From NCBI GenBank assembly GCA_036000105.1, contig DASYGE010000012.1:460436-524435 (forward strand): a DNA stretch of 64,000 nt. Reading direction: 5' to 3'. Shown here piece by piece: positions 1 to 64,000 of this stretch. The position numbers and the translations under genes are program-made. This DNA is from Gammaproteobacteria bacterium (GTDB lineage Bacteria; Pseudomonadota; Gammaproteobacteria; Natronospirales; REEB76). Position 1 is the first letter of the stretch; each line of letters begins with the position of its first letter. The notes under the pieces are model-generated. The model saw only the letters and a list, made by a program, of their open reading frames with translations. It was not told where the DNA came from and did not search any database.

Positions 1-102
1 GGTGGTGGTGAGTACCCGGAAGCGGTTCTTGAACAGCACTTCGAGCGAGCGCAGTACCCGCTCTTCATCGTCCACGAACAGTAAGGTGGCCTTGTCGCTC
101 AT
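1..102 (-). CDS. response regulator, receiver-domain N-terminus (partial, continues past window start)
   Basis: Reverse translation from ATG at 100-102 gives MSDKATLLFVDDEERVLRSLEVLFKNRFRVLTTT, a typical REC N-terminus with an acidic DD/EE pocket. ATGA start/stop overlap with the upstream kinase gene. Confidence 0.6.
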   Translation of the reverse strand, partial: MSDKATLLFVDDEERVLRSLEVLFKNRFRVLTTT

Positions 103-1409
103 GACGCTTTCTCCAGAAGTAAGGTTTCGCCGCCGGCGCTAGCAGCGACCGGCAGTTGCACGGTGAAACGCGCACCCTTGCCGGGTTGGGAAGTGACGCG
201 GATGTCGCCGCCGTGCTGTTTGATGATCTCGTAGCTGATGGAAAGCCCTAGGCCGGTGCCCTGGCCCACGGCCTTGGTGGTGAAGAAGGGGTCGAAGATC
301 TTGGGCAGCACATCCGCGGGGATGCCCTTGCCCGTGTCCTGCACCGTGACCCGCAGCCAGGCGGCGTCCGCTTCGGTCTTGACCAGGATGCGGCCCCGCT
401 CCTCGATGGCCTGGGCGGCGTTGGTGAGCAGGTTCAGGAACACCTGGTTGATCTGGGAGGGCATGCAGGCGATGCGCGGCAGCTCGCCATACTGGCGTAC
501 CACTTCCACCCGGTTCTTGAGCACGTTGCGCGCCAGGAGGAGCGCGCTGTCGAGGCATTCGTTGATGTCCACGTCAGCCGCGAGCGCCCGGTCCAGGCGG
601 CTGAAGTTCTTGAGGTTCATGACGATCTCGCTGATGCGATCGATGCCGAAATGGGTGTCGGCGAAGAGCTTCGCCAGGTCGTCGGCATTGCTGTTGGCGA
701 GGCTTTCTTTCAGGGCCGTGGCTCCCTGGAGCTTGGCCTGCAGCTCCTCTTCGGTGACGAAGGGGGAGAGCAACGTGTCCACCAGGCCGCCGCAGCCCTG
801 CAGCATCTCCCGGGAACTCCCGAAGAACATCTCCATCATCTCCATGTTGTTCTTCACGTAGCCGAGCGGCGTGTTGATCTCATGGGCCACGCCCGCGACC
901 ATCTGGCCCAAGGAGGCCATCTTCTCCGACTGGATGAGCTGTAGCTGCGAGGCCTTGAGCTGCTGCAGCGCAGCATTCAGCTCGACGGCCTGTTTGGTCA
1001 GGCGCTCATCCATGGCGCGCAGGAGATGCATGACCGCACCCATGCCGAGGTATTTGCCGTTGCGGGTGATGATGAAGTCTTCGGTCACCGGGAACTGCAG
1101 ACGTTCGCTGACGGTCTTGCTGGCTTCCGTGAGGTCGGTGCTGGATTCGATCACCACCGGCGCATCGTTCATGATGGAGGTGACCGGGCGCTTGCCGTAC
1201 AACTCGCGGCCGTACTGCCGGAACAACACCTGCTGCATGCGCGCGCGGCTGATGAGGCCCACGGGCCGATCCCCGTCCAGCACGGGCAGGGACAGGAGCT
1301 TGCCGTGGCTGTCGTCCATGAACATGTCTGCCACGTCCGCGACCTTGAGGTGCGGTGGGATGCCCTGAGCGGCGATCACGAGCTCATGGAGCTGAGCGGA
1401 TTCGGACAT
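99..1409 (-). CDS. cytoplasmic sensor histidine kinase with N-terminal CBS-domain pair
   Basis: 436 aa ORF. The N-terminal ~140 aa look like a CBS pair, followed by a coiled coil, an H-box (VAGVAHEINTPLGYV) and HATPase_c N/G boxes (NLLTNAAQA, DTGKGIP, GTGLGLS). No TM segment is evident. Confidence 0.85.
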   Translation of the reverse strand: MSESAQLHELVIAAQGIPPHLKVADVADMFMDDSHGKLLSLPVLDGDRPVGLISRARMQQVLFRQYGRELYGKRPVTSIMNDAPVVIESSTDLTEASKTVSERLQFPVTEDFIITRNGKYLGMGAVMHLLRAMDERLTKQAVELNAALQQLKASQLQLIQSEKMASLGQMVAGVAHEINTPLGYVKNNMEMMEMFFGSSREMLQGCGGLVDTLLSPFVTEEELQAKLQGATALKESLANSNADDLAKLFADTHFGIDRISEIVMNLKNFSRLDRALAADVDINECLDSALLLARNVLKNRVEVVRQYGELPRIACMPSQINQVFLNLLTNAAQAIEERGRILVKTEADAAWLRVTVQDTGKGIPADVLPKIFDPFFTTKAVGQGTGLGLSISYEIIKQHGGDIRVTSQPGKGARFTVQLPVAASAGGETLLLEKAS

Positions 1410-1560
1410 GGGAGGCCTGCGGCGGTATCTGCGCTGTGTATTGCTTGCGCAGCTACCATAACGCCGGATTGTGAAAGCGGCGTTAAGCTTTTATTGCAGA
1501 GGTGACGTACAGGATCTGGTCAAAAGATGCGCAGCAGCGTGACCGTCGCGTGACAATGTT

Positions 1561-2619
1561 TCAGGTGGGAGCGTGTTTCCCGCTCGCAGCCTCTAAAGCA
1601 GCACGCACTTCCGCCGGGAAGTCGAAGCTGTCGGAGAACATGCGCGATGTGTCGGCGCCCTGGGCCGGGAATGCCGCGCGCGCCGCCTGCACCATGGGCG
1701 GCGGACCCGAGAGATAGATGTCGTGGCCCGCTAGATCTGGGAAGTCCTTCAGCACCACTTCGTGCACGAAACCGGTACGGTCACTCCAGTGGTCTTCCGG
1801 CATAGGCTCCGAGAGCACCGGCACGTAGCGGAAATGCGTCTGGCTCTTCGTCCACTCCCTCAAGCGCGTGTCGGCGTAGAGATCGCGCGCGGCGCGGGCG
1901 CCCCAATAGAAGACGATGTCCCTATCCCGGCCGTTCTCGAAGAGGTGGCGCAGCATGGCCTGGATGGGCGCGTAGCCCGTGCCGCCAGCGATCATGATGA
2001 TGGGCCGTGCTGAGTCCTCCCGCAGGAAGAAGGTGCCGAGGGGCCCCTGGATGCGCAGCAGTGTACCCACCGGGAGATTCTCGAACACTTCCTTGGAGAA
2101 CAGGCCGCCTGGCACGTTGCGCACGTGCAGCTCCAGGAACTCATCGTCATGGGGCGGGTTGGCGAGGGAGAAACTACGCCGGCGATTGCCCGGCAGCAGG
2201 ATGTCTATGTACTGCCCCGCCAGGAACTGCATGCGCTCTACCGCCGGCAGGCGCAGATAGATGCCCATCACATCATGGGCGAGCGGCGTGATGCGGGCCA
2301 CGCGGCAAGGCAGCGCCTTGACCCGCAGCTTCGCCATGGCGGTGATCTCTTCCGCCTCCACCGTGAGGTCGCTCAAGGGCACGGCGCGGCACAAGAGCGT
2401 CTCACCGGACTGCATTTCCAAGGCGGTGATGGCCAGCGGCGGCCCGTCCGGGTAATGGCTTTGGCCCACCGTGAGATGCGCGCGGCAGGTGCCGCAGCTG
2501 CCGGTGCGGCAGCCGTAGGGCAGATGGATGCCCTGGCGCAGCGCCGCAGCTAGCACGGTCTCGCCATCTTCCACCTGGAAGCGCTTGCCTGAAGGCGTGA
2601 GGCTGACGGTCTTCGCCAT
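1561..2619 (-). CDS. 2Fe-2S ferredoxin / FNR-type flavin reductase fusion (CDP-6-deoxy-delta-3,4-glucoseen reductase-like)
   Basis: Start trimmed to internal ATG (MAKTVSL...). Plant-type 2Fe-2S motif CRTGSCGTCRAHL, FAD motif RSFSLAN and NAD(P) motif GGTGYAP. The longer 409-aa ORF adds an implausible Arg/Pro-rich extension. Confidence 0.85.
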   Translation of the reverse strand: MAKTVSLTPSGKRFQVEDGETVLAAALRQGIHLPYGCRTGSCGTCRAHLTVGQSHYPDGPPLAITALEMQSGETLLCRAVPLSDLTVEAEEITAMAKLRVKALPCRVARITPLAHDVMGIYLRLPAVERMQFLAGQYIDILLPGNRRRSFSLANPPHDDEFLELHVRNVPGGLFSKEVFENLPVGTLLRIQGPLGTFFLREDSARPIIMIAGGTGYAPIQAMLRHLFENGRDRDIVFYWGARAARDLYADTRLREWTKSQTHFRYVPVLSEPMPEDHWSDRTGFVHEVVLKDFPDLAGHDIYLSGPPPMVQAARAAFPAQGADTSRMFSDSFDFPAEVRAALEAASGKHAPT

Positions 2620-2689
2620 GAGTTCCTCTATAAAGACGATGCCCTGACTTAAGCAGGGCATCGGAAGATTATGCCTGATGAGGTGCGGA

Positions 2690-3580
2690 TCAGGGCGGCG
2701 GAGGATTCCCGTTGCGGCACATAGTCGGCAGGTACTTCGGATCCACAGCATTGTTGCTGGCAGGCCCGCAGTACCAGGTCTTGCCTCCATCGGCGGTCCA
2801 CAACTCCACCGCCCTACCGGAGATGAACCGATTCACGCCGGTCTGTTTCATGGTGGCGATCACGCCGAAGGAACCGTCAGCCGATGTGGAGGTGCTGATG
2901 GTCTCCACATACTTGCCCACTGGTCCGGATTTTGGATACAGAGACGAGATGTCCGTCGGCCAGGTCTTGTTCTTCTCATAGAACTCAGACACAGGCACTT
3001 CGGCGCTCCCGGCGAGCTGGATGCCTTCCGACATCTGCGAACGTGCGATGTAATCCTGGTAAGCCGGGATGGCGATGGCCGCGAGGATGCCCATGAGCGG
3101 GATGATTAGGATATATGTCCAGGCACCCACGATGACCCAGCCAGTGTTGGGCGGCGGTTGCGGGCCAAAGCGGTTATCGCCACTCGTGCCAGGCCAGAAC
3201 AGGATTCCCAGCGAAAGCGCCAGTTCCGCGAGTACGAGCGGTATGTTTATCAAAGTCAAAACCACAGAACCGTGGGCGAATATCCCGATAACGGCAGTCA
3301 ATATTACGATCGGAAAAATCAGCAACCACCATCCACTCAAATTCATATCGTGGAGTCGCCGTATCATGAACGTCACGCCCACTACTAGGAAGAATATATA
3401 AGTCACTGCCAGCAGCACGCCGGCGAGCAAGCGCAGCTTGAAGGCAAAGAGCGCCCCTCCTACGAGCCACACGGGGAGCATCAGCAGCATCAGTCCGACG
3501 GCATAGGCCAGATAACGCAGCCGGCCGATGCGGGAGCTGACGTCGAAGAATTTGATCTCGGTAGCAGGTTCCCCGTCCAT
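2690..3580 (-). CDS. DUF805 membrane domain fused to a type IV pilin-like globular domain
   Basis: N-terminal half has DUF805 hallmarks (RIGRLRYL, RRLHDMNLSGWW, GTSGDNRFGP). C-terminal half has a pilin alpha-1 helix (GILAAIAIPAYQDYIARSQMSEG) and a C-terminal disulfide loop (WYCGPASNNAVDPKYLPTMC). No G/FTLIE prepilin motif. Confidence 0.7.
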   Translation of the reverse strand: MDGEPATEIKFFDVSSRIGRLRYLAYAVGLMLLMLPVWLVGGALFAFKLRLLAGVLLAVTYIFFLVVGVTFMIRRLHDMNLSGWWLLIFPIVILTAVIGIFAHGSVVLTLINIPLVLAELALSLGILFWPGTSGDNRFGPQPPPNTGWVIVGAWTYILIIPLMGILAAIAIPAYQDYIARSQMSEGIQLAGSAEVPVSEFYEKNKTWPTDISSLYPKSGPVGKYVETISTSTSADGSFGVIATMKQTGVNRFISGRAVELWTADGGKTWYCGPASNNAVDPKYLPTMCRNGNPPPP

Positions 3581-3717
3581 GATGTATCCCTTTGATTATG
3601 TTTTAAATCCTAATCGCACCCCAAGTGCCGGAACATCCTCCCATGCAGTCAGACATCCGGCAAGCATCTACATCTGATTGCCGAGCCGCCACCATGACCG
3701 CATAATCCTCGCAAATA

Positions 3718-4608
3718 ATGAATGCTACTCCCGCCAACAACGTGCTCATCATCGGCTGCGGCGACGTGGGCCGCCGGCTCGCGGTGCCGTATCTTGCCGA
3801 GGGCCGGGAAGTCACGGGCGTGGTGCGTTCGGCCGAGAGCGCCGAGGCCCTGAAGGCGGCGGGCATCCAACCCATACGCTGCGACCTGGATGGGGACGAC
3901 CTGCCGAGGCTCCCTTCAAGCGCTGCCGCGCTCTTCTATCTGGCACCGCCGGTGGACGTGGGTAAGGACGATGTGCGCATCGAGCGGCTGCTGGCCCATC
4001 TCGAGATCAGCGGCATCCCCTCCCGGTTCCTCTATATGAGTACCACCGGTGTGTATGGCGACTGCGCCGGGCGATGGATAGATGAGAACGCACCCCTCAA
4101 CCCCTCCACCTACCGCGCCCAGCGGCGTATCTCCGCGGAAGGTGCGGTACGTAAATGGTGTCGGGAGCAGGGCATACCCTGGGTGATCTTGCGGGTACCG
4201 GCCATCTACGGCCCGGGAAGGTTGCTCACGGAACGACTCAAGTCCGGTCAGCCGACCATCCGACCGGAGCAATGCAGCTACACCAACCGCATCCACATCC
4301 ATGATCTCGTGGCCGTCTGTCATGCGGCCATGGCGCGTGCGCCCCGGGACTCCGTGTACAACGTCAGTGATGGCCAACCTTCCACCATCACCGACTATCT
4401 GCTCACCCTGGCGGAACTCACGGGCCTGCCCAAACCGTCGCTCATCTCCATGCAGGAAACGGAGAAGACCTTGAGCCCCAGTCTCATGAGCTTCCTCAAG
4501 GAATCTAAGCGCATCCACAACTTGAAGATGCTCGAGGAACTGGATATCGCCTTGCGCTATCCCGATCTCGCGAGCGGCCTCAAGGCTTCCCTGGCTGAAG
4601 AAGCATGA
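3718..4608 (+). CDS. NAD(P)-binding SDR / epimerase-dehydratase family protein
   Basis: 296 aa with an N-terminal Rossmann motif VLIIGCGDVGRRLA. ATGA overlap with the next gene. Confidence 0.8.
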   Translation: MNATPANNVLIIGCGDVGRRLAVPYLAEGREVTGVVRSAESAEALKAAGIQPIRCDLDGDDLPRLPSSAAALFYLAPPVDVGKDDVRIERLLAHLEISGIPSRFLYMSTTGVYGDCAGRWIDENAPLNPSTYRAQRRISAEGAVRKWCREQGIPWVILRVPAIYGPGRLLTERLKSGQPTIRPEQCSYTNRIHIHDLVAVCHAAMARAPRDSVYNVSDGQPSTITDYLLTLAELTGLPKPSLISMQETEKTLSPSLMSFLKESKRIHNLKMLEELDIALRYPDLASGLKASLAEEA

Positions 4609-5282
4609 GCCCCATGCTCACACTCGTCGGCGTCGCCATCGTCATCGTCGGCTTCGCGTTGCGCGCGAATCCGCTCCTGGTAGTCACGGTGGCGGGCATC
4701 GCCACCGGCCTCGCGGGCGGCCTCCGTCCCGTGGCCATCGTCACCGCATTCGGTCACGCCTTCACCGAGAACCGCTACGTGGCGCTGGTGTGGCTCACTC
4801 TGCCGGTCATCGGCATGCTGGAGCGTAACGGTTTGCGGGAGCGGGCCCAGGCACTTGTATCGCGGGTGCGCGGCGCCACTACCGGACGTGTATTGCTCGC
4901 CTATCTCGCCTTGCGCCAATTCACCGCGGCCCTGGGGCTGAACTCCCTCGGCGGTCATGCGCAGATGGTGCGGCCGCTGGTGGCGCCCATGGCGGAAGCC
5001 GCAGCCGAGACCCGCTTCGGCAAGCTCGCCGATGACACCCGCTATCTCATCCGTGCCCACGCGGCGGCGGTGGACAACATAGGCGTGTTCTTCGGGGAAG
5101 ACATCTTCCTCGCCATGGGTTCGGTGCTGCTCATCAAGGGTTTCCTGGAACAGAACGGCATCAGCCTCACGCCCATGCAGATCGCCCTCTGGTCCATCCC
5201 CACGGCCATCGCCGTTTTCATTATCCATGGGGTGCGCCTCATGCGGCTCGACAGGCGTCTCGCCCGGGAGAAGCAGCCGTGA
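4605..5282 (+). CDS. DUF969 family membrane protein
   Basis: 225 aa polytopic membrane protein, translationally coupled (GTGA) to a DUF979-like partner. This is the usual DUF969/DUF979 pairing. Confidence 0.7.
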   Translation: MSPMLTLVGVAIVIVGFALRANPLLVVTVAGIATGLAGGLRPVAIVTAFGHAFTENRYVALVWLTLPVIGMLERNGLRERAQALVSRVRGATTGRVLLAYLALRQFTAALGLNSLGGHAQMVRPLVAPMAEAAAETRFGKLADDTRYLIRAHAAAVDNIGVFFGEDIFLAMGSVLLIKGFLEQNGISLTPMQIALWSIPTAIAVFIIHGVRLMRLDRRLAREKQP

Positions 5283-6235
5283 CCGGTCTCGACACCATAT
5301 ACATCCTGGCGGGACTCATGTTCGGCGCCACGGCGCTCATCAACTTCCGCGACCGGGCGAATCCCAAGCGTTACAAGAGCACCTGCTTCTGGGGCCTGTA
5401 TGCCGTGACCTTCCTCTTCGGTTCCTGGCTGCCGCCCTTCGTGACAGGCTGCATGGCCATCCTCATGGCGCTCACTGCCGGCATCGGAGGCTTGGGCAAG
5501 TCCAGCGTCTCGGAACCCGACGCGACCGAGCGCCGCGGCCTGGCGGAGCGCTTCGGCAATCGCTTGTTCATCCCCGCCCTCATGATCCCGGTCGTCACCT
5601 TCGCCGGTAGCTTGGCGTTCAAGTACCTCAGCGTCGGCGGCCAGCCGCTGGTGGCGGCGAAGGATGCGACGCTGGTGGCCTTGGGAGTGGCGGTGCTCGC
5701 GGCCATCGTCGCGGCCATCTTCATGTTGCGGGAACGGCTTCGGGCGCCCTTCACTGAATCGCGGCGCCTATTGAATGCAGTGGGGGCGGTAGCGGTGTTG
5801 CCGCAATTGCTCGCGGCCTTGGGCGCGCTGTTCGCTGCCGCCGGCGTGGGCCATGTGGTGGCGACACTCGTGGGGCGCTTCATCCCGGTGGACAGCGGTT
5901 TCGCGGTGGTGGCGGCCTACGGGGTCGGCATGGCGCTCTTCACTCTGGTCATGGGCAACGCCTTCGCCGCTTTCCCGGTGATGACCGCCGGCATCGGCCT
6001 GCCGCTGGTGGTGCACCTGCACGGCGGAAATCCGGCGATCATGGGCGCCATCGGCATGCTGGCGGGTTACTGCGGCACGCTCATGACACCGATGGCGGCC
6101 AACTTCAACGCCGTGCCGGCGGCACTCCTGGAATTGCCTGACCCCAACGGCGTGATCAAGGTGCAGATACCCACTGGCCTCATGCTGCTGGTCGTGAACA
6201 TCGCTCTGATGTATTTTCTGGTGTTCCGTTTCTAA
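5279..6235 (+). CDS. DUF979 family membrane protein
   Basis: 318 aa polytopic membrane protein. GTG start overlaps the DUF969 stop. Confidence 0.7.
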   Translation: MTGLDTIYILAGLMFGATALINFRDRANPKRYKSTCFWGLYAVTFLFGSWLPPFVTGCMAILMALTAGIGGLGKSSVSEPDATERRGLAERFGNRLFIPALMIPVVTFAGSLAFKYLSVGGQPLVAAKDATLVALGVAVLAAIVAAIFMLRERLRAPFTESRRLLNAVGAVAVLPQLLAALGALFAAAGVGHVVATLVGRFIPVDSGFAVVAAYGVGMALFTLVMGNAFAAFPVMTAGIGLPLVVHLHGGNPAIMGAIGMLAGYCGTLMTPMAANFNAVPAALLELPDPNGVIKVQIPTGLMLLVVNIALMYFLVFRF

Positions 6236-6248
6236 CACATAGAACCCC

Positions 6249-6274
6249 CCGGGCTCCTCGCGAGCCCGGTTTCT
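6249..6274 (+). terminator. putative intrinsic terminator after the DUF979 gene
   Basis: CCGGGCTC-ctcgc-GAGCCCGG hairpin followed by TTTCT, 14 nt after the stop codon. Confidence 0.5.
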
Positions 6275-6422
6275 AATGATTGCTTGGTCGGATATCAGGC
6301 TGAGAGATTTTGGCTGCCAGCTAGGGTTCGCTGCATACGGCGAACGCTCCGCCATGCAAGGCGGAGCTGGTCGGCTCACTAGGGATGGTTAACGACGCTG
6401 GAAGCCAAAAGATCCAGCCTGC

Positions 6423-7511
6423 TCACCAGATTTCCATGACTTCTTTGTAGGGGAACTTCAGACCCACACGGTCCCAGACTTCCGCCACGCGCTTGACCAC
6501 GGGCTCCGCCTGCTTGATCCAGTCCGGATGCCGGTCCTGCTTGGCGAACACCTTGAACTCGGAGGGTTGTAGCCCGCTCTCGAAGCGGTTCTGGAAGCTC
6601 TTGGACACGCCTTCCATGCGTTCCTTGCCGTAGGGCACCAGCGTCATGTTGCGGTTGGCCGAGAGGCCGGTGGTGGCCACGTAGTAGTGGTACTGCTCCC
6701 AGTAGTGCAGGTAGGCGTCGAAATAGGGCATGAGGAACATCTCGTCGTTGCTCAAGCCCGAGGTGTAAGACAGGTCGCGCCGCACCCACTCCTCGATGTT
6801 GCCGCGCACCTTGAACTTGCCGTCCGCCGGCAGGCCGCCGGACTTCTCGTAGGCGGAGATGGCGGAGGTGACCGGATGGCGCACGGTGAGGATGTGTTCC
6901 ACCGACTCCCCGAGGATCTGATGGAAGAAGCCGCCCGCGTAGGTGCCCTTGAGCAGCTTCTTCGGCACCATGATCTTGCCGTAATGCGGCTTGTGCTTGC
7001 TGAAGTAGATCTCGACCATGGTGAGGAACTCGGCCATGGTCTGCAGACTCGAGATCCAGCTGTTGGCGCCTTTCTGGAAGCGGAACGGGCCGGCTTCCGG
7101 GAAGCCGTCGTGGGCGATCACGTTCGGCACTTTGTCCACGTCGAAGCCGAGCGCGCGATAGGCTTCCATGGTGAGATAGGAGCCGCCGTTGCGTGGCACG
7201 CCGATGATGTTGATGAAATGGTACTTGAACTGGATGTCGCGGATCTGGTCGAAGTCGCCGGTCATGAGTGCGAGGAACAGCTGGTAGGCGCGCGCCACAT
7301 GCCGCTGGCCGGCTTCGCTCGCCATGATGCGTCCCGCGTTCTCCTGGGCCTTCTCCATGACCCGCACGTGGTCGTTGGAGAGTTCCTCGGAGAGCTGGTC
7401 GTGCCAGCCGGCGCCTTCGAACTGACGCCCGTCCACGATGTGCGCGAGGAAATCCACGAACACGGGTGATACCGGCAGTTCCTTGTCGGTCAGTTTGATT
7501 TCAACGCCCAT
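6423..7511 (-). CDS. hypothetical protein, sulfotransferase-like
   Basis: 362 aa. IIGVPRNGGSYL resembles the PAPS 5'-phosphosulfate loop and VRHPVTSAISAY resembles the 3'-phosphate RxPxxxxxS motif. No signal peptide. Confidence 0.55.
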   Translation of the reverse strand: MGVEIKLTDKELPVSPVFVDFLAHIVDGRQFEGAGWHDQLSEELSNDHVRVMEKAQENAGRIMASEAGQRHVARAYQLFLALMTGDFDQIRDIQFKYHFINIIGVPRNGGSYLTMEAYRALGFDVDKVPNVIAHDGFPEAGPFRFQKGANSWISSLQTMAEFLTMVEIYFSKHKPHYGKIMVPKKLLKGTYAGGFFHQILGESVEHILTVRHPVTSAISAYEKSGGLPADGKFKVRGNIEEWVRRDLSYTSGLSNDEMFLMPYFDAYLHYWEQYHYYVATTGLSANRNMTLVPYGKERMEGVSKSFQNRFESGLQPSEFKVFAKQDRHPDWIKQAEPVVKRVAEVWDRVGLKFPYKEVMEIW

Positions 7512-7556
7512 GGCTGCTCACTTTTATAAATATGTATGGAATGGTGATTGCGGTCT

Positions 7557-8315
7557 TCAGGAGACGAGCCGTGCACCCTTGCGGCGCTCCGCTGCGCGGT
7601 CCATCAGGAACTTGAAATTATCCAGCGACATGAGGTGCGCGTAGATGCGCGACAGTTCGCCGTGCTTCATCAGACGTTTCAGGTCTTTGCCCGGCAGCTC
7701 GTTGAGCTTCTCCTCGTTCACGCGGAACATGCCGCGCAGGCGCATCTCCTGGCCGCTCTTGGGGAAGGCATGGGCCTCGAAAGGCTCCAAGAGGCCCAAC
7801 TCCTTGACGGTCTTGCACAGGTGCTCGGTGGGGACGCGCGCGCCCTCCATCTCGGAGATCAGGGTCTGGGTGGGCAGGAAGTCGCTGGAGGGGTTGCCCT
7901 GCATGTCGAACACCGCCTTGTCCGAGGCTTCGAGGCCGGATTCATCTACGCAGATGAGGATGTTGCCGTTCTTGGCTTCCTCGCCGGTGATGCGCACGCC
8001 GAAGAAGGGCCAGCGGCGCACGTAGGCGGGGATGTAGGCGTCTTTCTGCCATTCGCCGTCGTCGCCCACGAACAGGTTCTCTTCCTGGTTGAGACCGGTG
8101 ATGGCGAGCGGCAGGTATTCGCCGGTGTTCGGTTCCTGGGCGAAGACCACTGGGTAATCGCGCGCGGCCTGCACGAACTCGGCGGCCACCACATAGACGC
8201 CGGTGAGTCCGGCGGCAAAGGCATGCCGGCGGCCGGTAACTGCGGCTTTGCCTTTGTGCGTGTTCTTGTCGAGGGCCACGAGGCCCTTGTAGCCGGGGGG
8301 GATGGTGATGTTCAT
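7557..8315 (-). CDS. SapC family protein
   Basis: 252 aa with the characteristic YIPAYVRRWPF segment. AAGGTGAG RBS upstream of the ATG. Confidence 0.8.
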   Translation of the reverse strand: MNITIPPGYKGLVALDKNTHKGKAAVTGRRHAFAAGLTGVYVVAAEFVQAARDYPVVFAQEPNTGEYLPLAITGLNQEENLFVGDDGEWQKDAYIPAYVRRWPFFGVRITGEEAKNGNILICVDESGLEASDKAVFDMQGNPSSDFLPTQTLISEMEGARVPTEHLCKTVKELGLLEPFEAHAFPKSGQEMRLRGMFRVNEEKLNELPGKDLKRLMKHGELSRIYAHLMSLDNFKFLMDRAAERRKGARLVS

Positions 8316-8486
8316 GAAACGCTCACCTTGATCGGAAGTGACTTCGGTATCGGCCGCGCCCTTAAAGGAACGGCGATTTACCTTAATTTTGAATTGGCGC
8401 TATTGAGCCATAGGGGCGGGAGCGCTGTCGAGGGTAGTTCAGGGATGGGCCGGGCATTTCCAGGCGCTTCAGGCCTGAAAATGGAG

Positions 8487-8512
8487 CCGGGCAAAACCCC
8501 GCTTTTGCCTGG
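8487..8512 (-). terminator. putative intrinsic terminator after the LysE-family gene
   Basis: On the minus strand, a GGCAAAA-gcgggg-TTTTGCC stem (extendable) is followed by CUCCAUUUUCA. Confidence 0.4.
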
Positions 8513-8560
8513 CGCACTGAAAAGGCCAGGGACAGACCTTCTCAAGCAAATGGTCGGAGG

Positions 8561-9172
8561 CTACCCCAGCAATTTCAGGCTTTCCCAACCCACATAGAGG
8601 CCGAAACCCACCAGCATCAGGACGCTCCCATAGGCTACCCCCACGGCGGCGCGGGCCGCCCGGGCTCCCAACCAGCGGAATGCGTAGGTGAAGGCCACGG
8701 TGTAGAGGAAGAGGGACAGGAACAGCCCCAGGATGCCCGGCGCTCCCCAGGAGGTGTAGAGCAGGGTGCCGTTGGCCAGCCACCAGGCCAGGGAGAAGGG
8801 GCTCGTGAGCACCGTCATGTAACCGAGCTTCCAGGAACCCGGGGTGTCATTGCCATGTATCCCCGCCCGGGCGGCCTTCCAGGCCCCCCAGGCCATCCAC
8901 AGGAGCAGCGCTGCGCCGGCGAGGCCCATGAGCCCTACTCCCCGGGGATGCCGGTCGAGGATCGTCACGGCGCCGAGGATGGCGAGGGAGAGCCAAGTGA
9001 AGTCCGCGCAGATAGCGCCGAAGGCAGTCATGAGCGCTTCCCGCACCCGGCCACGGAGCGCCGCGGTGGCCATGATGGCCATCACCGGGCCCGGCGGCGC
9101 CGCGAGGCTCAAACCCAGCAAGCCACCGGCCAGCGCCGCGTGCCAGCCGGTCGCCTGGGTGATTCCAATCAT
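8561..9172 (-). CDS. LysE family amino-acid exporter
   Basis: 203 aa six-helix membrane protein with a LysE-type N-terminus (GLSLAAPPGPV). Confidence 0.8.
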   Translation of the reverse strand: MIGITQATGWHAALAGGLLGLSLAAPPGPVMAIMATAALRGRVREALMTAFGAICADFTWLSLAILGAVTILDRHPRGVGLMGLAGAALLLWMAWGAWKAARAGIHGNDTPGSWKLGYMTVLTSPFSLAWWLANGTLLYTSWGAPGILGLFLSLFLYTVAFTYAFRWLGARAARAAVGVAYGSVLMLVGFGLYVGWESLKLLG

Positions 9173-9188
9173 GGATGTATCGCGATCG

Positions 9189-10100
9189 TCAGTGTCCCGC
9201 GCCGGCGTATTTGAATTCGCCGGCCGTGACCGCTAGGGCCAAGCGGTTCTGCGGCGGCGGCAGCGGACAGGTGGCGTAAGGGCTGAACGCGCAGGGCGGG
9301 TTGTAGGACTTGTTGAAGTCCAGCACCGTCACGCCGTCCACCGGGGGGCTCGCATACAGGAAGCGGCCGGCGCCGTAGGTCGTCTTGCCGCTGGTCTGAT
9401 CGGCGAACATCACGAAGTAATCGGTCTCGCCGTCTTCCAGCACCGCATCCAGGCGGTACTCATGACCGTCCTTGTCGAACACCAGTGCACCCGGCGAAGC
9501 CATGTCTTCTTCCATGCCGAGGATGTTGATGATGGGGATCTTCTTCATGGGCGTGTAGGGCACGAAGCGCGCTTCAAAGCGCCACTGCTGATCCACCGGG
9601 TAATGCTCAAGGCCCTTGAAGTGCACGCGGGCATCCGCCGCGCTGTCTTTCACCCGCAAGCCGAAGCGCGGCCCGCGCTGGATTGCGAAGAAGTTCACGC
9701 TGCCGTGGGTCAGCACGGTGGTATTGGGGTCCGCGTCGGTGCCGAGTTTGAGTGTGGTCACGGGCTTGCCACCGCTCAGGATGTCTGCGCCGGGGGCCGC
9801 CGTGAAACTCACGCTGCCCTTCTCCAGGGTGAAGTTGCCGGCCTTGGCCGGGAAATCGCCGCTGGTCAGCACCAGGTCGTTGCCGGGGGCCCTGCCGAAA
9901 CTGTTGGCGCCTTCCTTGAACCAGTAGAGCCCCACGAGCGTGGTCCAGCCATCCGGGCCGGTGAGGCGGTCCATGCGTCCGGCGCGCCAGGTGTCGATGT
10001 CTTTCTGATAGGCCACGGGATCCACCTGGGGTGCATGCCGGCTGCAGGCGGCGAGCAAGACGGCGCAGGCAACGGCGGTTACGAGGGATTTGTTGCGCAT
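9189..10100 (-). CDS. DUF1684 domain lipoprotein
   Basis: Start trimmed to MRNKSLVTAVACAVLLAACS (lipobox LAAC). C-terminal YNPPCAFSPYATCPLPPPQNRL is the DUF1684 signature. Confidence 0.8.
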   Translation of the reverse strand: MRNKSLVTAVACAVLLAACSRHAPQVDPVAYQKDIDTWRAGRMDRLTGPDGWTTLVGLYWFKEGANSFGRAPGNDLVLTSGDFPAKAGNFTLEKGSVSFTAAPGADILSGGKPVTTLKLGTDADPNTTVLTHGSVNFFAIQRGPRFGLRVKDSAADARVHFKGLEHYPVDQQWRFEARFVPYTPMKKIPIINILGMEEDMASPGALVFDKDGHEYRLDAVLEDGETDYFVMFADQTSGKTTYGAGRFLYASPPVDGVTVLDFNKSYNPPCAFSPYATCPLPPPQNRLALAVTAGEFKYAGAGH

Positions 10101-10176
10101 ACGCCAGTCTAGCAAAGGCGCGGGGCCGGTCAAAACCCCCACGCCGCCCATGCGGGCGGCGTGGGAAGCGTGAGCA

Positions 10177-10575
10177 TCAGATGAAGTTGAAGAAGTTGTC
10201 CAATGCCAACACCACGATCAAGGCCCAGCCCAGGCCGCTACCCACGAGCCGGCCCGGCGTCAGTTTAGCGGACTGCATCAGGCCCTGGGCGTGGAACAGG
10301 CGCGACACGATGAGGGTGATGCCCGCCACGTGCAGGAACCAGTGGGCGCTGCCGCGCAGTTCCAGCAGGAGCATCAGGATCAGCGTGATCGGGATGTACT
10401 CCATGGCGTTGCCGTGGGCGCGGATGGCGCAGAGCATCGCCTGCTTGCCGCCGTCACCCAGGTCCACCTTCTGTTTGCCGCGCGTCACCGATACACGGAT
10501 GGCCAGTGCCACGGCCAGGAGCGCCGCGATGCCTGCGTACAGGGCCGTGATGAATTCGATCTTGGCGAAATCCAT
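10177..10575 (-). CDS. MAPEG family membrane protein (YecN-like)
   Basis: 132 aa with 3-4 TM helices. RAHGNAMEYIP motif is typical of MAPEG. Confidence 0.8.
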   Translation of the reverse strand: MDFAKIEFITALYAGIAALLAVALAIRVSVTRGKQKVDLGDGGKQAMLCAIRAHGNAMEYIPITLILMLLLELRGSAHWFLHVAGITLIVSRLFHAQGLMQSAKLTPGRLVGSGLGWALIVVLALDNFFNFI

Positions 10576-10627
10576 GATGCATCCCTCCCCAGTTGTTTAT
10601 CGATGTCCGGGCGCTCGACTCAGAAGT

Positions 10628-11182
10628 TCAGCCGATGTATGCCCAATGCCACGGCTCGTAGCTGATGCCGTGGGGGTTGTCGCGAGGATAGGAGAGGCGG
10701 AAGCCGTGGCGCGGGGCGTGCTTCACGAGCCAGACGTAGGCACCGGTGGTCTCGAAGCCCTGCTCCAGCGGCTGGCAGTCCGGTGCCGTCAGGTCGAGAG
10801 CCCGGCCGGTGTGGTGTTCGCTGTAGCCCGGTGCCGCGTTGATCTTGAGGACGTCGGCGATGCTGCGGCCGTTGTCGAGTTTGCGCAGGATCAGCGCCCG
10901 CTGGTAGTCGAAGCTGCGGAAGGCGGAGACCACCAGCAGTTGGATGCCGTCCCGTTCGGCGGCGGCGCGCATGGCGTGCCAGGCTGCCGCAGCCTTGGGC
11001 GTGAGCTTCTGCTCACGACCGAGCACGTCGGCGCCGATGCTGACCAGTTCCTGTGCTTCCTCGCAGACTTCCAGCTTGCAGCGCGTGGCGTAGTCAGCGG
11101 GGATGCCGAGTTCAGCCAGCACCGTGGCCACCATGGCGCGATAATCCGGTATCGCAGGACGGGTGGCGGCCTGGTCTTTCAA
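10628..11182 (-). CDS. peptidase M15 (VanY-like D-Ala-D-Ala carboxypeptidase family)
   Basis: SAFRSFDYQ, SEHHTGRALDL and EPWHW zinc/catalytic motifs. The track start is TTG overlapping the upstream stop (TTGA), so the start is uncertain. Confidence 0.75.
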   Translation of the reverse strand: MKDQAATRPAIPDYRAMVATVLAELGIPADYATRCKLEVCEEAQELVSIGADVLGREQKLTPKAAAAWHAMRAAAERDGIQLLVVSAFRSFDYQRALILRKLDNGRSIADVLKINAAPGYSEHHTGRALDLTAPDCQPLEQGFETTGAYVWLVKHAPRHGFRLSYPRDNPHGISYEPWHWAYIG

Positions 11183-11784
11183 TGAGCGGCCTTCTGATAG
11201 GTGCCGATGAGTTCCGCTTCGCCGAGCACATGGCCCTGCATGGCGGATTCCAGTTGGGCCTTGGTGGGTCTATTCAGGTCGGGCAGCACCGTATCCAGGG
11301 CATAGAGTTTGTGGAAATAACGATGGCGACCGATGGGCGGCGCGGGGCCGCCATAACCGGTCTGCTTCCAGTCGTTCAGGCCTTCACGGGTGCCTGCCGG
11401 CAGGTGTTGCGAAGCGCCTTCGGCGAAGGCATACACGGTGGCGGGGATGTCGTACACCACCCAGTGCACCCAGGTCATCTGCGGTGCCGCGGGATCCGGC
11501 GCGTCCGGGTCGTCCATGATGAGCGCGTAGCTCTTGGTGCCCACCGGTGCATGGGTCCATGCGAGAGGCGGTGAGAGGTTGTCGCCGTCGCTGGTGAAGC
11601 GTGCCGGCATGGCGCCGTTGGGCTGGAATGAGGATGAAGTGAGCGTGAATGACCGCATGCCGCCGCCTCCTGCCGCCATGACCGCGGCACCGGTCGCGAG
11701 CAGGATCAGCAACGTGGACCAGGAAAGCTGCCGGGCCGTGAAGAAGCGCCTCATGGACTGCATCCCATCGATAAGCGGCAGCAC
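11179..11784 (-). CDS. YbhB/YbcL family PEBP (Raf kinase inhibitor-like) protein, secreted
   Basis: DDPDAP and GYGGPAPPIGRHRYFHKLYALD motifs. N-terminal signal-like segment; exact start ambiguous (several Met). Confidence 0.85.
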   Translation of the reverse strand: MLPLIDGMQSMRRFFTARQLSWSTLLILLATGAAVMAAGGGGMRSFTLTSSSFQPNGAMPARFTSDGDNLSPPLAWTHAPVGTKSYALIMDDPDAPDPAAPQMTWVHWVVYDIPATVYAFAEGASQHLPAGTREGLNDWKQTGYGGPAPPIGRHRYFHKLYALDTVLPDLNRPTKAQLESAMQGHVLGEAELIGTYQKAAH

Positions 11785-11823
11785 CGCCCCGCTTCAAGTA
11801 TAGGCCCGTGCGCCGGGCGCAGT

Positions 11824-12390
11824 TCATTCCAGGAAGGCCATCTTCTTCCATATCTGCCGTCCCGTGAGCGCATGCAGGACGGTGGCGCCCACATGCAGGG
11901 CCAGATAGGTCGGTATCCAGATGGACGCCTGCTGATGCAGCTCCTTGAGGGTATGCACCCAGCCCACGGCCCGCTCGCCGGGGACGATGACCATGCTGAG
12001 GACGGTGCCGCAGACGGCCTGCCAGGTGAAGAGCAGGAGCCCCACACTCTGCACCGCGGCGTTCAGCCCGCGATGCACGGCAGGTTCCGGCATGCGGAGA
12101 CCGAACAGGGTACGCACGTCCGCCTTCACCGCGGCCCAGCGTTCGCGGGTATAAGGCACCCAGGCGCTGAAGCGCAGCGCGCGGGGACCGAAGAAGCCGT
12201 ACAGGATGCGCAGCGCCAGTACCGCGCTGAAGGTCAGGCCCACGTATTCGTGCAGAGTGAAGTTCGGATGCACCGGCTTGTCGTAATCACCCGCATCCTC
12301 GCCTATCCACCAGGCCCAGGTGCCGAGGATGGCGACGCCGAGATGCAGCGCACGGGTGGGGATGTCGAGTTTCGTATTCATGTCGGTCAT
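11824..12390 (-). CDS. cytochrome b561 / Ni-Fe hydrogenase b-type cytochrome family membrane protein
   Basis: Start trimmed to MTDMNTK. Four TM helices with conserved His (HLGVA, HEYVGL, ELHQQ, HVGATVLH). Confidence 0.7.
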   Translation of the reverse strand: MTDMNTKLDIPTRALHLGVAILGTWAWWIGEDAGDYDKPVHPNFTLHEYVGLTFSAVLALRILYGFFGPRALRFSAWVPYTRERWAAVKADVRTLFGLRMPEPAVHRGLNAAVQSVGLLLFTWQAVCGTVLSMVIVPGERAVGWVHTLKELHQQASIWIPTYLALHVGATVLHALTGRQIWKKMAFLE

Positions 12391-12403
12391 GGATATCTCG
12401 CTT

Positions 12404-12616
12404 TCAGTCACCGCCGGGCCGTGCACCCAGGAGGCGCGCCGGCAGGAACAGGATGGCTTTGAGGAACTCGAACACCGCGTCCAGCGTGAGTCCCACGAGC
12501 CGTAACGGCAGCAGGATGAGCCAGAGGAACGGGTAGAGGATGAGCGCCACCAGCGCCAGCGGCCAGCACAGCACCAGCAATATCAGCCACAGGATCAGAC
12601 CGGTGAAGCCACGCAT
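12404..12616 (-). CDS. small hydrophobic membrane protein (70 aa), function unknown
   Basis: GGGAGA RBS 6 nt upstream of the ATG, strong GC3 codon bias, and two predicted TM helices. Sits 13 nt upstream of the cytochrome b gene. Confidence 0.55.
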   Translation of the reverse strand: MRGFTGLILWLILLVLCWPLALVALILYPFLWLILLPLRLVGLTLDAVFEFLKAILFLPARLLGARPGGD

Positions 12617-12657
12617 GCCTTATTCTCCCTGATGTCGCGTTGCAGTATAGCGATGGT

Positions 12658-13083
12658 CTAGGGAGTTTTCTCCGGGGTCTCCTGGGCACTCACAGCCTGC
12701 CAGCGGCTGTCGCGCCTCACGAACACGTCAGTGAAGCGTATACGGTAGGTGAACGAACCGTCTATGGCGACGATGGTGTTCTGTCCGGTGACGATGCCAG
12801 TGTCGCCGTAGAGCCTCACCTTGAGTTCCTCCAGCGTCTGCTTGGTCTTACCCGGTGCCAGGCTGGAATGCAGGTGATCGGTCTTGTCGCGTAGCGCGCC
12901 CTGGTAGGTGACGTCCACGAAGTCGTCCGCCAGGATCTGTTGCAGCGCGGCGGTATCGTGCTGCATGGCGGCGGTGAGCCAGCGTTGTTCCAGGTCCAGC
13001 AGCTGCTGAGTGTCGGATGTGGCGGCCTGGACGCTTGAGCCCAGGAGGCAAGTGAAGGCGGCGAAGATCAACGCGGCGCGCAT
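12658..13083 (-). CDS. secreted DUF4440 / SnoaL-like (NTF2 fold) protein
   Basis: Start trimmed to MRAALIFAAFTCLLGSSVQA (signal peptide). LEQRWLTAAMQHDTAAL...RDSRWQAV pattern is typical of DUF4440. Confidence 0.7.
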   Translation of the reverse strand: MRAALIFAAFTCLLGSSVQAATSDTQQLLDLEQRWLTAAMQHDTAALQQILADDFVDVTYQGALRDKTDHLHSSLAPGKTKQTLEELKVRLYGDTGIVTGQNTIVAIDGSFTYRIRFTDVFVRRDSRWQAVSAQETPEKTP

Positions 13084-13161
13084 GTCTGGTACTCCGGGTT
13101 TATCTGCGGTACTGAGGATGCTTGATGCTACGGTAGCGGGCGCGGCGGGTAAAATGCGCGC

Positions 13162-15312
13162 ATGGATGTGACCGCGATCCTCGATCAACTCAATCCTCCC
13201 CAGCGGGAGGCGGTGAGCGCTGAGGCCAAACCGACCCTGGTGCTGGCCGGCGCCGGCAGCGGCAAGACCCGGGTGCTGGTGCACCGTATCGCCTGGCTCC
13301 TGCAGGTGGAGAACATCTCGCCCTTCGGCATACTCGCGGTCACCTTCACCAACAAGGCGGCAGGCGAGATGCGTGCCCGGGTGGAGCGCCTCATGGGCGG
13401 CTCCGCCGCCGGCATGTGGATAGGCACCTTCCACTCCATCGCGCATCGGCTCTTGCGCCAGCATTGGCGCGAGGCGGGGTTACCCCAGGCCTTCCAGATA
13501 CTCGATTCCGAGGATCAGTACCGGCTCATCCGCCGTGTGTTGAAGAGCCTGGAGCTGGATGAGTCGCGCTATCCGCCCCGCCAGGCCCAGTGGTTCATCA
13601 ACTCGCGCAAGGACGACGGCTTGCGCGCCAAGAACATCCCGGACAGCGACGATCCCGTGCAGCACAGCCTGCTCCGAGTCTACCGCGCCTACGAAGAGGC
13701 TTGCGAGCGCGGCGGCATGGTGGATTTCGCGGAACTCTTGCTGCGCTCCCACGAGTTGTGGCTCAAGAACCCGGGTTTGCTGGAGCATTACCGGCGGCGC
13801 TTCCGCCACATCCTGGTGGACGAGTTCCAGGACACCAACGCCATCCAGTACGCTTCGGTGCGCATGCTGACTGGGGAGAGCGGCGTGCCTTTCGTGGTGG
13901 GCGACGATGACCAGTCCATCTACGGCTGGCGCGGCGCCAAGATCGAGAACATCCTGCGCTTCGAGAAGGATTTCCCCGGTACCCGGGTGATCCGCCTGGA
14001 GCAGAACTACCGCTCCACCGGCAACATCCTGAAGGCAGCCAACGCGCTCATCTCCCATAACTCCACGCGCTTGGGCAAGAATCTGTGGACCGCCGGCAGT
14101 GACGGTGCGCCCATCCACATCTACGCCGCCTACAATGAGCAGGACGAAGCCCAGTTCATCATCGAACGCATCAAGCACTGGCAGGACACGGGCGGTACGC
14201 GGAGCGAAGTGGCGGTGCTGTACCGCTCCAACGCCCAATCGCGGGTGTTCGAGGAGCGGCTGATGTTGGAGGGCATCCCCTACCGGGTCTATGGCGGCCT
14301 GCGCTTCTTCGAGCGCCAGGAGATCAAGGATGCGCTCGCCTATCTCAAGCTCATGGAGAACCGCAACGACGATTCCTCCTTCGAGCGGGTGATCAACGTG
14401 CCCACCCGGGGCATAGGCACCCGCAGCGTGGAACTCCTGCGGGAACGGGCCAAGCGGGATTCCCTCTCCCTGTGGCAGGCGCTGGAAGCCATCGTTGCGG
14501 AGAAACAGCAGCCGGCCCGGGTGAGCGGGGCTTTCGAGAAGTTTGCCAAGCTGATGCACAACATCGATCTCGGCGCCCGCGGCCTGCAGCTCTACGAACA
14601 GGTGGACCAGGCGTTGCACGGCAGCGGCCTCGTGGAGTTCTACAAGGCCGAGAAGGGTGAGCGTGGCGAGGCCCGGGTGGAGAACCTGGAAGAACTCGTC
14701 AACGCCGCCCGCAGCTTCGTGCTGGAGGAAGCGGAAGGCACGACGGCCTTGTCCTCCTTCCTGTCCCATGCGGCGCTCGAGGCCGGCGAGGGCCAGGCAG
14801 AAGCCTGGGAAGATTGCGTGCAGCTCATGACGCTGCATTCCGCGAAGGGTCTCGAGTTCCCGCTGGTGTTCATCTGCGGCATGGAAGACGGCCTCTTCCC
14901 CCATGAGCGCTCGAGCGATGACCTGGAGGGCCTCGAGGAGGAGCGGCGCCTGTGCTACGTGGGCATGACCCGCGCCATGCAGGAGCTGTTCATGAGTTAC
15001 GCGGAGCAGCGCCGCCTGCACGGCATGGACAACTACGGCGTACCTTCACGCTTCCTGAGGGAACTGCCGGCGGAATTGGTGGAAGAGATCCGCCCGCGGG
15101 TTCAGGTGTCACGTCCATACACGGCCACGGCCCTGGGCGGCATGGCACCGACGGGTTTCAGCCTCGGTCAGCGGGTGCGGCATCCCACCTTCGGTGAGGG
15201 CGTGGTGCTGGATTACGAAGGCGATGGTTCCCACGCGCGGGTGCAGGTGAACTTCAAATCCGCGGGTTCCAAGTGGCTGGTGGTTGCCTACGCCAATCTC
15301 TCGCCGGTGTGA
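13162..15312 (+). CDS. uvrD: DNA helicase II
   Basis: 716 aa. Walker A AGAGSGKT, TFTNKAAGEMR, DEFQDTN, and full-length UvrD/Rep architecture. Confidence 0.95.
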   Translation: MDVTAILDQLNPPQREAVSAEAKPTLVLAGAGSGKTRVLVHRIAWLLQVENISPFGILAVTFTNKAAGEMRARVERLMGGSAAGMWIGTFHSIAHRLLRQHWREAGLPQAFQILDSEDQYRLIRRVLKSLELDESRYPPRQAQWFINSRKDDGLRAKNIPDSDDPVQHSLLRVYRAYEEACERGGMVDFAELLLRSHELWLKNPGLLEHYRRRFRHILVDEFQDTNAIQYASVRMLTGESGVPFVVGDDDQSIYGWRGAKIENILRFEKDFPGTRVIRLEQNYRSTGNILKAANALISHNSTRLGKNLWTAGSDGAPIHIYAAYNEQDEAQFIIERIKHWQDTGGTRSEVAVLYRSNAQSRVFEERLMLEGIPYRVYGGLRFFERQEIKDALAYLKLMENRNDDSSFERVINVPTRGIGTRSVELLRERAKRDSLSLWQALEAIVAEKQQPARVSGAFEKFAKLMHNIDLGARGLQLYEQVDQALHGSGLVEFYKAEKGERGEARVENLEELVNAARSFVLEEAEGTTALSSFLSHAALEAGEGQAEAWEDCVQLMTLHSAKGLEFPLVFICGMEDGLFPHERSSDDLEGLEEERRLCYVGMTRAMQELFMSYAEQRRLHGMDNYGVPSRFLRELPAELVEEIRPRVQVSRPYTATALGGMAPTGFSLGQRVRHPTFGEGVVLDYEGDGSHARVQVNFKSAGSKWLVVAYANLSPV

Positions 15313-15334
15313 GCGATGTCCCAGGAGAACATGT

Positions 15335-16021
15335 ATGAGTGAAGACGACAAGCAGGAACGGAAGGCGGCGAGGATCCGCCGTTATATGGCGGAGTTCAAT
15401 GAAGGCTTCGAGCGGCTCTCGACCATCGGGCCCTCGGTGAGCGTGTTCGGTTCGGCCCGCACCGCGCCGGAAGATCCGCGCTATGGCCTGACGGAACGCA
15501 TCGGCCGTCTGTTGTCGGATGCGGGCTTCGCAGTGGTGAGCGGTGGCGGCCCCGGCCTCATGGCGGCGGCCAACCGGGGTGCCTACGCGGGCAAATCGTC
15601 CAGCATCGGTCTCAACATCCAGTTACCCCATGAGCAGCACGTCAATCCCTATCAGGACCTGACGCTCTCGTTCCGGCACTTCTTCGCCCGCAAGGTGATG
15701 TTCGTGCGCTACGCTTGCGCCTATGTGGTGTTGCCCGGCGGCTTCGGCACCCTCGATGAACTGGCGGAGGTCCTCACTCTGATCCAGACCGGCAAGAGCC
15801 GGCGCGTGCCCATCGTGCTGGTGGAAGGCGCGTTCTGGAATGGGCTCTTGGACTGGATGAAGCAGAAGATGGCGGGCGGAGGCCTGATAGGCCCAGAGGA
15901 TCTGGAACTGTTGCGGGTGGTGGAGAGAGCAGAGGAAGTATTGCCGGCCATCCTCCAGCATTACGGCGAACGTCACTACAGCCCGACGCCTGAAGAAGAC
16001 GACATCATGTTCGAGCTCTAG
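15335..16021 (+). CDS. LOG family protein (TIGR00730-type nucleotide phosphoribohydrolase)
   Basis: Start set at the ATG after an AGGAGA RBS. GGGPGLM and PGGFGTLDE motifs. Confidence 0.85.
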   Translation: MSEDDKQERKAARIRRYMAEFNEGFERLSTIGPSVSVFGSARTAPEDPRYGLTERIGRLLSDAGFAVVSGGGPGLMAAANRGAYAGKSSSIGLNIQLPHEQHVNPYQDLTLSFRHFFARKVMFVRYACAYVVLPGGFGTLDELAEVLTLIQTGKSRRVPIVLVEGAFWNGLLDWMKQKMAGGGLIGPEDLELLRVVERAEEVLPAILQHYGERHYSPTPEEDDIMFEL

Positions 16022-16287
16022 GAGCCCGGGCGGTCTCCCGTATCGTCTTTGTCCACTTCATCCAGCACCGCTGAATAATCCGTCGCCAGCACTTCCCGCG
16101 CGGCCTTCGCATCGCCCCGCGTCACCCGGAGCTTGATGCCGCCCAGGGCGATGGAGTAGAGCCAGTCCATCTGCACCATCTGCTCGTCGAACAGCTGCGC
16201 TTCTATGCCTTCCGCCAAGAGCCGGCCCAGCGCGATGTGCGCATCGATGACTTTGTCGTAAGTGGCGATGGTGACGAATTCGTCCAT
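16018..16287 (-). CDS. DUF2007 domain protein (putative signal-transducing protein)
   Basis: Trimmed to MDEFVTIATYDKVIDAHIALGRLLAEGIEAQL..., a typical DUF2007 beginning. Its stop codon overlaps the LOG gene stop (convergent). Confidence 0.6.
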   Translation of the reverse strand: MDEFVTIATYDKVIDAHIALGRLLAEGIEAQLFDEQMVQMDWLYSIALGGIKLRVTRGDAKAAREVLATDYSAVLDEVDKDDTGDRPGS

Positions 16288-16469
16288 ATCCGCGCGCAGG
16301 TCTTTTGGGGGTGGAGGTTCGCGGGGCTCACGCCAGCCTTGCACGCTTTCCCTGAGGGGCAGCGCGAGGGTGCGCACCAGATGGGTCAGAGCGGCGATGC
16401 TGAACACGGCCCCCCCCGCGTCGGCCGGCAAGCGGTCTTAGAGAACAATTAAAGCACAACTGCGACGGG

Positions 16470-16680
16470 CTCGGATTACAGCAGTACTTGGATATAGGCG
16501 TGATGCCGGGAGCATCACCCGCGAAACAGTCACGTAAGTGACTGTTTCGGCGGAGAAGCGTCCGGGCCTGTACCGGACGCGACGAATCTGTAAAAGGCCA
16601 AGGATGGCCTTTTACAGAAGAGATATAAAAGACCCCGGCGGTAAGGGGACCGCCGGGGAGAGCCTTCTTGGCTGGAGGTG
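16470..16680 (+). ncRNA. candidate GGA-rich structured RNA (plus strand); boundaries and existence unproven
   Basis: Five consecutive perfect hairpins at 16500-16518, 16522-16549, 16558-16580, 16587-16618 and 16633-16658. Three loops carry GGA on this strand (CGGGA, AAGGAU, UAAGGGGA). I counted 9 GGA vs 1 UCC in 16441-16700. No plus-strand U-tract terminator. Confidence 0.2.
16621..16658 (-). terminator. intrinsic terminator oriented on the minus strand, orphan with respect to annotated genes
   Basis: Minus strand reads CCCCGGCGG-UCCCCUUA-CCGCCGGGG followed by UCUUUUAUAUCU. The nearest upstream gene (pip) is on the other strand. Confidence 0.6.
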
Positions 16681-16890
16681 ATTGGTGCTACTGCACCACA
16701 TCGATGGGCCTGAATCCTTTCGTCCTACCCGGGCCCCGGTCCTAGATACATCCTTGTCCCGCCATTCCATGGCGGTTCAGGCAGGTGTTACTCTGGCCCT
16801 GGCGGGTGAGGCTTAAAGCCAGCGGATGCCGACAGAAGCCGTAGGACAATCCCTACAAGCTCCTAGAGCTCCGCCCGCTCGGGCGACCCT
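16621..16890 (-). ncRNA. candidate CsrA/RsmA-binding sRNA (minus strand); 5' end unknown
   Basis: The minus strand of 16700-16907 has 10 GGA vs 3 UCC. These include GGACAAGGAUGU (16748-16759), an 11/12 match to the CsrA SELEX consensus RUACARGGAUGU, and a CCGCCAU-GGA-AUGGCGG hairpin. Ends in the terminator at 16621-16658. No ORF >=60 aa lies in 16453-16825. Confidence 0.35.
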
Positions 16891-16907
16891 GAAGGAAACC
16901 GCTCCTT

Positions 16908-17864
16908 ATGGCCGACTACTACCCACCCCTGGAGCCCTATGCCGTCCACCGCCTGGCGGTGGATCAGCCCCACGAGGTCTATGTCGAAGAGTGCGGCAAC
17001 CCCCAGGGGCTGCCGGTGGTGTTCGTGCACGGCGGCCCGGGCGGCGGCTGCACCCCGGATAACCGGCGCTTCTTCGATCCCGCCCGCTACCGCATCGTGC
17101 TGTTCGACCAGCGGGGCTGCGGCCGCTCCCGTCCCCACGCGGAACTCGCCGGCAACACCAGCCCCGCTCTCGTGGCCGACATGGAGAGCATCCGCAGGCT
17201 GCTCGGCATCGAGAAGTGGGTGGTGTTCGGCGGCTCCTGGGGTTCGACCCTAGCGCTGCTCTACGCCGAGACCCACCCGGAGCGGGTGCGGGCTCTGGTG
17301 TTGCGCGGCATCTTCCTCGCCACCCGCGCGGAACTCGACTGGTTCTATTACTCCGGTCTCAAGCACATCTTCCCGGAGCACTACGATGACTTCCTTTCGC
17401 TCATCCCCACAGCGGAACGCGGCGATCTGCTGCGGGCTTATTACCGGCGTCTCACGGATGCGGACCTGGAAGTGCGTCGGCGTACGGCGGAAGCCTGGTC
17501 ACTGTTCGAGGCGCGCTGTTCGACGCTCTTGCCCAGCGATTCCCTGGTGAGCCTCTACACCGGGCCCGAGGTGGCCATCGCCGTCTCGCGCATCGAATGC
17601 CATTACTTCATCAACGGCTGCTTCCTGGCTGAGGATCAGCTGATTCGCGATGTGCGCCGGGTGCGTGGCATCCCGGGGGTCATCGTGCAGGGCCGTTACG
17701 ATGTGGTCTGCCCGCCGGTGTCCGCCTGGCGCTTGAAGCAGGCCTGGCCGGAGGCGGAGTTGCACATCATCCCGGACGCAGGCCATGCGGCCGGCGAACC
17801 CAGCACGCGCAGCAAGCTCGTGGAACTCACGGACCGTTTTGCCCGGGAGCTTCCCGTCCTGTGA
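16908..17864 (+). CDS. pip: prolyl aminopeptidase (proline iminopeptidase)
   Basis: 318 aa. VFVHGGPGGG, FDQRGCGRS and GGSWGSTLAL (nucleophile elbow) motifs. Confidence 0.9.
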   Translation: MADYYPPLEPYAVHRLAVDQPHEVYVEECGNPQGLPVVFVHGGPGGGCTPDNRRFFDPARYRIVLFDQRGCGRSRPHAELAGNTSPALVADMESIRRLLGIEKWVVFGGSWGSTLALLYAETHPERVRALVLRGIFLATRAELDWFYYSGLKHIFPEHYDDFLSLIPTAERGDLLRAYYRRLTDADLEVRRRTAEAWSLFEARCSTLLPSDSLVSLYTGPEVAIAVSRIECHYFINGCFLAEDQLIRDVRRVRGIPGVIVQGRYDVVCPPVSAWRLKQAWPEAELHIIPDAGHAAGEPSTRSKLVELTDRFARELPVL

Positions 17865-18313
17865 TCGGGCTCTTGCAGCGGGTGAGCGAGGCCTCGGTGA
17901 CGGTGGCTGGGGCGAGGGTGGCCGGTATAGGCCGCGGACTCCTGGTGCTCATCGGTGTGGAGCAGGGCGATGGCTTCCCTGAAGCCGACCGCTTGCTGGA
18001 AAGGCTCCTCAGCTACCGTGTGTTCCCCGACAGCGAAGGTCGCATGAACCTGGACCTGACCCAGGTGCAGGGCGGGCTCCTCCTGGTGCCGCAGTTCACC
18101 CTGGCGGCCGATACCCGGAAAGGCAAACGGCCGAGCTTCACGCCGGCGGCCTCGCCTGCCGATGGCGAGCGCCTCTTCAGCTATATATGTGCCCGTGCTG
18201 CCGGCTTGCATAGCCCGGTGGGTTGCGGGGTGTTCGGCGCCGACATGCAGGTGGGCCTCACGAACGACGGACCGGTCACCTTCTGGCTGGAGATGCCGCC
18301 GGATGGGGCTTGA
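17861..18313 (+). CDS. dtd: D-aminoacyl-tRNA deacylase
   Basis: 150 aa. MIGLLQRV N-terminus and C-terminal NDGPVTF motif. GTGA overlap with pip. Confidence 0.9.
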   Translation: MIGLLQRVSEASVTVAGARVAGIGRGLLVLIGVEQGDGFPEADRLLERLLSYRVFPDSEGRMNLDLTQVQGGLLLVPQFTLAADTRKGKRPSFTPAASPADGERLFSYICARAAGLHSPVGCGVFGADMQVGLTNDGPVTFWLEMPPDGA

Positions 18314-18570
18314 GGTGCATTGACGAAGACGGCTTTTGGCCTATGCTATAGAAACGCTCCCCGTGACCGAATCTGAGAACCTTAAGGCACATCTCGCCAG
18401 CGCTCCCCGCAACACCCATGGGTCCCATCCACTACTGAGTCTCCCATGCAATGTCCTGAGCTATTGAGCCACGACAGGGGTATGCCGTGCCCACCGCATA
18501 GGTGTTGCGCGCGCGAGTCTGCACAAGCCCATGGACGGCTTGTGCGGAAATCATATAAAGGACGACTCGC

Positions 18571-19305
18571 ATGTTGTTGATCCCCTCCATGGAACTGAAG
18601 GGCGGCAAGTGCGTGCGCCGCAAGCCAGGCAAGGGCAACGAGACCACGGCCTATGCCGATGATCCGGTGGCGCTGGCACGCCAGTGGGTGAAGGCGGGCG
18701 CGCGGCGCCTGCATGTGAGCGATCTCGACAGTCTCGCTTCCGGCAAACCGGCGCACACGGCGCTCTTGCGGGAGATCGTGGCCGCCTGCCCCGGCGTGCC
18801 GGTGCAGGTGGGCGGCGGCATGCGTAGCGAAGAGACAGTGCTTCCCTATATAGAAGCAGGCGCGGATTTCGTGGTGCTCGGCACCCGTGCCGCCACTGCA
18901 CCCCATCTCGTCAACGATCTCTGTCTCGAATACCCGGGCCACATCATCGTGAGCCTGGACGCCAAGAACGGCAAAGTGGCGGCCGAAGGCTGGTCGAAGA
19001 TGTCGGACACGGACGTGACGGAGGTGGCGGAACACTTCCAGCGGGAAGGCGTAGCCGCCATCGTGTATACCCCGGTGGGTGACGCTGCCGTGGGCGGGAT
19101 GCAGGCGGCGGCGGAAGTGGCACGCGTCCTCGCCATCCCGGTGATCGCCGCAGGCAGCGTGGCTACGCTTGAGGATGTGCGGGCCCTGTGCGGGGCGGTG
19201 GGCCAGGACCTTCTGGGCGCTATCGTCGGCGACGGTCTGAACGGCGGCGCTTTGGACCTAGGCCAGGCGCAGAAGCTCGCCGACAGTCTCAGTACCAAGG
19301 CCTGA
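18571..19305 (+). CDS. divergent HisA/HisF-family TIM-barrel protein
   Basis: 244 aa, alignable by eye to HisA (IPSMELKGGKCV, VQVGGGMRS, SLDAKNGKVAAEGW). Several canonical motif positions are altered. AAGGA RBS. Confidence 0.65.
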   Translation: MLLIPSMELKGGKCVRRKPGKGNETTAYADDPVALARQWVKAGARRLHVSDLDSLASGKPAHTALLREIVAACPGVPVQVGGGMRSEETVLPYIEAGADFVVLGTRAATAPHLVNDLCLEYPGHIIVSLDAKNGKVAAEGWSKMSDTDVTEVAEHFQREGVAAIVYTPVGDAAVGGMQAAAEVARVLAIPVIAAGSVATLEDVRALCGAVGQDLLGAIVGDGLNGGALDLGQAQKLADSLSTKA

Positions 19306-19310
19306 CGCCG

Positions 19311-19329
19311 TTTATTCCTGTTATTCCCG
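19311..19329. repeat. TTTATTCCTGTTATTCCCG direct repeat, copy 1 (two TTATTCC units)
   Basis: Read directly. The partner copy at 19510-19537 has a 9-nt insertion. Confidence 0.8.
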
Positions 19330-19509
19330 CGAGCCGCTTCGCTTGCATTCTGATCGGAAAGGTTTTCCTAACCTTTCCGATTCGCTCGCGCGGTAGAACC
19401 CGTGCGCACCGTCCCCTTCGCATCGTGCTACGGGTCCGACCCAGGGCCGTCTTCCTGACGGCCCGCTCACTGCTGTGCAGTGAGCCCCCGTGTTCAGGTC
19501 CAAGCGGCA

Positions 19510-19537
19510 TTTATTCCAGTAATTGCTGTTATTCCCG
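19510..19537. repeat. TTTATTCCagtaattgCTGTTATTCCCG direct repeat, copy 2
   Basis: Read directly. Same termini as copy 1. Confidence 0.8.
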
Positions 19538-19621
19538 GTATGTTTGCAGGGGTCAGTGCGGGGTAAAATATCCCTCTCTACCACTGCTCCGGACGGGCAA
19601 ACGCGCCCGCAGGTCATTTCC

Positions 19622-19825
19622 ATGGAATTCAGCGTCGGCAAACTCCTCCTGCTCCTCATAATCATCGTGCTGGTATTCGGCACCAGCAAGCTGCCCAAGA
19701 TCGGCGAGGATCTCGGCAAAGCGATGCGCAGCTTCAAGAAAGCCATGCACGACGGTGACAGCCCGGGCGGCAACGCCGGCGGTGACGGCAAGCCCGGCTC
19801 CGGGACCCCGAACGACAAGCATTGA
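19622..19825 (+). CDS. tatA: twin-arginine translocase subunit TatA
   Basis: MEFSVGKLLLLLIIIVLVFGTSKLPKIGEDLGKAMRSFKKAM is the canonical TatA TM plus amphipathic helix. Trimmed from the longer ORF. Confidence 0.9.
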   Translation: MEFSVGKLLLLLIIIVLVFGTSKLPKIGEDLGKAMRSFKKAMHDGDSPGGNAGGDGKPGSGTPNDKH

Positions 19826-19836
19826 TGCCTTAAGCC

Positions 19837-20115
19837 ATGTTCGAGGGCAGCTTCTGGGAACTCTCGCTCATCTTCGTGCTGGCGCTCATCGTCTTCGGAC
19901 CGGAGCGCCTGCCGGGGCTGGCCCGTACCGTGGGCCTGTGGGTGGGCAAAGCGCGCGCCATGTTGCGCAACTTCAACGAGCAGATCGAGCGTGAGCTGGC
20001 GGCCGAAGAGATGAAACGTGCTGCCGCCGCCGCGCGTGGCGGCGTCGAGGCGGCCGCGAGTGAAGTGAAGAGCGTGGTCTCCGATACGGTGAAGCATGGC
20101 GGCCCCAGAGGATAA
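19837..20115 (+). CDS. tatB: twin-arginine translocase subunit TatB
   Basis: MFEGSFWELSLIFVLALIVFGPERLPGLARTVG N-terminus, located between tatA and tatC. Confidence 0.85.
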   Translation: MFEGSFWELSLIFVLALIVFGPERLPGLARTVGLWVGKARAMLRNFNEQIERELAAEEMKRAAAAARGGVEAAASEVKSVVSDTVKHGGPRG

Positions 20116-20884
20116 TCCGCCCGGCGAGTCCATCGTCAGCCCCACGCTGATCGCCCATATCCTGGAGCTGCGCCGCCGGCTGCTGCATTCGGTGGCCACG
20201 CTGCTCATCATCTTCTTCTGCATGTTCCCCTTCCAGAACCGGGTCTTCGAGTGGGTGGCGCGGCCCATGCTGGAGCGCCTGCCGGAAGGCAGCAGCATGA
20301 TCGCCACTGGCGTGGCCTCGCCGTTCATGACGCCCATGAAACTCACCTTGGTGGTGGCGCTGTTCCTCGCGGTGCCGGTGTTTCTCTACCATCTGTGGCG
20401 TTTCATCTCGCCCGCCCTCTATAAGAGCGAGCGACGCATGTTCCTGCCGCTGCTCGTGTCCAGCGTGCTGTTCTTCTATGCAGGCGTGGCCTTCGCGTAC
20501 TTCGTGCTGTTCCCGGTGGCTTTCGCCTTCCTTACCACGGCGGCGCCGGCCGGCGTGAAGGTGATGACTGACATCAACGCGTATCTCGATTTCGTGCTCA
20601 CCATCTTCTTCGCCTTCGGCCTCGCCTTCGAGGTGCCGGTAGCCATCGTGCTCATGGTGTGGGCGGGCTTCGTCTCGCCGCGGCGTCTGAAGAAAGTGCG
20701 GCCCTATGCACTAGTGGGCGCCTTCTTCGTCGGTATGCTCCTGGCGCCGCCGGACGTGGTGTCCATGACGCTCCTGGCGGTGCCCATCTATCTGCTCTAC
20801 GAGATCGGCATGATCATGGCGCGGTTGATGGTGCCTGGCTCCCGGGAGGTGGATGCGCAGCAGGAAGAAGAGAAGCAGGCGTGA
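20096..20884 (+). CDS. tatC: twin-arginine translocase subunit TatC
   Basis: 262 aa six-TM protein. HILELRRRLL N-terminus and PPDVVS motif. Confidence 0.95.
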   Translation: MAAPEDNPPGESIVSPTLIAHILELRRRLLHSVATLLIIFFCMFPFQNRVFEWVARPMLERLPEGSSMIATGVASPFMTPMKLTLVVALFLAVPVFLYHLWRFISPALYKSERRMFLPLLVSSVLFFYAGVAFAYFVLFPVAFAFLTTAAPAGVKVMTDINAYLDFVLTIFFAFGLAFEVPVAIVLMVWAGFVSPRRLKKVRPYALVGAFFVGMLLAPPDVVSMTLLAVPIYLLYEIGMIMARLMVPGSREVDAQQEEEKQA

Positions 20885-21315
20885 GCAGCGTCAGCGTCCG
20901 GCCGGCGGAGATGCAGGACGCTGCCGTCATCGCTACGCTGATGACTCAGCTCGGTTACCCCAGTGACGCAGTGCGGGTGTCCGCCCCTATCGAGCGCGTG
21001 AAGGATGACCAGGGCATCCAGGCATTGGTGGCCGAGCGCGAGGGCCGGGTCATCGGTATGATCAGCCTCATGGTGTTCCCAGCCTTCCATCGTGACGGTC
21101 TGCATAGTTACATCACGGCCCTGGTGGTAGATGAGACCCTGCGTGGCAGCGGAGTGGGGGTCGGCCTGCTCGCGGCGGCAGAAGTCTGGTTTGCGGAACG
21201 AGGCGTCTCGAAGGTGAGTCTCACCACCGTCCTGCACAGGGAGGCAGCACACCGGTTCTATGAGCATCTCGGCTATGGATTCGACGGCCGCCGCTACGTG
21301 AAAGCCCTTTCTTAG
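20881..21315 (+). CDS. GNAT family N-acetyltransferase
   Basis: GTG start overlapping the tatC stop (GTGA). Acetyl-CoA motif LRGSGVGVGLL and HRFYEHLGY. The ATG at 20911 is an alternative start. Confidence 0.75.
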   Translation: MSSVSVRPAEMQDAAVIATLMTQLGYPSDAVRVSAPIERVKDDQGIQALVAEREGRVIGMISLMVFPAFHRDGLHSYITALVVDETLRGSGVGVGLLAAAEVWFAERGVSKVSLTTVLHREAAHRFYEHLGYGFDGRRYVKALS

Positions 21316-21407
21316 GGTAGTTCCCGATAATCCCGAAGGTTTCTGGTTGACGAGGGGTGCCCAAACCGGGATGCTCTGGCGCAACCCTGCTCAATCCGGG
21401 ATCCGCC

Positions 21408-22910
21408 ATGGCTAAGGCCCCGTCCGCCTCCCAGACCAAGACCCTGTTCGGCCATCCGCTGGGTCTCATGAACCTGTTCTTCACCGAGGCCTTCGAACGC
21501 TTCAGCTATTACGGTCTCCGGGCCATGCTGATCCTCTATCTCGGCGATGCGGTCATCAATCACCGCGGCGGTCTCGCCCTCGATGACAAGCAGGCGGCCG
21601 GCATCTATGCGCTCTACGTGGGCTTCGTGTATCTCCTGGCCCTGCCCGGCGGCTGGATAGCCGACCGACTCATCGGGCAGCAGAGAGCGGTGTTCTACGG
21701 CGCGATCCTCATCGCCTTCGGCCAGTTCTCCCTGGCGGTGCCCTCGGGCGGCCTGAGCGGCGCTTGTCTCGGCCTCGTGCTCATCATACTGGGCACCGGC
21801 TTGCTCAAGCCGAACGTCAGCGTGATCGTGGGCCAGCTCTATCCCGAAGGCGGTGTGCGCCGCGACGCGGGCTTCTCCATCTTCTATTCCGGCATAAACC
21901 TGGGTGCCTTCGTGGCGCCGCTGCCGGTGAGCTACGTGGCCGAGACCTACAACTGGCACTGGGGTTACCTGCTCTGCGGCATCGTTATGCTGGGGGGGGC
22001 GTTCTGGTTCCGTTCCACCAAACACTGGTTGATGGGGGCGGGTGCCGAGCCCAGCCACGGCGGCGACCCACGCATGCGGGGCCGGGGCTGGATAGCTGTG
22101 GGCGTGTTCCTCGCGGCGCTCGCGCTGCTCGGCCTGGCGCTCCAACTCGGCTGGCTGCATTTCGACGTGAACACCGCCGCTGGCTACACCGGCTGGGGCA
22201 TCTTCATCGCGGCGGTGCTGTTCTTCGCCTATATCCTGGTGCTGGGCGGGCTCACCACCATCGAGAAGAAGCGGGTGATGGTGATCTTCCTCTTGTTCGC
22301 CGGCGCTGCGCTGTTCTGGACCGGTTTCGAGCAGGCCGGATCTTCCCTGAACATCTTCGGCGAGCGCTATACGGATCGTGACGTGCTGGGATACGTGTTC
22401 CCGGCGGGCTGGTTCCAGAGCGTGCAACCCTTCTTCATCATCACCCTCTCGCCCTTCATCGGCTATCTGTGGTTGAAGCTCGCCACGAAGAATCTCAACC
22501 CCTCCACGCCGGCGAAGTTCGGTCTTGGCCTCATCATGATGGCGGTGGGCTTCCTGGTGATGGTGGGGGCGGCCCACGTGGTGGCGCACGGCGCCCTGGC
22601 GCTGCCTTACTGGCTGATTGTCACGTATTTCTTCCACACCGTCGGCGAGTTGCTGCTAAGTCCCGTTGGCCTGAGCGCCGTCACCAAGCTCGCGCCGCCG
22701 CGCTATGTCAGCCAGATGATGGGTACCTTCTTCATGGGCCTGTCCCTCGGCAACGTGTTCGCGGGCCTCATGGGCGGCAAACTGGATCCCAGCCAGTTGA
22801 GTCAGATGCCCGACGTGTTCATGCAGATCGTGTATCTGGGCGCCGGCGCCGGCCTCCTGTTCCTGGTCTTCTCCCGGCCGATGAGCAAGCTCATGGGCGG
22901 GGTCGAGTGA
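21408..22910 (+). CDS. POT/PTR2 family di-/tripeptide:proton symporter
   Basis: ERFSYYGLRAMLILYL PTR2 signature. About 14 TM helices. Start trimmed to MAKAPSAS. Confidence 0.85.
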   Translation: MAKAPSASQTKTLFGHPLGLMNLFFTEAFERFSYYGLRAMLILYLGDAVINHRGGLALDDKQAAGIYALYVGFVYLLALPGGWIADRLIGQQRAVFYGAILIAFGQFSLAVPSGGLSGACLGLVLIILGTGLLKPNVSVIVGQLYPEGGVRRDAGFSIFYSGINLGAFVAPLPVSYVAETYNWHWGYLLCGIVMLGGAFWFRSTKHWLMGAGAEPSHGGDPRMRGRGWIAVGVFLAALALLGLALQLGWLHFDVNTAAGYTGWGIFIAAVLFFAYILVLGGLTTIEKKRVMVIFLLFAGAALFWTGFEQAGSSLNIFGERYTDRDVLGYVFPAGWFQSVQPFFIITLSPFIGYLWLKLATKNLNPSTPAKFGLGLIMMAVGFLVMVGAAHVVAHGALALPYWLIVTYFFHTVGELLLSPVGLSAVTKLAPPRYVSQMMGTFFMGLSLGNVFAGLMGGKLDPSQLSQMPDVFMQIVYLGAGAGLLFLVFSRPMSKLMGGVE

Positions 22911-22911
22911 G

Positions 22912-24888
22912 GTGATCCGGGTGCGATTCATCTGGGTGCGGCTCGCCGCGGCCTTCGCTTTCAGCGTGCTGGCGCTCGCCGCCTGCTCCCATAAAGCGGA
23001 AGCCCCGGCCGGGCTCGCCGCGAAGCCGGCGGCGGAGGATGCCAAGCGCTTCATCGCTGACGTGGATCGCCGTCTCAAGGAGCTGAGCTTCGAGGATAGC
23101 GAGGCCCAGTGGGTGAACAGCACCTACGAAGATGGCGACACTGACGACATCACAGCCCACGCGGACGACCGCGCCCTGGACTATCTCGGCCAGGCTATCA
23201 CGGAGTCCAAGCGCTTCGACGGCGTGGAGATGGATCCGGACACGGCCCGCCAGTTCAAGCTGCTGCGCCTATCCGCCCCCTTCCTGCCGCCCAACGATCC
23301 GGACAAGCGCCTGGAGATGACGCACACCGCCGCTGAGATGCAGTCCTGGTTCGCCAGCGCCGAGTACTGCCCCAAGGGCAAGGATTCCTGCCAGGATCTG
23401 GAACAACTCCAGGCGGTACTAGGCGATCCCGCCAACTATACCTCCAAGGGTTATGGCGCGATGCTGGATGCTTGGCAGGGCTGGCACGATCTCGCCAAGC
23501 CCATGCGCGACGATTACGCGCGCTTCGTGACCCTCGCGAATCTGGGTGCCCGCGACTCAGGCTACAAGAACGTGGCTGACGTGTGGCAGTCGGGCTACGA
23601 CATGCCGGCTGCGGACTTCGCCAAGGACACGGATCGCCTGTGGGGTCAGGTGAAGCCGCTTTACGATGCCCTGCATTGCTACGTCTATAACCGCCTGACC
23701 GTCACCTACGGCAAGCAGCGCATGGGCAAGGACGGCACCATCCCCGCGCACCTGCTCGGCAACATGTGGGCCCAGGAGTGGACCAAGATCTATCCGCTGG
23801 TACAGCCCTATCCCGGCGTAAAGGGTGCCGACGTGGACGCGGTGCTGCAGCGCCAGTACGACGTGCTGGAGGCGAAGCTGCTGGCCAAGGCTGCGAAGAA
23901 CGACATCGTTGCCGAGTCGGATGCTATCCATGCAGCGCGGCTCGAGATGGCGCGGCAGATGGTGGGCAGCATGCCCGATGGCACGCTCGCACCGGGCTCG
24001 GCGGAGAGCTTCTACCAGTCCATGGGTCTCGAGCCCCTGCCGGCCAGCTTCTGGGAGCGTTCCCAGTTCGTGCGTCCCCGGGACCGGGAAGTGGAATGCC
24101 ATTCCAGCGCCTGGAACCTGGACAGCGGCACGGACCTGCGCTTGCGGGCCTGCCTGCATCCCACCGCCGAGGATCTTTACACGGCGTACCACGAACTCGG
24201 ACACGTGCACTATTACCTTGCCTATCGGGAACAGCCCTATCTCTTCGAGCAGGGCGCCAACGATGGTTTCCACGAAGCCATCGGCGACACCGTGCGGCTC
24301 GCCATCACCCCGGAATACCTGCACCAGGTGGGGCTCGCACCGGCGGCGGAGGACAGCCGTGAGGCGGTCATCAACCGGCAGATGCAGATGGCCCTGGAGA
24401 AGGTGGCGTTCCTGCCCTTCGGCAAGCTCATCGACGAATGGCGCTGGAAGGTGTTCGACGGCGAAGTGAGCTCGGATCACTACAACGCCGTCTGGTGGGA
24501 GCTGCGCCGCGATTACCAGGGCGTGTCACCGCCGGTGGCGCGCGACGAATCGGATTTCGATCCAGGTGCCAAGAGCCATATCGCCGCCAACGTGCCCTAC
24601 ATGCGTTACTTCCTGGCGGACATCTACCAGTTCCAGTTCTACCGTGCGCTTTGCCAGGCGGCGGGCCATGAGGGTCCGCTCTATACCTGCAGCTTCTATG
24701 GCAGCCGCGATGCGGGCAAGAAACTGGAACAGATGCTCGCCATGGGCGCGAGCCGGCCCTGGCAGGACGCCATGCAGGCACTCACGGGTGAGCGCGAGGC
24801 GGACGCCTCGGCCATCATCGATTACTTCGCGCCGCTCAAGTCCTGGCTGGATGATCAGAACAAATCGCAAGTCTGTGCCTGGAAATGA
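22912..24888 (+). CDS. peptidase M2 (bacterial angiotensin-converting-enzyme-like peptidyl-dipeptidase), lipoprotein
   Basis: 658 aa. Lipobox LAACS, HELGHVHYY zinc motif with downstream FHEAIGD, and M2-length architecture. GTG start. Confidence 0.85.
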   Translation: MIRVRFIWVRLAAAFAFSVLALAACSHKAEAPAGLAAKPAAEDAKRFIADVDRRLKELSFEDSEAQWVNSTYEDGDTDDITAHADDRALDYLGQAITESKRFDGVEMDPDTARQFKLLRLSAPFLPPNDPDKRLEMTHTAAEMQSWFASAEYCPKGKDSCQDLEQLQAVLGDPANYTSKGYGAMLDAWQGWHDLAKPMRDDYARFVTLANLGARDSGYKNVADVWQSGYDMPAADFAKDTDRLWGQVKPLYDALHCYVYNRLTVTYGKQRMGKDGTIPAHLLGNMWAQEWTKIYPLVQPYPGVKGADVDAVLQRQYDVLEAKLLAKAAKNDIVAESDAIHAARLEMARQMVGSMPDGTLAPGSAESFYQSMGLEPLPASFWERSQFVRPRDREVECHSSAWNLDSGTDLRLRACLHPTAEDLYTAYHELGHVHYYLAYREQPYLFEQGANDGFHEAIGDTVRLAITPEYLHQVGLAPAAEDSREAVINRQMQMALEKVAFLPFGKLIDEWRWKVFDGEVSSDHYNAVWWELRRDYQGVSPPVARDESDFDPGAKSHIAANVPYMRYFLADIYQFQFYRALCQAAGHEGPLYTCSFYGSRDAGKKLEQMLAMGASRPWQDAMQALTGEREADASAIIDYFAPLKSWLDDQNKSQVCAWK

Positions 24889-24920
24889 AAAAGCCGTCGC
24901 GGCAGTGGCCGCGACGGCTT
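24887..24920. terminator. bidirectional intrinsic terminator between convergent M2 peptidase and OPT genes
   Basis: Perfect 13-bp stem AAGCCGTCGCGGC-agtg-GCCGCGACGGCTT. An A-tract lies on one side, which reads as a U-tract for the minus strand. Confidence 0.6.
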
Positions 24921-24937
24921 GATCGGTGGACTTCCGC

Positions 24938-26956
24938 TTAAGCTAACTTCTCGGTCCAGCGATACAGCAGGAACGTCACCGCTGCGAAGGCGATACCGCC
25001 TATCCACAGGCCGGCGGTGTAGAAGCCGTCGCCCACCACGCCGATGGGGTAGGGGTTGGCAGTGAACACGACCAGTGCCGAGAACACAACCCCCAGCACG
25101 CTTTCGCCCACGATCAGGCCCGAGGCCAAGAGCACACCCAGCTGCTTCAAGGCTTCTGCCTTCTTCTTGGGATGTCTCTCTGCACGTTTGTCGAACCACC
25201 AGCCCACCACGGCACCCACGGTGATCATCAGCGTCGAGGCGGTGGGGAGGTAGATGCCGAGGCCCACGGCCAAGGGCGGCAGGCGTACGGATTTCGTGGT
25301 CTTGACCAGCACAGCATCCACCACGATGCAGGCGATGCCGATGAAGACGCCGGTGATGATGAGCCACCAGTCCACGTTGTTCTGGATCACGCCTGAGCCC
25401 AATGCCGAGATCAGCCCCGCCTGGGGCGCCGGTAGGGCATGGGCCGGGTTAACGCCCGGGGCGCCCAGGAAGCCGTAGGCCTTGTTCACCAGATCTAGCA
25501 CCGGCGGGATCACCATCGCACCGGCGAGCACGCCGATGACCAGCGCCCACTGTTGCTTGTAAGGCGTGGCATCCACCAACTGGCCAGTCTTGAGATCCTG
25601 CAGGTTGTTGTTAGCGATGGCCGCCACGCAGAACACGATGGCGGTGACGAAGAGCGCATAAGCCACCAGCGCCTTGCCCATCTCCGGCGGCAGAGAGGAT
25701 TTCACCGTGGCCACCAGGAACAGGGCGGTGATGGCCACTACCAGGATGCCGATGCCCGACAAGGGGCTATTCGAAGCGCCGATCAACCCCGCCATGTAAC
25801 CGCAGACCGTGGACACCAGGAAGCCGATGACCACCACGATGATGATGCCGCCGACGGTCAGCAGCAGGGCGTGCTCGCCCAAGCCCGCGCCGGTGGCGAA
25901 GTTCCACAACAGCCAGCAGATGGGCAGGATGCAGAGGAGCGAGACGATACCCACTTGGTCCACCGGTATGTCGAGTTCAGTGCGTGCCAGGTTCGCGCCC
26001 TTGCCGGTCTTGCGTGCCTTCGAGGAAGCTATAGCGCCCTTGAGGCCGCCGATCACCGGCTTGATGAGCTTGATGAGGGTCCAGATGGCGGAGATGGCGA
26101 TGGCGCCGGCGCCTACGAAGCGCACGTAGTGGCTCCAGGTGCCCTGAGCCAAGTCCGCCGCCGCACCGGCGGCCGGATGCAGCGCACTGAAATGGGGCAC
26201 GCCCCAGGCCCAGCCTATGATCGCACCCACGAACATGGCGATGCCCACGGTGATGCCCACCAGGTGGCCGATACCGAACAGGGCGAAGGAGAGTGCGAAA
26301 TCGAAGCCGCTGGCGGGAGCCTTGTCGTCGTCGCCGAAGCGGAAGAAGCTCACCACGTCGCTGGCGAAGAGCCGGGTCTGCACCACCACGAGGAACAAGG
26401 CCGAGGCTATCGAGCCGGCGAGCACGGCCTTGAGGCCGGCGCCGCCCGATTCCACAGAATCATCTCCCTTGCCGGAGCCCGAACCCACCTTGATCACCTC
26501 GGCGCAGGCGGTACCTTCCGGATAAGGCAGGTCGGAGTCGGTGACCAGCGCCCGGCGCAGGGGGATCGAGTACATCACGCCGAGTATGCCGCCGGTGGCG
26601 CAGATGGCGGCGGATTCCCAGAACGGGAATCCCGTCCACCAGCCGATCATGATGAAACCGGGTAGCACGAAGATGATGGAGGACAAGGTGCCGGCCGCCG
26701 AGGCGACGGTCTGCACGATGTTGTTCTCCTGGGCGGTGGCGTTGCCGAGCCAGCGCAAGAGCGCCATGGAGATGACCACAGCGGGTATCGAGGTGGAGAA
26801 GGTGAGGCCGGCCTTGAGGCCGAAGTACACGTTCGCCGCCGTGAAGATCACACACAGGATGATGCCGATGATCATCCCGCGGATGGTGAATTCAGTGAGC
26901 GGTTTGTTGAGAGCTTTATTGAGCGGCTTGGCGCTGGTACGCGATTTCTTTTTCAT
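24938..26956 (-). CDS. OPT family oligopeptide transporter
   Basis: Start trimmed to MKKKSRTSAKPL. About 16 TM helices. TIRGMIIGIILCVIFTAANVYFGLKAGLTFSTSIPAAV-type OPT N-terminus. Confidence 0.85.
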   Translation of the reverse strand: MKKKSRTSAKPLNKALNKPLTEFTIRGMIIGIILCVIFTAANVYFGLKAGLTFSTSIPAVVISMALLRWLGNATAQENNIVQTVASAAGTLSSIIFVLPGFIMIGWWTGFPFWESAAICATGGILGVMYSIPLRRALVTDSDLPYPEGTACAEVIKVGSGSGKGDDSVESGGAGLKAVLAGSIASALFLVVVQTRLFASDVVSFFRFGDDDKAPASGFDFALSFALFGIGHLVGITVGIAMFVGAIIGWAWGVPHFSALHPAAGAAADLAQGTWSHYVRFVGAGAIAISAIWTLIKLIKPVIGGLKGAIASSKARKTGKGANLARTELDIPVDQVGIVSLLCILPICWLLWNFATGAGLGEHALLLTVGGIIIVVVIGFLVSTVCGYMAGLIGASNSPLSGIGILVVAITALFLVATVKSSLPPEMGKALVAYALFVTAIVFCVAAIANNNLQDLKTGQLVDATPYKQQWALVIGVLAGAMVIPPVLDLVNKAYGFLGAPGVNPAHALPAPQAGLISALGSGVIQNNVDWWLIITGVFIGIACIVVDAVLVKTTKSVRLPPLAVGLGIYLPTASTLMITVGAVVGWWFDKRAERHPKKKAEALKQLGVLLASGLIVGESVLGVVFSALVVFTANPYPIGVVGDGFYTAGLWIGGIAFAAVTFLLYRWTEKLA

Positions 26957-27151
26957 GGATGTTTCCCCGATTATCGGTACGCGGTCTTCCCGTCTCGAGG
27001 ACGGGGCTCCATCCCGCCAGCGTGGGCCGGCTGGGTTGGCACGTACCATAGCGCATCCTTAACCCGGGTGTCTCGCTCCAAGGGTATGCCCTGCAACCTC
27101 AGGCCGTACCTTCAGGCTGGTTGCGCGCGAGGTCCCTGCAGGCGGTAGTGC

Positions 27152-28234
27152 TTAGTGTCCGCTCTCGGTGAGGAGCTCTGCCAGGTAATCCTTCCAGATG
27201 GCCGGCAGCGTATGGGTGCCGTGGCCACGGGTCTGGTCGGTGATGGGCAGCAGCACGAACTTGCCGTCTTTCACCTGCTTGATCGCTTGCTGGGCGATGC
27301 CGAGTTCCGGCGGGTTGACCATGTCATCGGCGGAGTTCACGTACATCACCGGCGTCTTGATCTCCCCGAGGCGCGCTGAAGGGTCGTAATCCCGGGAAGA
27401 ATCCAATTGGTACAGCAGGTCGTTGGCGTCGTATTTCGGCAGGCGTTCCTTGAACCAGGCCGCGATGTCCGCATCCGCCAATTCGCGGGTCGGGTAATCC
27501 TTCTGCATCTCCAACGGAGCGCTACCCATGATGACCAGCAGATCGAGCGCGGAGATCAGGCCGTGGGGCTGCTGCGTGTATTCGCCGCCGTGCCAGTCCG
27601 GATCTGTGGTGATGTCATCCATCGCCATCTTGCGCCACATCCGGTTGCGCCCGGCGATCTGCACCGTCAGGCAAGCGAGCGGCATACCTGCATCGACGAA
27701 GCCGGGATAGGCCTCCAGCCACATCCAGGTCTGCATGCAGCCCATGGACATGCCCATCAACAGCCGCAGGTGGTCTACCTTGAGGCCGTCGGTCAGCAAG
27801 AGGCGCTGGGCCGCCACCATGTCGGTGTAATCGTAGTGGGGGAAGCGCATGCGCAGCCCGTCGCTGGGCTTGCTGGATCTGCCATGGCCGATGCCGTCAG
27901 GCAGGATGATGTAGTAATGGCTCGCGTCCAGGAGCTGTCCGGGGCCGAACAATACTCCCGCGAACTTCTCCTGGGTGAATTGCTGCCCGCTGCCGCCGGT
28001 GCCGTGCAGGATCATGACCGCGTTCGTCACATGTCCGCTGGCATCGCGTGCCGGCTGCCCATAGGTGGTGTAGTGCAGTCGCAGGTTCTGCAGCACTTCG
28101 CCGGATTGGAAATGGAATTCCGGCACGATGTAATCGCCCTCAGTGGGGCTGGCTGCTGCCATACCGAGCACGGGGGAGAACCAGAGCAGAGCGAACAGGC
28201 CGAGGTTCTTCTTAGACAGGGATGCGGGTTTCAT
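27152..28234 (-). CDS. secreted alpha/beta hydrolase (homoserine O-acetyltransferase-like fold)
   Basis: Signal peptide, HGTGGSG oxyanion region and GMSMGC nucleophile elbow. Confidence 0.75.
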   Translation of the reverse strand: MKPASLSKKNLGLFALLWFSPVLGMAAASPTEGDYIVPEFHFQSGEVLQNLRLHYTTYGQPARDASGHVTNAVMILHGTGGSGQQFTQEKFAGVLFGPGQLLDASHYYIILPDGIGHGRSSKPSDGLRMRFPHYDYTDMVAAQRLLLTDGLKVDHLRLLMGMSMGCMQTWMWLEAYPGFVDAGMPLACLTVQIAGRNRMWRKMAMDDITTDPDWHGGEYTQQPHGLISALDLLVIMGSAPLEMQKDYPTRELADADIAAWFKERLPKYDANDLLYQLDSSRDYDPSARLGEIKTPVMYVNSADDMVNPPELGIAQQAIKQVKDGKFVLLPITDQTRGHGTHTLPAIWKDYLAELLTESGH

Positions 28235-28283
28235 GTCGGCCTCGCCGTTTCTTGGTGAAATTCCCCTGGGCCAAGCGCTCGCG

Positions 28284-29885
28284 TCAGTCCGTATCGAACT
28301 GTTCCCACCAATTGACCGGCAGCGGATCCGGCGTCTTGGGCACAGCCATGCTGGTCGCCGCTTTGTTCACCCGGTAGAGCACCATGGGGTCCTCCGCCTG
28401 GACTTCGATGACCCGGGTGAAGGCCGGCTCCGATGGCGCCGGGATGAGCTTGGTGCTCACCTGTTCGTCGCCCACGGGCAAGTCGTACTTGTCCACCAGG
28501 ATGTAATCACCGGGCTTGATGACGCCTGCGTGGATATCGGCGTAGAGATCGCGGCTGGAACGCACATAAGGCATGGGGGCGCCCAACACATAGAGCGTCA
28601 TGGAGCGGGGCCAGCGGAAGTTCACCACGGGCGCCGGGGCTTTCGCTACTTCTGCTTTGATCGCATTGAAGCCGTCTATGCCGCCCAGGTTCTTGATGCG
28701 CGGCACATGGGTGGTGAGCAGCGGGAAGCAGACGATGAGCACGCCGAACACGGCGATGATCGCCACCGCGAAACCGCCCAGCAGGAGGCGCACCACCCGG
28801 TGCAGGTTGTCGGTCTTGAACACGGGCTCGATGGCGGCGAGCGCCAGGAGCGCCATGGCCGGGGCCGCCGGTAGGATGTACTTGCTCTGCTTGGAGGCGG
28901 AGATGCTGAAGAACACCACGGTCCACACGGTCCAGATGAGCAGGAGGCGCCAGCGGAACTCGCGGCGCGCATAGCGGAAACCGTAGTAGAGGCCGAAGGG
29001 CAGCAGCAGGCAGAGCGGCATCAGGTCGCCCCAGATGCTCTGGCCGTACATCCACCAGGGCTGCATGTGGTCGAAGCCCGTGAAGAAGCGCGTGAAGTTC
29101 TGATAGACCAAGACCGCGCGTACGAACTCCCAGTTGACCTTGAAGCCGGCGGCGATGTACCAGGGCACGATGCCGAGCAACGCCACCGCGAGACCTCGCA
29201 GTGGGGCGAGGCGCCAGGCCTCGCGGAACATCCAGCCGCTGCGGTAACGGAAACCGCGGGGCTCGCCGGTATCCGGCTGCAGGCTGAGATAAGCCGTGGC
29301 CATCACTTCCATGGCCATCACCGGCAGGGTGATGACGAGGCCCACCGGGCCTTTGCCGGCGGTGGCGAGCGCCACGCCCAGCCACAGTTCCCAGGGGAAC
29401 TTGCGTAGCGGCGGATCGGTGCGCAGCCTTATATACCCGGTGAAGGCGATGAGCACGCCCAGCATCAGCAGGGAATCCGACTGGGCGGTGAAGAAGTTGT
29501 AGAGCACCCCGGGCAGGGCCACGCCGGTGAGGGGCAAGAGCCAGCGGGGCCATTGGGGGAAGAGTTCCTTCTGCAGGCGCGACAGCCACACCACCCACAG
29601 GAGCAAGGCGAGATAACCCGGCAGACGCACCGCGGCTTCGAGCGGCAGGCCGAAGGCCGCACCCACGAGGCTCAGCCAGAAATACAACGGCGGGTACTCG
29701 ATGTAGGGCAGGCCGTTCTTGATGGGGATGAGGTAGGCGTGGCGCGCGAGCATCTCGCGCACCGCCTCCACGAAGCGCGGCTCCATGGAAGGCACCGGGC
29801 CGTGGTTGAACAGCGATACGCCGTACACCACGCCGAGCGCCAACAAGAGCCAATTGAGCGGGGACAGTCTCTTCAAGATGTGCAT
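28284..29885 (-). CDS. GT-C fold glycosyltransferase (family 39 / ArnT-like)
   Basis: 533 aa with >10 TM helices and a C-terminal soluble domain, the overall ArnT/PMT-like topology. Assignment made by architecture only. Confidence 0.6.
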   Translation of the reverse strand: MHILKRLSPLNWLLLALGVVYGVSLFNHGPVPSMEPRFVEAVREMLARHAYLIPIKNGLPYIEYPPLYFWLSLVGAAFGLPLEAAVRLPGYLALLLWVVWLSRLQKELFPQWPRWLLPLTGVALPGVLYNFFTAQSDSLLMLGVLIAFTGYIRLRTDPPLRKFPWELWLGVALATAGKGPVGLVITLPVMAMEVMATAYLSLQPDTGEPRGFRYRSGWMFREAWRLAPLRGLAVALLGIVPWYIAAGFKVNWEFVRAVLVYQNFTRFFTGFDHMQPWWMYGQSIWGDLMPLCLLLPFGLYYGFRYARREFRWRLLLIWTVWTVVFFSISASKQSKYILPAAPAMALLALAAIEPVFKTDNLHRVVRLLLGGFAVAIIAVFGVLIVCFPLLTTHVPRIKNLGGIDGFNAIKAEVAKAPAPVVNFRWPRSMTLYVLGAPMPYVRSSRDLYADIHAGVIKPGDYILVDKYDLPVGDEQVSTKLIPAPSEPAFTRVIEVQAEDPMVLYRVNKAATSMAVPKTPDPLPVNWWEQFDTD

Positions 29886-29944
29886 TTAGCGTTCCCGCTG
29901 CGGGACCCCATCATACCAACCCTCCGGTATATCATCATCGCCCC

Positions 29945-30790
29945 ATGAACTACCGCCACAGCTACCACGCCGGGAACTTCGCCGATGTGGCGAAGCACTC
30001 GCTCCTGGTACTCCTGCTGGAGGCCCTGGGCAAGAAGCCCGCCCCCTGGCACTACTTCGATACCCACGCCGGGGCCGGCGCCTATGATCTCGCGGGCGAG
30101 GCGGCCCTGCGTACCGGCGAAGCCCAGAGCGGCATCCTCAGGCTGTGGGCCGCCCGGGGCAGCCTGCCACCGGCGGCCGAGCGCCTCTGCGCCATCGTCG
30201 CGGGGCTGAACCCGGGGCTCGCACCCGGTGAGCTGCCGCGCTATTACCCCGGCTCCCCGTGGCTGGCCGCAGCCCTCGCCCGGGACATGGACTGCCTGAC
30301 CCTGGCGGAGCTGCACCCGGAAGATGCCCAGAGCCTCAAGGCTGAATTCCGACGGGACAAGCGTACGGCGGTGCATCTCCGGGATGGTTACGAAATGTTA
30401 AGCGCGCTCACGCCGCCGCCCGAGCGGCGTGGGCTGGTGCTGATGGATCCGCCCTATGAAGTGCCGGATGAATTCGAGCGGCTGAAGAAGACACTCAAGT
30501 CCTGCTACGGCCGCTGGCCCGGCGGCACCTATGCCCTCTGGTACCCGCTCAAGGATGAGATGGTGCGCACGCGTTTCCTGCGGGAGGTGGAGCGCTCCGG
30601 GCTGCGGCGCATCCTATATGCGGAATTGCGACTCTCCGCCCAGACGGACGGTCTCGGCGGCAGCGGTCTCCTGGTGGTGAACCCACCCTGGCAATCCGAG
30701 GACGCCATGCGGGAGTGTCTCGTTGCCCTGGCGAAAGTCTTGGCACCCGAGACAGGTAGCGCCCGGGTGGATTGGCTGGTGCCGGAATGA
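29945..30790 (+). CDS. rlmJ: 23S rRNA (adenine2030-N6)-methyltransferase
   Basis: MNYRHSYHAGNFADVAKH N-terminus and MDPPYE catalytic motif. Confidence 0.85.
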   Translation: MNYRHSYHAGNFADVAKHSLLVLLLEALGKKPAPWHYFDTHAGAGAYDLAGEAALRTGEAQSGILRLWAARGSLPPAAERLCAIVAGLNPGLAPGELPRYYPGSPWLAAALARDMDCLTLAELHPEDAQSLKAEFRRDKRTAVHLRDGYEMLSALTPPPERRGLVLMDPPYEVPDEFERLKKTLKSCYGRWPGGTYALWYPLKDEMVRTRFLREVERSGLRRILYAELRLSAQTDGLGGSGLLVVNPPWQSEDAMRECLVALAKVLAPETGSARVDWLVPE

Positions 30791-30812
30791 GATCCTGACA
30801 AAGGTATTTGAT

Positions 30813-30852
30813 AACTGACCCAAGGTCATTATATGATGACCCTTGGTCAGTT
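30813..30852. promoter_or_regulatory. candidate TetR operator (18-bp inverted arms, 15/18 match, 4-nt spacer)
   Basis: AACTGACCCAAGGTCATT-atat-GATGACCCTTGGTCAGTT lies immediately upstream of the TetR gene start. Confidence 0.5.
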
Positions 30853-30869
30853 CAGCCACCGAGGCCGCA

Positions 30870-31538
30870 ATGGCATTCAACCGCGCCATGACCGAAGCGC
30901 AGAAAGAAGCGCGCCGCGCCGACATCCTCAAGGTGGCGTTGCAGCGTTTCACGCTCATGCCCTACGAATCCTTGAGCATGGCCGACACCGCCGATGCAGC
31001 GGGCGTGGCCAAGGGCACGCTGTACCTCTATTTCCGCAGCAAGGAAGAGCTGTTCCTGGCCATCTACACCGACCAGCTGAACGGCTGGTTCGATGAGCTG
31101 GACCGGGAACTCGAACACGCCAAAGGTGAGGCCAGCATCGCCGCCTTCCTGAAGGTCATGGGGGGTTCCCTCACCCGCCGTCCGCAACTCCTGCGGCTCA
31201 TCGCCATCCTGCACACGGTGCTGGAACGCAATCTGGATGAGAGTACGGCGCAGCATTTCAAATCCTGGCTCAAGGGGCGCATGCAGAAGACCGGTCGGCT
31301 GTTGGAGATCTATCTGCCTTTCCTGGAAGCCGGCCAAGGGGCGCAGCTCTTACTCAAGATCGACGCCCTCATCATCGGCTTCCAGCATCTGGCGGAGCCC
31401 TCCGGAGTGATGCGCGAGGTGCTGAAGGCGGAGGACATGGCTCTCTTCCGGGTGGATCTGGAAGCACAACTATTGGAGACCCTGCGTACCTTATTGATGG
31501 GTCTCGCCTATGAGGCGAAGTACCGAAATGAAAAGTGA
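30870..31538 (+). CDS. TetR/AcrR family transcriptional regulator
   Basis: Start set at the ATG after a GAGG RBS, downstream of the palindrome. HTH segment MADTADAAGVAKGTLYLYFRSKEELF. Confidence 0.8.
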   Translation: MAFNRAMTEAQKEARRADILKVALQRFTLMPYESLSMADTADAAGVAKGTLYLYFRSKEELFLAIYTDQLNGWFDELDRELEHAKGEASIAAFLKVMGGSLTRRPQLLRLIAILHTVLERNLDESTAQHFKSWLKGRMQKTGRLLEIYLPFLEAGQGAQLLLKIDALIIGFQHLAEPSGVMREVLKAEDMALFRVDLEAQLLETLRTLLMGLAYEAKYRNEK

Positions 31539-31589
31539 GCCGTTCAAGATCCTGACTGTCGTCATCGCCCAGCGGCCTGTGATCCGGAC

Positions 31590-32222
31590 ATGAGGCGCAC
31601 CGTACCGCCCTATTTCCAGGCCTTCGGTCCCGCCGATTACCGGCGCATGCCCTGGAAGAACGGTCAGGGCATGACCACGGAGATCGCTATCCATCCGCCC
31701 AATGCCGATCTCACGGCGCTGCCCTTCGACTGGCGGGTGAGCATGGCGGATGTGAAACAAGACGGGGATTTCTCCCTCTTCCCGGGCTATGACCGCACCA
31801 TCCTGGTGGCGGAGGGCACAGGCATGGAACTGGATTTCGGCGCTGCCCCTGCGGTGCGGCTCGAAGGTGCTGGCTCCATGGCGGATTTCTCCGGTGACTG
31901 GCATACCCGCTGCCGGCTCCTGGGCGGAGCGGTGCGGGACTTCAACGTCATGAGCGCCCGCGGTCGCGTGCAGCATCAGTGCCACGCGGTCAGCGGTTTG
32001 CCTCTGGAGTTCATCTGGGAACCGGGGACGGAAGCGTTCCTATGCTACTGCATCCGCGGCACCCTGGTGCTCAAGATGCGTGACCTCACGGAGTGGGAAT
32101 TGGAACAGGATCAGAGCCTCCTGTTCCCGGCCGGGCAGGAGGATTCCTTGCGCAGCAACCTCGTGGCCATGCCCCATACCCGGGATGGTCTAGGCGTGCT
32201 GGTGCGGTTCTGGCGACTTTAG
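31590..32222 (+). CDS. HutD/Ves family protein
   Basis: 210 aa. YRRMPWKNGQGMTTEI N-terminal signature. Confidence 0.75.
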   Translation: MRRTVPPYFQAFGPADYRRMPWKNGQGMTTEIAIHPPNADLTALPFDWRVSMADVKQDGDFSLFPGYDRTILVAEGTGMELDFGAAPAVRLEGAGSMADFSGDWHTRCRLLGGAVRDFNVMSARGRVQHQCHAVSGLPLEFIWEPGTEAFLCYCIRGTLVLKMRDLTEWELEQDQSLLFPAGQEDSLRSNLVAMPHTRDGLGVLVRFWRL

Positions 32223-32267
32223 GCTCCGTACTCACGGAAGAAAGACTCGATACAAAGGGGAGATGCG

Positions 32268-32993
32268 ATGTTGAAGACACTGGTCTGGCTGGGGATCATG
32301 GCGACGCTGACACTGGTCATATCGCTCCTGGTGGTACGCCCGCTGGTGGCTGCCGCTTGTCCCGCATGTTTTGGTTTCAGCAAGGTTGCGGATAGGGTGT
32401 ACGTGCAATCCAACATGACGCCGGCATCACGCATACGGGCGGTCGCCTCGCTCGTCGCGGCCGAGCAGCGGGTGGGCGCCTTCTTCGGTGGCCTGCAGCA
32501 TGTGCCGCGCGCACTCATCTGCGCTGATGACGGCTGCTATCGCCGGATCGGTGGCGGCGCAGGTTCCGGCACCGGCACCCTGGGCTCCTATGCCATCGTG
32601 GTCTCACATGAAGCCATCGATCCCGTACTCATCGGCGAGGCGCTCTCCCAGGTGGAGCTTCACGGCCGCGTGGGTTACTGGCACATCCTCACAGGTGCCG
32701 TGCCCATTTGGTTTGATCAGGGTGTGGCGGTGCTGGCGGCAGACGATACCCTCTATATCGCACCGCAGGGCAGCCGCAGCCGCTGCATCGCCGGGCCGAT
32801 ACCGGACATGCCGGTGACACCGGACGATTGGAACGAGAGCCTGCAGCAGGAAGGTCAGGTCATGTATGCCCGTGCCGCCTGCCAAACGGATATCTGGATG
32901 GAGTCCCACGGCGGCTCCGTTGCGATCACCGCCCTGCTGGCGAAAGTGGCTGACGGTCAGAACTTCGATACGCTGTATCAACAGGGCCGCTGA
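32268..32993 (+). CDS. membrane-anchored hypothetical protein
   Basis: AGGGGAG RBS, an N-terminal TM helix and Cys pairs (CPAC, CADDGC). No family recognised. Confidence 0.55.
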   Translation: MLKTLVWLGIMATLTLVISLLVVRPLVAAACPACFGFSKVADRVYVQSNMTPASRIRAVASLVAAEQRVGAFFGGLQHVPRALICADDGCYRRIGGGAGSGTGTLGSYAIVVSHEAIDPVLIGEALSQVELHGRVGYWHILTGAVPIWFDQGVAVLAADDTLYIAPQGSRSRCIAGPIPDMPVTPDDWNESLQQEGQVMYARAACQTDIWMESHGGSVAITALLAKVADGQNFDTLYQQGR

Positions 32994-32999
32994 TAGGGG

Positions 33000-33863
33000 T
33001 CAGTGGCTCTGGGCCTGTTCCGTCGCGAGCTCTTTCTCGAAATCCTGCTCTGCCTGGGCGACGTAGCGCTTGTACCCTTCCGGGTCGATGAACGGGTTGC
33101 CGTCCCCGGGCTGCTGCATCTGATTGATCTTGTCCTGTAAGCCATAGACCGAGCCGTGTTCCGAGAGGAACACGTCGCGGGGCAGCGTCTTCAGCAGGAC
33201 GAAGCTGTGGGTGAAGTCCGCGGCGATGCCGGGATAATCCTCATCCTTGCCCATGAGGTCGCCGGGCAGGGTCAGCTGGCAGAGGATAACCACGTCGTGG
33301 GGTTTCCCGCCGTCCATCAAGTGCATGGTCCAGGTGGTGCAGCCCGGAGTGTGACCTGCGGTCAGATGGGCCGTGAGTGTCACGCCGCCCAGGGATACCT
33401 GATCGCCGTCGTGCAGCACCCTGTCCACCTGGATGGAATCGAAGAGCTTGCGGTCACCCTTATAGAAGGTGCCCTGGCCGTTGTGCTCCAGAGGTATGAC
33501 CTCTTTATCCATCGCGTAGAAGGCAGCGCCGCTGTCGCGCTTGAGCATGGCGAGGCCGCCGGCGTGATCCGGATGGGCGTGACCGTTGAGCAGGATCTTC
33601 ACGTCCGTGAGTTTGAAGCCGAGCGTCGCGATGTTCTTCTCGATCATGGGGGCCGTCTCGGCGAAGCCCCCGTCCATTAGGATCATGCCCCTGGGTGTCA
33701 CCACCAGATACGAGGCTACATCGGACGCGCCCACGTAATAGAGGTCGCCGATGATGCGGAAGGGCGCCACCGGCTGGTTCTTGGCGGTGGACTCGGGGCT
33801 CAAGGCAGCCCAACAAGGGGAGAGGCTGAGGGCCAGTAACAGGGCAGAAAGCAGGCGAGCCAC
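33000..33863 (-). CDS. subclass B3 metallo-beta-lactamase family protein
   Basis: GHAHPDHAGG (HxHxDH), GHTPGCTTW and SEHG motifs. GTG start after an AAGGA RBS gives signal peptide (V)ARLLSALLLALSLSPCWA. Alternative ATG at 33938. Confidence 0.8.
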   Translation of the reverse strand: MARLLSALLLALSLSPCWAALSPESTAKNQPVAPFRIIGDLYYVGASDVASYLVVTPRGMILMDGGFAETAPMIEKNIATLGFKLTDVKILLNGHAHPDHAGGLAMLKRDSGAAFYAMDKEVIPLEHNGQGTFYKGDRKLFDSIQVDRVLHDGDQVSLGGVTLTAHLTAGHTPGCTTWTMHLMDGGKPHDVVILCQLTLPGDLMGKDEDYPGIAADFTHSFVLLKTLPRDVFLSEHGSVYGLQDKINQMQQPGDGNPFIDPEGYKRYVAQAEQDFEKELATEQAQSH

Positions 33864-33944
33864 GGTGGGTCCTTGAGAGTCGCGGGCGATGAGGGTGAGA
33901 CAGCGTATGGCTTCCTGCGTTCGACGAGAATCTGTCATCAATAC

Positions 33945-33989
33945 TTGACAGCCCAGGTCGGAAAGTGTATTTAACAAGTACGTTAAATA
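33945..33989 (+). promoter_or_regulatory. sigma70-like promoter plus AT-rich inverted repeat upstream of the first ArsR gene
   Basis: TTGACA (33945-50), 17-nt spacer, TATTTA (33968-73). TATTTAAC-aagtac-GTTAAATA inverted repeat overlaps the -10. Confidence 0.5.
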
Positions 33990-34007
33990 CAGAATCAGGC
34001 CCGGGCC

Positions 34008-34355
34008 ATGCAGACAGACGCCTTGAGCACCACCTTCGCCGCCCTGGCGGACCCCACCCGCAGGGCCATCCTGGTCCGTCTGGCCACGGGGGAAGCCTCA
34101 GTGCAGGAGCTGGCGGAGCCCTTCGAGATCAGCCTGCCAGCGGTCTCCCGGCACCTCAAGGTGCTGGAGCACGCGGGGCTCATCACCCGCAGCCGTCAGG
34201 CCCAGTGGCGTCCCTGCCGCATCGAAGCGGCGCCCTTGCGGAGCGCAGAGGACTGGATAGTCGAGCGGCGCGCGGTGTGGGAGCAGAACTTCAACCGCCT
34301 GGCGGATTACCTCGCCGGGATGGGGAACACCCGAGGCACCGGAGACAAATCATGA
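34008..34355 (+). CDS. ArsR/SmtB family transcriptional regulator
   Basis: FAALADPTRRAIL...LPAVSRHLKVLEHAGLI winged-helix signature. Confidence 0.85.
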   Translation: MQTDALSTTFAALADPTRRAILVRLATGEASVQELAEPFEISLPAVSRHLKVLEHAGLITRSRQAQWRPCRIEAAPLRSAEDWIVERRAVWEQNFNRLADYLAGMGNTRGTGDKS

Positions 34356-34834
34356 GCACGCGATCAGAACAGCACGCCACTTTCAGCATCGAGCGGGTCT
34401 TCGATGCCCCGGTCAAACGGGTGTACGACGCTTTCGCGACGGAGGCGGGCAAGTCCCGCTGGTTCGCCGGCGGCGGCAAGTGGGACCTCATGGAGCGGAA
34501 GTTCGATTTCCGGGTGAGCGGGCGCGAGCGCCTCAAGGGCAAATGGAAGGACGGTGCAATCACGGATTTCGACTGCACCTATCACGACATCGTGCCGGAC
34601 CAGCGCATCGTCTATGTCTATGACTTGTATCACAACGGCAACAAGCTATCGGTATCCCTCGCCACCATCGAGTTCGCGGTCGCCGGTGCAGGCACCAAAC
34701 TGACCGTCACCGAACAGGGTGTGTTCCTGGATGGCTATGACGATGCGGGTGGCCGCGAGCAGGGCACCCGCAAGCTCTTGGATCAGCTGGCCGCTTCCCT
34801 CCAGGGGGCGGACTTTCGGGGGAACAGTCCTTGA
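34352..34834 (+). CDS. SRPBCC (AHSA1/Aha1-like) domain protein
   Basis: ATGA overlap with the ArsR gene. IERVFDAPVKRVYDAF opening is typical of the family. Confidence 0.8.
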   Translation: MSTRSEQHATFSIERVFDAPVKRVYDAFATEAGKSRWFAGGGKWDLMERKFDFRVSGRERLKGKWKDGAITDFDCTYHDIVPDQRIVYVYDLYHNGNKLSVSLATIEFAVAGAGTKLTVTEQGVFLDGYDDAGGREQGTRKLLDQLAASLQGADFRGNSP

Positions 34835-34862
34835 AGAATATTTCCCGCGAGGCTGATTTTTC

Positions 34863-34889
34863 TGTCGATCCAGCGGTCTGAGATTCGAC
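34863..34889 (+). promoter_or_regulatory. candidate ECF41/42-type promoter upstream of the DGPF gene
   Basis: TGTCGA (34863-68), 17-nt spacer, CGAC (34886-89), about 70 nt upstream of the YciI/DGPF start. Confidence 0.4.
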
Positions 34890-34957
34890 GCCTTGGTAAG
34901 CCCCGGGAGATCAAGCTTCCGGGCCGCCAACCCAAGACAGCTTAAGGAGCGATGACC

Positions 34958-35347
34958 ATGCGTTACATGATGCTGATGATCCCCGAGGTGTATTCCAAGC
35001 CGGCGTCACCGGATTTCAGGCCCGACCCCGAGGCTATCGCCCAGATGGAGAAGTTCAACGATGCCCTGAGCAAGGCCGGTGTGCTCCTGTCCCTGGACGG
35101 TCTGCACCCGCCCGCCACGGGCGCGCGGGTCAGCTTCGCCGGCGGCAAGCCGAAGGTGACCGACGGACCCTTCGCTGAGGCCAAAGAGGTGCTGGGCGGC
35201 TACTGGATGATCGACGTGAAGTCGAAGGAAGAGGCGGTGGAATGGGCGCGCCGTTGCCCTGCGGCACCGGGGGACGTCATCGAGATTCGCAAAGTGTTCG
35301 AGATATCGGACTTTTCTCCGGAAGCTCAGAAGGCTGGGGGCCACTGA
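34958..35347 (+). CDS. YciI-like DGPF domain protein
   Basis: Contains TDGPFAEAKE (DGPF motif). Start placed at the second ATG, 7 nt after the AAGGAG RBS; ATG at 34952 is the alternative. Confidence 0.8.
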   Translation: MRYMMLMIPEVYSKPASPDFRPDPEAIAQMEKFNDALSKAGVLLSLDGLHPPATGARVSFAGGKPKVTDGPFAEAKEVLGGYWMIDVKSKEEAVEWARRCPAAPGDVIEIRKVFEISDFSPEAQKAGGH

Positions 35348-35370
35348 GTCTATACAACTGAGTCTATACA
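35343..35370. repeat. perfect tandem duplication 2 x ACTGAGTCTATACA
   Basis: Read directly. The first unit contains the YciI stop codon (TGA 35345-47). Confidence 0.9.
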
Positions 35371-35385
35371 GATGAGGAGATGAAC

Positions 35386-35955
35386 ATGAGAAGAGTGATC
35401 GTATCCAACCTGGTCTCATTGGACGGCTACATCGCCGCCGTGGACGGTGATCTCGGATGGTTCGCCGTGGGCCCGGAGTTCTTCGCTTACGCCCAGGACC
35501 TCATGGGCCGGGTGGATACGATCCTCTTCGGACGCGTGACCTATCAGATGATGGAGAGCTACTGGACGAGCCCCGCCGCGGCTAAGAACGATCCGTTCGT
35601 GACGAAGCAGATGAACGAGTTGTCCAAGGTGGTCTTCTCCAGGACCCTCAAGCATGCCGCCTGGGGAAAGTGGGACAACGCCAGCGTGTCAGCAGATCCC
35701 GTGGCGACGGTCACGCAACTGAAATCGAAGGCCGGCGGCGACATGGTAATCTTCGGCAGCGGCGGTCTCGTGTCCGCACTCGCGCCCCACGGCCTCATCG
35801 ACGAATACCGCATGATCATCAACCCTTCCATCCTGGGCCAGGGGATACCTATGTTCCGCGACTTCAATGAGCGCATCCCTTTGAAGCTCGTATCCAGCCG
35901 CACCTTCGATGGCGCGACGGTCATGCTCACGTATCACCCGGAGAAGATCCGTTGA
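35386..35955 (+). CDS. dihydrofolate reductase family protein (RibD C-terminal domain)
   Basis: MRRVIVSNLVSLDGY opening and IFGSGGLV motif. Start at the ATG 6 nt after the GAGGAG RBS. Confidence 0.8.
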   Translation: MRRVIVSNLVSLDGYIAAVDGDLGWFAVGPEFFAYAQDLMGRVDTILFGRVTYQMMESYWTSPAAAKNDPFVTKQMNELSKVVFSRTLKHAAWGKWDNASVSADPVATVTQLKSKAGGDMVIFGSGGLVSALAPHGLIDEYRMIINPSILGQGIPMFRDFNERIPLKLVSSRTFDGATVMLTYHPEKIR

Positions 35956-37394
35956 GCATCGCTAAGCATTACAACGACCGCTGGCTGGCCATGGGCATCC
36001 TCTGCATGGGCGCCCTCATGATCGTGCTGGATGTGACCATCGTGAACGTGGCCCTGCCATCCATACAGGCTGACCTCAAGTTCAGCGCCGCCTCCCTTGC
36101 CTGGGTGGTGAACGCCTACATGCTGATCTTCGGTGGTTTCCTGCTCTTAGGCGGGCGCTGCGGCGATCTCTATGGCCACCGACGCGTGTTCCTCATGGGT
36201 CTCACGCTGTTCACCCTGGCGTCCCTCGCCTGCGGCATGGCCGGATCCCGGGAGTTCCTCATCCTGGCGCGCGGCATACAGGGCCTGGGCGGCGCCGTGG
36301 TGGATGCGGTGGCGCTCTCGCTCATCATCAACCTCTTCACTGAGACGGCGGACCGCACCAAGGCCATGGCGGTCTATGGCTTCGTCTGCTCCGGCGGCGG
36401 CTGCATCGGCGCACTCTTGGGCGGTGTGCTCACGGGCAGCCTCAACTGGCACTGGATCTTCTTGGTCAACGTGCCGGTAGGCGCCGTGGTGTTCTTCCTG
36501 TGCTGGAAACTCCTGCCCACCCACGCCGGTGAGGCCACCGATCGGCAGCATCTGGACGTGGGTGGCGCCATCACCGTGACCGCGGCGTTGCTGCTCGCGG
36601 TGTACGCCACCATCGATGGCAACCAGGCGGGCTGGGGTTCGCTCCAAACCCTGGGCCTCTTGGGCGCATCCGTGGTGGTGTTCGTGACGTTCCTCTTCAT
36701 CGAAGCCAAGGTGAAGAAGCCCTTGGTGCCGCTCGGCATGTTCCGCCTGCGCAACCTCTCGGTCGCTAGTGTGGTGGGCATACTCTGGGCTGCCGGCATG
36801 TTCGCCTGGTTCTTCCTCTCGGCCCTCTACATGCAGTTGGTGCTCGGCTTCACGCCCTTGCAGATCGGTCTCGCGTTCCTGCCCTCCAACCTCATTATGG
36901 CTATCTTCTCCCTCGGCATCTCCGCCAAGTTGGTCATGCGCTTCGGTTTCCGTAAACCCCTGGCGGGCGGCCTCGCGCTCGCCGCCGTGGGGCTCTTGCT
37001 GTTCTCTCGCGCCCCGGTGGGTGGCACCCTGGTGCGGGATGTGCTGCCGGGCATGCTGTTCCTGGGCTTAGGCGCCGGTATCGCTTTCAATCCGGTATTG
37101 ATGGCGGGCATGAGCGATGTACCCCAGACGGAATCGGGCCTCGCCTCAGGCATCATCAACACCGCTTTCATGCTGGGCGGCTCACTCGGGTTGGCGGCGC
37201 TGGCGAGCGTGGCGGCGGGCCGCAGCGGCAGTCTCGTCACGGCCGGTGTCGATCATCTCCAGGCTCTGGCGGGCGGGTATCAGGCGGCTTTCCTGGTGGG
37301 CGCCTGCTTCGTGTTGTTGGCAGCTCTTCTAGGCGGGCTCTTGCTGCGGGAGGTGTCGGCCCCTGCGGGCAGCACGGAGACCGCCGTCCACTGA
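35952..37394 (+). CDS. MFS transporter, DHA2 (EmrB/QacA-like, 14-TM) family
   Basis: 480 aa. LDVTIVNVALPSI and GRCGDLYGHRRVF motifs. TTG start overlaps the upstream stop, so the start is uncertain. Confidence 0.8.
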   Translation: MSIAKHYNDRWLAMGILCMGALMIVLDVTIVNVALPSIQADLKFSAASLAWVVNAYMLIFGGFLLLGGRCGDLYGHRRVFLMGLTLFTLASLACGMAGSREFLILARGIQGLGGAVVDAVALSLIINLFTETADRTKAMAVYGFVCSGGGCIGALLGGVLTGSLNWHWIFLVNVPVGAVVFFLCWKLLPTHAGEATDRQHLDVGGAITVTAALLLAVYATIDGNQAGWGSLQTLGLLGASVVVFVTFLFIEAKVKKPLVPLGMFRLRNLSVASVVGILWAAGMFAWFFLSALYMQLVLGFTPLQIGLAFLPSNLIMAIFSLGISAKLVMRFGFRKPLAGGLALAAVGLLLFSRAPVGGTLVRDVLPGMLFLGLGAGIAFNPVLMAGMSDVPQTESGLASGIINTAFMLGGSLGLAALASVAAGRSGSLVTAGVDHLQALAGGYQAAFLVGACFVLLAALLGGLLLREVSAPAGSTETAVH

Positions 37395-37406
37395 GGCGCG
37401 GATCCC

Positions 37407-38684
37407 ATGAGCGAGACCCATCGCGCCATCGAAGCGGTGTGGCGGATCGAATCCGCCCGGCTTATCGCGGGTCTCAGCCGCATCACACGTGACGTGGGTG
37501 TCGCCGAGGAGTTGGCGCAGGACGCACTGGTGGCGGCTCTGGAGCAATGGCCTGAGTCTGGTATACCGGATAATCCGGGCGCCTGGCTCATGGCTACCGC
37601 CAAGCACCGGGCCATAGACCAGCTGCGCCGCAAGAAGCTCCAGCGACGCAAGCATGAGGAGCTGGGCCGGGAAGTCGAGCTTGAGCAGGAGTTGGCGGAG
37701 GAGAGCTTCCAGGCTTCCGTCGAGGACGAGTTGGGCGACGATCTCTTGCGCCTCATCTTCACCGCCTGCCATCCGGTCTTGGCCACCGAGGCGCGGGTCG
37801 CGCTCACCTTGAGATTGCTCTGCGGCCTCACCACCGCGGAGATCGCCCGGGCCTTCCTCGCGCCGGAAGCCACCGTGGCCCAGCGCATCGTACGGGCGAA
37901 GCGCACCCTTGCGGAGGCGCGGGTGCCTTTCGAGTTGCCTCCTATCCCCGAGCTCAGCGTGCGTCTCGCCTCGGTGCTGGAAGTCATCTACCTGGTGTTC
38001 AACGAAGGCTATTCCGCCACTGCCGGCGAGGACTGGATACGCCCGGCGCTCTGCCACGATGCCCTGCGCCTCGGCCGCATCCTGGCGGAACTCGCGCCGC
38101 GGGAGCCGGAAGTGCACGGCCTCGTCTCGCTCATGGAGATCCAGGCCTCACGCTTCGGTGCGCGCGTCGGCCCCGCCGGCGAGCCGGTGCTGCTCATGGA
38201 TCAGGATCGCACCCGTTGGGACCACGTGCTGGTGCGCCGCGGGCTCGCTGCGCTCACTCGCGCCGAAGGGCTGGGCGGTGGCTTGGGTCCTTATGTGCTG
38301 CAAGCGGAGATCGCCGTTTGTCATGCTCAGGCTGCAAGCGCCGCCGACACCGACTGGACTCGCATCGTGGCGCTCTACGATGCGCTTGCCCAGATCCTGC
38401 CCACGCCGGTGGTGGAGTTGAATCGGGCGGTGGCGGTGTCCATGGCTTTCGGCCCCGCGGCGGGACTCGAGCTCGTGGATCAGCTGATCGACGAGCCGGC
38501 GCTCAAGGGATATCACCTGTTGCCGGCGGTGCGCGCCGATCTCTTCATGAAGCTCGGCCGTCTGGACGAGGCGCGAGAGGAATTCCAGCGAGCCGCCGCC
38601 TTGACGGACAACGCCCGGGAACGGCTGCTGTTACTGGATCGGGCCGCCTCCTGCGGCCCCCAAGCACCTTCCATCTCCCACTGA
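37407..38684 (+). CDS. ECF sigma factor with long C-terminal TPR-like extension (ECF42-type)
   Basis: Region 2 (NPGAWLMATAKHRAIDQLRR), region 4 (LTTAEIARAFLAPEATVAQRIVRAKRTL), and a ~220-aa extension. 425 aa total. Confidence 0.8.
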   Translation: MSETHRAIEAVWRIESARLIAGLSRITRDVGVAEELAQDALVAALEQWPESGIPDNPGAWLMATAKHRAIDQLRRKKLQRRKHEELGREVELEQELAEESFQASVEDELGDDLLRLIFTACHPVLATEARVALTLRLLCGLTTAEIARAFLAPEATVAQRIVRAKRTLAEARVPFELPPIPELSVRLASVLEVIYLVFNEGYSATAGEDWIRPALCHDALRLGRILAELAPREPEVHGLVSLMEIQASRFGARVGPAGEPVLLMDQDRTRWDHVLVRRGLAALTRAEGLGGGLGPYVLQAEIAVCHAQAASAADTDWTRIVALYDALAQILPTPVVELNRAVAVSMAFGPAAGLELVDQLIDEPALKGYHLLPAVRADLFMKLGRLDEAREEFQRAAALTDNARERLLLLDRAASCGPQAPSISH

Positions 38685-38703
38685 AGCGAGCGCCGGGCCA
38701 GGC

Positions 38704-38758
38704 TTGACATGCCAACGCTTCATGTGTAATTTACCTAAAGGTTAATTAACTATTAGGT
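38704..38758 (+). promoter_or_regulatory. sigma70-like promoter plus AT-rich inverted repeat upstream of the second ArsR gene
   Basis: TTGACA (38704-09), 17-nt spacer, TAATTT (38727-32). ACCTAA-aggttaattaacta-TTAGGT inverted repeat follows at 38733-58. Confidence 0.5.
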
Positions 38759-38767
38759 GTATCAAAC

Positions 38768-39118
38768 ATGCCCGCCGACCGCCTGAGCCCGGTGTTCGCA
38801 GCCCTGGCCGACCCCACCCGCCGTGCCATCCTGGCGCGCTTGAGCCTCGGGGAGACCACGGTCAAGGAGCTGATGCGGCCCTTCGACATGAGCCCGCCGG
38901 CCATCACTAAGCACCTCAAGGTGCTGGAGAAAGCCGGCCTCATCAGCCGTGGGCGCGAGGCCCAGTGGCGGCCCTGTCGGCTCGCGGCGAAGCCCCTCAA
39001 GGGTGTGTCCGACTGGGTGGAGGAATACCGCCGCTACTGGGAACAGAGCTTCGATCGCCTGGACGACTACTTAAGCGAACTGCAGAGCAAGGGGAAGAAG
39101 CATGGCCGCAGGAAATGA
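38768..39118 (+). CDS. ArsR/SmtB family transcriptional regulator (paralog of 34008-34355)
   Basis: FAALADPTRRAILARL...PPAITKHLKVLEKAGLI. Roughly 60% identical by eye to the first copy. Confidence 0.85.
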   Translation: MPADRLSPVFAALADPTRRAILARLSLGETTVKELMRPFDMSPPAITKHLKVLEKAGLISRGREAQWRPCRLAAKPLKGVSDWVEEYRRYWEQSFDRLDDYLSELQSKGKKHGRRK

Positions 39119-40091
39119 CCCGGGCGCTTTGCCCATGGAACGTGAACTCACCCTCACGCGCGTCTTCGACGCGCCCCGTGAACTGGTGTTCAAGGTCTGG
39201 ACGGAGGCGGAGCATCTGGCGCGTTGGTGGGGCCCGGACATGTTCACCACCCCGGTCTGCCGGGTGGATGCGCGCGTCGGCGGCGAGCTCTACCTCGTCA
39301 TGCGCTCACTTCAGGGCGATGAATACCCGATGAAGGGAGTGTTCCTGGAAGTGGTCAGGCCAGAGCGGCTGGTCTACACCAACATCCCCATGGACGCCGC
39401 CGGCAACCACCTCATGGAAGGCAGCACGACCGTCAGCTTCGAGGATCACGGCGGCAAGACGCGACTCACGGTGCACACGAAGATGACCGGCAAGGTGCCG
39501 CAAGCGGCATACATGCTGGCAGGCATGAAGCCGGGCTGGAACCAGACCCTGGACCGCCTGGGAAATTATGCCGCCGGCTTGGCTTGGACGGACGAGACGA
39601 CAACCTTTGGAAGGATCAGTGGTATGAACGCGACGAAACAGCCCCAGACATCCGCCGACCGGGTACTCATCCTCACCCGCATCTTCGATGCGCCCGCGGA
39701 GCTCGTGTACAGGGTGTGGACCGACCCCGAGCACATCCGTGAGTGGCTTTGCCCCCGCGGCTTCACCATCCCCAAGAGCGAGGGCGAGCAGCGCATCGGC
39801 GGTCGTTGGCGCTCCTGCATGCGCACTACGGATGGCGTGGACCTATGGCTGAGTGGCGTCTACCGGGAACTGGTGCCAGGGAAGAAGGTCTCCTTCACCC
39901 ACGCCTGGGAAGAGGACGGCAAGCGTGGCCATGAGACCGTGGTGACCATCACCCTCGAGGATATCCAGGGCAAGACCCGGCTCATGCTGCGCCAGGAGTC
40001 GTTCGAATCGGTGGAGTCCCGCGACGGCCACGGCGGTGGCTGGGGTGAATGCCTGGACAAGCTCGCCGAGCATCTGGCGGAGATATCCTAA
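39102..40091 (+). CDS. protein with two tandem SRPBCC (AHSA1-like) domains
   Basis: Two repeats, each opening xLTRVFDAPxELVxxVWTxxEH. Start uncertain: 39102 overlaps the ArsR gene by 17 nt; alternative ATG at 39135. Confidence 0.75.
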   Translation: MAAGNDPGALPMERELTLTRVFDAPRELVFKVWTEAEHLARWWGPDMFTTPVCRVDARVGGELYLVMRSLQGDEYPMKGVFLEVVRPERLVYTNIPMDAAGNHLMEGSTTVSFEDHGGKTRLTVHTKMTGKVPQAAYMLAGMKPGWNQTLDRLGNYAAGLAWTDETTTFGRISGMNATKQPQTSADRVLILTRIFDAPAELVYRVWTDPEHIREWLCPRGFTIPKSEGEQRIGGRWRSCMRTTDGVDLWLSGVYRELVPGKKVSFTHAWEEDGKRGHETVVTITLEDIQGKTRLMLRQESFESVESRDGHGGGWGECLDKLAEHLAEIS

Positions 40092-40094
40092 GTG

Positions 40095-40508
40095 ATGAGC
40101 GTCGAGATCCGCTGCTTGTGCGGAGCGTTCAAAGCGCAGCTCACGCAAGAGCCCGTCATCCAGTTCTATTGTCACTGCGATGATTGTCAGGCGGTGAGCG
40201 GCGGCGCCTATGTGTCTCTCGCGATCGTCCAGGCCCATGCCTTGACCATCACGCAGGGCGAGACCGTCATATGGAGACTCCGGACCATGCCCCGGGAGCG
40301 CTGTGCAGTCTGCGGCACCCAGCTGTTCGCCAAGATCCCCGGCCAGGACATGTATGCGGTGAAGGGCAATTTGCTGCCCAGGGATATACGCAAGCCAGCG
40401 TTCCATATGCAGTGCCGTTACGCAGTCACACCGGTCAAGGACGATCTGCCTCATTACAGGGCTATCCCCACCTGCTTCGGTGGGGTCGACGAGGTGGTGG
40501 GCTGGTGA
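40095..40508 (+). CDS. GFA (CENP-V / glutathione-dependent formaldehyde-activating) family protein
   Basis: Cys pattern CLCG...CHCDDC...CAVCG is typical of the GFA zinc sites. Confidence 0.75.
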   Translation: MSVEIRCLCGAFKAQLTQEPVIQFYCHCDDCQAVSGGAYVSLAIVQAHALTITQGETVIWRLRTMPRERCAVCGTQLFAKIPGQDMYAVKGNLLPRDIRKPAFHMQCRYAVTPVKDDLPHYRAIPTCFGGVDEVVGW

Positions 40509-40682
40509 TCCAGACTGGGCTGTAGCCGTGGATTTATATGCAGATTAAGTAAAGCGAGAGGGGTGGGGGGGAACAAGAATCCCCGGGACCCGGTCTCATG
40601 TCTTGTATCATCCGGTATGCTGCCCGACTTGCCCTCCGGGCATGAGTTCCCAACGATCACCCCATCCATCGTAGAGGCCCGA

Positions 40683-41258
40683 ATGAAATCCCGCCTGCTG
40701 TTGCTCGCCCTCATCGCCGTGTCCGGCGCCGTCTGTGCTGCGCCGGTGACCTATACCGCCGATCCGGACCATACCCATTCCGCTTTCGAAGTGGACCACT
40801 TCGGCGGCTTGTCCGTGTGGCGCGGCTTCTTCAAGAAGACTACGGGCACTATCGTCATGGACAAGGCGGCCGGCACCGGCACCGTGGACATGGATATCGA
40901 TCTCACTAGCGGTGTTATGCCCAACGACGCGCTCACCGCCGAGCTGGTCGGTGACAAGTTCTTTCAGGCCAACAAGTATCCGACGGCCCACTACCACGGC
41001 ACCCTGGGCGGCTTCGTGAACGGCGCGCCCACCACGGTCACGGGCCAGCTTAGCCTGCATGGCGTGACCAAGCCGGTGGATCTCAAGATCCTCAGCTTCA
41101 AGTGCATGCCCCATCCCTTCTATAAGGTCGAGGTGTGCGGCGCGGATGCCACCGGCACGTTCAACCGCGACGACTTCGGCATCGACTACGGCAAGGCCTA
41201 CGGTTTCAACATGGGTGTGACCTTGCGCATCCAGGTGGAAGCGTTGGCCGCCAAGTAA
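40683..41258 (+). CDS. YceI family periplasmic protein
   Basis: Trimmed to MKSRLLLLALIAVSGAVCA (signal peptide). YTADPDHTHSAFEVDHFG motif. Confidence 0.85.
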   Translation: MKSRLLLLALIAVSGAVCAAPVTYTADPDHTHSAFEVDHFGGLSVWRGFFKKTTGTIVMDKAAGTGTVDMDIDLTSGVMPNDALTAELVGDKFFQANKYPTAHYHGTLGGFVNGAPTTVTGQLSLHGVTKPVDLKILSFKCMPHPFYKVEVCGADATGTFNRDDFGIDYGKAYGFNMGVTLRIQVEALAAK

Positions 41259-41290
41259 CCGGGCCCGATCAGAGTCAGTTTCGCTCGATC

Positions 41291-41331
41291 GGCGGCGTCC
41301 GCGGCTTCGAGTCCGGACGCCGCCGTCTTTT
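41291..41331 (+). terminator. intrinsic terminator after the YceI gene
   Basis: 11-bp stem GGCGGCGTCCG...CGGACGCCGCC followed by GTCTTTT. Confidence 0.6.
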
Positions 41332-41340
41332 GCGCTGGGT

Positions 41341-41790
41341 TCAATTCAAGGGCTGTTTCCCCGGCACCTGGTTCAGCAGCATCCAATAGAGCCCGAGCTG
41401 GCTCACGACCCTGGCGAAGTCGGCGAACACCACCGGCTTGCGCACGTAGCTGTTGGCACCGCTGTTGTAGCTCTTGACCATGTCCTCGTCCTCGCTGGAG
41501 GAGGTCAGTATCACCACCGGGATGGTGCGCGTCAGTTCATGCTGGCGCATGCGCGACAGCACGTCTATGCCGTTGAGTTTGGGCAGCTTGAGGTCCAGCA
41601 GCACCACGGTCGGCATGCGCGCGGTATCCCGTCCGGCGAAGGCACCCGTGCCGAACAGGAAATCCAGCGCCTCGACGCCGTCGCGCACCACCTGCACGTC
41701 GTTGGTGATGCCAGCCTGGCTCAAGGATTTGATGGTCATCTCCTCGTCGTCCGGGTTGTCTTCAACTATCAGGATGAATTTCGCGTCCAT
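41341..41790 (-). CDS. single-domain (CheY-like) response regulator
   Basis: Trimmed to MDAKFILIVEDNPDDEE. LLDLKLPKLNG phospho-acceptor region and KP motif. No output domain. Confidence 0.85.
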   Translation of the reverse strand: MDAKFILIVEDNPDDEEMTIKSLSQAGITNDVQVVRDGVEALDFLFGTGAFAGRDTARMPTVVLLDLKLPKLNGIDVLSRMRQHELTRTIPVVILTSSSEDEDMVKSYNSGANSYVRKPVVFADFARVVSQLGLYWMLLNQVPGKQPLN

Positions 41791-41822
41791 GTCTGGGATC
41801 TCCGTGTGTATGTCGGACGTGT

Positions 41823-43376
41823 TCAGCCGCTGCGCAGCGGTTCGCTGCCTGTGCCTGCACCGGGGTGCGATTCGGCCTGCAGAGTGAAGAAGAAGGTGGC
41901 GCCTTTCCCGGGCGAGGCCTGGCACCAGATGCGGCCGCCGTGGCGCGCCACGATACGCTGCACGGTGGCGAGCCCGATACCGGTGCCGGGGAACTCATGC
42001 ACGCCATGCAGGCGCTGGAACGCGCCGAACAGTTTGTCGGCATAGGCCATGTCGAAGCCGGCACCGTTGTCGCGTACGAAGACGATACGCCTCTCGCCCT
42101 CCTGCAGCATCCCGAGCTCGATGCGCGCCTGTTCGGTCTTGCCGGTGAACTTCCAGGCGTTGCCCAACAGGTTCTCCAGGGCCACGCGCAGCAGCCGCTG
42201 GTCGGCGCGGACCATGATGCCGTCCCAGACGGATATGTTCATCTTGCGCTCCGGCTCACGCTGCTGGAGTTCCTGCAATACATGGTTGCCGAGAGCGCTG
42301 AGATCGACTTCACGCCACACCAGCTCCAGGCGGGAGATGCGCGACAGGTTCAACAGATCCTCGATCAGTTGCCCCATGCGCGCCGTGCCGCTCTTGATGC
42401 GATGCAGGTAATGCTGCATCTTCTCGTCCAGCTGGCCGCCGAATTCCGTCAATAGCGCCTGGCTGAACCCGTCTATAGCGCGTAACGGTGCGCGCAGGTC
42501 GTGGGAGACCGAATAGGAGAAGGCTTCCAGTTCGCTGTTTATCTCTTGGAGCTTGTTGGTGCGCTCCTGCACGCGCGCCTCGAGTTCCGTGTTCAGGCGC
42601 CGGATCTCGTCTTCCGCATTCTTGCGTTCGGCTATCTCATGGCTCAGTTCCTGGTTGGAAGCCTCCAGCGCCTCGGTGCGTCCGCCGATCTCCGAGAGCA
42701 TGCGGTTGAAGGCGTCCACCAGATAGCCGATCTCGTCATCCGTGCTCTTCTTGGCGCGCGGCGAATAGTCGCCTTTCTCCACCACCTGTTGGGCCAGCTT
42801 GGTGATATCCAGGATGGGTTTGGTGACGGTCCTCTGCAGCCAGGTGGACAGGAGCAGCGAGATCAATAGCGCCAGGCTGCCGACCGCGAGCAAGATGCCG
42901 GTGTAGGTGCGTATCCGCTGGTACAGGTCATAATGCGCATGCAGGTAGATGGAACCGACTATCTCGTTGTTATCCACGATGCGCTGGTTGACGACGACGT
43001 ACTCACCGATGAACGTCACCGAATCCACATCAGGCAGCTGGGGGAAACTCGCCGCCTGGGCTCCTGCCCGGGAGTAGCTGGCGAAGATGACACCTTTCGA
43101 GTTGTAGAGAGCGGCTGCGTCTATATGCGGCCTGGCCTGCAGCAGGGCCAGGTTGTCGTTGGCGACCTTGGCGTCATCGAACTGCAGGGCTGGCACGCAG
43201 GCCCGCCCGATCAATGCCGCCTGGGTGGTGAGGTCGGTCGTCAGGGTGCTCTTGAGGGTGTGCAGGTCGTAGGCCATGAGCGACAGGCCGGTGACCAGCA
43301 GGGCCGCGATGTTGGTCAGCAGTACGCCGACGAACAGCTTATAGCGCACCGAACTCAGGCGGATGCGCGGCTTCAT
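41823..43376 (-). CDS. sensor histidine kinase (periplasmic sensor domain, HAMP, coiled coil, HisKA, HATPase_c)
   Basis: Two TM helices flank a ~150-aa periplasmic domain. HAMP (DEIGYLVDAFNRM), H-box FSYSVSHDLRAPL, and DNGAGF / GTGIGLA boxes. Confidence 0.85.
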   Translation of the reverse strand: MKPRIRLSSVRYKLFVGVLLTNIAALLVTGLSLMAYDLHTLKSTLTTDLTTQAALIGRACVPALQFDDAKVANDNLALLQARPHIDAAALYNSKGVIFASYSRAGAQAASFPQLPDVDSVTFIGEYVVVNQRIVDNNEIVGSIYLHAHYDLYQRIRTYTGILLAVGSLALLISLLLSTWLQRTVTKPILDITKLAQQVVEKGDYSPRAKKSTDDEIGYLVDAFNRMLSEIGGRTEALEASNQELSHEIAERKNAEDEIRRLNTELEARVQERTNKLQEINSELEAFSYSVSHDLRAPLRAIDGFSQALLTEFGGQLDEKMQHYLHRIKSGTARMGQLIEDLLNLSRISRLELVWREVDLSALGNHVLQELQQREPERKMNISVWDGIMVRADQRLLRVALENLLGNAWKFTGKTEQARIELGMLQEGERRIVFVRDNGAGFDMAYADKLFGAFQRLHGVHEFPGTGIGLATVQRIVARHGGRIWCQASPGKGATFFFTLQAESHPGAGTGSEPLRSG

Positions 43377-43969
43377 GGCTTGGCCCCGTTGACCGTGTGG
43401 GCCACCGACAGCAGGAGGGCACTGAGTTTCAGCCCGTTCTGCTGGACTGCGTTCAGGGCCACATCGAAGCGTACCCGGTCATCCACCAGGATGAAGCTGA
43501 CCGCGCCGCCCTCAGCAAGTCCGTCCTCTCCTTCGGTCACCACCAGGATGGGGCGGCCGTGGCTGGCCTCGAACAGGTTGCCGGATTGTGCCGCTCTGGC
43601 GCCGCCGATGAAGAGGATATGCACGCCATCGGGGAGTTCGCCGTCATGGATGCGCCGTACCACCACCGGCCGGGTGCCGATGCTGCGCCCCGCCACCATG
43701 CTGGCGAGGTCGTCGGCCAGGGTGTCAGCCCCTGCCACGCCGATGACGATGGGGCTGTCGGGGCCGGCGAAGGCCTTGTCCGGCCAGGTGACGTAGCTGC
43801 CGAACTTGTACAGGTAGGCCGCTTCCACCTGCTGCTGTGACAGTTCGGCGGCCTCGGCGTCTCCTGCCCACGCGACGACCGGGCGCGCGGCGCAGGCGGC
43901 CAGCAAGGCCGCGGCCAGCACCAGACGCCCATGCGACATGCTCTGCTTCATCGTGTTTAGGGGCGCCAT
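43373..43969 (-). CDS. YfiR-like (DUF4154) periplasmic protein
   Basis: Signal peptide. AAYLYKFGSYVTWP motif. ATGA overlap with the kinase gene. Start is either 43969 or 43951. Confidence 0.75.
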   Translation of the reverse strand: MAPLNTMKQSMSHGRLVLAAALLAACAARPVVAWAGDAEAAELSQQQVEAAYLYKFGSYVTWPDKAFAGPDSPIVIGVAGADTLADDLASMVAGRSIGTRPVVVRRIHDGELPDGVHILFIGGARAAQSGNLFEASHGRPILVVTEGEDGLAEGGAVSFILVDDRVRFDVALNAVQQNGLKLSALLLSVAHTVNGAKP

Positions 43970-45912
43970 GCCAGTTTCAGGTATGCGCCGCGCCCGAACT
44001 CAGCGACGGTGCCGCCGTTGTTGAACTCGACGTGCGCTGGACCGAAGAGGTTCTGCAACAGGATCGAACAGTCGAGATGGCGTCCGATGCTCCAGCCGTA
44101 GCGTACATCTCCGGTCGTGTAGGCCGGTACCGCGGGATCCGGTAGGGCCGCCACATGGCGCAGGCTTACGTCGAGCTCCTGGCCGCCGGGGAGATCGAAA
44201 CTCGAACGCAGAGTCCATTCGCTCACCGGATCGTCGCCCTCGATGCTCACGCTGGCGGGCAGGGCGGCGCCGCTCGGGCTGCGACCCTCCCGCAAGGTGT
44301 TGAGGCTGGCGCTCAACCGCCAATAAGGCAGCGGTTGGTAACTGCCCCACATCTCCAAGCCGGTCTCACTGCCGGTCATGTCGTTGCCGAAAGTCAACGT
44401 GAGTGGTGCGATGGAGACCAGGTTCTCGGTGCGCAGGTGGAAGTAGTTGTAGTGATAGGCGGTCACTGAATAGGACCAGTCGCTACCCGGCTGCGCCCGA
44501 TAACCGAGTTCGTATACCCGCGCTGTCTCCGATTGGAAGTCCGGGTTGCCCACCAGGAAGAACGGCGGTTGTTCTGGGCTGAACGCGTCCACGTCCAATC
44601 GCGAGGGTGAACGCACCGCTCGCGAGACCGCGGCCCACAGCAAGCTGTCGGCAGTGGCGTTCCAGGCCAGGCGCAGGTTCGGCAGGGTCTCGGTACCCGT
44701 GTAAGGATTGTGTTCGAGCCGCGCACCAATGATCAGCCGCCAGGTCGGCGCCAGCCGCGCTTCGTCCTGGGCGAACAGGCTCGTCCAGGCCTGATCCACT
44801 TCGGCTGGGAGGAAAGCCGTCGTGGAACCGGGGAGGTTCTGCACATCGTCATGTGCGTAGCGGTAGCTCGCACCCCAGACGAGGTCCTGGTCATGCATCT
44901 CCGGCAGGGCTTGCTGCACTTCGATGTCCGCGATGTCCAGCTTCTCGCCCACATCCTCCGGCTGATAGATCGTGCTCCGATCGTAATAGGCCAGCAGGCT
45001 CACGTCCGAACCGCCCTCCAGTTTGTCGTCCAGGTGGCTCAGCAGGTTCATGCCCGTGAAGCGCGCTCTGCCCGGCGCGGCCTGGTCCGAGTTGCCCGCG
45101 TAAGCGTCGCCTTGCAGCGTGAATTGGCGATCTATGCCGTTCCAATCGGAGCGGAACCCGCCCTGGGAGAAGTTCGTCGAATCCGGTAGCGGCGCGCCGG
45201 AGGGTGCGGTGGAGTCGTAAGTATCGGACATCATGCCGTACACGCGGTAACTACCGCCGTCGTCCAGATCCGCGGCATAGCGGGCTGCGCCGTCCGCGCC
45301 CGGCCTGCCGCCGCCGGCAGTCACCAAGCCTCCCGCGGTATCTCCGGACTTCTTGGTGATGATGTTGATCACGCCGTTCACCGCGTTGGTGCCCCAGAGC
45401 GTGCCGCCGGGTCCGCTGATGACCTCGATGCGGTCGATGTTCTCCAGCATCAGGTTCTGCAGGTTCCAGAACACCCCCGAGAACAGCGGGCTGTACACGA
45501 TGCGCCCGTCTATGAGCACCAGGAGCTTGTCTGCGGAGGTGACGTCGCCGCCGCGGGCGCTGATGGCCCAGGTGTCCGCACCAGCCTGGGCCACCTGCAG
45601 ATTGGGGGCGAGGCGCAAGACTTCGGGGAGGTTGCGGGCGCCGGAACGCCGGATGTCGTCGGAGGTTATGACATACACCGATGCCGCCGCGTCCGCGAGG
45701 GGTTCGGATTTCTTCGACACCGAGGTGACCGGAAGATTGGCGAGTTGCTCGAGAGACAGGTCTGCGAGCCCGTTGTCCGGCTCGGGTGCTGCGCAGAGCT
45801 GCGGTGCATATGCGAAGAGAGACACAAGCGCGGCGAGCACGCCTTCGCGCACTCCGTAGCCGCGTCGCTGTCCCCCATTCCCTTTATTCCCTGGCATGCG
45901 TTCCATACACAC
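43957..45912 (-). CDS. TonB-dependent receptor (~650 aa)
   Basis: Plug-domain motifs (VYVITSDDIRRSGARNLPEVLRLAPNLQV, IDRIEVISGPGGTLWGTNAVNGVINIITK) and a beta-barrel C-terminus. Confidence 0.85.
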   Translation of the reverse strand: MCMERMPGNKGNGGQRRGYGVREGVLAALVSLFAYAPQLCAAPEPDNGLADLSLEQLANLPVTSVSKKSEPLADAAASVYVITSDDIRRSGARNLPEVLRLAPNLQVAQAGADTWAISARGGDVTSADKLLVLIDGRIVYSPLFSGVFWNLQNLMLENIDRIEVISGPGGTLWGTNAVNGVINIITKKSGDTAGGLVTAGGGRPGADGAARYAADLDDGGSYRVYGMMSDTYDSTAPSGAPLPDSTNFSQGGFRSDWNGIDRQFTLQGDAYAGNSDQAAPGRARFTGMNLLSHLDDKLEGGSDVSLLAYYDRSTIYQPEDVGEKLDIADIEVQQALPEMHDQDLVWGASYRYAHDDVQNLPGSTTAFLPAEVDQAWTSLFAQDEARLAPTWRLIIGARLEHNPYTGTETLPNLRLAWNATADSLLWAAVSRAVRSPSRLDVDAFSPEQPPFFLVGNPDFQSETARVYELGYRAQPGSDWSYSVTAYHYNYFHLRTENLVSIAPLTLTFGNDMTGSETGLEMWGSYQPLPYWRLSASLNTLREGRSPSGAALPASVSIEGDDPVSEWTLRSSFDLPGGQELDVSLRHVAALPDPAVPAYTTGDVRYGWSIGRHLDCSILLQNLFGPAHVEFNNGGTVAEFGRGAYLKLAWRP

Positions 45913-46208
45913 CTCTCATACCTATCCGCGGACGGGTGATCCACCCGGGTTTCCTTATCGAGATCGGATTGAAAATGAAGATCCAGTGCTCGGCACCCCC
46001 GCAACCTCGAGGGCCGCGTGAGCGGACCTTGAAGCTGCCGACGATAGATGGTGCAGGCGTCCTTTATTGTTAAATTATTTAGTCTATTAAATATAGTATA
46101 GGCGCGCCTGCTGTCAATTGGGCGCGTCTGCCGTGGGCCGGAGGGGATCCGGCTTGAAACTTACGGTTTGTGTCGGAGACGAGAAGTAAGTGTCGCTCGC
46201 GGCGAAGC

Positions 46209-48590
46209 TCAAGGGCTGAGCAGCACCTTGTCTATAGCCCACAGGCCTTGCTTGGGATCACCGGTGACGATGAAGCAGAGATCATGACTGCCACTGAAGG
46301 CGGGCAACTGCGCCGTGAGCTGGGTCTGGATCTCGGCGGCCTGCAGCGGCAGATGCGCCAGAGTCTGGCCTCCGCAGCTATCCAGGTGCACGTCCAGGGC
46401 CGGATAGCTTCCATCCATGGGACGCACCACCACGCCGCTCACATCGTGGGCCAGCTGATAGTTCCAGGGCAGCTTGCCGATACCGACGCTGAGATGCCGC
46501 ATGCCATCCACGGCCGCCGCCCGCCACAGCCAGCAAGTATCCATGATGTCCACCCGGTACACCGGACGAGTGCCCGTGAGCGGGCGCGGAGCTTCGATGC
46601 GCAGCACCAGTTTGTTGGAGCAGGTGTCCAGTGCATCGCTGTCGCGGGTGGTGAGGGCCGCGGCATCGATGTGCGCGTGGCGTGTCGCCAAGGGACTGCC
46701 GTCGGTGGCGAAGGCGGTGGCAGTGAGTTCCGCCGGCGGCGTCATGGTTAGAGGCGTGCTGTAGGGCGGTGATGAGGCCGTGACCGCCGTGTCGCCGATC
46801 GCGTAGCGGATGACGCCGCCCACCTGGTTGGAGAGGCTCACGCTGATCTTGCTGTCGCCCTCGGGGCTCAAGGTGAAGCGCGGCGCATAGGCGCTGTCTG
46901 CGTAGCCGATACCGAGGGCCTGGTAGCGCGTGAGTTCTGCCGGCAAGCGCGCGAGGAAACCATCCCAATCCCGGGCCGCTGCCGGTGACCAGGCGGCTTC
47001 GGCGAACGCCGCCATACGCGGGAAGAGCGCATGTTCATCCCGGGCGAAGGTCGGCATGTACTCGGTCCAGAGATTGATCTGCTCGCCCAGCACTTGGCCA
47101 GCGCCCGGCTTGCCGGTAGGCACCAGAGCGGGCTCGAAGCCATAGACGTCTTTGAGGCTCACCACCGGCGGCCGGCCCGGCGGCTCATCGTGGACGTCGC
47201 TCTGATAATCATCCATATAGAGGGTGGGTGAGTAGGCGATCACTACGTCGTGACCTTGTTGCAGGGCCTGGGCGGTGTAGTCGGGGCTTTGCCAGGCCAT
47301 GACGGCGGCTTGTGGCGGCAGACCTGGCGTCAGGATCCCGTCCCAGCCGATGAGCTTGCGCCCATGGGCCTGCAGATACCCGGCCATGTGGGTGATGAAC
47401 CAGCCCTGCAAGGCATCCTCGTCGGCGAGTTTGAGTCCACGCATCTGGGCCTGGATCGCGGCGGACGCTTTCCATTGATCCTTCAGCGCCTCGTCACCGC
47501 CCACATCTATATAGGTGGAGGGGAACACCGCCATGACCTCGTCCAGTACCTCCTGCAGGAATCCCAAGGTGGCGTCGTCGGTGTTGTAGAGGTAAGCGTG
47601 CACGCCCCAATCGGTGGAGACCGGCGGCTGCTGGCCGGTGACGCCGAACTCAGGATAGGCCGCGATGGCCGCCTGGGCGTGGCCCGGCATCTCGATCTCC
47701 GGCACCACCGTGACGTAACGCGCCGCTGCGTAGCGCACGATCTCCCGTGCCTGATCCTGGGTATAGGAACCGCAGTAGGGCTTGTCGGGCCCGCCGCTGA
47801 GAACCGCATCTGGCCCTATGGACTTGCGGCAGGCGCCGATGCGGGTGAGCTTGGGATACTTTTTGATCTGCAGGCGCCAGCCCTGGTCGTCGGTCAGATG
47901 CCACTGCAGCACGTTGAGTTTGTGCAGCGCCATCCAGTCGATGAGCTGCTCGATGTCCGCCACGCTCTGGAAGTGCCGCGCCGAATCCAGCAGCAGGCCG
48001 CGCCAGCCATAGCGCGGCTGATCTTCGATGCTCACATCCGGTATCACGGCCACGGGTCCCCGGCCGGCGGTAGGCGTCAGCAACTGCCAGAGCGTGACGC
48101 TGCCGTAGAACAAGCCGGTCGGCGTGGCCGCACTGATGCTTATGCCATCTTCGCTCACCTGCAGGCGGTAGCCTTCCGTCCCCAACTCCGTGCCATAGCT
48201 CTTCGAAAGCTCGAACCTGATGGGGGATGTATCGGGTGGACTGGCATGGGACACGCTCCGCGCCTTGGGCAGGTCCAGCTTCGAGAGCTTCAGGGTGCCA
48301 GGCGCCGCCTTAGACATGGGGGCCGCGGGTACGTGCAAGCGCAGGCCGCGGGTGCGCGCCACCAGTCCGGCGAAGTAAGCGGCGATGTCGTAAGCCCGGG
48401 GATCATCCGTCTGCACGTGCAGGCCATCGCCATCGTTCAACACGAACATGTTCTGCTGGCGCTGCACATGAGCGGGCATGGGTATCAGAGTGAGGGGCGC
48501 CGCTGCGGCATCATCCGCTCGGACGGGCGAACTGCTGAGCAGCGTGCAGCAGGCGAGCAAGAGAGTGGCTAGCAGACGCGCATCCATCAC
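46209..48590 (-). CDS. secreted GH20 beta-N-acetylhexosaminidase
   Basis: 793 aa with signal peptide. RYGWRGLLLDSARHF, LHKLNVLQWHLTDDQGWR and catalytic VGGDEA motifs. Confidence 0.9.
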   Translation of the reverse strand: MMDARLLATLLLACCTLLSSSPVRADDAAAAPLTLIPMPAHVQRQQNMFVLNDGDGLHVQTDDPRAYDIAAYFAGLVARTRGLRLHVPAAPMSKAAPGTLKLSKLDLPKARSVSHASPPDTSPIRFELSKSYGTELGTEGYRLQVSEDGISISAATPTGLFYGSVTLWQLLTPTAGRGPVAVIPDVSIEDQPRYGWRGLLLDSARHFQSVADIEQLIDWMALHKLNVLQWHLTDDQGWRLQIKKYPKLTRIGACRKSIGPDAVLSGGPDKPYCGSYTQDQAREIVRYAAARYVTVVPEIEMPGHAQAAIAAYPEFGVTGQQPPVSTDWGVHAYLYNTDDATLGFLQEVLDEVMAVFPSTYIDVGGDEALKDQWKASAAIQAQMRGLKLADEDALQGWFITHMAGYLQAHGRKLIGWDGILTPGLPPQAAVMAWQSPDYTAQALQQGHDVVIAYSPTLYMDDYQSDVHDEPPGRPPVVSLKDVYGFEPALVPTGKPGAGQVLGEQINLWTEYMPTFARDEHALFPRMAAFAEAAWSPAAARDWDGFLARLPAELTRYQALGIGYADSAYAPRFTLSPEGDSKISVSLSNQVGGVIRYAIGDTAVTASSPPYSTPLTMTPPAELTATAFATDGSPLATRHAHIDAAALTTRDSDALDTCSNKLVLRIEAPRPLTGTRPVYRVDIMDTCWLWRAAAVDGMRHLSVGIGKLPWNYQLAHDVSGVVVRPMDGSYPALDVHLDSCGGQTLAHLPLQAAEIQTQLTAQLPAFSGSHDLCFIVTGDPKQGLWAIDKVLLSP

Positions 48591-49735
48591 GCTCTATCCT
48601 GGCACTCGCCGCTTATCCAGGTCTCCTGGACGTGGAACGTGTCATCTATCAGCGTGAAGTCTGCGCGATAGCCCGTGGCGATGCGCCCGTGGCTCTTGCC
48701 GAGCCCCAGGAAATCCGCCGGATAGGTAGAAGCCATGCGAGCCGCTTCTTCCAGAGGCAGTCCCAGTAGCTCGACGCAGTTACGCACCGCATCGGTCATG
48801 CTGATCACGGAGCCTGCGAGCACGCCGTCCGCGGTGCGGGCGATGCCGTCCTGCACGGTGATGGTCTCGCCGTTCAGCACGAAGCTGGGTTCCGCGGCGC
48901 CCACCGGCGGCATGGCGTCAGTGACCAGGAACAGCTTGCCCCGGGGCTTCGCCGCCAGGGCCACTTTCAGGCTAGCGGGGTGCACGTGATGGCCGTCCAC
49001 GATGACGCCGCACCAGCTCTCGCGATCTTCCAGGGCCGCACCCACGGCACCGGGTTCGCGGCTCTGCAGCGGCGTCATGGCGTTATACAGATGGGTGAAG
49101 CCCCGCGCGCCGGCATCCAGGGCCCGGCGCACGCTTATATAGTCGCCGGCGGTATGGCCGATGGCGACGATAACCCCAGCTGCCACCAGGGTGCGCACTA
49201 TATCTGTGGGTACGCGCTCGGGGGCGAGGGTGATGAGCGTGCGCCCGCGCTTGAGAGACCCGGTCAGGGTTATCTCGGACGCGTCCGGCAGGCGCAGGGA
49301 GGATTCGTGGTGTACGCCCTTGCGGGCCGGGGCGATGTACGGGCCTTCTATATGGATGCCGAGCACCCCGGGCAGGCCTTCGGCCATGGCTGCATCCACC
49401 GCGCCGATGGCCTCGCGCATCACCTGGAAGCTATCGCTGATGAGGGTCGGCAGGAGACCGGTAGTGCCATAACGCCGGTGGGCGGCGACGATAGCGCGGA
49501 TGCCTTCCACCGTGGGCGTGGTGTTGAACAGCACGCCGCCGCCGCCGTTCACCTGACAATCGATGAAGCCCGGCAGCAAGGAGCCGCCCGCGAGATCGTG
49601 CTGCTCTGCCACGCGCACCCACGCATCCGACGCCGCGCAGACATCCGTGATACGGCCGCCTTCGATGAGCACCGCCGCGTCGTCCCGCCAGCCGCTTTGC
49701 GTCAGCACCCGTCCATTGATGAGAGCGGTGCTCAT
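48587..49735 (-). CDS. nagA: N-acetylglucosamine-6-phosphate deacetylase
   Basis: 382 aa. LLPGFIDCQVNGGGG metal site and HLYNAM motif. ATGA overlaps on both sides. Confidence 0.9.
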   Translation of the reverse strand: MSTALINGRVLTQSGWRDDAAVLIEGGRITDVCAASDAWVRVAEQHDLAGGSLLPGFIDCQVNGGGGVLFNTTPTVEGIRAIVAAHRRYGTTGLLPTLISDSFQVMREAIGAVDAAMAEGLPGVLGIHIEGPYIAPARKGVHHESSLRLPDASEITLTGSLKRGRTLITLAPERVPTDIVRTLVAAGVIVAIGHTAGDYISVRRALDAGARGFTHLYNAMTPLQSREPGAVGAALEDRESWCGVIVDGHHVHPASLKVALAAKPRGKLFLVTDAMPPVGAAEPSFVLNGETITVQDGIARTADGVLAGSVISMTDAVRNCVELLGLPLEEAARMASTYPADFLGLGKSHGRIATGYRADFTLIDDTFHVQETWISGECQDRA

Positions 49736-50796
49736 AGGGTCTTGGTCACCTTATTGAGATAGGGTGGCATGTCCGGATCGAGGCCCCGGGCGAGCGCGAG
49801 GGCGTTCACGGCCCGATAGAAACTCTGGGCCGCCAAGAGCGGCTCGCACAGGGGATGGGGCGCAGCGGCCAGGGGCAGGACATCCGCATGAGTGTCGCCC
49901 GGAGCCGCGGTCCACACCCGGGCGCCCCGGGCCCGGAATTCAGCGGCGGTCTCGAGAGCGCCCGCGAGCGTCGCATCGTGCTGGGCGAACAGCAGCATAG
50001 GGAAGCCCTGACCCACGATGGCCATGGGACCGTGCTTCACTTCCGCGGTGCTGAAGGCTTCCGCGTGCAGCCCGCAGGTCTCCTTGAGTTTGAGCGCAGC
50101 TTCCTGGGCGATACCGAGTCCGAGACCACGCCCCAGCACGAACATGCCCTTGGCTTGCGTGAGGCCCGTCACCAGGGGCGACCAATCCTGTGCGAAGGCG
50201 GCGCGCAGCGCGGCAGGGGTGGCCGAGAGGGCGGCCAGCAGTGCCGCGTCCTCTTTCCAGTGGGCCACCAGATGCAGGATGGCGGCGAGCGATCCCAGAT
50301 AGCTCTTGGTGGCCGGCACACTCTTCTCGATGCCCGCCCGCAAGGGGATCACCGTGTCCGCCACGGCGGCGAGTGGCGAATCGTCGGCGTTCACCAGCGC
50401 CACCACCAGCGCGCCGCCTGCCCGGGCCGCTTCGGCGGTGCGCACCAGGTCGGTGCTCCGGCCGGACTGGGAGATGACGAGGTACAAGGCGTCGCTCACG
50501 TCCTGCGGCACTTCATATAAGGAGCTGACCGAGAGGGAGGCAGAGGCGGTCACGAGGCCGAGCTCGGTCTCGATCAGGTATTTGGCGAAGGTGGCCGCAT
50601 GATCGGAGCTGCCCCGGGCGCAGGACACCACGAAGCGCGGCGGCTTCGCACGCAGGCGCCGGGCCAGGTCGCTCACCACCGCCTCGTTCTGGGCGAGCTG
50701 TCGCTCCACCGACACCGCGCCGTCGGCAGCTTCCTTGTACATCAGGCTGTGGTCGGGGGCGGTCATGGGTCCCTTGGAGTGCGGCTGCATGCTCAT
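49732..50796 (-). CDS. SIS-domain glucosamine-6-phosphate deaminase/isomerase (NagB-II type)
   Basis: Trimmed to MSMQPHSKG (ATGA overlap with the regulator gene). Two SIS domains (CARGSSDHAA, ISQSGRSTD). Sits next to nagA. Confidence 0.8.
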   Translation of the reverse strand: MSMQPHSKGPMTAPDHSLMYKEAADGAVSVERQLAQNEAVVSDLARRLRAKPPRFVVSCARGSSDHAATFAKYLIETELGLVTASASLSVSSLYEVPQDVSDALYLVISQSGRSTDLVRTAEAARAGGALVVALVNADDSPLAAVADTVIPLRAGIEKSVPATKSYLGSLAAILHLVAHWKEDAALLAALSATPAALRAAFAQDWSPLVTGLTQAKGMFVLGRGLGLGIAQEAALKLKETCGLHAEAFSTAEVKHGPMAIVGQGFPMLLFAQHDATLAGALETAAEFRARGARVWTAAPGDTHADVLPLAAAPHPLCEPLLAAQSFYRAVNALALARGLDPDMPPYLNKVTKTL

Positions 50797-51539
50797 TCGC
50801 CCTGGAGTTCGGCGACAAAATCGTAGGCATCGCCGCGGTACCAGGAGCAGGTGAATTCCACCAGGCGGCCGTCGGCCATGAAGCTGCGGCGCTCCACCGC
50901 GAGGGCGGCGCCGCCGGCCGCCACGTTCAGCATGCGTGCCTGGGCGATGCTGAGGTTCACCGCGCGCAAGCGCTGCAGCGCGCGCACCGGCCGGCAACCC
51001 AGGGCGTCCAGCGCTGCATAGAGGGAATCCTTCACCAGGTCTGGGTCTTTCAGGATGCTGTGGGGAATGGAGCTGCGTTCCACCGCCAGGGGTTCATCGC
51101 CGGCGAAGCGCAGCCGGTGCAGACGTACCACCAGGCTGCCCGGTGACAAATTCAGCGCCATGGCTTCTTCGGGCGTCACTTCCCCCACCTCGCGCTCCAG
51201 GAACACCGAGCGCGGATTCAGGCCGCGAGCCCGCAGGTCCTCGGTGAAGCTCGTGATCTTGGAGAGGGGTTTGATGATGCGTTCCGCCACGAAGGTGCCG
51301 GCGCCGCGACGCTGGATCAGCACACCGTCATCCACCAACCCCTCGATGGCCTTGCGTACCGTGACCCGCGAGAGATCCAGCAACTCCGCCATCTCGCGTT
51401 CGCTCGGCAGCGCGTGGCCCGGACCCATGGCACCGCTCTCTACCCGTCTGCGCAGCACGGTGCGCAGGCGCAGGTAGGCCGGGATGCGTTCATCGGTCGC
51501 GCTGGCGCGCCGGAATTCATTCACCAGGGTTGTATTCAT
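50793..51539 (-). CDS. nagQ: GntR/HutC family regulator of the GlcNAc operon (NagQ-like)
   Basis: N-terminal wHTH (LPSEREMAELLDLSRVTVRKAIEGL) plus a UTRA domain. First gene of the nagB-II/nagA/GH20 operon, with TGGTATT repeats upstream. Confidence 0.7.
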   Translation of the reverse strand: MNTTLVNEFRRASATDERIPAYLRLRTVLRRRVESGAMGPGHALPSEREMAELLDLSRVTVRKAIEGLVDDGVLIQRRGAGTFVAERIIKPLSKITSFTEDLRARGLNPRSVFLEREVGEVTPEEAMALNLSPGSLVVRLHRLRFAGDEPLAVERSSIPHSILKDPDLVKDSLYAALDALGCRPVRALQRLRAVNLSIAQARMLNVAAGGAALAVERRSFMADGRLVEFTCSWYRGDAYDFVAELQGE

Positions 51540-51551
51540 CGTATATATGTA

Positions 51552-51569
51552 GATACCAATTAAATACCA
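51552..51569. promoter_or_regulatory. candidate NagQ box 1 (minus-strand TGGTATT-taat-TGGTATC)
   Basis: GATACCAattaAATACCA read directly, 13 nt upstream of the nagQ start. Confidence 0.5.
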
Positions 51570-51611
51570 CTTTATGAAATTGACTAAGTTTAAAGGGGCC
51601 GTAGTCAGTAA

Positions 51612-51629
51612 AGGTATTATAGTGGTATT
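51612..51629. promoter_or_regulatory. candidate NagQ box 2 (AGGTATT-atag-TGGTATT)
   Basis: Read directly. Inverted relative to box 1 and ends 9 nt before the zwf GTG start. Confidence 0.5.
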
Positions 51630-51637
51630 CTTAGCTC

Positions 51638-53134
51638 GTGAATACCCACCCCCTCCCCATCCCGGTCTTCGACATCGTCATCTTCGGCTCCACAGGGGAC
51701 TTGGCCCTGCGCAAGCTCCTGCCCGCCCTGTTCCGGCTGTTCCTGGACGGACGGGTGCCAGCGGGCAGCCGCGTCCTGGGCGTCGCTCGGGAGCGGCAGA
51801 CGGATGCGGCATACCGTGCCGCGGTGGAGAGTGCTCTGCGTGTGGCCGTGGCCGATGCCCGTCAGGATGATCTGCAGAGGTTCCTCGGCAGCGTGAGCTA
51901 TCACGCCCTCGATGCGACCCAGGCTGAAGGTTGGGATGCGTTTGCCGCCGCCTGCAATACGGGTGACCAGCGGGTGCGGGTGTTCTATCTCTCCACCAGC
52001 CCCGCCTTGTTCGCGGACATCTGCCAGCAGTTGCATCGCCACGCACTCGATGGCCCAGGCTCCCGGGTGGTGGTGGAGAAGCCCATCGGCCGCGACCTCA
52101 AGAGCGCCATCGCCATCAACGATGCGGTGGGCAGGGTTTTCGACGAGCAGCGCATCTTCCGCATTGACCATTACCTGGGGAAGGAGACGGTGCAGAACCT
52201 GCTGGCGCTGCGTTTCGCCAATACCCTCTTCGAGCCGCTCTGGAATTCAGATCATATAGAGCACGTGCATATCACCGTGGCCGAGAGCATCGGCGTCGGC
52301 AAACGCGGCCCCTACTACGACGGCACCGGTGCCCTGCGGGACATGGTGCAGAACCACCTGCTGCAACTCCTGTGCATGGCCGCCATGGAACCGCCCTCAT
52401 CCCTGGATCCGGAAGCGGTGCGGGAGGAGAAACTCAAGGTGCTGCGCTCCTTGAAGCCCATACCCGCCGCCGAGGCGGCGCGGCTCAGCGTGCGCGGCCA
52501 GTACGTGGCCGGCACGGGTACGGAAGGCGCGATGCCGGGTTATCTTGAGGACATAGGCAAGGCCACCTCTGGCACCGAGTCCTTCGCCGCCGTGCGCGCC
52601 GAACTCGGTAATTGGCGCTGGGCCGGCGTGCCGTTCTATCTCTGCACCGGCAAGCGTCTCGCCGAGCGGGTCTCGGAGATCAGCGTGAGCTTCCGCTCCA
52701 TCCCCCATTCCATCTTCGCCGACGTGAGCGGCACCATCACGCCCAACCGTCTGGTGCTGCGCCTGCAGCCGGACGAGGGCGTGCATCTCTATCTCATGAG
52801 CAAGTATCCGGAATCCGACGGCCTGCACCTCAAACCCGTGTCGCTCAACATGAGCTTCGCGGATGCCTTCGGCGTGCGCCAGCTGGATGCCTACGAGCGG
52901 CTGCTGCTGGATGTGGTGCGGGGCAACCTCACCCTCTTCATGCACCGGGATGAGATCGAAGCGGCTTGGCGCTGGATAGATCCCATTGAAACAGCTTGGA
53001 GTAGCGCGACCGGCGGACCTGAGCCCTATGCAGCCGGCAGTTGGGGGCCAGCCTCAGCTGCGCCGTTCCTGTTGCGTGGGATATCGGGTGAGGGCGATTC
53101 GCCCTTGGGTGCCCCGGTGCGTAGCGGCGGCTGA
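51638..53134 (+). CDS. zwf: glucose-6-phosphate dehydrogenase
   Basis: 498 aa. IFGSTGDLALRKL NADP motif, RIDHYLGKE active site and EKPxG. GTG start. Confidence 0.9.
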   Translation: MNTHPLPIPVFDIVIFGSTGDLALRKLLPALFRLFLDGRVPAGSRVLGVARERQTDAAYRAAVESALRVAVADARQDDLQRFLGSVSYHALDATQAEGWDAFAAACNTGDQRVRVFYLSTSPALFADICQQLHRHALDGPGSRVVVEKPIGRDLKSAIAINDAVGRVFDEQRIFRIDHYLGKETVQNLLALRFANTLFEPLWNSDHIEHVHITVAESIGVGKRGPYYDGTGALRDMVQNHLLQLLCMAAMEPPSSLDPEAVREEKLKVLRSLKPIPAAEAARLSVRGQYVAGTGTEGAMPGYLEDIGKATSGTESFAAVRAELGNWRWAGVPFYLCTGKRLAERVSEISVSFRSIPHSIFADVSGTITPNRLVLRLQPDEGVHLYLMSKYPESDGLHLKPVSLNMSFADAFGVRQLDAYERLLLDVVRGNLTLFMHRDEIEAAWRWIDPIETAWSSATGGPEPYAAGSWGPASAAPFLLRGISGEGDSPLGAPVRSGG

Positions 53135-53138
53135 AGCT

Positions 53139-54167
53139 TTAGTCTTGCGGCCTCGGCGGCGCAGTGGAACCGCGCACCACTAATTTCGGGCTGTAACCCT
53201 CGTTGCGGATGCTGTCGTCGCCTTCCCTGAGTTGTGCGATCAACAGGCGTGCCGCATGGCGTGCCACGGTATCTGTGGATTGATGGGCGGTGGTGAGGGC
53301 CGGCCAGGATTGCCGGGAGAAGGGACTATCTTCGAAGCCGGCGATGGAGAGGTCGTAAGGCACGTTCAGGCCCGCGGTGCGGGCCGCTGCCAGCACGCCG
53401 GCGGCGATCTCGTCGTTGGAGCCGAAGATGGCCGTGGGCCGATCCTTGAGGGCGAACAGCTTGCGGGCGCCGCGGAAGCCGTCGTCGAAGGAATAATCCC
53501 CCGCCACGATGAGCTTGCTATCCGGTTTGATGCCGTATTCGCTGAGCGCGTCTTCATAACCCTTGAAACGTTCCGGACTGGAGCGGTGTTTCTTGCCGCC
53601 CCACAGGAAACCGATGCGGGTGTGTCCCAGCTGGATCAAGTGTTCGGTGATGTCGTAGGCCGCATCCCGGTCGTCCACGAACACGCAGGGGTAACCGTCC
53701 TCCGGATCCTTGTCGGCGGAGATGATGCGCACCAATGGCACGCCGGCCGCAGCCAGGGTGCGGAGCAGCGGGATGCTCTCGGACATGGGCGGCGCGAGCA
53801 CGAGCCCCGCCAGATGCGAACGCTGCACCAGTTCCGTCAGTTCCCGGATGAGTCCCGGTGAGGAGGAGTCGCAGGGGTGGATCTGCAGGCCGAAACCCAT
53901 CTCGCGGCAGACGGAGAGCACGCCGCTCTGCAGGCCGATGATGTAATGGGCGTTGGGGTTGTCGTACACGAGGCCGATGGCATAGGCCTTGGCGCTGCGC
54001 AGGCTGCGCGCCGAGAGGTCGGGGCGATATTGCAGCTCGTCGATGGCCTTCAGCACGCGCTCACGGGTGCCATCCCGCACCGAGGCTTCGTGGTTGATCA
54101 CCCGCGACACGGTCTTGATGGAGACCTGCGCACGCCGGGCGACGTCTTTGATGGTGGCAATGCTCAC
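53139..54167 (-). CDS. LacI family transcriptional regulator (possibly NagR-type)
   Basis: MSIATIKDVARRAQVSIKTVSRVIN HTH plus a periplasmic-binding-protein-like core. Confidence 0.85.
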   Translation of the reverse strand: MSIATIKDVARRAQVSIKTVSRVINHEASVRDGTRERVLKAIDELQYRPDLSARSLRSAKAYAIGLVYDNPNAHYIIGLQSGVLSVCREMGFGLQIHPCDSSSPGLIRELTELVQRSHLAGLVLAPPMSESIPLLRTLAAAGVPLVRIISADKDPEDGYPCVFVDDRDAAYDITEHLIQLGHTRIGFLWGGKKHRSSPERFKGYEDALSEYGIKPDSKLIVAGDYSFDDGFRGARKLFALKDRPTAIFGSNDEIAAGVLAAARTAGLNVPYDLSIAGFEDSPFSRQSWPALTTAHQSTDTVARHAARLLIAQLREGDDSIRNEGYSPKLVVRGSTAPPRPQD

Positions 54168-54264
54168 GGCGACTCCGGGTGCATCTGCATGCGGGACGGG
54201 GATAGGGTCATGGGCCGGCGACTCCGGCGGACCCCTGTCGTCTGCCGGTCTTCCGCGTCCATGC

Positions 54265-55557
54265 TCAGGAGACTGCGCTGACCTTGAGTTTATTCAGACC
54301 CATCCGGTTCCCCACCAGCGCGTAGAAGAGGATATACAGGTAGCAGGGTGCCATCAACAACAGGAAAACTTCCTGGAAGTCGAACAGCTGTTTTAGGTAG
54401 ACGAACAGCTGAGGGATGATGGCGCCGCCGGCGATACCCATGATGAGCAGGGCCGAGCCGAACTCGGTGTAGCGGCCGAGATGGCGGATGGCCAAGGGGA
54501 AGATGGTCGGCCACATCATGGCGTTGGCGAAACCCAAGGCCGCTACGAAGCCCACCGACATATAGCCGTGTGTGCTGAAAGCGCCCAGGGCCAGCAGGAT
54601 GCCGAGCAGGGCGGAACCCGCGAGATAGCGTTCCTGGGACACGAGGCGCGGGATGAGCGCCAATCCGGCTACATAGCCCAGCAGCATCGCCACCAGAGTG
54701 AAGGACGTGAAGAACTTGGTCTGGTCCAGGGGCAGGCCGAAAGCCCGTCCGTAGGTGCCGATCGCATCTCCCGCCATCACTTCCACGCCTACATACAGGA
54801 ACAAGCACAGCACCCCCAGCCACAGATGCGGGTAATGGAATATGCCTACCCCGGCTTTGTGATCCACATCTGCGTTGGCGGTGCTGGACTGGACTTCGGG
54901 TAGGGAGGAGCGCACCACCCAGACCGCGAGCAGCACCAGTACCCCGGCCATGATCATGTAGGGCAGGTGCACCTTGGCGGCGAAGGCATCCAGCAGCGCA
55001 TCCCGCGCTTCGGGGGTGGCTGCGGCCTTCACCTGCTCTTGGATGGAGCCGATGCCGTTCAGCACCAGGGTACCGATCACCCAGGGGGCGAGGGCCCCGG
55101 CAGTCTTGTTGCAGATACCCATGATGGCCACCCGCTGGGCAGCGCTGTCGATGGAACCCAGGATGCTGATATAGGGGTTGGCCGCAGTCTGCAAGAGCGC
55201 CAAGCCCGCGCCCATGACGAAGAGGCTGGTGAGCGCGCCGGGGTACACGCGCATGGCGGCGAACTGGCCGAAACCCAGGGCGCCTATGGCCATGACGAAG
55301 AGCCCGAGTCCCATGCCTTTCTTCATGCCCGTGGCCTTCAATATCCATGAGGACGGGATGGCCAGGAAGAAGTAAGACAGGTAGAACGCCATGGGGATGA
55401 GGAAGGCGCTCACGTCGCTGAGGTTGAAGGCCACCTGCACGAAGGCGATCAGCGGGCCGTTCAGCCAAGTGACGAAACCGAATATGAAGAACAGCATGCC
55501 GATGGCGATGATCGGCATCCACTGGTTCTGGGCTTGGCCGGCGTTTGCGGATGGCAT
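54265..55557 (-). CDS. MFS sugar permease, FucP/GluP family (glucose/galactose or GlcNAc NagP-type)
   Basis: Trimmed to MPSANAGQAQ. 12 TM helices. FFIFGFVTWLNGPLI is a GluP-type N-terminus. Confidence 0.8.
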   Translation of the reverse strand: MPSANAGQAQNQWMPIIAIGMLFFIFGFVTWLNGPLIAFVQVAFNLSDVSAFLIPMAFYLSYFFLAIPSSWILKATGMKKGMGLGLFVMAIGALGFGQFAAMRVYPGALTSLFVMGAGLALLQTAANPYISILGSIDSAAQRVAIMGICNKTAGALAPWVIGTLVLNGIGSIQEQVKAAATPEARDALLDAFAAKVHLPYMIMAGVLVLLAVWVVRSSLPEVQSSTANADVDHKAGVGIFHYPHLWLGVLCLFLYVGVEVMAGDAIGTYGRAFGLPLDQTKFFTSFTLVAMLLGYVAGLALIPRLVSQERYLAGSALLGILLALGAFSTHGYMSVGFVAALGFANAMMWPTIFPLAIRHLGRYTEFGSALLIMGIAGGAIIPQLFVYLKQLFDFQEVFLLLMAPCYLYILFYALVGNRMGLNKLKVSAVS

Positions 55558-55844
55558 GGTCTGGGCCTCCGGTTTAGGGCTTTTGCCATGAGGACAAAAC
55601 CTGTCCTCTCTGACAGAAAACCGTGATTTTTGTCCTGTCGCCTGTCCGGTCCCGTGAGCCAAGGTGTCCGGTAGTTTGCGGGCCTCAAGGCTGTGTACTT
55701 AAGGCTACAGCCTGTCAGGATAAAGAAATACTACTTAACTATATGATTAAATTAGTAAATTTTTAGTCAACCACACGACCATCCGCTGTGGACCGCCGGA
55801 TAGTACCACCGCCCGAGGCCCGGCGGGTCTTCCCGGGCCCGTAT

Positions 55845-55858
55845 TGACAACGTTGTCA
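55845..55858. promoter_or_regulatory. perfect 14-bp LacI-family-type operator palindrome TGACAACGTTGTCA
   Basis: Read directly. Has the central CG typical of LacI-family operators and embeds TTGACA. Lies in the divergent region between the permease and kinase genes. Confidence 0.55.
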
Positions 55859-55957
55859 TACTGATATCACACTCCAGCCCCATCGAAGCACAGGACCGGG
55901 AATACCGGAGGGAGTAAGCGTGTGGTCGAGCTGGTACGCCAACCGCAGCCTGGGGCG

Positions 55958-56938
55958 ATGAGCGTGAAGGACACGCCTTTCCTTGCCGCCGACGTCGGTG
56001 GCACCCACGCACGCATCGGCCTCGTGAAGAGCGCCAGCGGCGGCGGTGTCAGCATGCTTGCCTACCGCAAATACGCCTGCGCCGAATACCCCAGCCTCAC
56101 CGCGATCCTGCGCGACTTCATGGACAACGAGGCCAAGGTCTCCGTGGACCGCTGTGCCTTGGCTGTCGCCGGCTATGTGATGGACGGCGTGGTCATCAAC
56201 TACAACCTGCCCTGGAAGGTCTCGATCCAGGATCTGCGCAACGGCCTCGGCATGCACGTGCTGTCGCTCATCAACGATTTCGAAGCGGTGGCCCACGGCG
56301 CCCGCTTCATCGAACCCGGCAAGACCCTGCTCCTCACCGGCCCCGAGATCGGCTCCGGCCCGCTCGTGGTGGTCGGCCCCGGCACCGGCCTCGGTTCCGC
56401 GGTCTGCATCCCCGGCAAGAAGCGCGCCACGGTGCTCGCCACCGAAGCCGGCCAGACCAGCCTCGCCCCCGGCACCGAGCGTGAACGCGAAGTGTTGTCG
56501 CGGCTCGCCCGCGAAGGCGATTACGTCTCCTACGAACGCATCCTCTGCGGGCCGGGCCTGCGCACCCTCTACGGCGTGCTCTGCCAGATGCGTGACGTCA
56601 AACCCACGCTGCAGACCTCCGAGGCGATCACCGCCGCGGCGCTCGAGAATGCCGACAGCGTCGCCGGCGAGACCCTGTACATGTTCTGCGCCTTGCTCGG
56701 CAGCTTCGTCGGCAACCTGGCCATGCTCTACAGCGCCAAGGGCGGCGTGTATCTCACGGGCGGCATCCTGCCCGGCATGCGCGACTTCCTGGTGAAGAGC
56801 CAGTTCGTGGAACGTTTCCTGGACAAGGGGCGCATGCGCGCCTATCTCGAGCGCGTACCTGTAAGGCTTATGGAACACGGACAGCTCGGCGTGATCGGCG
56901 CCGCCGGCTGGTACCTGGACAATCAAGATGAAGAGTGA
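55958..56938 (+). CDS. glucokinase-family sugar kinase (Glk or GlcNAc kinase NagK-II)
   Basis: Trimmed to MSVKDTPFLAADVGGTHARIGLV (Glk-type ATP motif). About 326 aa. Confidence 0.8.
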   Translation: MSVKDTPFLAADVGGTHARIGLVKSASGGGVSMLAYRKYACAEYPSLTAILRDFMDNEAKVSVDRCALAVAGYVMDGVVINYNLPWKVSIQDLRNGLGMHVLSLINDFEAVAHGARFIEPGKTLLLTGPEIGSGPLVVVGPGTGLGSAVCIPGKKRATVLATEAGQTSLAPGTEREREVLSRLAREGDYVSYERILCGPGLRTLYGVLCQMRDVKPTLQTSEAITAAALENADSVAGETLYMFCALLGSFVGNLAMLYSAKGGVYLTGGILPGMRDFLVKSQFVERFLDKGRMRAYLERVPVRLMEHGQLGVIGAAGWYLDNQDEE

Positions 56939-57067
56939 TCGCGTCGATAACGGCGGCGGCAGGCGTTGTGAGCGCAGGCCGTCATGGGAAACCCAGAGGC
57001 CGATGGCGGACGGTATTTGCCGGCGTCACGGTTTTAAAACATGGCCAGACCATGAGGGGAGAGCGTC

Positions 57068-59923
57068 ATGAATTATCGGAAAAAGATCGTCCTTGCGACG
57101 AGTCTGATGGCAGGGTTCTGTTTCGCTTGCGTCAGCGCCGCCTTCGGCGACGATGACACGAGCCAGCAGACCCAGAGCAGCACGGCGGCCCCGGCTGCCG
57201 GCACCCAGGCGAGCCCCGAGAAGGCAAAAGAGAACAAACAAGCCACGCTGGAGCTGGGCACCGTCGCCGTGGTCGGCATACGCGCGAGCCTCGCGGCCTC
57301 CTTGGCCACCAAGCGCAGCGCCGACGCGGTAGTGGACGCGGTCACCGCCACGGACATCGGCAAGTTCCCCACCACCAATGTGGCGGAAGCTCTGGCCCTC
57401 ATCCCCGGCGTGACCCTGGATCACAGCATGCCCGCCACCCAGCGTGTCAGCGTGGATGGACTGGATCCCAGTCTCAACCTGAGCTACCTGGATGGCCATC
57501 CGGTGGCCCAGGCCATGTGGCTGTTCGGTGACCTTCCTAATCGCGGTTTCAATTTCTCACTGCTGCCCTCCGAGCTGGTGAGTAAGGTAGAGGTATATAA
57601 GAGCCCCGAGGCGCGCCTGCCGGAAGGCAGCCTGGGCGGCCTGATCGTCATGCACACCGCTGATCCCTTGAACTTGAAGCCCAACACGGTGGCGGGATCT
57701 GTAGGCTATAACTACAACTCGCTGGTGAGCGAGGGTAAGCCGAATGCATCGGCCTTCTTCAGCACGAAGAACGACGACAGCACCTTTGGCTTCGATATCG
57801 CCGCCTCCCATTACGAGGAAGTGGTGAGCCGCCAGGGCATGGAGAACTACGGCTATACCCCGGTGTCGGCCATCGCCGCGCTGAATCCGGCCATCCAGGC
57901 TGAGGTCACGAGCGGCGCGCTCAAGCCCACGGACCTGATGCCGAACGAACTCTCGGCTGCCAACTTCAACCAGGTGGAGCGGCGCAACGCAGTGTTCGCC
58001 AACTTCCAGTTCCGGCCGACAGACAATTTCGAATCCACCGTTTCAGCCATGTACATGCTGGATGATCTGGCCAACACCAACCAGTCCACCTATGCCTGGG
58101 CGGCACTGCGTCCTGCCGGCATCACCCAATTGGGCAATGTGGTGGACGGCATCGTCACCACGGGTGCCAGCACAGCTGACAACCTCGGCACCGCTCTTCC
58201 CAATGGCAACACAGATGGGCCGTGCACGAGCGACACCGCCGGTGCTTGTGCCCAGAAAGCCATCTCGCTTTCGGACAACTTCGCCCGCGAGTCGGAGATC
58301 ACCACCCAGGGTCTGGACTGGCGTACGAAGTACAGCGGTTATGACTGGAACGTGACTACCCAGGCGGGTGTCAGCAATTCCACCAACCCCATCACTCAGG
58401 TCCTGAAGGAGATTGCCTACGGCGGCAGTTTCAAGTGGAACCTGAGCAATGGCTTCACTTTCACCGACCCGGCTACGGCGAATAACCCGGCCTACTGGGC
58501 TGATTACGGTTGGGGCGGCAACCATGTGCTGCTGCCTTATGCCGCCCGCGACAGCTATGCCCAGGGCGATTTCACCAAGGATCTGGATGGCGTCTTCACC
58601 GACTATATGGTCGGTCTGCGCTATGCCGGCCATTGGGAAAGCCAGTCCATGTACAACTACGGAGGGTTCACAGCCAAGACCTTGAACCAGATCGGTTACG
58701 GCGGGCTGAGCGATCTGACGGGCATGTCAAATCTGGGGCTGTCCCAGAGCATGGTCGCCCATGTACAGACTTCAGGTTTCCAGGCCATCGCCGGGGCCAA
58801 TCCCTTTTCGGCCACCGCCAACTACCCGGCCAAACCGGACCCGAACAGCTACTGGGATAACACCTGGAACGTGCAGCAGGACAACACCTCGGCCTATGTG
58901 CAGGGTGACTTCACCAGCGGCCCCACCCATGGCAACGTGGGCGCGCGCGTGGTGCAGACCAAGCTCACCGCCCAGGGGTTCTTGATTCCCGGCACCTGTA
59001 TCACTGCTGATACCTTCCCCTGTGCTTTCCCGAAAGGCTTCGGCTGGCAGACATTGAGCAGCACCCATACCAGTGTGCTGCCCGCCTTCAACATCGCCTA
59101 CGATGCGACCCCGGACATCGTGGTTCGTGGCGCGGCGTCGGAGACCATCGCCTATGCGCCCTACAACCAGTTGGCCCCGTACTTCGAGGCCAATGACACG
59201 GTGCTGACGGCCGCCGCGGGCAACCCGAACTTGAGCCCGTACAAGTCTGCGAACTTCGATGGTTCGGTGGAGTGGTACTTCGCTCAAGACTCCGCTCTCG
59301 CCGGGTCGTTGTTCTACAAGGACGTCACGAACTACATCGTGAACGCTGCCACGCTGGAACAGCGCATCAACGGTTCATGGACACTGCCCGGCTACATCAA
59401 CTCCACGGGCAATGCGCTGATCGCTACCGGTCAGTGCACAGCGGCGGGCGTCTGCAAGTACAGCGTGACCCAGCCGGTGGACGGCGGTTCCGCCAAGGTA
59501 AAAGGCTTCGCCGTGAGTTACCAGCAGGCCTTCGCCGGCACTCCTTTCGGTCTGCGGGCGAACTACACTTACTCGGACGCCACCACCAGCAGTGGCCTGC
59601 CGATGCCCTATAACTCGAAGAACACTTACTCCATCAGCCCCTACTTCGAACAGGGCCCGTTCAGCGCGAGCCTGGCTTACAGTTATCGCAGCAGCTACCT
59701 GGCGGGCGGTTACGTGGCCGGTGCCCCGTCCACCTATACTGATTCCTTCAAGGAGCTGGATGCGTCTGCGGGTTATAACTTCAACGCGAACTGGTCCTTG
59801 AATCTGAATGCGATCAACCTGCTGAACTCCACGTACTACCAGTACTTGGGCAGCAAGACCCAGCTCGCCCAGGAGTATAAGACCGGTCGTCAGTACGTGC
59901 TGAGCCTGGGCGCCAAGTTCTAA
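57068..59923 (+). CDS. TonB-dependent receptor, large carbohydrate-type (~950 aa)
   Basis: Signal peptide. Plug motifs (VVDAVTATDIGKFPTTNVAEALALIPGVTLD) and C-terminal F. Size and N-terminus match the Xanthomonas/Caulobacter/Alteromonas sugar TBDR subfamily. Confidence 0.85.
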   Translation: MNYRKKIVLATSLMAGFCFACVSAAFGDDDTSQQTQSSTAAPAAGTQASPEKAKENKQATLELGTVAVVGIRASLAASLATKRSADAVVDAVTATDIGKFPTTNVAEALALIPGVTLDHSMPATQRVSVDGLDPSLNLSYLDGHPVAQAMWLFGDLPNRGFNFSLLPSELVSKVEVYKSPEARLPEGSLGGLIVMHTADPLNLKPNTVAGSVGYNYNSLVSEGKPNASAFFSTKNDDSTFGFDIAASHYEEVVSRQGMENYGYTPVSAIAALNPAIQAEVTSGALKPTDLMPNELSAANFNQVERRNAVFANFQFRPTDNFESTVSAMYMLDDLANTNQSTYAWAALRPAGITQLGNVVDGIVTTGASTADNLGTALPNGNTDGPCTSDTAGACAQKAISLSDNFARESEITTQGLDWRTKYSGYDWNVTTQAGVSNSTNPITQVLKEIAYGGSFKWNLSNGFTFTDPATANNPAYWADYGWGGNHVLLPYAARDSYAQGDFTKDLDGVFTDYMVGLRYAGHWESQSMYNYGGFTAKTLNQIGYGGLSDLTGMSNLGLSQSMVAHVQTSGFQAIAGANPFSATANYPAKPDPNSYWDNTWNVQQDNTSAYVQGDFTSGPTHGNVGARVVQTKLTAQGFLIPGTCITADTFPCAFPKGFGWQTLSSTHTSVLPAFNIAYDATPDIVVRGAASETIAYAPYNQLAPYFEANDTVLTAAAGNPNLSPYKSANFDGSVEWYFAQDSALAGSLFYKDVTNYIVNAATLEQRINGSWTLPGYINSTGNALIATGQCTAAGVCKYSVTQPVDGGSAKVKGFAVSYQQAFAGTPFGLRANYTYSDATTSSGLPMPYNSKNTYSISPYFEQGPFSASLAYSYRSSYLAGGYVAGAPSTYTDSFKELDASAGYNFNANWSLNLNAINLLNSTYYQYLGSKTQLAQEYKTGRQYVLSLGAKF

Positions 59924-60133
59924 GCGCCTGACCGGTCCTGCATCCGGCCATGAGGGCCGGGACTGGTAGTAGATCCATGGATACCCTGGCCGGTGGTGAT
60001 CGCCACTGCCGGCCAGGGGGCCTTGGTCATGACTTATATCCCGCCTGAATCCGTGCAGAACCTTGAGGCTATAGACAGCTTGCCAGCGGCCGGGTGAGGC
60101 TGTGTCTTTCTTGGCACTTTCAGAGGTAAGGCT

Positions 60134-61149
<1,016 letters not shown>

Positions 61150-61153
<4 letters not shown>

Positions 61154-61866
61154 TCGACGCCGTGAGACTCGAAGCCCAGGTGTTCCCGGATGCGGATGCT
61201 GCCGCACGGGCAGCAGCGGGTTTCATCTCCCGTTCGGCGCGCCGTGCGCTGGAGCGGCAGGATCGCTTCCTGTTGGCCCTGAGCGGCGGCCGTACGCCCG
61301 GACGCATGTTCAACCACCTGGCGGCGGAAGACCTGCCCTGGCCCTGGGTGCACCTGCTGCAAGCGGATGAGCGGGCGGCGCCCGCCGACAGTGCCGAGCG
61401 CAGCCTCACGAACCTGCAGATGAACCTCCTGATGCAGGCGCGACATCCGCAGCCACAGATCCATCCCATGCCGGTGGAGATGGCGGATCTGGAGGCCGGC
61501 GCCCGTGCCTATACCCGGACCCTGGAGCAACTCGGTGGCTCGCCACCGGTGCTGGACATGGTGCATCTAGGTCTGGGTGCCGATGGCCACGCGGCCTCCC
61601 TGGTACCGGGGGATCCGGTGCTGGACGTGGTGGACGCGGACGTGGGCCTGACCGGCCTCTACAACGGGCGCCGCCGCATGACCCTCACTTTCCCCCTCAT
61701 CAACCGGGCGCGTTCTGTGCTGTGGCTTGTCACGGGCGCGGAGAAAGCCGAGATGCTCCGCCGCCTCTGCAGCGGGGATACCAGCATGCCCGCCGGCCGC
61801 ATCGACCGGGCACGAGCAGTGGTGTTCGCTGACCAGGAAGCCGCGGGCTCAGGCGCCATGCGCTAG
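61150..61866 (+). CDS. pgl: 6-phosphogluconolactonase
   Basis: ATGA overlap with gnd. LALSGGRTP and LGLGADGHAASL motifs. Confidence 0.85.
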
Positions 61867-62066
61867 TCGCGCGTGGATCACGTTTCTCACCTGCATAAGC
61901 CATCTACTCCCACCGCTGCAGGGCGCACAGGACCCCGCGCCTCAGGGTTTCCCTGAGCTTTATTCAGGTTTCTCCGGATATCCATGCCCCCAGGGCGATG
62001 TTCTGATATGCCTACGCCGCGAGGGCTTAGGAAGCCCCGGCAAATCCATCACACAGGGAGAGTGGC

Positions 62067-62654
62067 ATGTTCGACGCATACATCAGCACGGATTCCGGCA
62101 GCGACGAGCGGACAGCCCATGACACGGACGCCCAGGTCACGATATTCCCCTGCCGGGAGCGGTTCGAGGCGGGCATCAGCCGCATGTTGAGGGCCACCAC
62201 CGGTCAATGCGCGGTACTGCACATGACCGTGCGCAGCGACAGCCTCTGCACTGGTTCCGTGAGTCGCAGGATATTGAACCTGGCGGGCAATGCCCTGCGC
62301 ACGGGGATGCATGTCAGGGCGGCGGCGTATCTGGGCGATGCGGAATATGCCGTGCTGCTGCAGGACACCGATGCGCGGGAAGCTGCGGCTTATGCCCAGG
62401 CGGTGACCGCACTCGTCTGCGGTGCCAGGGTGTCGTGGGACGACGAAGTGCTTACGCTCACGGCCTGCATAGGCGGCGTATTGGCCGACGACTGCGAGGA
62501 TGGCGCTGCCTTGCTGGAGATGGCGGAAACGGCGAGGGCGCCCGCCTGGGGCAAACCCGGTTGCAAGGTGCACATGTTGCATGCGCCAGAAGGGGATACG
62601 CAGCTGCCGAAGAGCGGATCTGCGACCCCGACTTATTCGCTATCAGCTATATAG
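62067..62654 (+). CDS. stand-alone degenerate GGDEF-like domain protein
   Basis: 195 aa, alignable by eye to the GGDEF fold. The signature reads LGDAEYAVLL instead of GGDEF, and the metal-binding DxD region reads LHMTVRSD. Confidence 0.45.
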   Translation: MFDAYISTDSGSDERTAHDTDAQVTIFPCRERFEAGISRMLRATTGQCAVLHMTVRSDSLCTGSVSRRILNLAGNALRTGMHVRAAAYLGDAEYAVLLQDTDAREAAAYAQAVTALVCGARVSWDDEVLTLTACIGGVLADDCEDGAALLEMAETARAPAWGKPGCKVHMLHAPEGDTQLPKSGSATPTYSLSAI

Positions 62655-62662
62655 ATCAGCAG

Positions 62663-63118
62663 TCAGCGGACGCTGCATTCACCCGGTTCATCGAGACCCA
62701 GGTGTGCCTTCACGAGCGCGCTCTGGGCTTTCGCGAAATAGTTGACGAAGCCGAGTTTCAGGCCGATAGCCAGCATGGCGGCGACCGCCAGCGCGATGCC
62801 CGCTGCCACGATATCCGGGTGGCCGAGGAGTGCGCCTATGTGCTCGCCGGGGCCCGGGAAGGCCACCGGTTTACCGAGCCAGCCCAGAGTCGCCGCGGTC
62901 CAGAAGATTCCGAGCGGTACGCTGATGAAGCCGAAACCGAGGGTCCTGGATGCCACGCGAAGCACGTTCATGGCCTGGGCCTGCCAGATCCTACGGTTGC
63001 TCCGTACTCCATCCACGATGAAGTGCCACTCGCTTTCCGCGATCTCGCCCATGAACCGACCGCCGATATACACGGGACGCATCCTGTCCTGGCTTTGGAT
63101 CGCTTCCACATCAGACAT
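62663..63118 (-). CDS. hypothetical membrane protein
   Basis: 151 aa ORF with a soluble N-terminus and 2-3 TM helices. No family recognised. Confidence 0.45.
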   Translation of the reverse strand: MSDVEAIQSQDRMRPVYIGGRFMGEIAESEWHFIVDGVRSNRRIWQAQAMNVLRVASRTLGFGFISVPLGIFWTAATLGWLGKPVAFPGPGEHIGALLGHPDIVAAGIALAVAAMLAIGLKLGFVNYFAKAQSALVKAHLGLDEPGECSVR

Positions 63119-63301
63119 TCCATTCTCCTAGGGTCTTACGTCTGCACCGCGGGGCCTATGTAAGGTGCTCGACAGGTTCCGGGAAACCAACCTACCTGTA
63201 AGCATATTCTCGCCGTATTCCAGTCTCTGGACAATAGTCATCGTGAAGCTGCTCCAGACGGGGCCATGGCACAATCGGTCCCTGCACGGGAGCATCCTGA
63301 T

Positions 63302-64000
63302 ATGCGCGCAGTAACACTTCGTCACAAATATCCCAGCGTCGCTTGCATATTCGGCGCCCTGTTATGTATCGCTACGATATCCACGCGTGCGGAGGCAGCG
63401 GGGATCATCGCCGCCTATTACGACGGCAACATCCCCGTGGCCGCCATACCAGCCGCCCGACTGGACTATCTCATCTACGCTTTCGTCGAACCGGACGACC
63501 GCGACTTGTGCGCGGCGCCGACTGCAGCACAGCTGGATATCTTCGCCGGCCTGCGGAAACTGCGCGCCCAGCATCCGGGCCTGCACCTGTTGTTGTCCAT
63601 CGGCGGCTGGGGCGCCGCGCCGCAATATTCCGATGCGGCTCTCACCGCCGATTCACGCACGGCCTTCGCCCGCAGTTGCATCCAGCAGTATGTGGCGCAG
63701 CAAGGCTTCGAGGGGATCGATCTCGACTGGGAGTTCCCAGTGCATGGGGGCATGAACAAATCCCGCCCCCAGGACCGCACGGACGCCACCGCCTTGGTGC
63801 GTGAACTGCGCCGCCAGCTGGACCTGCTTGGGGGAAAGGATCGCCGCCACTATTACCTCACCGTGGCGGCGCCGGCCGGCACCTGGCAGCAGGGCGGAGC
63901 CTATTCCGTGAGCGATAGCTACGATCTCGCGGCGCTAGTCGGCAGTGTGGATTGGCTGAACGTCATGACCTATGACATGAACAACGTCTTCAGTCCGGTC
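63302..64000 (+). CDS. secreted GH18 chitinase (partial, continues past window end)
   Basis: Not in the ORF track because it is open-ended. My translation from ATG 63302 gives MRAVTLRHKYPSVACIFGALLCIATISTRAEA (signal), then LLSIGGWG and the catalytic FEGIDLDWEFP (DxDxE) motif. Confidence 0.8.
   Translation, partial: MRAVTLRHKYPSVACIFGALLCIATISTRAEAAGIIAAYYDGNIPVAAIPAARLDYLIYAFVEPDDRDLCAAPTAAQLDIFAGLRKLRAQHPGLHLLLSIGGWGAAPQYSDAALTADSRTAFARSCIQQYVAQQGFEGIDLDWEFPVHGGMNKSRPQDRTDATALVRELRRQLDLLGGKDRRHYYLTVAAPAGTWQQGGAYSVSDSYDLAALVGSVDWLNVMTYDMNNVFSPV

Follow-up and report, generated by a model that had tools for sequence, protein, structure and literature searches.

In the Gac/BarA-UvrY global switch, the output consists of sponge RNAs of the Csr/Rsm type. 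Because of their rapid divergence, catalogued examples come from only a handful of cultured genera. RsmX, RsmY and RsmZ of Pseudomonas (Rfam RF02144, RF00195 and, as PrrB_RsmZ, RF00166) are stand-alone intergenic genes of the 110-170 nt size class, with a palindromic upstream GacA box, several A(N)GGA motifs in loops and linkers, and a rho-independent terminator; six GGA motifs have been reported for RsmX. CsrB and CsrC of Enterobacteria and CsrB1 and CsrB2 of Shewanella oneidensis also combine GGA repeats with a terminator, at 250-450 nt and with many more GGA. Transcription of CsrB/CsrC-type RNAs depends on UvrY via a box of the type TGTAAG-N6-CTTACA, which has been published for csrB and rsm genes (PMC3171408). 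In the SELEX experiment behind the CsrA consensus RUACARGGAUGU, ACA and GGA were 100% conserved (Dubey 2005, cited in a review).

Here we examined the gap between a DUF2007-like gene and pip in a 64-kb window (the whole stretch of DNA analyzed, 64,000 nucleotides), where an RNA that titrates CsrA/RsmA had been proposed from the letters alone. As judged from comparative data, this gap is made up of two convergent conserved elements (Table 1). One is a minus-strand gene that we believe, with a probability of about 0.78, to encode a ~160-nt RNA of the Csr/Rsm 'protein sponge' class, forming a new family of that known class. The candidate resembles RsmX, RsmY and RsmZ in size class, upstream box, terminator, stand-alone intergenic setting and number of A(N)GGA motifs in loops and linkers (six, the same as RsmX). 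In contrast to these RNAs, its box carries the half-site TGTAGG instead of the consensus TGTAAG, it contains an invariant anti-Shine-Dalgarno-like segment and an SL4 loop (AAGAA) without GGA, it lies divergent from pip, and its host belongs to an uncultured soil gammaproteobacterial lineage. With ~160 nt and 6 GGA it is also smaller than CsrB/CsrC and CsrB1/CsrB2.

Searches of Rfam at gathering thresholds returned 0 matches across the whole 64-kb window. Within 16200-17000, no CsrB, CsrC, RsmX, RsmY or PrrB_RsmZ match was obtained at E <= 10, and relaxed cut-offs gave chance-level matches only (anti-hemB, gyrA, glmS and miRNA models). The covariance-model check suggested with the original prediction thus yielded no family match, and at E <= 10 the RNA resembles the Rfam RsmX, RsmY and RsmZ models in neither sequence nor structure. 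Since no model matches at threshold, the small RNA is not a member of the Rfam CsrB, CsrC, RsmX, RsmY or PrrB_RsmZ families. A literature search on pip-linked Rsm RNA found nothing relevant.

Table 1. Features of the pip locus, with positions in the window
Feature	Position	Strand	Basis or remark
DUF2007-like gene	16018..16431	-	ORF list; start probably 16407 (JGI gene call) or 16431
TTGTGCTTTAAT, likely extended -10 promoter of the DUF2007-like gene	16448..16459	-	probable assignment
Four-hairpin module (R2)	16497..16633	+	covariance model
R2 H1	16500-16518	+	loop CGGGA
R2 H2	16521-16550	+	
R2 linker GGCGGAG	16549-16555	+	
R2 H3	16558-16580	+	
R2 linker GACGAATC	16581-16588	+	
R2 H4	16587-16618	+	loop AAGGAU; flanking A4 and U4 tracts; A-rich tail after
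Conserved small RNA, ~160 nt, Rsm/Csr-type candidate (R1)	16622..16786	-	covariance model; 160.9 bits in the window
Intrinsic terminator, 10-bp GC-rich stem (16658..16633) then UCUUUUAUA	16624..16658	-	terminator scan
SL4 AGCC-AAGAA-GGCU	16661..16673	-	covariation
Invariant single-stranded AAUCACCUCC, between SL3 and SL4	16674..16683	-	
SL3 GGUGC-AGUA-GCACC	16684..16697	-	per-sequence folds
SL2, outer helix GGGCC/GGCCC enclosing two GGA (16725..16723, 16717..16715)	16706..16736	-	per-sequence folds
Single-stranded linker GGGACAAGGAUGUAUCUAGG(A), three GGA (16759..16757, 16753..16751, 16742..16740)	16740..16759	-	
SL1 CCGCCA-UGGAA-UGGCGG, GGA (16768..16766) in loop	16759..16775	-	covariation
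-10-like hexamer CAGAGT	16790..16795	-	conservation profile, 33 unique upstream regions
GacA/UvrY-box-like palindrome (upstream activating sequence)	16840..16857	.	minus-strand reading TGTAGGGATTGTCCTACG
pip	16908..17864	+	TIGR01249; divergent from the small RNA gene

Layout of the gap and strand signals

The flanking genes set the limits of the gap. The identification of pip (prolyl aminopeptidase) held, with a TIGR01249 match of 393 bits. The label DUF2007 for the other neighbor is less firm, as its Pfam match of 19.6 bits falls below the cut-off of 25.7. Many relatives have a protein that keeps the N-terminal extension of this ORF, and its start is therefore placed at ~16407-16431. The likely promoter motif of this gene is kept in relatives as TTTAAT, TCTAAT or TAGAAT just upstream of the ORF. 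The original prediction, which gave a gap of 620 nt, had the left boundary wrong, the actual gap being ~476-500 nt. It was right that the ORF list holds no frame of at least 60 aa within 16453-16825.

Five back-to-back hairpins had been described at 16500-16658. All are present as perfect inverted repeats, at 16500-16518 (7 bp), 16521-16550 (12 bp), 16558-16580 (8 bp), 16587-16618 (14 bp) and 16633-16658 (10 bp), the last two stems having been given as 13 and 9 bp. They do not form one unit; four make up a separate accessory module on the plus strand, and the fifth is the terminator of the small RNA. A terminator consensus scan of 15900-17200 revealed one terminator-like site, on the minus strand, with CCCCGGCGGTCCCCTTACCGCCGGGG followed by TCTTTTATAT. 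This agrees with the orphan terminator of the original prediction, and the U tract is found on the minus strand only.

Recounting of GGA reproduced exactly the values on which the original prediction was built, with 9 on the plus strand to 1 on the minus strand at 16441-16700, and 3 to 10 at 16700-16907. The skew of each half falls within the top ~2% of windows of the same size, and an adjacent strand flip of such size was seen at 3 overlapping positions of 6354 in the 64-kb window, all at this locus. The bias does flip at ~16680, and its left side stems from a genuine structured element on the plus strand whose loops contain GGA. On the right, six of the ten minus-strand GGA lie inside the small RNA; the rest belong to the GacA box and to the sequence leading up to pip. 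Six GGA in 60 nt (16770..16711, minus strand) rank in the top 0.016% of 60-nt windows; six per 165 nt is not striking alone, being ~2x background and reached by 7.6% of windows.

Structure and conservation of the minus-strand element

Relatives of the minus-strand element were collected with covariance model R1 from 12 genomes and 31 metagenome contigs, the latter being all those that bear the most conserved 23-mer of the element. These 43 loci scored 48-168 bits, and pip adjoins the RNA in every copy whose contig extends that far. By blastn, stretches of 160-300 nt of the gap match the pip-upstream DNA of relatives at 72-89% identity; the Pip proteins of the same relatives reach only 69-85%. 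Both sides had changed in 16 base pairs of R1; the observed covariation values were reached by 0 of 500 shuffles, and controls with slid partners fell far below them. In the well-aligned helices, 23 G.U pairs versus 1 A.C pair were counted on the minus strand, and the RNA is assigned to that strand because of this 23:1 ratio. Folding energy was uninformative for the choice of strand.

The hairpin CCGCCAU-GGA-AUGGCGG, picked out in the original prediction for its GGA loop, was recovered as SL1; four of its six pairs are compensatory, 94% of cells are paired, and GGA is present in 30 of 35 unique sequences. The single-stranded linker after SL1 keeps its three GGA motifs in 28, 33 and 33 of the 35. 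A site close to the SELEX consensus had also been proposed there, correctly: compared with RUACARGGAUGU, GGACAAGGATGT (16759..16748, minus strand; ACAAGGAUGU in the linker) agrees at 11 of 12 positions, ACA and GGA included. SL2 keeps its two GGA in 22 of 35 and 35 of 35 unique sequences, and the second sits in a small GAA-AGGA-UUC hairpin. The column-wise pair counts of SL2 are weak because the alignment shifts there; per-sequence folds recover the helix in most members, with C-G, A-U or G-C as the fifth pair. Folds of the SL3 site gave GGUGC/GCACC, GAUGC/GCAUC, GAGU/ACUC or UUGAGU/ACUCAA across members. For SL4, 98% of cells are paired, and 6 sequences have G-C in place of the A-U pair. In the terminator stem the paired fraction is 99.7% and three pairs covary; all relatives keep the U tract.

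The GGA positions had a mean identity of 0.88 compared with 0.65 at other unpaired positions (P = 2.6e-4), and this alignment of pip-upstream regions indicates that they are conserved selectively. The element thus displays multiple exposed GGA or A(N)GGA motifs in loops and single strands (one in the SL1 loop, three in the linker and two in SL2), in a stand-alone gene with a rho-independent terminator and no conserved ORF. The conserved element, its box, the covarying stems and the G.U counts together argue for an independent minus-strand RNA ending at the orphan terminator, as had been proposed. Its predicted length is ~160 nt (roughly 16784 to 16625), rather than the ~250 nt first suggested.

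Two small ORFs overlapping the element were considered and rejected. One runs on the minus strand (16770..16612, 52 aa) and the other on the plus strand (16682-16816, 44 aa, behind GGAGGTGAT); in both, start codon and frame are not conserved, with indels of 1, 2 and 4 nt. Because the indels are not multiples of three and the ORF start codons are unconserved, the R1 element is not protein-coding. We regard it as extremely unlikely that the conserved feature belongs to the plus strand, either as a 5' leader or riboswitch of pip or as a small protein gene. Such a reading would fit the position of pip downstream on that strand and the strong Shine-Dalgarno-like GGAGGTGAT at 16674-16682, after which TTG/GTG opens the 44-codon frame. 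This ORF is broken in relatives, stopping after 4 codons in locus L003. A U tract follows the 16633-16658 hairpin on the minus strand only, the G.U pairs favor the minus strand, and the box is placed on the pip side of the element, where it could serve a promoter of the minus strand but not one of the plus strand. Terminator polarity, G.U counts and box position were the grounds for rejecting a pip leader or riboswitch.

The most conserved part of the minus-strand RNA is not a GGA motif. AAUCACCUCC has a mean identity of 0.98 in 34 unique sequences, above the 0.88 of the GGA motifs, and it stays single-stranded between SL3 and SL4 in the consensus fold as well as in folds of individual sequences. 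Nine of its nucleotides are shared with the 3' end of 16S rRNA, and the segment therefore resembles an anti-Shine-Dalgarno sequence. Because this segment, the most conserved one, has no GGA, titration may not be the only function of the small RNA. An RNA driven by the GacA box that pairs through AAUCACCUCC with the Shine-Dalgarno regions (GGAGGUGAU) of mRNAs, as its main job or in addition to titration, would agree with the exceptional conservation and the unpaired state of this segment. We nevertheless find it distinctly unlikely, as six GGA are selectively conserved too, one of them in a hairpin loop and one in the near-SELEX site, and distant pip-linked relatives keep the GGA-rich design while lacking AAUCACCUCC.

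Upstream box, promoter and proposed function

The minus-strand small RNA gene (16857..16622) opens with the palindrome TGTAGG-N6-CCTACG. Its pattern GTARG-N6-CYTAC has a single match in the 64 kb, where 0.03 would be expected. Compared with TGTAAG-N6-CTTACA, TGTAGGGATTGTCCTACG agrees at 5/6 positions in the first half-site and at 4/6 to 5/6 in the second; some relatives have a half-site identical to TGTAAG or CTTACA. The 18-mer box starts exactly 71 nt before position 1 of model R1 in every core-family copy with upstream flank, and two divergent members have a degenerate box at the same position with a perfect CTTACA half-site. A palindrome of the type seen in the GacA/UvrY regulon is thus found upstream of the predicted promoter.

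Between box and RNA, 33 unique upstream regions keep A2, A4 and T6 of a -10-like hexamer with the family consensus (C/G)A(G/A)A(G/T)T, and the transcription start is inferred at ~16782-16786. This -10 is weak, and a strict sigma-70 scan detected no promoter at the small RNA gene. Sigma-54 and canonical sigma-70 -35/-10 promoters were also considered and rejected; their spacing does not fit, and the conserved part consists only of the weak -10 (nAnAnT). No uvrY/gacA homolog was found in the 64-kb window or the related loci, and tblastn with E. coli CsrA and P. aeruginosa RsmA found no csrA/rsmA there either.

We extended the comparison to distant pip loci. In genomes that include Thioalkalivibrio denitrificans, Candidatus Thiodiazotropha and a Sedimenticolaceae MAG, a GacA box lies just upstream of pip, and after it comes an RNA rich in GGA and closed by a terminator, in the same place as R1. 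One of these RNAs (L026) contains 10 GGA and another (L046) is CsrB-sized, with 16 GGA versus 2 UCC over ~330 nt. These distant syntenic RNAs have GGA-loop terminators. An Rfam scan of seven distant pip loci at E <= 1 gave no Csr/Rsm family match. Judged by their sequences, the RNAs of the distant pip loci look plainly Rsm/CsrB-like. Conserved GGA, box, terminator and these distant counterparts support the sponge architecture of the CsrB/RsmX/Y/Z type that had been predicted.

By this account, a GacA/UvrY-type response regulator would bind TGTAGG-N6-CCTAC(G/A), centered ~65 bp upstream of the start, as suggested by the motif and its fixed position, and would activate the weak promoter with CAGAGT as its -10. 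Transcription of the small RNA would accordingly depend on GacA/UvrY. The transcript would run from ~16784 to the terminator at 16658..16624; sequence, conservation and covariation show this terminator. Six conserved GGA are left unpaired by the folds of the RNA: one in the SL1 loop, three in the linker with ACAAGGAUGU and two in SL2. By analogy with known sponges, these motifs may bind several CsrA/RsmA dimers and titrate the protein off mRNA leaders, which would relieve translational repression; at the sequence level, the 11/12 SELEX match is consistent with such binding.

The element could instead be a structured RNA of another function, with a palindrome that serves a regulator other than GacA and an Rsm resemblance that is coincidental in a GC-rich genome. 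The lack of an Rfam Csr/Rsm match would fit, as would a 64-kb window in which csrA and gacA were not seen and an overall GGA content only ~2x background. This explanation is very unlikely in our judgment: the palindrome is near the GacA/UvrY consensus, with an exact TGTAAG or CTTACA half in some relatives, the GGA cluster is extreme at the 60-nt scale and selectively conserved, and the distant syntenic RNAs carry 10-16 GGA and GGA-loop terminators.

The convergent plus-strand module and wider implications

The four remaining hairpins are described by a second covariance model, R2. Compensatory changes were found at 28 of 42 pairs in 8 copies and at 33 of 42 in 15; in the larger set 96% of cells are paired. 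On the same account of pairs, 21 G.U versus 5 A.C pairs were counted on the plus strand. The conserved unpaired parts contain GGA (CGGGA, GGCGGAG and CARGGAWG, the last matching CANGGANG). No conserved plus-strand promoter or GacA box was seen upstream of R2. The module is missing at L014, L005/L008 and L009-L013 and is tandemly multiplied at L004, L111, L083, L091 and L105. On these comparative data, R2 is a distinct accessory plus-strand structured element that converges on the terminator of the small RNA.

R2 is also found at other sites. A full second-site copy occurs at L086:278-414 (51.6 bits), and weak partial copies scored 23.4 and 21.3 bits in two further gaps between genes of the window, where 522 kb of control DNA gave 12.5 bits at best. 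BLAST and direct-repeat searches of the 64-kb window found no sequence-level copies of the hairpins; the copies in the window were detected by the covariance model only. It had been foreseen that the hairpins might prove to be a dispersed family, and this came true in part, for the four-hairpin module only, which has copies elsewhere at the level of structure but none at the level of sequence in the window. A further weak R2 match, at 8407-8527, overlaps long ORFs.

The module might serve as another CsrA-binding RNA, or it might be a structured repeat of the dispersed kind. In the latter case R2, and R2 only, would be a REP/BIME- or MITE-like palindromic repeat, 'junk' or an array of terminators or insulators, with no link to CsrA. 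We consider this possible, though we lean against it. It is in keeping with the accessory nature of the module (missing in several close relatives, tandem in five), with the second-site copy at L086, with partial copies scoring above the control maximum, and with H4, in which A-tract, stem and U-tract follow one another as in a bidirectional terminator. REP/BIME elements likewise are intergenic, consist of clustered hairpins, vary in copy number between strains, occur at more than one locus and adjoin gene 3' ends. In contrast to such elements, R2 copies have architecture, loops and linkers in common but not stem sequences, their stems covary extensively, the G.U counts favor one strand, GGA-containing loops and linkers are conserved, and no GTAG-type REP head motif was seen; BLAST of the window also argues against the repeat. 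Because the copies share architecture and not stem sequences, selection appears to act on RNA structure rather than the copies reflecting recent transposition.

A bolder proposal joins both elements in a two-RNA convergent system of a kind undescribed for Gac/Csr circuits. The minus-strand RNA would be a GacA-driven sponge with AAUCACCUCC as an anti-Shine-Dalgarno seed, combining titration with direct pairing to ribosome-binding sites. R2 would represent a new, strongly covarying ~125-nt four-hairpin family that exposes CsrA-type GGA loops, has no GacA box, occurs in tandem and spreads to other intergenic regions; it might constitute a second type of RNA that binds CsrA or supply CsrA-responsive attenuators toward pip, antisense to the sponge gene. 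We regard the complete proposal as unlikely.

For the sponge RNA itself, the locus supplies a covariance model and, in its synteny with pip, an anchor for finding such RNAs in a widespread uncultured soil gammaproteobacterial lineage. The same anchor indicates candidate sponge RNAs in the sulfur-oxidizing groups Thioalkalivibrio, Thiodiazotropha and Sedimenticolaceae, and the locus suggests that GGA strand skew in raw sequence can locate sponge RNA genes. The anti-Shine-Dalgarno-like segment and the convergent GGA-loop module provide testable leads to what may be further layers of the circuit.

A conserved candidate RNA gene upstream of pip

The window is part of a 790-kb contig from a soil metagenome, and pip orthologues were taken from 80 species-level genomes. 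The gap upstream of pip aligned in twelve uncultured gammaproteobacterial MAGs with 72-89% identity over 160-300 nt; the Pip proteins of these MAGs were only 69-85% identical. The conserved block ran from an A-run and terminator hairpin (16622) up to a palindrome (16840-16857), and the left part of the gap, with four of the hairpins, was conserved in a subset of relatives only. The most conserved 23-mer of the block was present in 31 metagenome contigs, and the whole element was found in all 31. It was flanked by pip on one side wherever the contig was long enough, with the DUF2007-like gene on the other side where the contig sufficed; in a few genomes this gene was further away or not found.

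The flanking genes were re-examined. Assignment of pip as a prolyl aminopeptidase was confirmed (TIGR01249, 393 bits). The neighboring gene is a minus-strand ORF (16018-16431); its DUF2007 label rests on a sub-threshold Pfam match (19.6 bits, cut-off 25.7). This ORF carries a hydrophobic N-terminal extension of ~45 residues (PV[F/L/V]SIAAL...) whose amino-acid sequence is conserved in many relatives, which places the gene start near 16407-16431 (JGI gene call, start 16407) and gives a gap of ~476-500 nt, shorter than the 620 nt of the original prediction. The region 16453-16825 was indeed devoid of ORFs of at least 60 aa.

Within the gap, the box TGTAGGGATTGTCCTACG was the sole GTARG-N6-CYTAC match in the window (expected 0.03), and this 18-mer started exactly 71 nt before position 1 of covariance model R1, built for the minus-strand RNA, in all core-family copies with upstream flank. 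Two divergent members had a degenerate left half-site and a perfect CTTACA at the box position. The UvrY/GacA box published for the regions upstream of csrB and rsm genes reads TGTAAG-N6-CTTACA (PMC3171408). Transcription would start near 16782-16786, with the box centre near -65. As predicted, the terminator was specific to the minus strand, comprising the last hairpin followed by TCTTTTATAT, and was the sole terminator-like site in 15900-17200; its U tract was kept in all relatives.

Alignment of 35 distinct sequences revealed changes on both sides at 16 pairs of the proposed structure. None of 500 shuffles reached any of five covariation measures, and 86.9% of the proposed structure was paired versus 35-49% in slid-partner controls. 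In the well-aligned helices (SL1, SL4 and the terminator) there were 23 G.U cells versus 1 A.C, which fixes the strand as minus. A protein-coding reading was also considered and rejected, as candidate ORFs were unconserved, with loss of start codons and indels of 1, 2 and 4 nt.

Features of the region upstream of pip and of related elements in the window
Feature	Position	Strand	Detail
Upstream box TGTAGGGATTGTCCTACG	16857..16840	minus	GacA/UvrY-box-like palindrome
-10-like CAGAGT	16795..16790	minus	conserved as (C/G)A(G/A)A(G/T)T, after variable spacer
SL1		minus	CCGCCA-UGGAA-UGGCGG, GGA in hairpin loop
Linker GGGACAAGGAUGUAUCUAGGA		minus	single-stranded, three GGA
SL2 helix		minus	encloses two further GGA
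SL3		minus	between SL2 and invariant linker
Invariant linker AAUCACCUCC	16674-16683	minus	single-stranded
SL4		minus	AGCC-AAGAA-GGCU
Terminator		minus	GC-rich stem and U tract
Likely -10 of DUF2007-like gene promoter, TTGTGCTTTAAT	16459..16448	minus
Perfect inverted repeat	16500-16518		7 bp
Perfect inverted repeat	16521-16550		12 bp
Perfect inverted repeat	16558-16580		8 bp
Perfect inverted repeat	16587-16618		14 bp
Perfect inverted repeat	16633-16658		10 bp
Module part 1			H1, loop CGGGA
Module part 2			CCGC, H2, GGCGGAG
Module part 3			H3, loop GGGCTWNGCCC
Module part 4			CGACGAGTC
Module part 5			H4: A-tract, stem, CARGGAWG loop, stem, U-tract
Module part 6			A-rich tail
Weak partial module copy	19467..19338	minus	23.4 bits, intergenic
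Weak partial module copy	18468-18563	plus	21.3 bits, intergenic

GGA motifs and predicted function of the small RNA

The central reading of the original prediction, a CsrA/RsmA-sponge-like minus-strand sRNA, was supported with a corrected geometry, namely an RNA of ~160 nt that contains 6 of the 10 minus-strand GGA. Six GGA within 60 nt rank in the top 0.016% of 60-nt windows, and each position was kept in 22-35 of the 35 unique sequences. Conservation of the GGA nucleotides was 0.88, compared with 0.65 for other unpaired positions (one-sided Mann-Whitney p = 2.6e-4) and 0.71 for paired positions. Total GGA over 165 nt was only ~2-fold above background; the argument is carried by GGA conservation and clustering rather than by the raw count. 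RsmX has likewise been reported to carry six GGA. Within the linker GGGACAAGGAUGUAUCUAGGA, ACAAGGAUGU matched the SELEX consensus RUACARGGAUGU at 11 of 12 positions and contained both the ACA and the GGA reported as invariant. The AAUCACCUCC linker was more conserved than the GGA motifs (identity 0.98), and 9 nt of it are identical to the 3' end of 16S rRNA.

Rfam searches identified no family in the window at gathering thresholds and none in the gap region at E <= 10; the element thus lies outside CsrB, CsrC, RsmX, RsmY and RsmZ, the families envisaged originally, as sequence families. Neither the 64-kb window nor the retrieved flanks contained a csrA/rsmA or uvrY/gacA gene. The best-supported mechanism is a predicted classical Gac/Csr cascade (probability about 0.78), in which a GacA/UvrY-type regulator would activate the small RNA gene and the repeated GGA sites of the RNA would sequester CsrA/RsmA.

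A plus-strand four-hairpin module

Five perfect hairpins were present at 16500-16658 as described, the last two with stems 1 bp longer than the 13 and 9 bp claimed; rather than forming one array, four of the five belong to a different element. The plus:minus GGA counts were exactly as stated, at 9:1 in 16441-16700 and 3:10 in 16700-16907. The skew of either half fell in the top ~2% of same-size windows, and an adjacent flip of this size occurred at this locus alone within 64 kb. This strand-switching bias reflects two convergent structured elements that meet at the terminator hairpin, each carrying its GGA on the sense strand.

The spacer between the RNA terminator and the DUF2007-like gene promoter, which has a conserved minus-strand -10 (TTTAAT/TAGAAT), ranged from 35 to ~400 nt among relatives, and long spacers held at least one copy of the module. 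Its stems varied freely, with loops and linkers retained. Compensatory pairs were observed at 28/42 positions in 8 copies and at 33/42 in 15 copies, where 96% of cells were paired versus 76% in shuffles; the 15-copy alignment was fitted to the model and so favours the structure. G.U outnumbered A.C on the plus strand (21 versus 5), the plus-strand fold was more stable in 5 of 8 copies, and all spacers together contained 185 GGA on the plus versus 60 on the minus strand. The module was absent from the pip loci L014, L005/L008 and L009-L013, duplicated in tandem, fully or partially, in L004, L111, L083, L091 and L105, and present as a full second-site copy just beyond the pip 3' end in L086 (51.6 bits). 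The best score of the module model (R2) in 522 kb of distant genomes was 12.5 bits. A genuine copy read on its reverse strand reaches 22 bits, which leaves the orientation of weak R2 matches uncertain. No promoter or GacA box was found upstream of H1. Judged by these comparisons, the module is a real, selected plus-strand RNA structure exposing GGA; it is an accessory of the putative sponge gene and shows mild dispersal. It may act as a second RNA that binds CsrA or as a CsrA-responsive attenuator, or may be a structured repeat.

Other elements were noted in the window. At 18520-18570 (plus), just upstream of a His_biosynth-family gene (ATG 18571), a CGAGTC linker precedes a 10-bp hairpin, TGCACAAGCC-CATGGAC-GGCTTGTGCG, whose loop shows CAUGGACG, a CANGGANG-type sequence; AAATCATATAAAGGAC after it places another GGA in the Shine-Dalgarno region. 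The segment resembles H4 plus tail (R2 match, 21.3 bits) and has the layout of a putative CsrA-repressed mRNA leader. Between dtd and the His_biosynth gene, the first ~200 nt of intergenic sequence (18314-18512) were conserved in L014 (84.5%), L100 and L091 (~72%) and start with a sigma-70-like TTGACG-N16-TATGCT (~18321-18348), pointing to a 5' leader ~200 nt long that is conserved and matches no Rfam family. The partial module-like element at 19338-19467 (minus), between His_biosynth and tatA, combines a hairpin similar to H1 (loop CAGGAAG) with one similar to H4, ATCGGAAAGGTT-AGGAA-AACCTTTCCGAT; an R2 match on the same strand in L005 (28.1 bits) likewise lies downstream of pip. The longest repeat in the window, a 229-nt direct repeat (34007-34235 and 38767-38995; 72% identity, 4.76 kb apart), probably reflects paralogous genes.

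Predicted GGA-repeat RNAs at distant pip loci

In seven more distant pip loci (L046, L026, L024, L040, L050, L028 and L032), including those of Thioalkalivibrio denitrificans, three Candidatus Thiodiazotropha MAGs and one Sedimenticolaceae MAG, GacA-type palindromes within the 9 kb were confined to a site 30-150 nt upstream of pip. A GGA-rich stretch followed on the strand opposite to pip. In six of seven loci it ended in an intrinsic terminator, and the loop of this terminator often contained GGA; the exception was L028, where the run after the hairpin was merely UUAUCUUUUUU. The L026 RNA contained 10 GGA, and the L046 RNA (3440-3870, minus) had 16 GGA versus 2 UCC over ~330 nt and was CsrB-sized. 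No Rfam family matched the seven loci at E <= 1. In L026 (T. denitrificans), a long perfect palindrome of TTCAAGA-type units downstream of pip (5389-5471) surfaced only via a spurious miRNA-model match.

The pip-upstream slot is thus predicted to hold GGA-repeat RNAs, from RsmY-sized to CsrB-sized, in several families of gammaproteobacteria. The window RNA would work in the same way as RsmX/Y/Z and CsrB. It falls outside the sequence families of these RNAs and is a candidate new family within the known sponge-RNA class. The part that could turn out new is the invariant AAUCACCUCC segment together with the GGA-loop module.
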